Below, piece after piece: positions 1 through 64,000 of a stretch of 64,000 nt of DNA. This DNA is from Hamiltosporidium tvaerminnensis FI-OER-3-3 (lineage: Eukaryota > Fungi > Microsporidia). A program made the translations under genes and the position numbers. The notes beneath the pieces are model-generated. The model made no database searches, was not told the DNA's origin, and worked only from the letters and a program-made list of their open reading frames with translations. Positions within the stretch are counted from its first letter, which is position 1. Each line of letters begins with the position of its first letter. Location: assembly GCA_022605425.2 (NCBI GenBank), contig JAKIMF020000001.1:1798001-1862000 (forward strand). The letters are read 5' to 3'.

Positions 1-180
1 AGCATTTATGATCAAAAATACTTCTACAATATATAAGGTAATATGGAAAGAACTATGGAAGTAATCTATCACTTGATTACAAGATGATCTCATTGTTATA
101 AAGTGAAGATGTGAGTCATAATATATTTCTAAGATGACTTGAACGAGTATGAAGCAGAGGATGACAGATAATGTTTTCAT
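1..180 (-). CDS. Partial copy (5' half) of the 118-aa signal-peptide/membrane protein family; runs off the window start
   Basis: Reverse complement from 180 reads MKTLSVILCFILVQVILEIYYDSHLHFITMRSSCNQVIDYFHSSFHITLYIVEVFLIINA, matching the six full copies. Confidence 0.5.
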   Translation of the reverse strand, partial: MKTLSVILCFILVQVILEIYYDSHLHFITMRSSCNQVIDYFHSSFHITLYIVEVFLIINA

Positions 181-2773
181 AAACAAACAATGTTATTCAT
201 TCTTTTATAATAAAAATTGTAAACAAGTTTCATGTTTCCTTATCAAATAAACAAATAAAAAAATCAGATTTTAGAAAAATTAAACAAAGAATATTTCGAT
301 TAGTTTATTAAGATAATATCTGAATTAATAGTAAATTGGTGTACAAAAAAAAGTAAAAAATATATTCTGATACGGTAAGTTAAACACAGAATATTATTTA
401 AAATGGTAAAAATATTAAAAATAAGAATTAAAATTTAAATAAAATATGTTTATAAAACAGGTTTGAAAACTTCATAAAAATATTTATTTCGTCTTTTGGA
501 TTGGAACAAATTGAATTATATTTTTATTAAGGATATCTATTAAAAATTAAAACAAGTAGTAAAAAATTCCACTCAATATTTTTTTATTGCATAGAGTTAT
601 CTATAGAAAATTGGTTCAAATTGCAATATTTTGGCTATTCATAATCTTGTTTCATTCTTTCATTATATATAACTCATTCGGTAAATTTTAATGGCATTGT
701 TTCAATTTCGATCAGCTTCTTTACATGTTTAAGTCTAATGATTTTTGCTTTTAATTTTTTAACCTCTTTTCTTAGAGGCGTGTATGTGCAATCGTATTTG
801 TAAAGAATAATGAACTGATTTGCTGACCGCTTGTTTCTGTGATCATATGAGAAGGTATTTTATAACATAATAAAATTAGAATAATAGATTAAAATTTTTT
901 GCAATACTTTTTATTAATTTATTTGAACGCTTTTAGATAAACCCTATTTTTCGTTCTTTCTTCTGGCGTGTATGCGGATAGATCGGAAGAATGACCCACT
1001 CTTGAAATGACCTACAAAGTTTTTCATATGCGAATTCCGGCTTATATGGATCTATTCTACGCAATTGCAGCGTTCGAGATCATTATTTGCCTACTATCTT
1101 TGCAAAGATGGTCGCAGATAAGGTTTTAAAAGGTTTAATTCTAATGAATTATACGTTGAAAAATGTAAATGCGGCTACTTTACATCTTATCTTTTTATTT
1201 CTCATATCATACTGTAACTTTCATGTTATTCTTGATAAGTTTTTTTTTACCGAAAGTCTTGTATCGGTATAAAGAACAGATAAATTAAAGTATCGGGGAA
1301 GAATGATAGGCGCTTCGCTTTTTTATTGTAAAACATGTGAATAATACCCAAAAAATATGTGAATATAGAGTTATGTTGAATCTAAACAAAGTCTTCTTTA
1401 TTTATAATTTTATCGATGAACTTATATGTTGTAATTTCGCCCGGTCTTCTATTTTGCATTTTTAAATTTAATTCATTTAAATCCATGTTGTTAGTGGTTA
1501 ATATAGCACGTGTACTGATCCACTGATGATTTTAAACTTTATCGTGATATCTCGAAGAATGTTTTGATTCATTGATCTTGAGTTGATGTCATCTTACAAA
1601 AGTTTTCTGGAAATGTAATTTATTGTATAAATCCGTAAAATATTACTTCGAATTCTCTATATCTATTATTTTTTTTCCGAAAAGTGCAGCAAATGTATCA
1701 TTTTGTTTTCTAACACGTAAGTTAGTTTTTTTAATTAATTTCTTTGCATTTCTCTTTAATATTGATGATTTTAGACATGTGTTTGGTTCATCGTTCGGTG
1801 TGAGACAAGGAATAACTGATAGAGTTTGATGAAAATCACTAGACGGTAAAATTAACGCTCTTAAGAAGGTCTGTAAATTCCCTCTCGGATTTTTTAGTGT
1901 AAGATAAAGTGCTTCCAGTTCCTTTTTGTGTGTCTCTTTGTAGTATTCTACTATCTAATTATAGGTTATTGAATTCCCTTATAAATATAAAATTATATTT
2001 TATTAAAACCTCAATGGTAGAAGAAAGGAAAACCTGAAGTGGAATAATAATTCAAATAAATCTTCGTTAATCAAAAAAAATCTTTATTTACACGGGTTAA
2101 CAAACCCTTTTATTCAAATGATAGAGCCTGCCTCTATCAAAGATACCTTTTATCCGGGTGACTCGAGAGATATTGTGACATCCTCATACATTAGTTTTTT
2201 AATCAGTTCGTATTTAGTGACTTTGCCTATTCCATAATTTTTAGTGATATTACATATTGTTCTCTCATTGGTTTGCAAATACAATTGTAACGTTAAAAAT
2301 TAATGTTTCGATGACCATCATCTAAAAATGTTGCCTGATTTTGGAAAAAATTCGATAAAAGAGCAAGAATGAATATAAAAAACAAACAGGACACCTTTAA
2401 ACTTATTATATTTAATAAAACACATTTAAGATATGACACGCTCTAATAACACGTTTTAACTTACTATACCATCTTTAACAACCTGCTAACCTAAATATTC
2501 ATTTAATACCATACTTTAACTGTAGTACTCTCTGAATTTTAACTCCTTAAATTCACCACACTGTTTTAACATCGTTTAATAAAAATCTCATAATAAAATC
2601 TTTTAGTTATAGGGTTTTTTGATCAATATAAATATCCTTGCAATCCATATAATAATTTTTCGATCAATATCATAGTTGTTGAAGTCAATATCATAATCCT
2701 TGCAATCAATATAATAATTATTTTTAAAAAATAAAAATTGAAAAAATAAAATACAAATAGTACTTGAGATTTA

Positions 2774-3943
2774 TTATTTAAGAATCACTTGCCCTATTTC
2801 AGCCTTTTGCAAATACTCTAAAATTTTGTGGTAAAAAGAACTACAATGTTCTCCCGTGATCTCATTAAATTTTTCACAAATTAATATTCACAACTGAGGC
2901 CCAGTACGAGCGCCACCTCGAATTACTTTATTTTTTCAGATTGAGATTAAATTCTCAATTGGATTAAGAAATGGAGAGTAAGGTGGAAGAAATTTTATTC
3001 GATCCGCAGCAATTTCCTCATCATCATCCAATCCACGATAGTGATGAATTCTCGCATTGTCTATTACAAATATAGGAGTCGAAATTCTTTGCTCTTGACA
3101 AATTTCATTAATCTCATTAATAGATAATTTGAAGTCCTCACCATTTACAGCCCTTTCATGAATATTATGGTATATCATAGCATATTTGTTCATTGCTGCG
3201 ACTCTGAAATATTTTTACTTCAGGCTGCAGCCACAAAAAATTGTGTAGATTCATCTCTCATATTAGGGCCTCTACTGGGGCGTATTACTACCACAACCCC
3301 AACTTCGTCTAAAAAGACAAAGTTTTTGTCATCGTTATTAACCTCCAATTCTCGAAAACTAGTTGCGTAATTTGTTCTGAGCTCGTTTTCAGTGGATACT
3401 TTCTACGCTCAGGCACTAATGTTATACGCTTTAGAGTGTAATGATACTCTCTTGGTGCGCGATCAATGTACTAGTTTAAACATCAACATTGAATGTACAT
3501 TTGATCCATTCTGCCTCCTCATACAGGGTTTTTGTACACTCCTAATCAACATAGGTTTGTAAGCTCTCTTTTATTTCCAAAGTTAACTTTGAACGCCTAT
3601 CACCACCATCTCTTTTCTCGACAAATACCAGGCCGGTTTTTAAATATCGTTTAACGATACTATTAACCGTCTGGTAATTTATTTGATACATCGAGGCAAT
3701 TGCAGACATAGAATGGCCTTCCAATGTCTTTTCAATTATGCATTCCCGATCATTATTAGAAACTTTTTGTTTCCTCAGAGCTGGAATGGTGGTTGTTGAG
3801 GGATTTTCATCATGTGATCCCGATGTTTCTACAAGACACTTCGAAACATTGTCATTTTCGCACTCTATACATTCCGGTGTTTCACCGACATGAAAATCAT
3901 ATTTGTTCTCGTTGGTATTTTTACCTGAAAAAGAATTTGACAT
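2774..3943 (-). pseudogene. Tc1-like DD34E transposase with stops and frameshifts
   Basis: HTH-like N-terminus (SMSAIASMYQINYQTVNSIVKRY), FLDEVG, FVIDNARIHH...FLPPYSPFLNPIEN with 34 residues between D and E. Confidence 0.9.
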
Positions 3944-4015
3944 GGGAGTTAATTTTATAATGACTAAATTATTTTTTACATTTTTATTTTTTAAAAATAA
4001 TTATTCTATGGATTG

Positions 4016-7000
4016 GAAATTAAATGGGTAGAAAGAAAAATGTTAGCAGCGAAATATCAAAAAATTCCAAAATAAAGGCTGCAAACGACGCTGATGAGAT
4101 GAAGAAGAGTGATAGTGAGGTACAAAAATGTAAGCTACACCCACCGGCGATTTCCCTACCTTCCTCCTCCTACACAACAATAACACCTCCACCACCAAGC
4201 CAAACATGCAGTAAAATGCAAAATAGTGGGCTTGACACCTTACCTTCGCCTAATGCACCAGTTCCCTCTTCGGTTGAAGTCTCTGCGTGCGAGCCATCGT
4301 ACGACATGACAAGCCCTTGTACTCTAGCTATTACGGAAGGTAACAGGCTAATGGCATTGCGGACGATATTCGATTCCGTAACAGCCGACCCGAAGGAATG
4401 GCCTCGAATTGTTTTTTTTGCAGTACAGACAAGGTTTGAAAGAATGCCAAGAAATGGCTGGACAGAGCTTCACAGGTACTATAATGAGAAATTCGGCTGC
4501 ACTGAAACTCTCGAAGTGTTAAAAAAATTGGCACAAAGTGAGATGGGAAAAGAAGTAAAATCAGAAGAGAATGGAGAGCGACGTAGAATCGCCACTTGTC
4601 TCGCTGATACATACACCTTGACCGACACCACGGAGTACATAAACCTGAGAGATAAATTCTTGAGTAAAATCAAATAAATCTCGGAGAACGAAATTGGAAA
4701 AGTGGTGGTCCGAACTAGAAAACATCCAAATGAATTGGTTGATAGTAAAGTTCTGGATCTCATTAATCGAGTAGTCGGTGAATATGCAGGAGCTCATGTA
4801 CCTGAGTCAATTACGGAAGCCGCGTATATCATGCAAGCTGCGCAGGTATGCTATGACGAGGCAACACGCAAAGAAAAGCCTAGATCCGCTTGGAAGGAAA
4901 ACATAGAAAGTAAAATTTCTAAGTTAGTACTTTCCAAAGATCTTCTCGAGAAGGCTCGTAAGCAGGAAAAGCTCTCCACCTCGGAAACGAAGAGCCTTAA
5001 GAAAATCATGCGAGAGTTTAATTTAAACTTGAGCAGTGTAACTGATCTTTCTGAGGCTTTAGTTAAGAATAATGAGTCTTTGAACGTTTATGAGAAAAAA
5101 ATTACGATGTATGAAAGTAGGAAGCAATTCCGAAAAGAGAATCGTATGTTTGAGCTTTTCAGAGGTCGATTTTATCGTGGGTTATCTGAGCGTGTGGAAT
5201 CCGAGCATGTGGTTAGTCGTGATGAAATTGTGAGTTTTTGGTCTACAATGTGGAACAAAAATGATGACACAGTCACGTATGATGATTATTTGATTCCATT
5301 TGTATCAGATAATCATCCGATTACGTTTCCTTCACTTGATGAATTTGTAAGTATCATTAATCGGCTTCCCAATTGAAAGCTGCTGGAATTGATTGTATTT
5401 ACAATTTTTTCATTCGGAAACTTACAACTCTTACAAATATATTTATGATATTGTGAAAGTTATATGTTTAGAAGGAACATTCAAGCTGATTGGTTTTACT
5501 GCGGGCTTACGTATTTGATACCGAAAGGAATTCCACAAAGAGGCTCTGACTACAGGCCAATCACTTGTATGTCCAACCTCTATAAGTTAACGAAAAAGTG
5601 TGTAACGAAAGTCGTTCAACTTGAAGTGGAAAGGCGAGGGTTGCTTGCAGAGAACCAGTTGGGAGCAGTTAGAGGTGTGCAGGGAGCGAAAGAGCAGGCT
5701 CTAATGAATATTGCCTTAAATAAAGAGTACGGAAACAATCTTAAGGCAACATGGATTGATGTTAAAAAAGCTTATGATTCAATAGATCATGCTTATTTAA
5801 CTCAATGCATTGAAAACCTTAATTTACCTGATTGGATCCTGAAATTTATTAAGGTAATTATATCAAAATGGAAAATTGATATATCAGTAGGGCCTGAAAA
5901 AATCATGAGCAAGAAGATTGATAGAGGAATTCTACAAGGAGATAGTCTGTCACCTTTGTTATTTGTGTTGTGTATGGATCCATTAAGCCGAAAGCTTAAT
6001 GAAAAATACACAAAAGTGACAGTACAAACAGATGCAGAATCCCATTCTACTAATCATCTCTTGTTTATTGATGATCTTAAGCTCCTTGCAAAAGACAGCT
6101 CCACATTGAGTGCTATGACAGGCGAGGCAAAGGAATTTTTAGAAGTGATTGGCTTAGAGATTAACAGAGAGAAGTCAGCCACAAATGATACGTGTTGTGA
6201 AGATACTGCTACTCTTCTAGAAGGTGTTAGTGTTTATAAATATTTAGGAATAATAGAAGATAGCAGAGGAATTCCAACACGTAGTTCATTTGAAGAAGTA
6301 CAAAGTAAACTTCTATCAAGAGTTTAAAGACTTTGTCACACTAGATTAAACGCAAAAAATTTATTTTCTGCAATTAATCAACATGCGATATCGTTAATCA
6401 ACTACCACATAGGAGTACTTCGACTTGAACCGGCTGACTTCTCTAAGTTAGATGATGCAGTGCGTGCGGTGTTGGTGAAGAATAAGATACATCTCCGCCC
6501 AGGATGTAAAGAGCGTTTATACCTTACTAGAGCAGAACTTGGAAGAGGCCTACATAGTGTTGAGTTGCGAAGCGAACATATGCTTCTACAACTCTTGGAT
6601 TGTCTGGAAAAAAGTAAAGAAATATCAACTAGACGAGCAGCAATCCTCAAGGTGGAGAATAATAATAAAACCCATCTTGCACTAATAAAAGGCTTCTTAA
6701 AAGTAAAGTACAGGTTGGTAGAAGAAGCCACTAAGAAAAGTTTAGAAGAAGCTCAACTTGCAAAACTATATAACGAAATAGAAAAACGAAAACTCCATTC
6801 TTGTTATATAATGCAAGAAAAAATGAGCTTGTGAGTGTTAGTGACTCTTCAAGATGGTTAAAGAGAGGAAATATTAGGCCACGAAATGAAGCTGTGTTCT
6901 GCTATATCCAGGATAGAAATGTATTCTGGGGAGCAGATGGTGTGTGTCCACATTGCGGGAAGTCTGGAAGAATTTAGATCATCTAGCAACTCGATGTAAA

Positions 7001-7818
7001 AATGCTAGGCCATACTAAATTAGACGGCATAATGAAGTGGTTAGATGCCTACACCTACTTCTTCAAAATAGATATAAGTTTAAGTTTTCAAAACGAATTA
7101 GGAGTCACTCAGTTCAAGAAATTCTTGATAATGAGTATGCAGAGATAAGAGTGGACACCAGAATAAAAACTGATGTTAAAATTCGGAATAACAGACCCGA
7201 CATATTTATTTTAGATAAGAAGAAGAATAAGATAACACTCATTGAAGTAGGAATCACTTCCCAAGATTCACTTCAAATAGTTGAAACTGAAAAACTTAGG
7301 AAGTATGACCTGCTAGCCAATAAGTTGGGTCTTATTTATAAGTGTAGTGTTGAGATAATCCCTTATGTGATGACCTGGGACGGTATTGTGACAAAATACC
7401 ATAAATCTCATCTTAAAAGACTAGAAATACCCATGAATGTAGAGGCATACATTCAGTCTATAGTACTTAAGAAAACAGTCGAAACAATTTCCTTTGATCG
7501 ACGAAGAGGACTTGAGTCAGGACTAAATGCCGAAGAGAGCTGGGAGAGAGCGTCAATGGGTGTTATTATGAGATCGGAGATGCATGAGGAACCAATACCC
7601 CCTTTAAAAGGAGCGAAAACAGAGGAAGATGGTGCAAAAAATTTTAAACCAAAATATAAAGCACCCTTTATTTTACAAGGAGGAACCGCTTTAGAGGAAC
7701 CGACCAATAACATAAATGAAGAGTCGGATTTGGAAGAAGAGACAAAAGTGGTTAAAGAGGTAGAAGAAAACATATAAAAATGTTAAAAATATTTTAACCC
7801 AGAATTTTATTAAATAAA
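4016..7818 (+). mobile_element. Full-length R4/Dong-like non-LTR retrotransposon (RT + CCHC + restriction-like endonuclease), young copy 1, 10-bp TSD
   Basis: TSD ctatggattg at 4006..4015 and 7819..7828; empty site present in Tc1 copy 2 (~16814..16823). Confidence 0.95.
4024..7777 (+). pseudogene. Single ~1250-aa retrotransposon polyprotein broken by stops and frameshifts
   Basis: RT motifs YRPITC, WIDVKKAYDSI, GILQGDSLSP, HLLFIDDLKL, YKYLGI; RLYL..ELGRGL; RHNEVV; RPDIFI...LIEVGI...EKLRKY. Confidence 0.93.
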
Positions 7819-7990
7819 CTATGGATTGCAAGGATTATGATATTGATTGCAACAATTATGATATTGATCGAAAATTTATTATATTGATTGCAATGATTAT
7901 GATATTGATCGAAAATTTATTATATTGATTGCAATGATTATGATATTGATCGAAAAATTATGATATTGATTGCAAGGATTATTATATTCA
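7819..7990. repeat. Tc1 subterminal minisatellite, ~20-21-bp units alternating atattgattgcaa / atattgatcgaaa (7 units)
   Basis: Directly visible tandem units; shorter inverted array at the other end of the element (~2620..2720). Confidence 0.9.
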
Positions 7991-8879
7991 TTGAAAAGCC
8001 TTATAATATACCTTGATATAAAAGAGGTATAAAAGAACATGCAAAAATGTGATGTAAATAAGCAATATCATTTCGTTGTTATCATATAAAATTACAAGAA
8101 CACCGATTTTTTTTCTCTTATCTGAGTTAGTCACAAAATAGTTATTTTCGCAAGAGATTATAAGGATCTCAATTGATTTCTTACGAATATAACATTTAAA
8201 TTCTCTTATATTCTTCGATCATCCTTCAATTTCTAAACAATAAATTCTAGCGTGGTCTCGTGCTTATATTTTTGGCTAAATAATTTAAAAATATTCTTAA
8301 CTTCAGGATTTGATTTTATTTTATACAATTTCATTTGCTTTTTCGCATCTTGTATTTGTTTCATACGTAAAGTGATTTTTTTGATCAATTTAACTATCCG
8401 AATTTTTATTCATTATCTAAATACCAATAAAATTGTTAAAATATTAAGAGAAATTAAATCCAATTTTTTAATTGGATATGGTCATTTTACCCAGGGCTTC
8501 GTAATTTCGTTTCAAGGAACCAAATATTGATAAATTATGTTTTTACTAAAAAAATTAGAAAACGTTTATATATCATACAATCTAGATTCTATTATTTGAA
8601 TTTAAGTTTTAAACAGAAACATATGCACATCGTAATCTTATTTTACAAATCACATAGAAAAACTCAAAAAAAATACCCAAATAAAAAGCTTTTATTATCA
8701 AAACTTATAAGGCGTAAATTTGTAAAGTATTTTAGAAAAAAAATATAAAATATAAACGATTTTTTTGAACTTTTTATTTATTCTATTTATTTCTCATCAA
8801 TCCAACAATCCAATCGTCTCTTAATAGAACATAATTTGCTAACAGGGACAGTTTTTGCGGGGTTGTCCAGCCCCAAAAC

Positions 8880-9236
8880 TTATATATTAAGCTCGGATTC
8901 TTCATTATGTTCTAATATGATTTTTAAGCAAGTAAATTTTTCTGGATATTTAAACATTTCAATATATACTTCGATGATTAAAACCCAATACTGCTCAAAT
9001 GCATTCATTGGTATTTTCTTTGTATCTATAAATAAGTATTGTAATATTGAAACCAAAGCATTTATAATCAAAATTACTTCTACAATATATAAGGTAATAT
9101 GGAAGGAACTATGGAAGTAATATATCACTTGATTACAAGATGATCTCATTGTTATAAAGGGAAGATGTGAGTCATAATATATTTCTAAGATGACTTGAGC
9201 GAGTATGAAGAAGAGGATGACAGATAATGTTTTCAT
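8880..9236 (-). CDS. 118-aa putative secreted/membrane protein, multicopy family (ATG start used instead of the TTG in the track)
   Basis: MKTLSVILFFILAQ signal-peptide-like start, internal hydrophobic stretch; ORF intact in all six full copies. Confidence 0.55.
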   Translation of the reverse strand: MKTLSVILFFILAQVILEIYYDSHLPFITMRSSCNQVIYYFHSSFHITLYIVEVILIINALVSILQYLFIDTKKIPMNAFEQYWVLIIEVYIEMFKYPEKFTCLKIILEHNEESELNI

Positions 9237-10744
9237 AAACAAACAATGTTATTCATTCTTTTATAATAAAAATTGTAAACAAGTTTCATGTTTCCTTATC
9301 AAATAAACAAATCAAAAATCAGATTTTAGAAAAATTAAACAAAGAATATTTTGATTAGTTTATTTAAATAATATCTGAATTGATTATTTAAGAGTTTAAT
9401 ATTACTTTGAGTAATTCTAATTAAAATAATTAAATCAAGAAATAGCTTTTCTTAACTAACAGTTTAAACTAGAATTATGGTAGCTTATATTTTTCGATAA
9501 ATATTTTAGTTTGAACAACTAATTTCAGCGCTAAAAATGTTTACTTAAATGGTAAAAAATCTAGAGTATAACAGACTTGAAATAAAAAAATTTGTGCTGT
9601 AAAAAAATATAAATTTTCATTTAATCTTTTTGAATTCGAAGCATAATTTATTTTTTTAAGAAATTAAAAAGAACTGATACCAAATTTTACTAAATGCTTA
9701 AAGGAATTCAAAATATACTAAGAAGCCGAATGAAAATGAATTGCTTTAAGAAATAGAAAATGCGATATATTAAGTTGCTTGAATTAATTGTTTAAAGGAT
9801 AATTTATCGATTTAATCCTTAATTTATTAGATAAATCATATTAGATTAGGAATTGATATTTCACTTGAAATTTAGAACACTATTTAAAAAAGAAATGATA
9901 AATATTCGAGTGGGTTTTTTTCTAAAGTTCACTTGTGAATTTTGTCGAAGAACATGATGAGGCGAAAACCCGATTTTAAATATACAAAGATATATCTCTT
10001 GATTAAATAGACTCTATAACATGCGATTCACGCTAAACAAGATATTAGGACGTCAATATACGAAAATAAATTTGATTGCTACAGTGGCGGAAAGAAAACA
10101 TCATTCTTTTTAAACTAAGGTAAAGAGTAAAAAAGAGAAATATGTCTTCAAATGATATTTTTTGTAACATACAATGCTTCGTTTGAAAAAGTTACGATAA
10201 AAAATATTTTGAAGAATATAAACCCACCAAAGAAAATCTAAATTGGATTTGTTTTATTTAATAGCGGGTTTCAATTAAAAATTGTGAAAAGTTTACATAA
10301 ATTTAACGCCAGTCTTTCGTTCATAAAATAAATCAAAATACGTTGATTATGCTTGAAATTTTGTATAATTTGAAGGTTATCAGTTATTTTATCTTTATGA
10401 AGATATTCAATATAGACTTAGTCAACAAATAAAATAAATTTGGTGCGGATTTTAAGCGCATGTGTATATGCCTAGAACCGAATTTTTAAAAAATCTTGCC
10501 CTGTATTAAGTATATAAGTTAAAATATACATTTTAAGCCTTAATTTATTTTTAAATTTTGAAATGAATATTGCTCAAAAGAGCGGCCATTATAAAACCTG
10601 AATATAAAAATCGAAATAGATATGCACGCAAAAAATAGTTTTCAACATTAATCATGAAATAGAAACGAAATATGACTCGACGAAGTATGTTTATACATTT
10701 AATAGCTCGCTTTTTCTCTACGGATGGAACAAATTCCAACAATT

Positions 10745-10920
10745 AACCATAGATTCAACAAGTTAAAGGCGTCCCAGAGACAATTTTTTCTTTTGATAGG
10801 TTAGGTTGTCAGCCTCTCACAAACTTTTGAACGAAAATTAAAGAGTGTATCAACCGGGGGGGGGGGTGGATCGAACCCGGCCATTCGGAAACGACGAGGT
10901 ATATAAATATTCTAATCAAG
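10745..10920 (-). mobile_element. Degenerate tRNA-headed SINE-like relic
   Basis: Pol III B-box/T-arm GGGTTCGATCC (10868..10878, minus), poly-C, then GGCTGACAACCTAACC; no complete cloverleaf. Confidence 0.45.
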
Positions 10921-12648
10921 TAATTTTATAGAAAATTATTTGCTTGAGATACAACCTTTCAAAGTTATTATCCTGCAAAATGATATTTATCTGAAACAAT
11001 CGGGCACTTTCAAAGGGAAATTATAATGCATTTAAAATCGAAATGTACTTTGAACAGCAGGTATAAGGTTTCGACCATTTTTAATCGTTTAATATAAGAG
11101 AATTCTAAGTTATTCGATATTAAAACACATATATGGGACCAAAACATTCGAAATACTATATAAATTACAGAATAAATTCATTTTTTTTTATAAAAAATAC
11201 GATTTTAAGTCGAAAAAACGAATTCAAAACCATATATTTCAAAATATTGTTCAAAGGGAGTATGTGAAAGTGAGAAAATTCTACCTGATTAAAAAAGTTC
11301 TAAATTTAGAATAATGGAATTTTGATTTTTTATGAAAGCCAATATATCTTATTTACCCCAAAAAAGATTTCAGGGGTCGTTTCAAAAAATAGAAGAAGCC
11401 AGAAACCAAAGAATCGCGTACTTGTGCGCCTTGTTGAATCTTAGTTTTGAATATAGTTTACATATGATCTTTTTTTATAAAAAATGAGTAAGAGAATACC
11501 AAATCTCTCAAGATTTACCCTGGAAATATTCACGGATTTGTAAAGAAAGAAACTTTTACTAATAGACGATAATGAAAAAGACCTTTAAACAATCTATTTT
11601 AATTCACGAAAAGAATAGAAAATAAAAACAAATACAAATTAAGTCCTTAGCCTGGGAAGACCCAGGAGAATCTTGATATAAGCTAAATGATACATACATA
11701 AAACATGAATCATTCAATCCATTTCTATATAATAGAAAATTTCCTAGACTACAATATCTTTCGGGTTTTGAATCTAAGACATAAAACCAAATACAATGTT
11801 ACGCGAACATTAGTATAGAAGGGTGAATTAATTAATGTAGAAGAGTATTTCAGAATTAAAAGAATATACGACTTATTCTAAACTATCATTTATAATTTAT
11901 GACTATATTTTTTCTATAATTCTAATCGATTAAAATATATTTTTGATGATTAAATAAAATATCAAAATAATAATCAATGAAACCACGGTAATCAAATAAA
12001 TAGATTAATTTTAATATATTTGAATACAAGAATATTATTTGCAATCCAATCACTGTTCCTCAACGCAAATAGCCATGAGAACTGTGTTGGATTGCATTAT
12101 AAACCTGCTATTGTGTTCAAAATTAAACTCGTGTTTAATTTCTTTGCACATTATTCAAAAGAATTCAGATGTAGATGAAAAACATTAGATGTAATGTAGA
12201 AATTTTTTCAATATGTATTAAATAGTAAAGGCCTAAATTTATCGATCTTAAAGCAATATATTCACGGCTTTAGATCAAATGATGAAACCCAGAATTAATT
12301 TTTCTTTGGTAGAGACTATTTGGTGAATTTTGGGTGTCTATAATTATTTTATACCTTAAAACATTTTTAATATATTTTTTAATATCTTTAATTAAATTAA
12401 AACGAAATAAAAAAAAATGTTTGCAGCTTGATTTTTCCTTTAAATTATGCTTACATGATTACATACTTTAAATTTCTAGTTTTATTTACCGTGTTGTCTT
12501 TTAACATATAGTCTTCATGGGACTTGGCTCTTCTCATAGAATTGGTGTATGTTTTTTTCCTATCCTATAACAAATTTTGGTTTTGAATCTCTCTATTGTG
12601 TTATTGAAGAAAATATTTTGATTTTTTATTTCAGATAACCTACCAAAT

Positions 12649-13377
12649 CTCTATTTAAAAATATCATGCCTTTAAAAAAAAACGAAGGCAAGATTTATAT
12701 TGTTTTCATGACATTAACGCAGTTCTAAGTTTAAAATATATAACTGATCCCTCATGGATCTATCAGTACCCCCTAAGATACGTAAATTTCAAAGCATTTA
12801 ATCTAAAAGGTGCGTAGAACCCAAAAAATAAGATGGCTGTTGCCCGAAGTTCTTTAATGTTCGTTGCATGGTGTGTTATCGTACGTCAAAACCCATTCAC
12901 ACCTCTGAGACTATGCAGCATTCCAATTTACTGTACATTTCACTGATTTAATTGACTTCTAGCTAAGATATATCTTGCCGATTTGCATGATGTCCACTTA
13001 GGTAGTGCAATGTCATAGCAACAGGTATAACTGACAACTAAGCTTTTTCGGCTTTAAAGGGTTTTGTTTTTATATCTTCCAGGCGCAAATTCTTCTAACC
13101 CGAATGAGCAAGGCTAGGTTTCCAAGATTTTACATGGCAATTACCCACAAGTTCAGCCACAGCCTTGGATTTAGTTAAGTAAAAAAATGCAAATAAATTT
13201 TAAAGAAAAGTTTCGCCATTTCGTAGACCTTTCCCTCCTCATCCAAACTCTAATGGAACAACCGAAAATGTAGTGTAGTTTTATTTCCACAAAATCCAAA
13301 CAATAATCTTCACACCTATTTCACATACTCATTACCAGGCAGATGGTTTTTTATGTGGTTATTTTCTCTCAACTTTT
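12649..13377 (-). mobile_element. ~730-nt non-coding retroposon (SINE-like), old diverged copy
   Basis: Colinear end to end with 43445..44180; 11-bp TSD with one mismatch (acctaccaaat 12638..12648, acttaccaaat 13378..13388). Confidence 0.85.
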
Positions 13378-14329
13378 ACTTACCAAATATATATTATTAT
13401 ATTATTACTTAAATATTTAGAATAAAGCTTTGCTATTTTTAAACAACATAGTATTACGTTATAAAACAATTAATTATGCTAAAATCATACCTATAAATAA
13501 TCCAAATTGATTTAAAAAGCTGCATCTTAGGTTTAATATTCAAACTTTTAAAATAAGTCTTTGAAACTGATTGTAGCTTAAATTTTTCTCATGTTTACAT
13601 GCTAATCTGAAATAAAATATCGGGTCTATCGTTCTAATTTTTGGAAATTTTTTAATCCTGGTGTTACTCTTGTTTTTTCACTTTATTTAAATTTAAAATT
13701 CCTAATTTGTTTAAAAGAATAAAATATATTGTTTTAGCGAAACCAGAGGCGTTGATCGAATCCTACGTTGTAAAGCCTAATATTATTGTATCATTTAGTT
13801 CTTTTTGCGTGTAGTCTAAAATCCTACTAATTTTAGAGCTCGCTAATTTGAAATTTCCTTCATCAATCGCTAATAGATTTATATCTTGATATAATTCACA
13901 AAGGTTTGTTGGAGTGGCCATATATTTCATTTCTTAAATCACTAGAAATCACTTAAAAAAGGTTCATAATTTGAATCTTTTGAGCTTGGCTGTGATTAAT
14001 AGTTTTTTTATTTCGTCATATACGTTTTGTAATTTATATTTTTTACTTTTCGTTTAAACTTATGTTTTTATCTGAAATGTATTTGGATTTGCTTCTCATC
14101 TATCAAAAAAAAATATTATGATTATTTTACATTCCGAATTCCTCCTATTCGCTTTATATTTTTTTATTGATCCTGATACTAATAATTTTTAAGGCGATGT
14201 TCGTTTGTAAGACAGCATAGCCAGTTTCTTGCAATTCATATCAGGCAGAAGGATGAAACCACCATTCCGGTGAATGTGTATCATATTTCATTTCGATACA
14301 GAACAAACCAAGTTAAATACTAGTTTGAA

Positions 14330-15100
14330 TGATTTTCTTTTAATATATAGATAAATCGAAGAACTTAAGATTCTAAAAAGGATAAAATATTTTTTGCATT
14401 TAATTTACACTTATTTTATATCTAAACTTTTAATTAATCTTCGCTTTAACTTATTCCAATAAGCAAAAGTCTAATATCGGGCACACGTTGTCAATTATTT
14501 ATCAATATTTTTAAATATATACATTTTCTAGAAGATATTGGTTTTACACAAAATGTATTATTTGTTATTAGTATTTAAATTTTCGTTTTGAAAAAAATCA
14601 TCAAATATGCAGTTATTGAAAATCTATTTCTAAATGAATTCAAGTTCATCAAATTAAAGGTGGCTTTGTAATGAGATATTCATATAGGCATGGAATATCA
14701 TTTTCATATATTCTGTCTAGTTTTTACCTCGAGAGCTACATAAGAAACACTTACAAAAAAAGCTAACAGCCTTAAAAATTCACTATCCATTCTTTTTTAA
14801 ATAACGTTCTAAATTTCAATGGAAATATTAATTCCTAATCTAATATGATTTATCTAATAAATTAAGGATTAAATCGATAAATTATCCTTTAAGCAATTAA
14901 TTCAAGCAGCTTAATATATCGCATTTTCTATTTCTTAAAGCAATTCATTTTCATTCGGCCTCTTAGTATATTTTGAATTCCCTTAAGCATTTAGTAAAAT
15001 TTGATTATCAGTTCTTTTTAATTTCTTAAAAAAATAAAATATGCTTCGAATTCAAAAAGATAAAATGAAAATTTTCCTTTTTTATACCACAAATTTTTTT
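14330..15100 (+). pseudogene. Highly degraded LRR-like gene remnant spanning the spacer/arm junction
   Basis: Short translated pieces such as FKQLNISHF and NSLKHLVKFD resemble LxxLxL repeats; many stops. Confidence 0.3.
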
Positions 15101-15448
15101 ATTTCAAGTCTGTTATACTCTAGATTTTTTACCATTTAAGTAAACATTTTTAGCGCTGAAATTAGTTGTTCAAACTAAAATATTTATCGAAAAATATAAG
15201 CTACCATAATTCTAGTTTAAACTGTTAGTTAAGAAAAGCTATTTCTTGATTTAATTATTTTAATTAGAATTACTCAAAGTAATATTAAACTCTTAAATAA
15301 TCAATTCAGATATTATTTAAATAAACTAATCAAAATATTCTTTGTTTAATTTTTCTAAAATCTGATTTTTGTATTTGTTTATTTGATAAGAAAACATGAA
15401 ACTTGTTTACAATTTTTATTATAAAAGAATGAATTCCATTGTTTGTTT

Positions 15449-15805
15449 ATGAAAACATTATCTGTCATCCTCTTCTTCATACTCGCTCAAGCCATCTTAG
15501 AAATATATTATGACTCACATCTTCACTTTATAACAATGAGATCATCTTGTAATCAAGTGATATATTACTTCCATAGTTCCTTCCATATTACCTTATATAT
15601 TGTAGAAGTATTTTTGGTTAAAAATGCTTTGGTTTCAATATTACAATACTTCTTTATAGATACAAAGAAAATACCAATGAATGCATTTGAGCAGTATTGG
15701 GTTTTAATCATAGAAGTATATATTGAAATGTTTAAATATCCAGAAAAATTTACTTGCTTAAAAATCATATTAGAACATAATGAAGAATCCGAGCTTAATA
15801 TATAA
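15449..15805 (+). CDS. 118-aa putative secreted/membrane protein, multicopy family
   Basis: MKTLSVILFFILAQA-ILE: K n-region, hydrophobic core, A-x-A cleavage motif. Confidence 0.55.
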   Translation: MKTLSVILFFILAQAILEIYYDSHLHFITMRSSCNQVIYYFHSSFHITLYIVEVFLVKNALVSILQYFFIDTKKIPMNAFEQYWVLIIEVYIEMFKYPEKFTCLKIILEHNEESELNI

Positions 15806-16679
15806 GTTTTGGGGCTGGACAACCCCGCAAAAACTGTCCCTGTTAGCAAATTATGTTCTATTAAGAGACGATTGGATTGTTGGATTGATGAGAAATAAAT
15901 AGAATAAATAAAAAGTTCAAAAAAATCGTTTATATTTTATATTTTTTTTCTAAAATACTTTACAAATTTACGCCTTATAAGTTTTGATAATAAAAGCTTT
16001 TTATTTTGGTATTGTTTTTGAGTTTTTCTATGTGATTTGTAAAATAAGATTACGATGTGCATATGTTTCTATTTAAAACTTAAATTCAAATAATAGAATC
16101 TAGATTGTATGATATATAAACGTTTTCTAATTTTTTTAGTAAAAACATAATTTATCAATATTTGGTTCCTTGAAACGAAATTACGAAGCCCTGGGTAAAA
16201 TGACCATATCCAATTAAAAAATTGGATTTAATTTCTCTTAATATTTTAACAATTTTATTGGTATTTAGACAATGAATAAAAATTCGGATAGTTAATTGGA
16301 TCAAAAAAATCACTTTGTATGAAACAAATACAAGTAACGAAAAAGCAAATGAAATTGTATAAAACAAAATCAAATTCTGAAGTTAAGAATATTTTTAAAT
16401 TATTTAGCCAAAAATATAAGCACGAGACCACGCTAGAATTTATTGTTTAGAAATTGAAGGATGATCGAAGAATATAAGAGAATTTAAATGTTATATTCGT
16501 AAGAAATCAATTGAGATCCTTATAATCTCTTGCGAAAATAACTATTTTGTGACTAACTCAGATAAGAGAAAAAAAATCGGTGTTCTTGTAATTTTATATG
16601 ATAACAACGAAATGATATTGCTTATTTACATCACATTTTTGCATGTTCTTTTATACCTCTTTTATATCAAGGTATATTA

Positions 16680-18218
16680 TAAGGCTTTTCAATGAATATA
16701 ATAATCCTTGCAATCAATATCATAATTTTTCGATCAATATCATAATCATTGCAATCAATATAATAAATTTTCGATCAATATCATAATTGTTGCAATCAAT
16801 ATCATAATCCTTGCAATCCATAGAATAATTATTTTTAAAAAATAAAAATGTAAAAAATAATTTAGTCATTATAAAATTAACTCCCATGTCAAATTCTTTT
16901 TCAGGTAAAAATACCAACGAGAACAAATATGATTTTCATGTCGGTGAAACACCGGAATGTATAGAGTGCGAAAATGACAATGTTTCGAAGTGTCTTGTAG
17001 AAACATCGGGATCACATGATGAAAATCCCTCAACAACCACCATTCCAGCTCTGAGGAAACAAAAAGTTTCTAATAATGATCGGGAATGCATAATTAAAAA
17101 GACATTGGAAGGCCATTCTATGTCTGCAATTGCCTCGATGTATCAAATAAATTACCAGACGGTTAATAGTATCGTTAAACGATATTTAAAAACCGGCCTG
17201 GTATTTGTCGAGAAAAGAGATGGTGGTGATAGGCGTTCAAAGTTAACTTTGGAAATAAAAGAGAGCTTACAAACCTATGTTGATTAGGAGTGTACAAAAA
17301 CCCTGTATGAGGAGGCAGAATGGATCAAATGTACATTCAATGTTGATGTTTAAACTAGTACATTGATCGCGCACCAAGAGAGTATCATTACACTCTAAAG
17401 CGTATAACATTAGTGCCTGAGCGTAGAAAGTATCCACTGAAAACGAGCTCAGAACAAATTACGCAACTAGTTTTCGAGAATTGGAGGTTAATAACGATGA
17501 CAAAAACTTTGTCTTTTTAGACGAAGTTGGGGTTGTGGTAGTAATACCCCCAGTAGAGGCCCTAATATGAGAGATGAATCTACACAATTTTTTGTGGCTG
17601 CAGCCTGAAGTAAAAATATTTCAGAGTCGCAGCAATGAACAAATATGCTATGATATACCATAATATTCATGAAAGGGCTGTAAATGGTGAGGACTTCAAA
17701 TTATCTATTAATGAGATTAATGAAATTTGTCAAGAGCAAAGAATTTCGACTCCTATATTTGTAATAGACAATGCGAGAATTCATCACTATCGTGGATTGG
17801 ATGATGATGAGGAAATTGCTGCGGATCGAATAAAATTTCTTCCACCTTACTCTCCATTTCTTAATCCAATTGAGAATTTAATCTCAATCTGAAAAAATAA
17901 AGTAATTCGAGGTGGCGCTCGTACTGGGCCTCAGTTGTGAATATTAATTTGTGAAAAATTTAATGAGATCACGGGAGAACATTGTAGTTCTTTTTACCAC
18001 AAAATTTTAGAGTATTTGCAAAAGGCTGAAATAGGGCAAGTGATTCTTAAATAATAAATCTCAAGTACTATTTGTATTTTATTTTTTCAATTTTTATTTT
18101 TTGAAAATAATTATTATATTGATTGCAAGGATTATGATATTGACTTCAACAACTATGATATTGATCGAAAAATTATTATATGGATTGCAAGGATATTTAT
18201 ATTGATCAAAAAACCCTA
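16680..18218 (+). mobile_element. Tc1/IS630-family DD34E transposon, copy 2 (uninterrupted, ~1.54 kb)
   Basis: TIRs tata-aggcttttcaatgaatata / tatattgatcaaaaaaccc-tata with internal repeat arrays and an inverted AT tract; TA flanks. Confidence 0.92.
16886..18054 (+). pseudogene. Tc1-like DD34E transposase pseudogene
   Basis: ORF pieces 16886..17287 and 17635..17892; D-34-E catalytic region; ctcccATG start context. Confidence 0.9.
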
Positions 18219-20497
18219 TAACTAAAAGATTTTATTATGAGATTTTTATTAAACGATGTTAAAACAGTGTGGTGAATTTAAGGAGTTAAAATTCAGAGAG
18301 TACTACAGTTAAAGTATGGTATTAAATGAATATTTAGGTTAGCAGGTTGTTAAAGATAGTATAGTAAGTTAAAAATTGTTATTAGAGCGTGTCATATCTT
18401 AAATGTGTTTTATTAAATATAACAGGTTTAAAGGTGTCCTATTTGTTTTTTATATTCATTCTTGCTCTTTTTATCGAATTTTTTATAAAATCGGGCAACA
18501 TTTTTAGATGATGGTCATCGAAACATTCATTTTTAACGTTACAATTGTATTTGCAAACCAATGAGAGAACAATGTGGAATATCACTTATATTCCGGAATG
18601 GGCAAAGTCACTAAATACGAATTGATTAATAAAACTAATGTATGAGGATGTCGTAAAATCTTTCGAGGAACCCAGATAAAAGGTATCTTTGATACCGGCA
18701 GGTTCTATCATTTGAATAAAAGGGTTTGTTAACCCGTGTAACTAAAGATTTTTTTGATCAACAAAAGATTTATTTAAATTATTATTCCACTTCAGGTTTA
18801 CCTTTCTTCCACCATTGAGGTTTTAATAAAATATAATTTTATATTTATAATGAATTCAATAACCTATAATTAATAGTAGAATACTACAAAGAGACACATA
18901 AAAAAGGACTGGAAGCCCTTCATCGTACACTAAAAAATTTGAGAGCGAATTTACAGGCTTTCTTGAGAGTGCTAATTTTACCGTCTAGTGATTTTTATCA
19001 AACTCTATCAGTTAGTCTTTGTTTCACACTGAACGATGAACCAAACGCATGTCTAAAATCATCAATATTAAAGAGAAATGCAAAGAAATTAATTAAAAAA
19101 ACTAACCTACGTGTTAGAAAACAAAATGATACATTCACTGCACTTTTTGAAAAAAAATAATAGATATAGAGAATTCAAAGTAATACGTTTACGTATTTAC
19201 ACAATAAATTGCATTTCCAGAAAACTATTATAAGATGACATCAGCTAAAGATCAATGAATCAAAACATTCTTCGAGATATCACGATAAAGTTTAAAATCA
19301 TCCGTGGATCAGTACACGTGCTATATTAACCACTAACAACAAACATTTAAATGAATTAAATTTAAAAATGCAAATTAGAAGACCGGGCGAAATTACAACA
19401 TATAAGTTTATCGATAAAATTATAAATAAAGAAGACTTTGTTTAGATTCTACATAACTCTTGATTCACTGATTTTTTGGGTATTATTCACATGTTTTACA
19501 ATACAAAAGCGAAGCGCCTATCATTCTTCTCCGATAATTTAATTTATTTGTTCTTTATACCGATAAAAGACTTTCGGTAAAAAAAACTTATCAAGAATAG
19601 CATGAAAGTTACAGTATGATCTAAGAAATAAAAAGATAAGATGTAAAGTAGCCGAATTTACATTTTTCAACATATATTTCATTAGAATTAAACCTTTTAA
19701 AACCTTATCTGCGACTCATCTTAATAAAGATAGTAGGCAAATAATGATGTCGAACGCTGCAATTGCGTAGAATAGATCCATATAACCCGGAATTCGCATA
19801 TGAAAAACTTTGTAGGTCATTTCAAGAGTGGGTATATCTTCCGATCTATCCGCATACACGCCAGAAGAAAGAACGAAAAATAGTGTTTAACTGAAAGAGC
19901 GTCCAAATAAATTAATAAAAAGTATTAAAAAAATAAATTTTAATCTATTATGCTAATTTTATCATATTTAAAATTAGTTTCTTACAAGATCACAGAAACA
20001 AACGGTCAGCAAACCAGTTCATTATTCTTTACAAATACAATTGCACATACACGCCTCTAAGAAAAGAGGTTAAAAAATTAAAAGAAAAAATCATTAGATT
20101 TAAACATGTAAAGAAGCTGATCGAAATTGAAACAATGACATTAAAATTTACCGAATGAGTTATATATAAAGAAAGAATGAAATAAAATTAGAATAGCCAA
20201 AACAAGCAATTTAAACCAATTTCTTTAGATACCTTTATGTAATAAAAAAATATTAGATGGAATTTTTTACTACTTGTTTTAATTTTGAATAGATATCCTT
20301 AAAAAATATAATTAAATTTGTTCCAATCCAAAAGACGAACTAAATATTTTTGATAAGTTTTCAAACTTGTTTTATTAATATATTTTATTTTAATTATACA
20401 TCTATTTTTAATATTTTTTTCATTTAAAGTGATATTTTATGTTCAACCTACTGTATCAGACCATATTTTTAACTTTTTTTGTACACCAATTTATTAT

Positions 20498-21134
20498 TAA
20501 TTCAGATATTATTTCAAATAAACCAATCAAAATATTCTTTGTTAAATTTTTCTAAAATCTGATTTTTGATTTGTTTATTTGATAAGGAAACATGAAACTT
20601 GTTTACAATTTTTATTATAAAAGAATGAATTCAATTGTTTGTTTATGAAAACATTATCTGTCATCCTCTTCTTCATACTCGTTCAAGCCATCTTAGAAAT
20701 ATATTATGACTCACATCTTTACTTTATAACAATGAGATCATCTTGTAATCAGGTGATATATTACTTCCATAGTTCCTTCCATATTACATTATATATTGTA
20801 GAAGTATTTTTGATTATAAATGCTTTGGTTTCAATATTACAATACTTCTTTATAGATACAAAGAAAATACCAATCCATGCATTTGAGTGGTATTGGGTTT
20901 TAATCATCGAAGTATATATTGAAATGTTTAAATATCCAGAAAAATATCTTTATTATAAAACTATTTTAGAACATAATGAAGAATCTGAGCTTAATATATA
21001 AGTGTTGGGGCTGGACAACCCCGCAAAAAATGTCCCTGTTAGCAAATAAAGTTCTATGAAAGAGACGATTGGATTGTTGGATTTATGAGAAATACATAGA
21101 ATAAATAAAAAGTTCAAAAAAATCGTTTATATTT
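20498..21134 (+). repeat. ~640-bp dispersed module carrying the 118-aa ORF (7 copies in the window)
   Basis: Homology begins at aattcagatattattt and ends at aaaatcgtttatattt, with different flanks among copies. Confidence 0.85.
20645..21001 (+). CDS. 118-aa putative secreted/membrane protein, multicopy family
   Basis: Intact ORF, variant LVQA/IHA/KYLYYKTI. Confidence 0.55.
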   Translation: MKTLSVILFFILVQAILEIYYDSHLYFITMRSSCNQVIYYFHSSFHITLYIVEVFLIINALVSILQYFFIDTKKIPIHAFEWYWVLIIEVYIEMFKYPEKYLYYKTILEHNEESELNI

Positions 21135-22881
21135 AAATTTTTTCTTATTTTCTTTCAAATTTATCTTTTTCATTTGTTAAAACATATAGTGCCATATAGT
21201 CTCATCTATTCTCAACACCGAGGGGCACACTAAGACCAATGTATTCAATAAACTATGATTAAATATTTCAATACAAATATTTTTGTTGATTTATTACGCA
21301 AAAATAATTATTATAAATATAGTTATGAGATTAAACGACAAAAAGGAGTATTTAATAGGGTTTGTATGCATATTTCTTTTATTGACAATAAGATTGAAAA
21401 AATATCAATTTCAAATAAAAGAGATGAATCATAAAAAAAAACTATATTAAACATAATTCTAAGAGATATAATATTATTTAATATATTATTTTTACTTTTG
21501 TATGTTTTATTTATCTTTCTTTGTTTTATCCTGCTATATTTTCCTTTTTTTACTATATTTGAATTAAAACATCAATTTCAATCTTTTAATCTGCGAATAT
21601 TATCATTAAAATAATTTTTGGTCTGCTGTTTCCACTTTATTACGATGACTTTTCATATAATTAAACCATGAGCTGTTCTGAAGAAATACACGATTGTATA
21701 ATAAACAAGGTATTTGTTGCATATGAATTTTTAGTATTTGTGATATTACTGGTTTATACATCTTATGGACCTTATTTCCCTCGATTTCTATAATTGAATC
21801 GGTAAAAAGCAGCATGTTATCACATCGATACTCAACAGTCTATAACATTCATATCCATGATTTTTCAATTCTAACAAATGTATTTATTATTTTATTTTCT
21901 TGATTAAATGAATAAATAGAATTCCATTTAAAAATCGTGATCATCTAAAAAATATGCCAAAATCTCATTCACATTATTTATCTAAAATTACTGCTTTATC
22001 TTAATCAATACTATTCTCATGAATCGTAAATTTCTTTACTACCAAAGTATAATTTAAATGCCTTAAATTCTTTTTTTTCCCGTAGATTAATTAGCTCATA
22101 AAACCAATACGTCAGAAAATCTGTGAATTTAAGAACATCTTTACTTGGTTTTAGAAAAGTGTTGGATTAAAAAAATGCACCTTTGTAAATTAATATTATA
22201 GACATATGCCTTTCCTATTATTACATTTTGTTTTTTCACAATTATAATTTCTAGGTTATTTTAATATAAGTTATTACGAGTTTTATTTTAAAATATAAGA
22301 ATATATTCAAAGATCTCGAAGAAAGAACAAAGAAGAAACAAATATGATCTAATAATAAAGATAAATATACATTCAAATGGATGTTGATTAGCATTTAAAC
22401 TACAGGGTGCATTTCCAGATCTCACGCTTTAATCAGAACCGATATTTTTTCGGATTAAACATAATATATATTATATTCTTTAAAGAGTAAGAACATTGCA
22501 AGGTTTGGTTTTCTACTGTACAATATATTGTTCTCGTCAACTTATACATAAAAAGCGAATATTTATCTCTTATATACTTAAAAAAATAGGTTCTGCATTT
22601 TAATAAAATAGAATTTCCATCGTAAGTTATCTAAAAGAGATTCTTTATTACAATTTTAACAGAATTCCAAAAAAAATTACTTAATTTATTTACTGATAAA
22701 ATAGCAAACCGTGAGAATATATTTTAGGAATAAGTATCGAAAATTATTTAATCAATTTATCTACATTTTAATTGAAAAGCGTTGAAATATTGTTTTCGAA
22801 ACATATTTATCTATGATAAAACAGTTTAAAATCGTATGGTTCATACAACCAAATCTTGATTGTCCTTAATTTCGATTTTTC

Positions 22882-25241
22882 ATGAAAAATAGCGTCAGTC
22901 CTGAAAAATGTACAAGAAATCTGAAAAAAATAAATATTTGGTGTTTGTTGTTATATAAGTCAATATTATCATATGGTGTCTCAGCAAACAAGTTTGTTTA
23001 TTTGTTTGAAAAATTCGAAAATACCAAAATTAAAATTTACAGTGAATTGCTAAAAGGTATTCCGAGTATAGAAAAAAAGAAGAATTCGATTTTTTTAATG
23101 TTTATTATAACATAGATTTAAGGTCATTTGACAGCAAAGATCATGTTTATACATATGAAAATAGGGGTTTCATTGGTTTTGAGGTATTAAATGACTTTCT
23201 GAATGCAAACATATCAGAATATATAAATGGAAAAATTGAATGCAGTTTTGAGTTGGTGTATTTTTTAAAACTTACCTCTGATATTTCATATTTACCATAT
23301 AATGTAAACAAAAACCAATTTAAATGTCTATTTTTAGGCTTGAAATATCTTAGAGCAATTGATAATAAAAATATTGTTAAACTTATAGGATGCTCCTTTC
23401 TAAAAATATGTAGTAACCAAAACACCACAGATCTAAAGAAAGAAGAGGTGAAATATGAAGGTTTATTGTCTTTTATTAATTTAACAGGATTTGATTTTTA
23501 TCTCAGGAAAAATCAAATTTCGGGTTTTTTAAATATTTTAATGATAAAACATAGTTTTTACGAAGATAATTTGATTTTATTGGGAAATAACAACTTAAAT
23601 TTTGATGCAATTCTCTTTAATGAGCATATTCCTTACAAAAATCTATTAATAAATGATTATGAAGTATTTTGTACTCTTGAAAATTTCTTAAGCAATAATA
23701 ACTATTTGAACACATTCAAATTTTTATTGGTGGAAATCGGTATAAAGTCATTAATAATTAATAATTGTCTAAATTCCGAAACTATATCTAAAAAATTTTA
23801 TTTTTTCAGTCAGATGGCGCATATATTTAAATCAATAATAATTTCAAACTTTCAGGAATCTTCAGAAATTATATTATATGAATTAAGTAAAGGTAATGAT
23901 ATTAATATAGAATATTTTACATTAATAAATTCAATCATAGAAAGTAATTATCTTTTTTCTTTTCTAAAAAAGCAAAGTCTGAAAGGATTAATATTTAATA
24001 ATGTGATCATGAATGTATATCTAAGTTGTTTCGAAAATTATATGAATTCCAATGATACTTTAAAATATATCGATTTTGAAAACATGGAGATGGGTGTTTC
24101 TTGGTGGATTAATTTTAGTGCGATATCAAATATACTGTGTGTTATACTTGACTTTGATTCATTTTATTTAGCAAATAATTTTATTAAAGAATGCAGTAAT
24201 ATTGGCTTAAAACTTGATCTTTGCTATTTAGAACTATGGTTTGCTGGTTTAAAAATACCACTTGAGTTCTGTAATTTTTTAAGCCACTGTAAATCTCTGA
24301 AAACATTAAAATTTTTTAATTGTTTTCTTGATAAAAAAATCGAACCTAATTTATACCATGTACTTGAAAGTATGACAGGAATAGACACCTTATTCTTGCA
24401 AAATATACATTTTAGCGACAATTTTTATGAGTTTTTGTTTCAAAAAAAAGGAATAAAAATGTTACAGTTAAAAAATTCATGTTTCCCTAGAGAAATCTTG
24501 AGATTTGAAATATTAAACTTTTATAAATCAATAACCCATTTGATTTTGATAAATATCAAAATTTCTGAACATATATTGATTGAAATATTTAAATTAAAAG
24601 ACCTGAAAGTTTTATCTTTGAAATTCTGTGGAATAATTTCCATCAAGAATTCAAGATCAAGGAATTTTATTTCAAAAAATATTCAAAGATTAAATTTATC
24701 GGGTTCTGATATAAATATTTTCGAATCGAATCATATTTTAACAAAACTCGATAATTTAGAAGGCCTGCATTTATCTGATTTTCAATTTCATTCATGTTGT
24801 CTAACAAAATTAAGCCCCATGTGCAATATGAGATTAAAAACGCTTTCTTATAAAGGTAATAGCTTATATGTAAATGATTTGAACAGAATTAAACATCTTG
24901 CGATTATAGAGAAATTAAATTTTTATAAATGCAAATCCATCGACACTAGTTTTTATAAATTGGGTAGTGAATGCAGGTTTTTTAATTCCCTAAAAAAATT
25001 GAATTTGGGGTGTGTAGTTCTAGGTGCAGAAGATTTTCATTATTTAAGAAATTTTAAAAAACTAAAAAATCTTCAAATATCGTTTCATGCTATTCATTTG
25101 GTTGAAATAAAATTTAACTTAATATCTTTAGCGAAAAGTCGGTTTCCCGCTAAATTATTTTTTAAAGAGATTGATTCTGAAGAGCTATCGGAATATTTTA
25201 AGGAGGAGGGTGTTGAAGAGGTATGCAAATGGTCAATCTAA
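22882..25241 (+). CDS. Leucine-rich-repeat protein with an N-terminal signal-like segment; two exons (22882..23056, 23116..25241), ~766 aa
   Basis: LxxLxL repeats (LKVLSLKFC, IQRLNLSGS, LEGLHLSDF, LKKLNLGCV); a GT..AG intron joins the 77-aa and 662-aa ORFs in frame. Confidence 0.8.
23057..23115 (+). other. Predicted 59-nt spliceosomal intron (alternative in-frame donor at 23066)
   Basis: GTATT donor, branch-like TATAAC right before the ATAG acceptor; phase-1 join gives K-D-L-R-S-F. Confidence 0.7.
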
Positions 25242-26643
25242 AATCTCTATTTTTACAATAATTTCATGCGCTGATTTTTTCTTTTGATTTACAGATCACA
25301 GATATAAGTAACTTTGTGATTTCTTTTTCGAAAATATCAATAAATTTCATAATATTAGTTTCATCTTTAGAAATTTTGCTTCTGGATATTTATAAATATT
25401 TTTATCTTAAATTTCTTCTTATCCTTCTAGATTTATTTTTTAATTTGTTTCTTCTTTTAGCTGATAAATGTTACATTTTTGGACTATATGATATTTAGAA
25501 TAAAATTCATGTTTAATTAGATTAGTATAAGATGCTTTTTTGAGTATATCTTTTTTTATTGTATTAGGATTCAAATCTCACCCTTATCAACATTCAATCG
25601 GTGTATAAACATTTTTGATACAAAAATGTTCAAAACGTCTTTTTGGCATTTATTAGAGACGAGAATATATTATTTTCTAGTTATTACAAGAGAAAATTCC
25701 TAAAATAAAATAATATATATGACCCAAATCATTTGCTTATCAGAATTGGCCTCAATTATTTACTTGAGAAAGTATAACAAAAATCTAAAAGAATTTATAT
25801 TAATTTAAAATTTTATTGCTTATTTCTATTCTTAAAAAAATGAAAATAAAATGCATTTAATTGACACTAATCAGTAAAATTCTTTTGATTTGACTTAATA
25901 TCTGGAAATCCATTCTAAATATTTCATATCTTAAGAAAATTTTATTTCTCTGCTATAGACTTCTTAGTTATAGTGTTTGAGATATTTTCGTGCCCATTAA
26001 TATTGTTTCTGATTATAAAGCAGTAGATTTTTATAGCACACAAAAATATACAATCTTTTTGTACACTACATAATCAGTTTAAAATTTTTATTCAATAATC
26101 AAAAGGTTTTTAGACAAAATTGAATAAATAGATATTTTGGTTAAAATATGCAGATAAGGTAGTGTATTGAACACATTTAAATGTCCATTAATATCAAATG
26201 GAATCTAAAAATTTAAATTATAAAAGGTAGGTTTTTGAACAAAGAGTTCAGTTTATCTATAAAATTGCGCCTGATATATGTTAAATCCATATCAGCTATT
26301 TTTCGAAAATTTAAATATCCGAAGTTATAATTGGTTGAAAAATACATTTAGAATGAAAGTCATTTTCTCATATTCATGTTTTTGATTTTAAATTAGTCCA
26401 AACCGGTGGTTCTTTGAAATTTGACATAAAAATAGATTTTTATATATAATTCTAAAAAAACAAAATTCAATGAGAAATATAACCCAAAGAGTGAATGCTT
26501 TTAATATGTCTTCTTATCTTTAATGCTTTGTATCGGTTTTTAATTGGAAAACCTCGATAGCTTTCCATGAAGACGGGAGAAAAAAAAATTAGGGAATTTT
26601 TTTATTTATGCCTTTAAAAAACAAATTAAATTAACTCAATAAA

Positions 26644-29600
26644 TTTTAATAAAAATTTCCGAATTAAGATCATTTTCTTCCTCCTCTTGTACCACCATCT
26701 TTTCTTTTTATAAATCCGATTTTTATTTATGCTAATTGTCGCTTCCTCTAGTATGTTTTTCTATTGTGTACTAAAGAATGTGGTATTTTTTGCTCTAACG
26801 TTTTGAGCAACATATTCTTCATTAGGTTTTAAAATGGGATGTTAGTTGCATATGCCTCTCGGCTCCTGAAATGCACCTAATGAAGCTGTCGCCCGGCTCC
26901 CTTCGGCATTTTGTCCTGATTCAAGTCCTCTTTGCCAGTCAAAGAAAATTGTTTAGTCTGTCTTCTTAAATACTATGGGAAGTATATATACCTCTATATC
27001 CTTGGTTATTTGTAATATTTCAATATAAATCGTATCATTTTATCAAAATACTGGCCCAGGCCACCACATAAGAGATTATTTCAACACTATACTTATAAAT
27101 AAAACCTAAATCATTGGGTAGCAGATCAATTTCCCTGAAATTTTCAGTGTTAACTAGTTGAAGTGAATTTTAAGTAATTCCTACTTAAATAGGTGTTATT
27201 TTCTTTTTGCTAGTATATAAAATATATATTTCGGGTCATTTTTTCCGGATTTTGAGATAAGTTTTTATTCTGGTATTTACTTAATATGTGCCTGCTCGTT
27301 TTCGATAATTTCTTAAAGTTAGTGACTACTAATTTGTTTTAAAGACTGAAATTTATTTAGTTAAAAAAAAATCTGCAGGTATATGGCAACTTCATTGAGC
27401 TGTCTTGTATAGTCTTTCCGAACATTTTCTCACATCCAGTTCTAAATGTCTACTGTTTTCTAGACTAGTTGCAGTATTGACGCACACCATCTGCTACCCA
27501 TAATATATTTCTATCCTGAGTATAGCAGAGCATTGCTTAATCAAACGGCCTAATATTTCCTTTTTTACCCATCTTTAAGAGCCACTAAGACTTACAAGCG
27601 CATTTTTTTTTCTTGCATTAATATCTTTGAATGAAGTTTTCTTTTTCTTTTTCCATCTATAATTTAAGTATCTTCTAAAATTTTCCTACTGACTTCTCCT
27701 TCCAACCTTTACTTTACTCTAAGAAGCTTTTTATTAGTACAAGGTGAGTTACATTAGCAAGTCTTTTTTTTAAGATCGCGTCTCGTCTAGTTTATATTAT
27801 TTTGCTTTTTTCCAGGCAATCCAAGATTTACAAAAAGAATGATCGCTCTGACTCTAAACACTATGTAAGCCTCTTCCAAGTTCTGTTCTAGCAAGGTACA
27901 AATACTCTTTAAATCCTGGGTGAGGATGTATCTAATTTTGCACAAAAAAGCCTCCACTGCATCATCCAACTCAGAAAGTGAGTCGGTTTAAGTCCAAGTA
28001 CTCTTATGATATATTTATTAACGACGTCACCTTTTTACAAATTGAATAAGTATTTTTTTGTCGTTTTATCAGTAGACATAGTCGTCTACTCTTGAATCAG
28101 TTTTCTTCGCTCTTCATCAATTGAGCTTCGGTTAAAATTTTTTCTGTTATCTGCATTATTCCTAAATATTTAGGAACGCCAAAATCACTAGTAGAGTAGC
28201 AGTATCTTCGCCGAAGGCATCATTCGATGCCGACTTACCTCTATTTTTCTAAGATATTTTCGTTAAATATTCTTTTACTGCGCCTGTAATAGCTCCTAAT
28301 GTAGAGCTGTTTACTACAAGGAGCCTCAGTGCATCAATAAACAAGAGCTTTTTAGTATTATGAGAATCCGCAGTATTATGTATTGTTACTTTTGTGTGTT
28401 TTTAATTGAGCTTTCGGTTTAAAGCATTCATACATAAACAAACAACAATGGTGAAAAGGTTTTGCTTTGCAAATTCTTGTCTTAATCTTCTTGCTCATGA
28501 TTTTTCAGGCTCTACTGATATATCACTTTTCTATTTTGATATAATTATCTAATAACTTTCAATAATCAAACAGGTAAATAAGGTTTTCAGTGCATTGAGT
28601 CAAAAAAGCATGATTAATTAAGTCATAATCTTTTTTTACAACAAAAATCGTCGCATTCAGATTGTTTACATACACTTTATTAACAGCTAAATTAAATAAG
28701 GCTTACTCATTTGCTTTTTGACCATTTTTTCTGGTTCTAATCGGTTTTCTTCAAGAAAATTTCGTCTCCTCATTGCAAGTTGAATAATCTTCAGCGCACA
28801 TTTTTTTCGTTTACTTATAGAGATTAAACATAAAGTTTATCGGTTTGTAGTTAGAGACTATATGCGTTGTTATTTTCTGTATCAAATACGTAAAACTGCA
28901 GTAAAACCAATCAGCTTAGGGTTTACCTTCTAAAAATATGACTTTTGCAATATCAAAATCATATTTGTGAAGAATTGTAAGTGGTTTGATGAAAAAATTG
29001 TAAATACCATTAAATCCAGCAAGCTTTTATTACAAAAAAAAGTTATGATAATTACAAATTTATCAAGTAAAGGAAACATTATCTGATGATTATCTGATAC
29101 AAATAGAATCAAATAATCATCGTACGGGACAGTTGCATTATTTTTGTTCCACATTATAGAATAAAAGCTAATAATTTCATAACGGCTAAATATATCCTTA
29201 ACGTTGAGACGCACAGATAATGACAATAAAATCAATAGATGAGCAGCTCAAACATACGATTCTCTTTCGGAATGCTTACTTCATTTATCTATCCTAAGTT
29301 TCTTACCACAAAATCTTCATTACTTATTCATTTTAACTATAGCTCGGACAAATCATGGATACAGCTCAAGTTTACATTGCCCTCTCACATGATTTCTGTG
29401 GCTCTTCGTTCTGAAGCAGAACCTCTTTTAGGTCTACGGAATTTTGCGAACAGATCTTTGTTAAATACTGACGCAAAATTTTTACCTTCTAAGTTTTCCT
29501 TCCAAGCGAGTTTAAACTTCTATTTAAGTGTTGCCCCGTCATAGCATACCTGTGCAACTTGTATGGTATGCGCTGTATCTGTAATTGACTCAGGTATATG

Positions 29601-30360
29601 AGCCTATGCATATTCACGGACCGCTCGATTCTTGAGGTCCAGAACTTGACATCAACCAATTAATTTGGATGTTTTGGAGTTCTAGCCAAAACCTTTTCCG
29701 ATTTCCATCAAGATTTCTTTAATTTATTCAAAAATTTATTCTGGACTTTTTGTTACTTAGTATTGTCAGCCGAGAAGCATATACCGATGAAATAAGTGAC
29801 AATTTTACGTCTATTTCTATTGTCTTCCAATTTTAATTCCTTTTACAGCTCATTTTGTGCTAATCTTTTTAACACATCGAGAGTTACAGCGGCTGAATTT
29901 TTCATATAGAACATGTGAAGCTCTGTCCAGATGATTATTGGCATTCTTTCAAATCTTGTCTGTAGAGCAAAAAAAACAATTTGAAGACATTCCTTCGGGT
30001 CGACTGTTACAGAATCGAATATCGTCTGCAATGCCACTGGCCTCTTACCTTCATGAATAGCTAGAGTACGGGGATTTGCCCGTTCTAAAATGGCTCACAC
30101 GATGCGACTTCAGCCGAAGAGTCAAGTGGTGTATTAGGCGAATTTAAGGTTGTAAGTCCACTATTTTACATGTTACTACATGTTTGGCCTGGTGGTGGAT
30201 GTGTGATTTTGTATAGAGGAATAAAGGTAGGCAGAAGTCGGTTGGTGTTGCTCATAGTTTTGCAACACTTTCCCACTTTTATTCACCTCATCAACGTCGT
30301 TTGAAGCTTTTATTCTATTATTTTTTTGTTTTTCGCCCCAACATTTTTCCTTATACTCAT
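26644..30360 (-). mobile_element. Old degenerate full-length R4-like retrotransposon
   Basis: Minus strand begins ATG AGT ATA AGG AAA AAT GTT (compare ATG GGT AGA AAG AAA AAT GTT); fragments 29843..30037, 28930..29235 and 27787..27969 match the young copies; 3' end near 26644. Confidence 0.9.
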
Positions 30361-30559
30361 TATTTTATTTTTACAAATTTGTACAAATAAATATATTTAG
30401 TTTACTATATGTCTTATAAAACTATCAAAAACATTATAGCTTTAAATAAATTTTTCATATACAATTTATCAAATATCTGTCATATTTACGCAAATAAAGT
30501 TTGTCTGTAATTTTACCACTTTTTTTTGAAATTGATCCTAATATTTTCTTAAATTCTTT

Positions 30560-30591
30560 TTATTGAGCATTTATTTTTTACCCATAAAATG
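30560..30591 (+). promoter_or_regulatory. Microsporidian-type proximal promoter: T-rich tract + CCC motif 5 nt before ATG; empty target site of R4 copy 2
   Basis: ttattgagcatttattttttaCCCataaaATG. Confidence 0.6.
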
Positions 30592-33500
30592 ACGCATTTA
30601 CTAAATTCTTTAATTTCACAAACCAATGTTCTATTCTCAAAAAAAGAAGATGAGGTAACTTGGCAAAAGATTAACATGTCTTTTGAACAGTCTAAAACGC
30701 TAACCGAGTCTGATTTTTTACAATTTTTGATTCAAACAAAAGATATAGTTGTTCGATCTATGGCAAGTGAAAGATCTAAATTAAGTGGTACAACGCTATC
30801 TCTGTTAAACAATGCCATAATTATTATTTCCAAAGAAAAAAATAATGAAATTGTGACAAAAATATTTTCTTTTTTAGATTCGATTCTTCCCACACTTATA
30901 AAACTCACAGGAAAGAGTAATAAGGTAATATGTACACGCGCAGAATGTACTTTAATAGAAATGGGTAAGGTCTTGTCACTTACAAGACATATATCCTTGC
31001 TTAAAGATTCTTTATCTTCAATTTCTAAAAATATTCGGTTGGGTGTTTATAAATTGTTAGAAAGCAATTATAATTATTTTTATTTGAAAAATAAAAGCAT
31101 AAACGAAAATTATTTTAAAGATTTTATTCCATTAATAATGAAAGGAAAATCAGATGTCAATTTTGAAATAAGAGATTTGTGCAAGCGAATGTGTCATTTG
31201 ATTAAAGAGAGGGAAGATATCATAGTGGAAGATAATGAAGAAAGCAAAGCTCCATTTTCTATTGGAAGCAAGCCACGTGTGTATAGGCCACCGCAATTTA
31301 TTCAAAGAGAAATCAAATCTGGAATTGAAGAAAAAAATACAAAAAAAGAAATTAAGTTACCGAGCAATTATATTAACAGTTATTCGTTTCCACAAAGAAA
31401 TGCAGGATTTAAAGTGTCTAATGATGTAAACATAATGGATTTTAAAGGATTCAATAACAGTGGGAACAGTACAGTTATTAATAATATTTTTAATTCAAAT
31501 TCAATGTTTGTCAGTCAAAATTCATGTAAAATAAGAAAAGACGAAAATTTAAAAAAAACGAATGAAGAAAAAAATTTTAGAGGTGAAAACATAAATAAAA
31601 ATATTTCTTTGAATGAAAAATGTAAATATGATACAAGAAAACAGTTGTTTGAAGGCAAGTTTGCTGTTATGAATAAAAATGTAAAACATGTTATGCCCTA
31701 TTCCCCGTTCAAAAAGCAGCCTAAAATAGTCACAAAAAGAGAAAATAATTTCCAGAATTTTGAATTTAAGAAAAAAGAAACAGGTGAACACGCTGAGATA
31801 GATTCAAAACCGTTTAACAACTTTTCAAATCATCTTTCTTTGATTAAATCAGAAAAAAATGTTTCAAATGAAAATAAACAAGTTGCTGTATCAGAATTAT
31901 GTTTTAAAAACTATGAATCGGGTGTTGATCGTCAACAAAGTATTCATAGTTTTAGTAATACAAATGATTCTCAAAAAGAAGAGAAACTTTCGAAAGTCGA
32001 AAAAAAATCAGATAAAAATATTTTTAATAAATTTATTTCTGATAATGCGCTGAATAAAGAAACGGAAGGCAATGATTCATTTACAGAAATGAAATCATTT
32101 AAACTTAAAAATTATTTAGAAGATTTTGAAAATGATACTGATGACAAAAAATTAAATGATTCTATTTATGAAAAATTCGGAATAAAAGTGGATTTTCAAA
32201 AGAATCCGGAAGCTTCTGATTCTTTTATTAACGAAGAAGAAATAAAAATTAAACCGCCTGTTGAAAAACGTGATGAATCATATAAAAGTAAAACGGCTAC
32301 AGCCTTACCTTTAGAAGGTTTGAAATTTGATAAAGAACTTGCTTTTGTTGAAACAGATTCTAATAATTCAAAACCAGATTTGAATGTTCCTAAAGCTAAT
32401 GCCATTATTGAAGTTTTTAACTATGATAATGAAAAAAATAGTTCTTCTGTTAGCATTGGAATTTCTCATACAAACAGAAACATTTCATCAATCTCGTTTC
32501 CTCGCAGTGCTTTTGTAGAATCTAATAATTATTTTGAGGATGAGTTAAAAATTGAGCGGATTAAAGATCATGAGAATATCTTAGAGTCTAGTAAGAGTTT
32601 AGGTACGAATAATTTGTATGAAGACAATCAACAGACGGATCCCAATAAAGAATATGAAGCGAATAAAAATCATGATTCAAATTTAAAAAATAATAATGAT
32701 TTCCATCTCGAAGATGCGCAATTTGATGCAGAGCCATTTGAAGCAAAGCATTTAATATATGAAGAAAATTCTGTTGAAAAGCCAGAAAATACAAGCATGA
32801 ATTCTATTGTTGCAGATCAGGAAGATAAAAATTTTGAATCGATTTGTTCGCCAAAAAATAAGCACGAAGAAATTAATCATGATAAAGATATAAATGAAGA
32901 AGTTTTAAAAATCGAGCAATTTAATGAGGAAAAGCAAAAAAGTTTTTTAGAAAACGAAATTGTTTTGTCATCAAAAATGGGGCGAATGTCTTTGGATAAA
33001 AATGAGAGAATTCTTATTGAAGACGAAACAGATTTGATAGATAATTTTAATGACAATGACACGAGGTTAGAAAATGATAAAGCCGGAAGGCCTAGTATTG
33101 CTTCGCGCCTTTCAAATGAGAAAAGACCTGAAGAAGAACAATATTTCGAAATTTATGATTCGACCGATCGTGATTTAGATTCGGATCAAAAAAATAGTGT
33201 TGATCACGAAAACTTGGATTCTATGAAAATTGTAGAAAAAACGGAAGAAATTGATATAGAAAATTCCATTTTAGTTCCAGAAAACAATAAAATAGTAAAT
33301 AATAAAAATACTGATGTTTCTTTGGATTTTTCGTTTAAAGAAAGTTCACTCGGTAGTATAAATTTAGGAGACAATGACTTACCGAGTCAGAATTGTTTTT
33401 TAGTAGATTCTAATAAAAATGAGGAAATGAACGATTCTACTTCGAAAGAAGATTCGGATGGATGGGAATGCACAGAATATTGCTTAGAAGATAAAAAAGA

Positions 33501-34083
33501 GGACAGTGAAAACAACGAAATTTCAAATACAGGAAAATTAGATAGAAATTTTGATACCGAGAATTCAGTGTTAGAAGCCAAAAGTAATATTTCAGAAGAA
33601 AAACAAATCAAAGATTGTACATCAAAAAGTAAGAATAAATATTCGGCTTTTGCGTTTATCGACAATATTTTTTCAGTGGATTCCAAAGAAACAATCATTA
33701 AAGAGAATAAAGAAACTACAAAAGATTCTATTTTATTAGAAGATTGTTTATTTGAAAATAATAATTTTGTAAATGAACAACAATCTTTACAAAATATAAG
33801 TATTATATCTGAAGGTATGGAGCAAAAAGATAAAACAGTTATTTCAAGAGATAATACTTCCCTATCGGATGAACCAATATATGTGGTTTTGGAAAAGACA
33901 CAGGATGCTGAAATTAGTGATGATGATTGTCTAACTGATGATTCCAAACAAATTTCTTCTTCTAATCGAACAAGCAATGAGTCGTTTAATTCAAACGATT
34001 TTACAAAATTGGATTCACAAATATATGCAAATAAAAATGCATTTACAAAGAAAAAAGAAGAAGATGAAATTAATGAAGAGTAA
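30589..34083 (+). CDS. STU1: CLASP/Stu1-like microtubule-associated protein (N-terminal CLASP_N/TOG HEAT domain, long acidic low-complexity tail)
   Basis: EDEVTWQKI...SERSKLSGT...ILPTLIKLTGKSNKVI...SKNIR...GKSDVNFEIR fits the CLASP_N pattern; intact 1164-aa ORF. Confidence 0.72.
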   Translation: MTHLLNSLISQTNVLFSKKEDEVTWQKINMSFEQSKTLTESDFLQFLIQTKDIVVRSMASERSKLSGTTLSLLNNAIIIISKEKNNEIVTKIFSFLDSILPTLIKLTGKSNKVICTRAECTLIEMGKVLSLTRHISLLKDSLSSISKNIRLGVYKLLESNYNYFYLKNKSINENYFKDFIPLIMKGKSDVNFEIRDLCKRMCHLIKEREDIIVEDNEESKAPFSIGSKPRVYRPPQFIQREIKSGIEEKNTKKEIKLPSNYINSYSFPQRNAGFKVSNDVNIMDFKGFNNSGNSTVINNIFNSNSMFVSQNSCKIRKDENLKKTNEEKNFRGENINKNISLNEKCKYDTRKQLFEGKFAVMNKNVKHVMPYSPFKKQPKIVTKRENNFQNFEFKKKETGEHAEIDSKPFNNFSNHLSLIKSEKNVSNENKQVAVSELCFKNYESGVDRQQSIHSFSNTNDSQKEEKLSKVEKKSDKNIFNKFISDNALNKETEGNDSFTEMKSFKLKNYLEDFENDTDDKKLNDSIYEKFGIKVDFQKNPEASDSFINEEEIKIKPPVEKRDESYKSKTATALPLEGLKFDKELAFVETDSNNSKPDLNVPKANAIIEVFNYDNEKNSSSVSIGISHTNRNISSISFPRSAFVESNNYFEDELKIERIKDHENILESSKSLGTNNLYEDNQQTDPNKEYEANKNHDSNLKNNNDFHLEDAQFDAEPFEAKHLIYEENSVEKPENTSMNSIVADQEDKNFESICSPKNKHEEINHDKDINEEVLKIEQFNEEKQKSFLENEIVLSSKMGRMSLDKNERILIEDETDLIDNFNDNDTRLENDKAGRPSIASRLSNEKRPEEEQYFEIYDSTDRDLDSDQKNSVDHENLDSMKIVEKTEEIDIENSILVPENNKIVNNKNTDVSLDFSFKESSLGSINLGDNDLPSQNCFLVDSNKNEEMNDSTSKEDSDGWECTEYCLEDKKEDSENNEISNTGKLDRNFDTENSVLEAKSNISEEKQIKDCTSKSKNKYSAFAFIDNIFSVDSKETIIKENKETTKDSILLEDCLFENNNFVNEQQSLQNISIISEGMEQKDKTVISRDNTSLSDEPIYVVLEKTQDAEISDDDCLTDDSKQISSSNRTSNESFNSNDFTKLDSQIYANKNAFTKKKEEDEINEE

Positions 34084-35306
34084 CTCTTTATAGTGGTTTT
34101 AATAAATATTTTATAGTTATTTTGTTTATTGTTAGTGCTTCATTTTCAGATAAAATTGATTTGTTTAAGTAAAAAATTTAATGACTATTTTTGAAGGAAT
34201 ATGTTTAAAGAATTTCTATCTTAAAAAAATTAATTAATTTTTTTTATTTCTTAATATTTTTAATTTATCACAGAAACTAATTTATTAATTAAGTAAAAAC
34301 TGTTTCGTGCAATCAAAGCACAATCTTATCTCGATTATATTATTTTTTTAATATTTTATTAGTTAATTGATAATAAAATATATTACAATAGGCAAAAAAG
34401 TGAAATATAAATCCGAGCAATAAACTTGGATTTCTTTGTTTCTTCTATAAATATATTTTGATTTATAACTTCAAATTACACTATTTGAAGCAATAAAAAC
34501 GATTATTAAACAATGCGCAACATTTCAAAAAAAATGTCGCGATATGATTTGAATAGACGTGAAAAAAATTATTTTGTCTTCAAACTCTTTTTTAAATATT
34601 TGAAATCTATCAATTGATCAACATCAGTACTTTACACTTGATCCAGAAGTTCTTCTAATATTAATTTCTTTATAAAATTATTCAGATATGTTTTTTATTA
34701 GTTTAGACTAAAACCCCGGGTGATATTTCATTTTATATTAAATCTAGTTTGGGCCTATTTCAGAAAATCAATCTCCTGGTTTCTACAGATACTATTTTTT
34801 TTGTCTATTTCTAACATTTGTTAGGTGTAGGGAAACTATCGCAGTATAAAGGTGTGTTTTGGAGTCAGTCAATCATTTCGGAAAACTACAATCATTCACC
34901 TTTGTATAACTTTGCTTTCTTTAATATAAAACATATAAAAGTTGGAAATAATTTTATTTAATTTACAACCAATTAAACTGAAAAGTGGGACATTCATTGT
35001 ATTTTTAATAACATGTAATGACATAAAACCCAGAGGATTTCGCTATTTCGCTTCAATTATCTTGATTTAGGGTTTTCGGTTTCTATTCAATTACACCGAG
35101 ATCGCTGAAATTATATTAAATTACATACAGTTTTTTTCTAAAAGATTCGAATCATATATAAAAAAATATTTAGTGAGCTATTTATATAGATGTTATTATG
35201 CTAAGCATCGATTTGAGGAGCAATAACTAAGCATAACTTTCTTTAATCCAAAGAGTTTGCAAAAAAAACAATATATTAAATAATATAACTAAACGATTTA
35301 ACGATA

Positions 35307-36465
35307 ATAAAATATAAACGATTTTTTTGAACTTTTTATTGATTCTATAAATTTCTCATTAATGAAACGATAATCAACGTGTTTCTTTCATAGAACTTTA
35401 TTTGCTAACAGGGACAGTTTTTACGGGGTTATCCAGCCCCAACACTTATATATTAAGCTCAGATTCTTCATTATGTTCTAAAATAGCTTTATAATAAAGA
35501 TATTTTTCTGGATATTTAAACATTTCAATATATACATCGATGTTTAAAACCCAATACTGCTCAAATGCATTCATTGGTATTTTCTTTGAATCTATAAATA
35601 AGTATTGTAATATTGAAACCAAAGCATTTATAACCAAAAATACTTCTACAATATATAAGGTAATATAGAAGGAACTATGGAAGTAATATATCACTTGATT
35701 ACAAGATGATCTCATTGTTATAAAGTAAAGATGTGAGTCATAATATATTTCTAAGATGGCTTGAACGAGTATGAAGAAGAGGATGACAGATAATGTTTTC
35801 ATAAACAAACAATGTTATTCATTCTTTTATAATAAAAATTGTAAACAAGTTTCATGTTTTCTTATCAAATAAACAAATACAAAAATCAGATTTTAGAAAA
35901 ATTAAACAAAGAATATTTTGATTAGTTTATTTGAAATAATATCTGAATTGATTATTTAAGAGTTTAATATTACTTTTCATCAATCCCAATAATAATGTAA
36001 AATTCAAGAAATGACTTTTCTTAACCAATAATTTAATAGCAGAATTATGCTAGCTTATATTTTTAGATAAATATTTTAGTTTGAACAACTAATTTCAGCG
36101 CTAAAAATGTTTACTTAAATGGTAAAAAGCGGAGAGTATAGAAGGCTTGAAATAAAAAAATTTGTGCTGTAAAAAGGGATAATATTTCATTTAATTTTTT
36201 TGAATTCGAAGCATATTTTATTTTTTTAAGAAATTAAAAAGGACTGATAATCAAATTTTACTAAATGCTTAAGGGAATGTAAAATATACTAAGAAGCCGA
36301 ATGAAAATGAATTGCTTTAAGAAATAGAAAATGCGATATATTAAGCTGCTTGAATTAATTGCTTAAAGGATAATTTATCGATTTAATCCTTAATTTATTA
36401 GATAAATCATATTAGATTAGGAATTAATATTTCCATTGAAATTTAGAACGTTATTTAAAAAAGAA
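35307..36465 (-). repeat. Left arm of palindrome 2 (partner 41361..42518)
   Basis: Reverse complement of 41361..42518; homologous to 8745..9894 and 14790..15940. Confidence 0.93.
35446..35802 (-). CDS. 118-aa putative secreted/membrane protein, multicopy family
   Basis: Intact ORF, variant LVQA/YLFIDS/NID/KYLYYKAI. Confidence 0.55.
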   Translation of the reverse strand: MKTLSVILFFILVQAILEIYYDSHLYFITMRSSCNQVIYYFHSSFYITLYIVEVFLVINALVSILQYLFIDSKKIPMNAFEQYWVLNIDVYIEMFKYPEKYLYYKAILEHNEESELNI

Positions 36466-37879
36466 TGGATAGTGAATTTTTAAGGCTGTTAGCTTTTTTT
36501 GTAAGTGTTTCTTATGTAGCTCTCGAGGTAAAAACTAGACAGAATATATGAAAATGATATTCCATGCCTATATGAATATCTCATTACAAAGCCTCGCCTT
36601 TAATTTGATGAACTTGAATTCATTTAGAAATAGATTTTCAATAACTGCATATTTGATGATTTTTTTCAAAACGAAAATTTAAATACTAATAACAAATAAT
36701 ACATTTTGTGTAAAACCAATATCTTCTAGAAAATGTATATATTTAAAAATACCCATAAATAATTGACAACGTGTGCCCGATATTAGACTATAGCTTATTG
36801 GAAGAAGTTAAAGCGAAGATTAATTAAAAGTTTAGATATAAAATAAGTGTAAATTAAATGCAAAAAATATTTTAACCTTTTTAGATTATTAAGTTCTTCG
36901 ATTTATCTATATAATAAAAGAAAATCATTCAAACTAGTATTTAACTTGGTTTGTTCTGTATCGAAATGAAATATGATACACATTCACCGGAATGGTGGTT
37001 TCATCCTTCTGCCTGATATGAATTGCAAGAAACTGGCTATGCTGTCTTACAAACGAACATCGCCTTAAAAATTATTAGTATCAGGATCAATAAAAAAATA
37101 TAAAGCGAATAGGAGGAATTCGGAATGTAAAATAATCATAATATTTTTTTTTGATAGATGAGAAGCAAATCCAAATACATTTCAGATAAAAACATAAGTT
37201 TAAACGAAAAGTAAAAAATATAAATTACAAAACGTATATGACGAAATAAAAAAACTATTAATCACAGCCAAGCTCAAAAGATTCAAATTATGAACCTTTT
37301 TTAAGTGATTTCTAGTGATTTAAGAAATGAAATATATGGCCACTCCAACAAACCTTTGTGAATTATATCAAGATATAAATCTATTAGCGATTGATGAAGG
37401 AAATTTCAAATTAGCGAGCTCTAAAATTAGTAGGATTTTAGACTACACGCAAAAAGAACTAAATGATACAATAATATTAGGCTTTACAACGTAGGATTCG
37501 ATCAACGCCTCTGGTTTCGCTAAAACAATATATTTTATTCTTTTAAACAAATTAGGAATTTTAAATTTAAATAAAGTGAAAAAACAAGAGTAACACCAGG
37601 ATTAAAAAATTTCCAAAAATTAGAACGATAGACCCGATATTTTATTTCAGATTAGCATGTAAACATGAGAAAAATTTAAGCTACAATCAGTTTCAAAGAC
37701 TTATTTTAAAAGTTTGAATATTAAACCTAAGATGCAGCTTTTTAAATCAATTTGGATTATTTATAGGTATGATTTTAGCATAATTAATTGTTTTATAACG
37801 TAATACTATGTTGTTTAAAAATAGCAAAGCTTTATTCTAAATATTTAAGTAATAATATAATAATATATATTTGGTAAGT

Positions 37880-38608
37880 AAAAGTTGAGAGAAAATAACC
37901 ACATAAAAAACCATCTGCCTGGTAATGAGTATGTGAAATAGGTGTGAAGATTATTGTTTGGATTTTGTGGAAATAAAACTACACTACATTTTCGGTTGTT
38001 CCATTAGAGTTTGGATGAGGAGGGAAAGGTCTACGAAATGGCGAAACTTTTCTTTAAAATTTATTTGCATTTTTTTACTTAACTAAATCCAAGGCTGTGG
38101 CTGAACTTGTGGGTAATTGCCATGTAAAATCTTGGAAACCTAGCCTTGCTCATTCGGGTTAGAAGAATTTGCGCCTGGAAGATATAAAAACAAAACCCTT
38201 TAAAGCCGAAAAAGCTTAGTTGTCAGTTATACCTGTTGCTATGACATTGCACTACCTAAGTGGACATCATGCAAATCGGCAAGATATATCTTAGCTAGAA
38301 GTCAATTAAATCAGTGAAATGTACAGTAAATTGGAATGCTGCATAGTCTCAGAGGTGTGAATGGGTTTTGACGTACGATAACACACCATGCAACGAACAT
38401 TAAAGAACTTCGGGCAACAGCCATCTTATTTTTTGGGTTCTACGCACCTTTTAGATTAAATGCTTTGAAATTTACGTATCTTAGGGGGTACTGATAGATC
38501 CATGAGGGATCAGTTATATATTTTAAACTTAGAACTGCGTTAATGTCATGAAAACAATATAAATCTTGCCTTCGTTTTTTTTTAAAGGCATGATATTTTT
38601 AAATAGAG
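37880..38608 (+). mobile_element. ~730-nt non-coding retroposon, old copy duplicated with the spacer
   Basis: TSD atttggtaagt 37869..37879 and atttggtaggt 38609..38619. Confidence 0.85.
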
Positions 38609-40337
38609 ATTTGGTAGGTTATCTGAAATAAAAAATCAAAATATTTTCTTCAATAACACAATAGAGAGATTCAAAACCAAAATTTGTTATAGGATAGGAA
38701 AAAAACATACACCAATTCTATGAGAAGAGCCAAGTCCCATGAAGACTATATGTTAAAAGACAACACGGTAAATAAAACTAGAAATTTAAAGTATGTAATC
38801 ATGTAAGCATAATTTAAAGGAAAAATCAAGCTGCAAACATTTTTTTTTATTTCGTTTTAATTTAATTAAAGATATTAAAAAATATATTAAAAATGTTTTA
38901 AGGTATAAAATAATTATAGACACCCAAAATTCACCAAATAGTCTCTACCAAAGAAAAATTAATTCTGGGTTTCATCATTTGATCTAAAGCCGTGAATATA
39001 TTGCTTTAAGATCGATAAATTTAGGCCTTTACTATTTAATACATATTGAAAAAATTTCTACATTACATCTAATGTTTTTCATCTACATCTGAATTCTTTT
39101 GAATAATGTGCAAAGAAATTAAACACGAGTTTAATTTTGAACACAATAGCAGGTTTATAATGCAATCCAACACAGTTCTCATGGCTATTTGCGTTGAGGA
39201 ACAGTGATTGGATTGCAAATAATATTCTTGTATTCAAATATATTAAAATTAATCTATTTATTTGATTACCGTGGTTTCATTGATTATTATTTTGATATTT
39301 TATTTAATCATCAAAAATATATTTTAATCGATTAGAATTATAGAAAAAATATAGTCATAAATTATAAATGATAGTTTAGAATAAGTCGTATATTCTTTTA
39401 ATTCTGAAATACTCTTCTACATTAATTAATTCACCCTTCTATACTAATGTTCGCGTAACATTGTATTTGGTTTTATGTCTTAGATTCAAAACCCGAAAGA
39501 TATTGTAGTCTAGGAAATTTTCTATTATATAGAAATGGATTGAATGATTCATGTTTTATGTATGTATCATTTAGCTTATATCAAGATTCTCCTGGGTCTT
39601 CCCAGGCTAAGGACTTAATTTGTATTTGTTTATATTTTCTATTCTTTTCGTGAATTAAAATAGATTGTTTAAAGGTCTTTTTCATTATTTTCTATTAGTA
39701 AAAGTTTCTTTCTTTACAAATACGTGAATATTTCCAGGGCAAATCTTGAGAGATTTGGTATTCTCTTACTCATTTTTTTATAAAAAAATATCATATGTAA
39801 ACTATATTCTAAACTAAGATTCAACAAGGCGCACAAGTACGCGATTCTTTGGTTTCTGGCTTCTTATATTTTTTGAAGCGACCCCTGAAATCTTTTTTTG
39901 GGTAAATAAACTATATTGGCTTTCATAAAAAATCAAAATTCCATTATTCTAAATTTAGAACTTTTATAATCATGTAGAATTTTCTCGCTTTCACATACTC
40001 CCTTTGAACAATATTTTTAAATATATGGTTTTAAATTCGTTTTTTCGACTTAAAATCGTATTTTTTATAAAAAAAAATGAATTTATTCTATAATTTATAT
40101 AGTATTTCGAATGTTTTGGTCCCATATATGTGTTTTAATATCGATAACTTAGAATTCTCTTATATTAAACGATTAAAAATGGTTGAAACCTTATACCTGC
40201 TGTTCAAAGTACATTTTGATTTCAAATACAATATAATTTCGCTTTGAAAGTGCCCGATTGTTTCAGATATATATCATTTTGCAGAATAATAACTTTGAAA
40301 GGTTGTTCGCAAGCAAATAATTTTCTATAAAATTACT

Positions 40338-52618: not shown

Positions 52619-54018
52619 AATCTCTATTTTAAAAATAATTTTATGCGCTGATTTTTTCTTTTGATTTACAGATCACTGATATAAGTAACTTTGTGATTTC
52701 TTTTTCGAAAAATAAATAAATTTCATAATATTGGTTTCATCTTTAGAAATTTTGCTCCTGGATATTTATAAATCTTTTTATCTTAAATTTCTTGTTATCC
52801 TTCTAGATTTATTTTAAACTTGTTTTTTCTTTTAGCTGATAAATGTTACATTTTTGGGCTATATGATATTTAGAATAAAATTCATGTTTAATTAGATTAG
52901 TATAACATGCTTTTTTGGGTATATCTTTTTTTATTGTATTAGGTTTCAAATTTCACCCTTATCACCATTCAATCGGAGTATAAACATTTTTGATTCAAAA
53001 ATGTTCAAAACGTCTTTTTGGTGTTTATTAGAGACGAGAATATATTATTTTCTAGTTATTACAAGAGAAAATTCCTAAAATAAAATAATATATATGACCC
53101 AAATCATTTGCTTATAAGAAATGGCCTTAAATTATTTACTTGAAAAAGTATAACAAAAATCTAAAAGAATTTATATTAATTTAAAATTTTATTACTTATT
53201 TCTATTTTTAAAAAAATGAAAATAAAATACATTTAATTGACACTAATCAGTAAGATTCTTTTGATTTGACTTAATATCTGGAAATCCATTCTAAATATTT
53301 CATATCTTAAGAAAATTTTATTTCTCTGCTATAGACTTCTTAGTTATAGTGTATGAGATATTTTTGTGCCCATTAATATTGCTTCTAATTATAAAGCAGT
53401 GGATTTTTATAGGACACAAAAATATACAAACTTTTTTACACTACATAATCAGTTTAATATTTTTATTCAATAATCAAAAGGTTTTTAGACAAAATTGAAT
53501 AAATAGATATTTTGGTTAAAATATGCAGATAAGGTAGTGTATTAAACACATTTAAATGTCCATTAATATCAAATGGAATCTAAAAATTTAAATTATAAAA
53601 GGTAGGTTTTTGAACAAAGAGTTCAGTTTATCTATAAAATTGCGCCTGATATATGTTAAATCCATATCAGCTATTTTTCGAAAATTTAAATATCCGAAGT
53701 TATAATTGGTTGAAAAATACATTTAGAATGAAAGTCATTTTCTCATATTCATGTTTTTGATTTTAAATTAGTCCAAACCGGAGGTTCTTTGAAATTTGAC
53801 ATAAAAATAGATTTTTATATATAATTCTAAAAAAACAAAATTCAATGAGAAATATAACTCAAAGAGTGAATGCTTTTAATATGTCTTCTTATTTTTAATG
53901 CTTTGTATCGGTTTTTAATTGGAAAACCTCGATAGCTTTCCATGAAGACGGGAGAAAAAAAATTTAGGGAATTTTTTTATTTATGCCTTTAAATAACAAA
54001 TTAAATTAACTCAATAAA

Positions 54019-57000
54019 TTTTAATAAAAATTTCCGAATTAAGATTATTTTCTTCCTCCTCTTGTACCACCATCTTTTCTTTTTATAAATCCGATTTTTA
54101 TTTATGCTAATTGTCGGTTCCTCTAGTATGTTTTTCTATTGTGTACTAAAGAATGTGGTATTTTTTGCTCTAACGTTTTGAGCAACATATTCTTCATTAG
54201 GTTTTAAAATGGAGTGTTAGTTGCTTATGCCTCTCGGTTCCTGAAATGCACCTAATGACGCTGTCGCCCAGCTCCCTTCGGCATTTTGTCCTGATTCAAG
54301 TTCTCTTTGCCAGTCAAAGAAAATTGTTTATTCTGTCTTCTTAAGTACTATGGGAAGTATATATACCTCTACATCCTTGGTTATTAGGAATATATCAATA
54401 TATATCGTATCATTTTATCACAATACTGGCCCAGGCCACCACATAAGAGATTATTTCAACACTATACTTATAAATAAAACTTAAATTATTGGGTAGCAGA
54501 TCAATTTCCCTGAAATTTTCAGTATCAACTAGTTGATGTGAATTTTGAAGTAATTCCTACTTAAATAGGTGTTATTTTCTTTTCGCTAGTATATAAAATA
54601 TATATTTCGGGTCATTTTTTCCGGATTTTGAGATAAGTTTTTATTCTGGTATTTACTTAATATGTGCCTGCTCGTTTTCGATAATTTCTTAAAGTTAGTG
54701 ACTACTGATTTGTTTTAAAGACTGAAATTTATTTAGTTAAAAAAAAATCTGCGGGTATATGGCAACTTCATTGAGCTGTATAGTATAGTCTTTCCGAACA
54801 TTTTCTCACATCCAGTTCTAAATGTATACTGTTTTCTAGACTAGTTGCAGTGTTGACGCACACCATCTGCTACCCATAATATATTTCTATCCTGAGTATA
54901 GCAGAACATTGCTTAATCAAACGGCCTAATATTTCCTTTTTTACCCATCTTTAAGAGCCACTAAGACTTACAAGCGCATTTTTTTTCTTGCATTAATACC
55001 TTTGATTGAAGTTTTCTTTTTCTTTTTCCATATATAATTTAAGTATCTTCTAAAATTTTCCTACTGACTTCTACTTCCAACCTTTACTTTACTCTAAGAA
55101 GCTTTTTATTAGTACAAGGTGAGTTACATTAGCAAGTCTTTTTTTTAAGATCGCGTCTCGTCTAGTTTATATTCTTTGCCTTTTTCCAGAAAATTCAAGA
55201 TTTTCTGAAACAATGATCGCTCTGACTCTAAACACAATGTAAGTCTCTTCCAGGTTCTGTTCTAGCAAGGTACAAATACTCTTTAAATCCTGGGCGGGGA
55301 TGTATCTAATTTTGCACAAAAAAGGATCCACTGCATCATCCAACTTAGAAAGTGAGTCGGTTTAAGTCCAAGTACTCTTATGTAATATTCATTAACGATA
55401 TTACCCTTTTATAAATTGAATAAGTTTTTTTTTGTCGTTTTATCTAGACAACACAGTCTTCCATTCTAGAATCAGTTTTCTTCGCTTTTCATTAAATGAG
55501 CTTCGTATTAAATTTTTTCTGTTATCTGCATTATTCCTAAATATTTGGGAACACCAAAACCACTAGAAGAGTAGCAGTATCTTCGCCGAAAGTATCTTTC
55601 AGGGCCGACTTATCTCTATTTTTATGAGCTATTTTCGTTAAAAATTCTTTTACTGCGCCTGTCATAGCTTCTAATGTGAAGCTTTCTACTACAAGGAGCC
55701 TTATATCATTAATAAACAAGAGATTTTTAGTATTATGAGAATCTGCAGCATTATGTATTGTCACTTTCGTGTGTTTTTCATTGAGCTTTCGGCTTAAAGC
55801 ATTCCTACACAAACAAACAAAAATGATGAAAAGCTTTTTCTTTGCAAATTCCTGTATCAATCTTCTTGCTCATGATTTTTTCAGGCTCTACTGATATATC
55901 ACTTGTCTATTTTGATATAATTATCTTTATAACTTTCAAGAATCGAACAGGTAAATAACGTTTCCAGTGCATTGAGTCAAATAAACATGATTAATTGAGT
56001 CATAAACTTTTTTTACAACAAAAATCGTCGCATTCAGATTGTTTACATACATTTTATTAACAGCTAAATTAAATAAGGCTTACTCATTTGCTTTTTGACC
56101 ATTTTTTCTGGTTCTAATTGGTTTTCTTCAAGAAAATTTCGTCTCCTCATTGCAAGTTGAATAATCTTTAGGGTACATTTTTTCGTTTACTGATAGAGAT
56201 TAAACATAAAGTTTATCGGTTTGTAGTCAGAGACTATATGCTTTGTTATTTTCTGTATCAAATACGTAAAACTACGATAAAGCCAACCATTTTGGGATTT
56301 ACCTTCTAAAAATATGACTTTTGCAATATAAAAATGATTTTGTGAAGAATTGTAAGTGCCTTGATGAAAAAATTGTAAATACCATCAATTCCAGCGGCTT
56401 TTATTCAAAGAAAAGTTATGATAATTACGAATTCATCAATTGAAGGAAACATAATCCGATGATTATCTGACACAAATAGAATCAAATAATCACCATACGT
56501 GACAGTCATATTTTTGTTTCGCATTATAGAATAAAAGCTCACAATTTCATAACGGCTAGCTATATTCTTAAAGTTAACATGTACAGAATATCAAAAATAA
56601 AATCAATATCTGAACAGCTCAAACATACGATTCTCTTATGGAATGCTTACTTCATTTATCTATCCTAAGTTTCTTACCCCAAAATCTTCATTACTTATTC
56701 ATTTTAACTATAGCCTCGGACAAATCATGGATACAGATTAAGTTTACATTTCCCTCTCACATGATTTTCTCTGGCTCTTCGTTTTGAAGCGGAACAGATT
56801 TTAGGTCTTCGGAATTTTGCGAGAAGATCTTTGTTAAATACTGACGAAAAATTTTTACCTTCTATGTTTTCCTTCCAACCGAGTTTAAACTTCTATTTAA
56901 GTGTTGCCCCGTCATAGCATAACTGTGCAACTTGTATGGTGTGCGCTGTATCCGTAATTGACTCAGGTATATGAGCCTATGCATATTCACGGACCGCTCG

Positions 57001-57730
57001 ATTTTTGAGATCCAGAACTTGACATCAACCAATTAATTTAGATGTTTTGGAGTTCTAGCCAAAACCTTTTCTGATTTCCATCTTCAAGATTTCTTTGATT
57101 TACTCAAAAATTTATTCTAGACTTTTTGTTACTTAGTATTGTCAGCCGAGAAGCATGTATCGATGAAATAAGTGACAATTTTACGTCCATTTCTATTGTC
57201 TTCCAATTTTAATTCTTTGATAGCTCATGTTGTGCTAATCTATTTAACACATCTAGAGTTATAGCGGCTGAATTTTTCATATAGAACATGTGAAGCTCTG
57301 TCCAGATGATTATTGGCATTCTTTCAAATCTTGTCTGTAGTGCAAAAAAACAATTTGAAGACATTCCTTCGGGTCTACTGTTACAGAATCGAATATCTTC
57401 TGCAATACCATTAGCCTCTTACCTTCATGAATGGCTAGAGTACGGGGATTTGCCCGTTATAAAATGGCTCACACGATGCGACTTCAGCCGAACAGGCAAG
57501 AGGTGTGTTAGCCGAATTTAAGGTTTTAAGTCCACTATTTTACATGTTACTGCATGTTTGGCCTGGTGGATGTGTGATTTTGTATAGAGGAATAAAGGTA
57601 GGAAAAATTCGGTAGGTGTAGCTCATAGTTTTGCAACACTATTTCACTTTTATTCACCTCATCGACATCGTTTGAACTTTTATTCTATTATTTTTTTGTT
57701 TTTCGCCCCAACATTTTTCCTTATACTCAT
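54019..57730 (-). mobile_element. Old degenerate full-length R4-like retrotransposon (duplicate of 26644..30360)
   Basis: Same position and orientation in unit 2; fragment 55537..55860 matches the RT region (LSRKLNEK...LLFINDIRLL). Confidence 0.9.
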
Positions 57731-57948
57731 TATTTTATTTTTACAAATGTGTATAAATAAATTAATTTAGTTTACTATATGTCTTATAAAACTATCAAAA
57801 ACATTATAGCTTTAAATAAATTTTTCATATACAATTTATCACATATCTGTCATATTTATGCAAACAAAGTTTGTCTGAAATTTTACCACCTTTTTTTGAA
57901 ATTGATCCTAATATTTTCTTAAATTCTTTTTATTGAGCATTTATTTTT

Positions 57949-60900
57949 AAAATGGGTAGAAAGAAAAATGTTAGCAGCGAAATATCGAAAAATACCAAAA
58001 TAAAGGCTGCAAACGACGCTGATGAGGTGAATAAGAGTGATACCGAAGTACAAAAATGTAAGCTACACCCACCGGCGATTTCCCTACCTTCCTCCTCCTA
58101 CACAACAATAACACCTCCACCACCAAGCCAAACATGCAGTAAAATGCAAAATAGTGGGCTTGACACCTTACCTTCGCCTAATGCACCAGTTCCCTCTTCG
58201 GTTGAAGTCTCTGCGTGCGAGCCATCGTACGACATGACAAGCCCCTGTACTCTAGCTATTCCGGAAGGTAACAGGCTAATGGCATTGCGGACGATATTCG
58301 ATTCCGTAACAGCCGACCTGAAGGAATGGCCTCGAATTGTTTTTTTTGCAGTACAGACAAGGTTTGAAAGAATGCCAAGAAATGGCTGGACAGTGCTTCA
58401 CTGGTACTATAATGAGAAATTCGGCTGCACTTAAACTCTCGAAGTGTTAAAAAAAATTGGCACAAAGTGAGATGGGAAAGGAAGATAAATCAGAAGAGAA
58501 TGGAGAGCGACGTAGAATCGCCACTTGTCTCGCTGATACATGCACCTTGACCGACACCACGAAGTACATAAACCTGAGAGATAAATTCTTGAGTAAAATC
58601 AAAGAAATCTCGATGAAGGAAATTGGAAAAGTGGTGGTCCGAACTAGAAAACATCCAAATGAATTAGTTGATAGTAAAGTTCTGGATCTCATTAATCGAG
58701 TAGTCGGTGAATATGCAGGAGCTCATGTACCTGAGTCAATTACGGAAGCCGCGTATGTCATGCAAGCTGCGCAGATATGCTATGACGAGGCAACACGTAA
58801 AGAAAAGCCTAGATCCGCTTGGAAGGAAAACATAGAAAGTAAAATTTCTAAGCTAGTACTTTCCAAAGATCTTCTCGAGAAAGCTCGTAAGCAGGAAAAG
58901 CTCTCCACTTCGGAAACGAAGAGCCTTAAGAAAATCATGCGAAAGTTTAATTTAAACTTGAGCAGTGTAACTGATCTTTCTGAGGCTTTAGTTAAGAAGA
59001 ATGAGTCTTTGAATGTGTACGAGAAAAAAATTACGATGCATGAAAGATGGAAGCAATTCCGAAAAGAGAATCGTATGTTTGAGCTTTTCCGAGGTCGATT
59101 TTATCGTGAGTTATCTGAGCGTGTGGAATCCGAGCATGTGGTTAGTCGTGATGAAATTGTGAGTTTTTGGTCTACAATGTGGAACAAAAATGATGACACA
59201 GTCACGTATGATGATTATTTGATTCCATTTGTATCAGATAATCATCCGACCACGTTTCCTTCACTTGATGAATTTGTAAATATCATTAATTGGCTTCCCA
59301 ATTGGAAAGCTGCTGGAATTGATGGTATTTACAATTTTTTCATTAAGAAACTTACAACTTCACAAATATATTTATGATATTGTGAAAGTTATATGTTTAG
59401 AAGGAACAACTCAAGCTGATTGGTTTTACTGCAGGCTTACGTATTTGATACCGAAAGGAATTCCACGAAGAGAATCTGACTACAGGCCAATCACTTGTAT
59501 GTCCAACCTCTATAAGTGCACGACAAAGTGTGTGACGAAAGTCGTTCAAATTGAAGTGGAAAGGCGAGGGTTGCTTGTAGAGAACCAATTAGGGGCGGTA
59601 AGAGGTGTGCAGAAAGCGAAAGAGCAGGCTCTACTGAATATTGCTTTAAATAAAGAGTATGGAAATAATCTTAAGGCAACATGGATTGATGTTAAAAAAG
59701 CTTATGATTCAATAGATCATGCTTATTTAACTCAATGCATTGAAAACCTTAATTTACCTGATTGGATCCTGAAATTTATTAAGGTAATTATATCAAAATG
59801 GAAAATTGATATATCAGTAGGGCCTGAAAAAATCATGAGCAAGAAGATTGATAGAGGGATTCTGCAGGAGATAGTTTGCCACCATTGTTGTTTGTGTTGT
59901 GTATGGATCCATTAAGCCGAAAGCTTAATGAAAAATACAGAAGGTGACAGTACAAACAGATGCAGAATCCCATTCTACTAATCATCTCTTGTTTATTGAT
60001 GATCTTAAGATCCTTGCAAAAGACAGCTCCACATTGAGTGCTATGACAGGCGAGGCGAAGGAATTTTTAGAGGTGATTGGCTTAGAGATTAACAAAGAGA
60101 AGTCAGCCACAAATGATACGTATTGTGAAAATACTGCTACTCTTCTAGAAGGTGTTATTGTTTACAAATATTTAGAAATAATAGAAGATAGCAGAGGAAT
60201 CCCAACACGTAGCTCATTTGAAGAAGTACAGAGCAAACTCATATCAAGAGTTGAAAGACTTTGTCACACTAGATTAAATGCAAAAAATTTATTTTCTGCA
60301 ATCAATCAACATGCGATATCGTTAATCAACTATCACATAGGAGTACTTCGACTTGAACCGGCTGAATTCTCTAAGTTAGATGATGCAGTGCGTGCGGTGT
60401 TGGTGAAGAATAAGATACATCTCCGCCCAGGATGTAAAGAGCGTCTATACCTTCCTAGAACAGAACTTGGAAGAGGCCTACATAGTGCTGAGTTGCGAAG
60501 CGAACATATGCTTCTGCAACTCTTGGATTGTCTGGAAAAAAGTAAAGAAATATCAACTAGACGAGCAGCAATCCTCAAGGTGGAGAATAATAATAAAACC
60601 CATCTTGCACTAATAAAAAGCTTCTTAAAAGTAAAGTACAGGTTGGTAGAAGAAGTCACTAAGAAAAGTTTAGAAGAAGCTCAACTTGCAAAACTATATA
60701 ACGAAATAGAAAAACGAAAACACCATTCAAAGTTATATAATGCAAGGAAAAATGAGCTTGTGAGTGTTATTGACTCTTAAAGATGGCTAAAGAAAGGAAA
60801 TATTTGGCCACGCAATGAAGCTGTGTTCTGCTATATCCAGGATAGAAATGTATTCTGGGGAGCAGATGGTGTGTGTCAACATTGCGGGAAGTCTGGTAAA

Positions 60901-61750
60901 ACTGTGGATCATCTAGCAACTAGATGTGAAAAAATGCTAGGCCATGATTACACTAGACGGCATAATGAAGTGGTTAGATGCCTACACCTTCTTCTTCTAA
61001 ATAGATATAAGTTTAAGTCTTCAAAACGAATAAGGAGCCACTCAGTTCAAGAAATTCTTGATAATGAGTATGCAGAGATAAGAGTGGACACCAGAATAAA
61101 AACTGATGTTAAAATTCGGAATAACAGACCGGACATATTTATTTTAGATAAGAAGAAGAATAAGATAACACTTATTGAAGTAGGAATCACTTCCCAAGAT
61201 TCACTTCAAATAGTTGAAACTGAAAAACTTAGGAAGTATGACCTGCTAGCCAATGAGTTAGGTCTTATTTATAAGTGTAATGTTGAGATAATTCCTTATG
61301 TGATAACATGGGACGGTATTGTGACAAAATACCATAAATCTCATCTTAAAAGACTAGAAATACCCATGAATGTAGAAGCATACATTCAGTCTATAGTACT
61401 TAAAAAGACAGTCGAAACTATTTCCTTTGATCGACGAAGAGGACTTGAGTCAGGACTAAATGCCGAAGAGAGCTGGGAGAGAGCGTCAATGGGTGTTATT
61501 ATGAGAGCAGAGATGCATGAGGAACCAATACCCCCTTTAAAAGAAGCGAAAACAGAGGAAGATGGTGCAAAAAATTTTAAAACAAAATATAAAGCACCCT
61601 TTATTTTACAAGGAGGAACCACTTTAGAGGAACCGACTAATAACATAAATGAAGAGTCGGATTTGGAAGAAGAGACAAAAGTGGTTAAAGAGGTAGAAGA
61701 AAACGTATAAAAATGTTAAAATATTTTAACCCAGAATTTTATTAAATAAA
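57949..61750 (+). mobile_element. Full-length R4/Dong-like non-LTR retrotransposon, young copy 2, 16-17-bp TSD
   Basis: TSD ttgagcatttattttt at 57933..57948 and 61751..61766; empty site at ~30563..30578. Confidence 0.95.
57952..61710 (+). pseudogene. R4-like polyprotein (RT, CCHC, RLE) broken by stops and frameshifts
   Basis: CQHCGKSGKTVDHLATRC zinc knuckle, RHNEVV, RPD...IE..K nuclease motif, HLLFIDDLK. Confidence 0.93.
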
Positions 61751-61776
61751 TTGAGCATTTATTTTTTACCCATAAA

Positions 61777-64000
61777 ATGACGCATTTACTAAATTCTTTA
61801 ATTTCACGAACCAATGTTCTATTCTCAAAAAAAAGAAGATGAAGTAACCTGGCAAAAGATTAACATGTCTTATGAACGGTCTAAGACGCTAACCGAGTCT
61901 GATTTTTTACAATTTTTGATTCAAACAAAAGATATAATTGTTCGATCTATGGCAAGTGAAAGATCTAAATTAAGTGGTACAACGCTATCTCTGTTAAACA
62001 ATGCCATAATTATTATTTCCAAAGAAAAAAATAATGAAATTGTGACAAAAATATTTTCTTTTTTGGATTCGATTCTTCCCACACTTATAAAACTCACGGG
62101 AAAGAGTAATAAGGTAATATGTACACGCGCAGAATGTACTTTAATAGAAATGGGTAAGGCCTTGTCACTTACAAGACATATATCCTTGCTTAAAGATTCT
62201 TTATCTTCAATTTCTAAAAATATTCGGTTGGGTGTTTATAAATTGTTAGAAAGCAATTATAATAATTTTTATTTGAAAAATAAAAGCATAAACGAAAATT
62301 ATTTTAAAGATTTTATTCCATTAATAATGAAAGGAAAATCAGATGTCAATTTTGAAATAAGAGATTTGTGCAAGCGAATGTGTCATTTGATTAAAGAGAG
62401 GGAAGATATCATAGTGGAAGATAATGAAGAAACCAAAGCTCCATTTTCTATTGGAAGCAAGCCACGTGTGTATAGGCCACCGCAATTTATTCAAAGAGAA
62501 ATCAAATCTGGAATTGAAGAAAAAAATACAAAAAAAGAAATTAAATTACCGAGCAATTATATTAACAGTTATTCGTTTCCACAAAGAAATGCAGGATTTA
62601 AAGTGTCTAATGATGTAAACATAATGGATTTTAAAGGATTCAATAACAGAGGGAACAGTACAGTTATTAATAATATTTTTAATTCAAATTCAATGTTTGT
62701 CAGTCAGAATTCATGTAAAATAAGAAAAGATGAAAGTTTAAAAAAAACGAATGAAGAAAAAAATTTTAGAGGTGAAAACATAAATAAAAATATTTCTTTG
62801 AATGAAAAATGTAAATATGATACAAGAAAACAGTTGTTTGAAGGCAATTTTGCTGTTATGAATAAAAATGTAAAACATGTTATGCCCTATTCCCCGTTCA
62901 AAAAGCAGCCTAAAATAGTCACAAAAAGAGAAAATAATTTCCAGAATTTTGAATTTAAGAAAAAAGAAACAGTTGAACACGCTGAGATAGATTCAAAACC
63001 ATTTAACAACTTTTCAAATCATCTTTCTTTGATTAAATCAGAAAAAAATGTTTCAAATGAAAATAAACAAGTTGCTGTATCAGAATTAAGTTTTAAAAAC
63101 TATGAATCGGGTGTTGATCGTCAACAAAGTATTCATAGTTTTAGTAATACAAATGATTCTCAAAAAGAAGAGAAACTTTCGAAAGTCGAAAAAAAATCAG
63201 ATAAAAATATTTTTAATAAATTTATTTCTGATAATGCGCTGAATAAAGAAACGGAAGGCAATGATTCATTTACAGAAATGAAATCATTTAAACTTAAAAA
63301 TTATTTAGAAGATTTTGAAAATGATACTGATGACAAAAAATTAAATGATTCTATTTATGAAAAATTTGGAATAAAAGTGGATTTTCAAAAGAATCCGGAA
63401 GCTTCTGATTCTTTTATTAACGAAGAAGAAATAAAAATTAAACCGCCTGTTGAAAAACGTGATGAATCATATAAAAGTAAAACGGCTACAGCCTTACCTT
63501 TAGAAGGTTTGAAATTTGATAAAGAACTTGCTTTTGTTGAAACAGATTCTAATAATTCAAAACCAGATTTGAATGTTCCTAAAGCTAATGCCATTATTGA
63601 AGTTTTTAACTATGATAATGAAAAAAATAGTTCTTCTGTTAGCATTGGAATTTCTCATACAAACAGAAACATTTCATCAATCTCGTTTCCTCGCAGTGCT
63701 TTTGTAGAATCTAATAATTATTTTGAGGATGAGTTAAAAATTGAGCGGATTAAAGATCATGAGAATATCTTAGAGTCTAGTAAGAGTTTAGGTACGAATA
63801 ATTTCTATGAAGACAATCAACAGACGGATCCCAATAAAGAATATGAAGCGAATAAAAATCAGGATTCAAATTTAAAAAATAATAATGATTTCCATCTTGA
63901 AGATGCGCAATTTAATGCAGAGCCATTTGAAGCAAAGCATTTAATATATAAAAAAAATTCGGTTGAAAAGTCGGAAAATACAAACATGAATTCTATTGTT
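61777..64000 (+). pseudogene. STU1: Second CLASP/Stu1-like copy, truncated by the window end; +1 frameshift in an A run and a retrotransposon in its promoter
   Basis: Nearly identical to 30589..32811; A7 becomes A8 at 61827..61834 (may be a homopolymer sequencing error); frame looks open afterwards. Confidence 0.65.

Follow-up and report, generated by a model that had tools for sequence, protein, structure and literature searches.

Introduction

How do two different retroelements come to interrupt copies of one DNA transposon at almost the same nucleotide, and is the shared position a target that their integration machinery prefers? The question is raised by a stretch of 64,000 nucleotides of Hamiltosporidium tvaerminnensis DNA (contig JAKIMF020000001.1, positions 1,798,001 to 1,862,000), here called the window, in which one copy of a Tc1/mariner element is interrupted by a LINE, another by a short non-coding retroposon, and a third by neither. 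An earlier note on this DNA had proposed that a single endonuclease made both insertions and that the Tc1 site is a preferred target. Both proposals were followed up within the window and across the 21.64-Mb, 17-contig H. tvaerminnensis assembly, a gene-dense genome with 3,573 genes and 39.6% repeats (PMC10542269).

Two Insertions and an Empty Paralogue

The first insertion lies in Tc1/mariner copy 1, which occupies 2608..8005 on the minus strand from terminus to terminus, as judged from its located termini and its homology to copy 2. It is interrupted at 4016..7818 by a LINE of 3803 bp, a putatively R4-like non-LTR retrotransposon of the RLE type (RLE, restriction-like endonuclease) that runs on the plus strand and thus antisense to its host, and that is bracketed by 10-bp target-site duplications of CTATGGATTG at 4006..4015 on the left and 7819..7828 on the right (both plus strand). 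The second lies in copy 3 (43261..45591, plus strand, delimited by its termini and by homology to the other copies), where a non-coding retroposon of 736 nt, at 43445..44180 on the minus strand and also antisense to Tc1, is flanked by 12-bp duplications of CTTGCAATCCAT at 43433..43444 and 44181..44192 (plus strand). Copy 2 (16678..18220, plus strand), whose coding frame is broken, is uninterrupted, and the corresponding position in its left end repeat, 16809..16823 on the plus strand, is an empty version of the site that we call hot spot A. The 10-bp and 12-bp duplications and the empty site in copy 2 had all been described in the earlier note and are confirmed. Since the elements differ, the duplications differ and one paralogue is empty, the two retroelements did arrive independently, as had been supposed.

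The nicks can be placed on the assumption of target-primed reverse transcription, with the first nick taken as the 5′ edge of the duplication on the priming strand. Projected onto copy 2, the first-strand nicks fall at 16823/16824 for the LINE and at 16821/16822 for the short element, 2 nt apart, and the second-strand nicks are 4 nt apart. Both inserts have the same orientation and occupy the inner edge of the left end repeat in paralogous Tc1 copies; in copy 2 the ATG at 16886 follows 62 nt downstream of the site. The claim of nicks about 2 nt apart, with one orientation relative to Tc1, is thereby borne out.

The Host Transposon

Membership in the Tc1/mariner group is shown by an HTH_28 domain (3e-8) and a DDE_3 domain (4e-12) found with Pfam, at 16886-17287 (HTH) and 17635-17892 (DDE_3) in copy 2, as well as by terminal inverted repeats and a TA target duplication. 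The termini read TA, TAGGGTTTTTCGATC ... GATCGAAAAACCCTA, TA (that is, TA-TAGGG...CCCTA-TA) in many copies whose flanking sequences are unrelated. At either end, an array of units of about 31 bp is followed inward by a zone of 60-110 bp that is nearly pure A/T. In the left end repeat of copy 2 this inner zone extends over 16824..16885 (plus strand, 11% GC), between the array and the ATG, and it is the region that draws the insertions. The equivalent of the hot spot A motif in the right end repeat of the same copy, at 18106..18130 on the plus strand, is empty here and occupied in six other genomic copies. Reading frames are broken in the window Tc1 copies that were surveyed.

At least 8 kb of flanking sequence is common to the three window copies and to four more on the same contig, and all of them are segmental duplicates of one locus. 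The three "Tc1 copies" of the earlier note are thus paralogues that do not represent separate transpositions, and the empty copy 2 is a true pre-insertion allele. The duplications are large, both inverted and direct, and 90-98% identical, relating window positions 1-9894 to 14790-20824 and to 41355-50378 and carrying the Tc1 copies with them; seven Tc1 paralogues were located within C12:1.80-1.94 Mb.

Elsewhere in the genome, at C1:1492.2-1494.0k (L113/L114), a Tc1 copy is inserted at a TA inside an old copy of the short retroposon, so Tc1 was still mobile after the spread of the latter had begun, and each of the two families has hit the other.

The LINE and Its Endonuclease

The LINE at 4016-7818 is full length but frame-broken; 8 nt precede its ATG, and its last letters are TTATTAAATAAA. 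A second window copy lies at about 57952 to 61750. Pfam places an RVT_1 domain at 5464-6327 of the former (E 2.7e-28), and the best PDB sequence matches of the reverse transcriptase (RT) are LINE-1 ORF2p and R2 proteins. C-terminal to the RT are the motifs C-x2-C-x8-H-x4-C, RHN and PD-x14-E...K, invariant in an alignment of 20 sequences. The part that carries the CCHC motif and the restriction-like endonuclease, delimited in the second copy at 60823..61710 (plus strand) by motifs, alignment and a structure model, found no match in sequence and profile searches of the PDB. Its AlphaFold model reaches a pLDDT of 84.5 when 19 relatives are added, as opposed to 33 from the single sequence. R2 proteins take all of the top seven places among the Foldseek matches of this model (E 6e-8 to 4e-5, TMq 0.59-0.65), and other PD-(D/E)xK nucleases come next. 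At the level of the predicted fold it is thus confirmed that the LINE carries an R2-like restriction-like endonuclease.

Upstream of the RT, no Exo_endo_phos or other credible Pfam domain was found in the ORF pieces, nor did Pfam detect a zinc-finger or Myb domain in the N-terminal pieces. Read by eye, a W-x20-W spacing in these pieces has a possibly Myb-like appearance.

Both window copies are frame-broken; nine of 30 genomic copies are open across all 618 codons available, which suggests that the LINE is probably active. A first look at the genome gave about 1089 candidates for the family at 97-99% identity, a figure to be read as a rough copy number only. In the public databases, NCBI entries for H. 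tvaerminnensis include proteins that match those of the LINE at 95-99% identity. Relatives with 58-66% identity are deposited under bacterial metagenome bins (Candidatus Riesia, Paraclostridium and Bacteroidales), most likely because those bins are contaminated by eukaryotic DNA. The endonuclease region also occurs inside public Hamiltosporidium gene models named as Dcp1-like, Rho-GAP, Rpn7 and CorA-like proteins, which are probably chimeric annotations made across a LINE insertion.

Two genomic loci deserve separate mention. A full-length LINE at C6:326.7-330.6k (L009/L129) lies within a tandem array whose unit of about 15 nt, similar to TAGGGATTATAAAT, resembles telomere repeats. At C3:1.024 Mb and 1.040 Mb (L007/L014), two LINE copies have a common 3′ flank and differing 5′ flanks, a pattern that indicates rearrangement, or a duplication ending inside the element.

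A Probable Non-Coding Partner

The retroposon in copy 3 belongs to a family of elements of about 730 nt that start, on the sense strand, with G(G)TGGAGGGAGG and end with TTTTAAATAAAG(TT). Its longest ORF is at most 77 aa, and it is non-coding. It is short, it has a high copy number and it is flanked by LINE-like duplications, as would be expected of a SINE; the label is used here in a functional sense only, with no Pol III head derived from tRNA, 7SL or 5S found. A search of Rfam at E up to 1 returned no family for it, whether ribozyme or a tRNA, 7SL or 5S head. The first-look genome candidates number about 1443, again a rough copy number only, and the best 40 of them are 97-99% identical.

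What the LINE and the SINE have in common at their 3′ ends is only the last 9-10 nt, with a terminal TTAAATAAA (T-TAAATAAA). The lengths of their target-site duplications overlap, being 10-20 bp and mostly 12-15 for the SINE, and 11-20 bp and mostly 12-16 for the LINE. It is most likely that the LINE machinery mobilises the SINE in trans. With regard to the claim that the same endonuclease made both window insertions, the same kind of machinery is supported, whereas we infer that the same protein served the SINE.

In several SINE copies (C11:387.7k, C7:805k and C15:971k; L071, L075 and L082) the first 20 nt or so, the GTGG...CCAC hairpin, are repeated in tandem once or twice more on the upstream side. 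The arrangement suggests template switching or re-initiation at the 5′ end of the RNA during insertion. Separately, four of the 39 sampled SINEs (L068, L079, L083 and L091) have a LINE 3′ end no more than about 30 nt upstream of them, as though a LINE tail together with the duplicated target re-creates a good target.

A Hot Spot in the Genome-Wide Record

The survey comprised 40 Tc1 copies with 80 ends, 30 of the copies being fully covered. The A/T inner zones of the 40 copies hold 17 LINE or SINE inserts, 11 at left ends and six at right ends. Among the 30 fully covered copies there is no insert in the 1.19-kb interior and none in the arrays or outer array units; all 12 inserts fall in the inner zones, which make up 11% of the length. 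The inserts in the zone depart from a uniform density at P = 2e-16, the inner zones differ from the rest of Tc1 at P = 3e-12, and clustering inside the zone is significant at P = 5e-9. Hot spot A accounts for eight of the 17 surveyed inserts, in a single 3-nt window and a single orientation relative to the motif. A second position on the opposite strand, hot spot B, accounts for four, with a duplication of TATAAAAAAATTAA or one a few nucleotides shorter. Exact-pattern scans of the whole genome, which also supplied the denominators of empty sites, added three further events at A and none at B, so that at least 11 occupied copies of A stand against about 62 empty ones (15% occupancy), and four occupied copies of B against eight empty ones (33%).

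A pattern of this kind could in principle arise by survivorship, with insertion occurring everywhere and inserts persisting only in dispensable DNA such as dead transposons. The genome is gene-dense, as described above, and transposable elements do cluster around Tc1 copies, as this explanation would have it. However, the whole of Tc1 is dispensable and yet every one of the 12 inserts in the fully covered copies chose the inner-zone 11%, and selection cannot give the nucleotide precision with which nearly half of the surveyed inserts entered one 3-nt window in one orientation. We regard survivorship as a highly improbable sole cause.

The events at hot spot A are varied. The main LINE family accounts for four of them (window copy 1, C6:201k, C13:1222k and C2:897k). 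A second LINE family, whose 5′ and 3′ ends are not those of the main one, supplied the insert at C3:1204k, and a divergent, 5′-truncated LINE that at C6:206.7k. The remaining five are SINEs (window copy 3, C16:374k, C16:820k, C13:1315k and C11:284k). The SINE occurs at this site both full length and truncated, the copy at C16:374k being 5′-truncated and having a long A-rich tail. Duplications at A measure 9-12 bp, the nine first-strand nicks that could be mapped run from position 4/5 to position 11/12 and so span 8 nt, and the extra nucleotides at the junctions vary from event to event. By Tc1 end, five are on the left and six on the right. Since the elements, truncation, duplication boundaries and junction nucleotides all differ, these events are independent.

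The same facts bear on the possibility that all the inserts descend from a single event, copied through Tc1 transposition, segmental duplication or gene conversion. That the three window copies and the four others on their contig are segmental duplicates would make such spreading conceivable. Against it, the inserts differ in type, subfamily, point of truncation, duplication boundaries, junction nucleotides and the end occupied, and the empty paralogue at 16809-16823 places the window events after the duplication; the chance that non-independence accounts for the record is extremely small.

At hot spot B, a LINE (C4:277k) and a SINE (C13:145k, L039) have an identical 14-bp duplication, and the same nick was used by a LINE subfamily 81% identical to the main one and by a right-end SINE. 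In one Tc1 subfamily (e.g., L121 at C4:281.3k, and L040) the B site lies in an 11-nt A-rich piece between direct repeats of about 15 bp, an arrangement that looks like the scar of a LINE tail inserted in extremely 5′-truncated form, which then travelled with Tc1 as it transposed.

How much of the total traffic goes to this site was estimated from "random" samples, which consisted of the best-scoring copies of each family: one of 29 LINE 3′ ends and one of 39 SINEs were in hot spot A, where 0.0006 copies were expected (P = 2e-7). The other 66 of the 68 sampled copies, or about 97%, are in A/T-rich DNA of unrelated sequence (28 of 29 LINE 3′ junctions and 38 of 39 SINEs). We are therefore dealing with a hot spot and not with site-specificity, about 3% of the sampled LINE and SINE copies being at A. 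The earlier suggestion that this Tc1 site is a preferred target is upheld by at least 11 independent insertions, by nine nicks within 8 nt and by two sampled copies where next to none was expected, and the genome-wide count of LINE and SINE junctions against the Tc1 family finds the site enriched and excludes chance. The site-specificity known from many RLE elements, which the same note had brought to bear, does not extend to this one, with such a large majority of sampled copies in diverse AT-rich DNA.

What Marks the Site

Insertions away from Tc1 give an independent view of the preferred sequence. SINE duplications elsewhere tend to begin T(T/A)T and finish A(A/T)A, and LINE duplications elsewhere mostly come after a run of T and open with (A)AT plus G, C or A. 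On the strand nicked first the consensus is approximately S-N-A-T^A-W-A, running on into A/T-only sequence, and hot spot A conforms to it (...CAAT(A)^TAATAATTATTTTT...). Hot spot B, which lacks G/C near the nick, shows that this motif does not hold everywhere. When 32 unrelated SINE sites were turned into a position-weight matrix, the best scores anywhere in Tc1, 12-13.7, fell in its inner zones; the leave-one-out median of true sites is 2.0. For hot spot A the score is only 8.3, a value equalled or exceeded at about 1000 places in the 64-kb window, so the matrix explains the zone and not the roughly 3% share of A. Some further determinant would be needed beyond the measured sequence preference.

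Three candidate determinants of the site were considered and rejected. The unit atGgattg, carrying a G at one position, had been described as a single variant at the inner edge of the array. In fact it recurs in the other end repeat, at 2636-2650 and 18178-18192, and most other occupied copies carry T there (attgattg), which makes the variant irrelevant. Homology between the RNA and the target was set aside because the duplications resemble the RNA 3′ ends by only 1-2 nt. Position in a promoter fares no better: the earlier note had pointed to the location upstream of the transposase ATG, and the motif in the other end repeat is used equally often (six of 11 events).

The A/T tract is a stronger candidate. 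A 21-mer around the A nick is matched by 154 array units in 30 loci, of which 111 have no A/T-only tract upstream, and these 111 hold no insert. A long A/T tract beside the nick would thus be needed, and it is the combination of tract and motif that would be favoured. The same units bear on the idea of an evolved safe-haven specificity, in which a DNA-binding module of the LINE is tuned to the Tc1 end, as in Tx1L/Tx1D or R2/28S rDNA, and the dispersed copies are off-target. The convergence of the main, the second and the divergent 5′-truncated LINE and of the SINE on the same bases, together with the occupancies at A and B, would sit well with such tuning, as would the frequent site-specificity of RLE elements (PMC4640811). 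On the other side, the unused units with 21 nt in common argue that the Tc1 word alone is insufficient, just two of 68 sampled copies are at the site, and a Pfam search of the N-terminal ORF pieces gave neither a zinc finger nor a Myb domain. Taken together, this makes a dedicated safe haven quite improbable.

The explanation that we favour, and consider likely, is that the inner edge of the Tc1 end repeats is a true hot spot for one RLE retrotransposition machinery with an intrinsic preference for a nick motif beside a long A/T-only tract. The machinery would belong to a non-LTR retrotransposon that is abundant and probably still active and that carries an R2-like restriction-like endonuclease at its C terminus; the same spot would be used by the relatives of this LINE in the genome and by the non-coding element of about 730 nt that it most likely mobilises in trans. 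Insertion would proceed by target-primed reverse transcription: the endonuclease would nick the Tc1-sense strand just inside the last array unit (...CAATC[C/A]AT^A^[G/T]^AATAATT...), the 3′-OH would prime cDNA synthesis on the 3′ end of the RNA, both RNAs ending in TTAAATAAA, and the other strand would be cut 9-12 nt away, giving rise to the duplication. What would favour the site is the nick motif (on the insert-sense strand, T-run ^ (A)AT + G/C) joined to an A/T-only, A-tract-rich segment of 60-110 bp.

The principal competitor to a preference residing in bare sequence is recruitment, in which the complex is drawn to the boundary of a bound array by a factor sitting on the Tc1 end (transposase or a host factor), or by a nucleosome-free promoter or transcription. 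The hot spot does lie exactly at the boundary between the A/T zone and an array whose direct repeats resemble transposase-binding repeats, the weak matrix does fall short of the size of the preference, and the LINE is almost devoid of a 5′ UTR. However, the right end, which is upstream of no gene, is used as often at A as the left (six events versus five), which makes promoter recruitment in particular unlikely, and a steady supply of transposase is doubtful given the broken frames of the window copies. In addition, the SINEs found close to LINE 3′ tails have no relation to Tc1 and speak for DNA-intrinsic re-use of good sites. Overall, we judge recruitment to be decidedly unlikely as the main cause, but an array-bound protein might supply the specificity that the sequence preference lacks.

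The geometry of the inner zone allows a further reading. A TnAn palindrome separates hot spots A and B, each of which lies 13-15 nt from it; the two are on opposite strands, and their inserts face outward. It is conceivable, though unlikely, that the complex reads a structural feature of the Tc1 end, namely an approximately two-fold symmetric palindrome of T-tract and A-tract flanked by TA steps, that the LINE has adapted to Tc1 as a semi-dedicated safe harbour, and that insertions knock out the promoter region of Tc1. Were this so, one transposon family would be policing another in a minimal eukaryotic genome.

Comparison with Known Systems

Target choice by RLE elements is known in detail mainly for the strictly site-specific R2, and the rules for dispersed elements are vague. 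Site-specific RLE elements include R2 and R4 in 28S rDNA and Dong in TAA repeats. Utopia, in U2 snRNA genes, is another (PMC4640811). The Hamiltosporidium LINE resembles these four in the order of its parts, RT and then CCHC plus a PD-(D/E)xK endonuclease whose modelled fold matches R2 proteins, and in having repeated sequences among its targets. Unlike them, it is not confined to one target, and Pfam found no N-terminal zinc finger or Myb domain in it. Its duplications of about 10-16 bp also differ from those of R2, which makes very small duplications or deletions.

Tx1L of Xenopus, which has an AP-type endonuclease and is essentially site-specific, inserts into the DNA transposon Tx1D. The likeness is that a non-LTR element lands repeatedly at one position in a multicopy DNA transposon; the differences are that the endonuclease here is of the RLE type and that about 3% of the copies are at the Tc1 site.

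A third comparison is with the EhLINEs, which we take to belong to the R4 clade. EhLINE1 and EhSINE1 of Entamoeba histolytica are an RLE-type LINE and a SINE that insert at common positions, with hot spots that depend on DNA structure (Mandal et al. 2006, PMC1635306), and the biochemical model for them calls for a rigid T-rich tract at -10 to -35 and an AATGC-like nick motif about 10 bp downstream (PMC1635306). Like that pair, the elements described here are dispersed in an A/T-rich genome, a LINE and a SINE have exact insertion points in common (hot spots A and B), and the endonuclease is restriction-enzyme-like. The T-rich tract with its nick motif has a counterpart in the T-run after which most LINE duplications here open with (A)AT plus G, C or A, and in the A/T-only tract beside the hot spot. 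Unlike EhSINE1, which is about 550 nt long, the microsporidian SINE is 730 nt and unrelated in sequence, and the duplications are about 10-16 bp. A further difference from EhLINE1 is that the present hot spot lies in a multicopy DNA transposon, which makes it countable over some 75 replicates.

A very abundant, apparently active LINE with a 730-nt non-coding partner is not mentioned in the microsporidian transposon surveys that were searched, and the two families may make up a large part of what the published assembly lists as a 25% "unclassified" repeat fraction. The principle itself is not new, the Entamoeba pair having already shown common sites and structure-dependent hot spots. However, about 75 near-identical A targets and about 12 B targets with varying occupancy amount to a natural replicated assay of target choice, in which the genome itself directly gives the nick positions with their scatter of +/-3 nt, the rule for orientation and the requirement for an A/T tract. 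In Hamiltosporidium, a parasite of water fleas, the precision of a cutting enzyme that the LINE and the SINE would share is read out in this way. The microsporidian RLE LINE/SINE hot spot is thus a fresh example of known behaviour, and its main value lies in serving as a natural assay of how such elements choose their targets.
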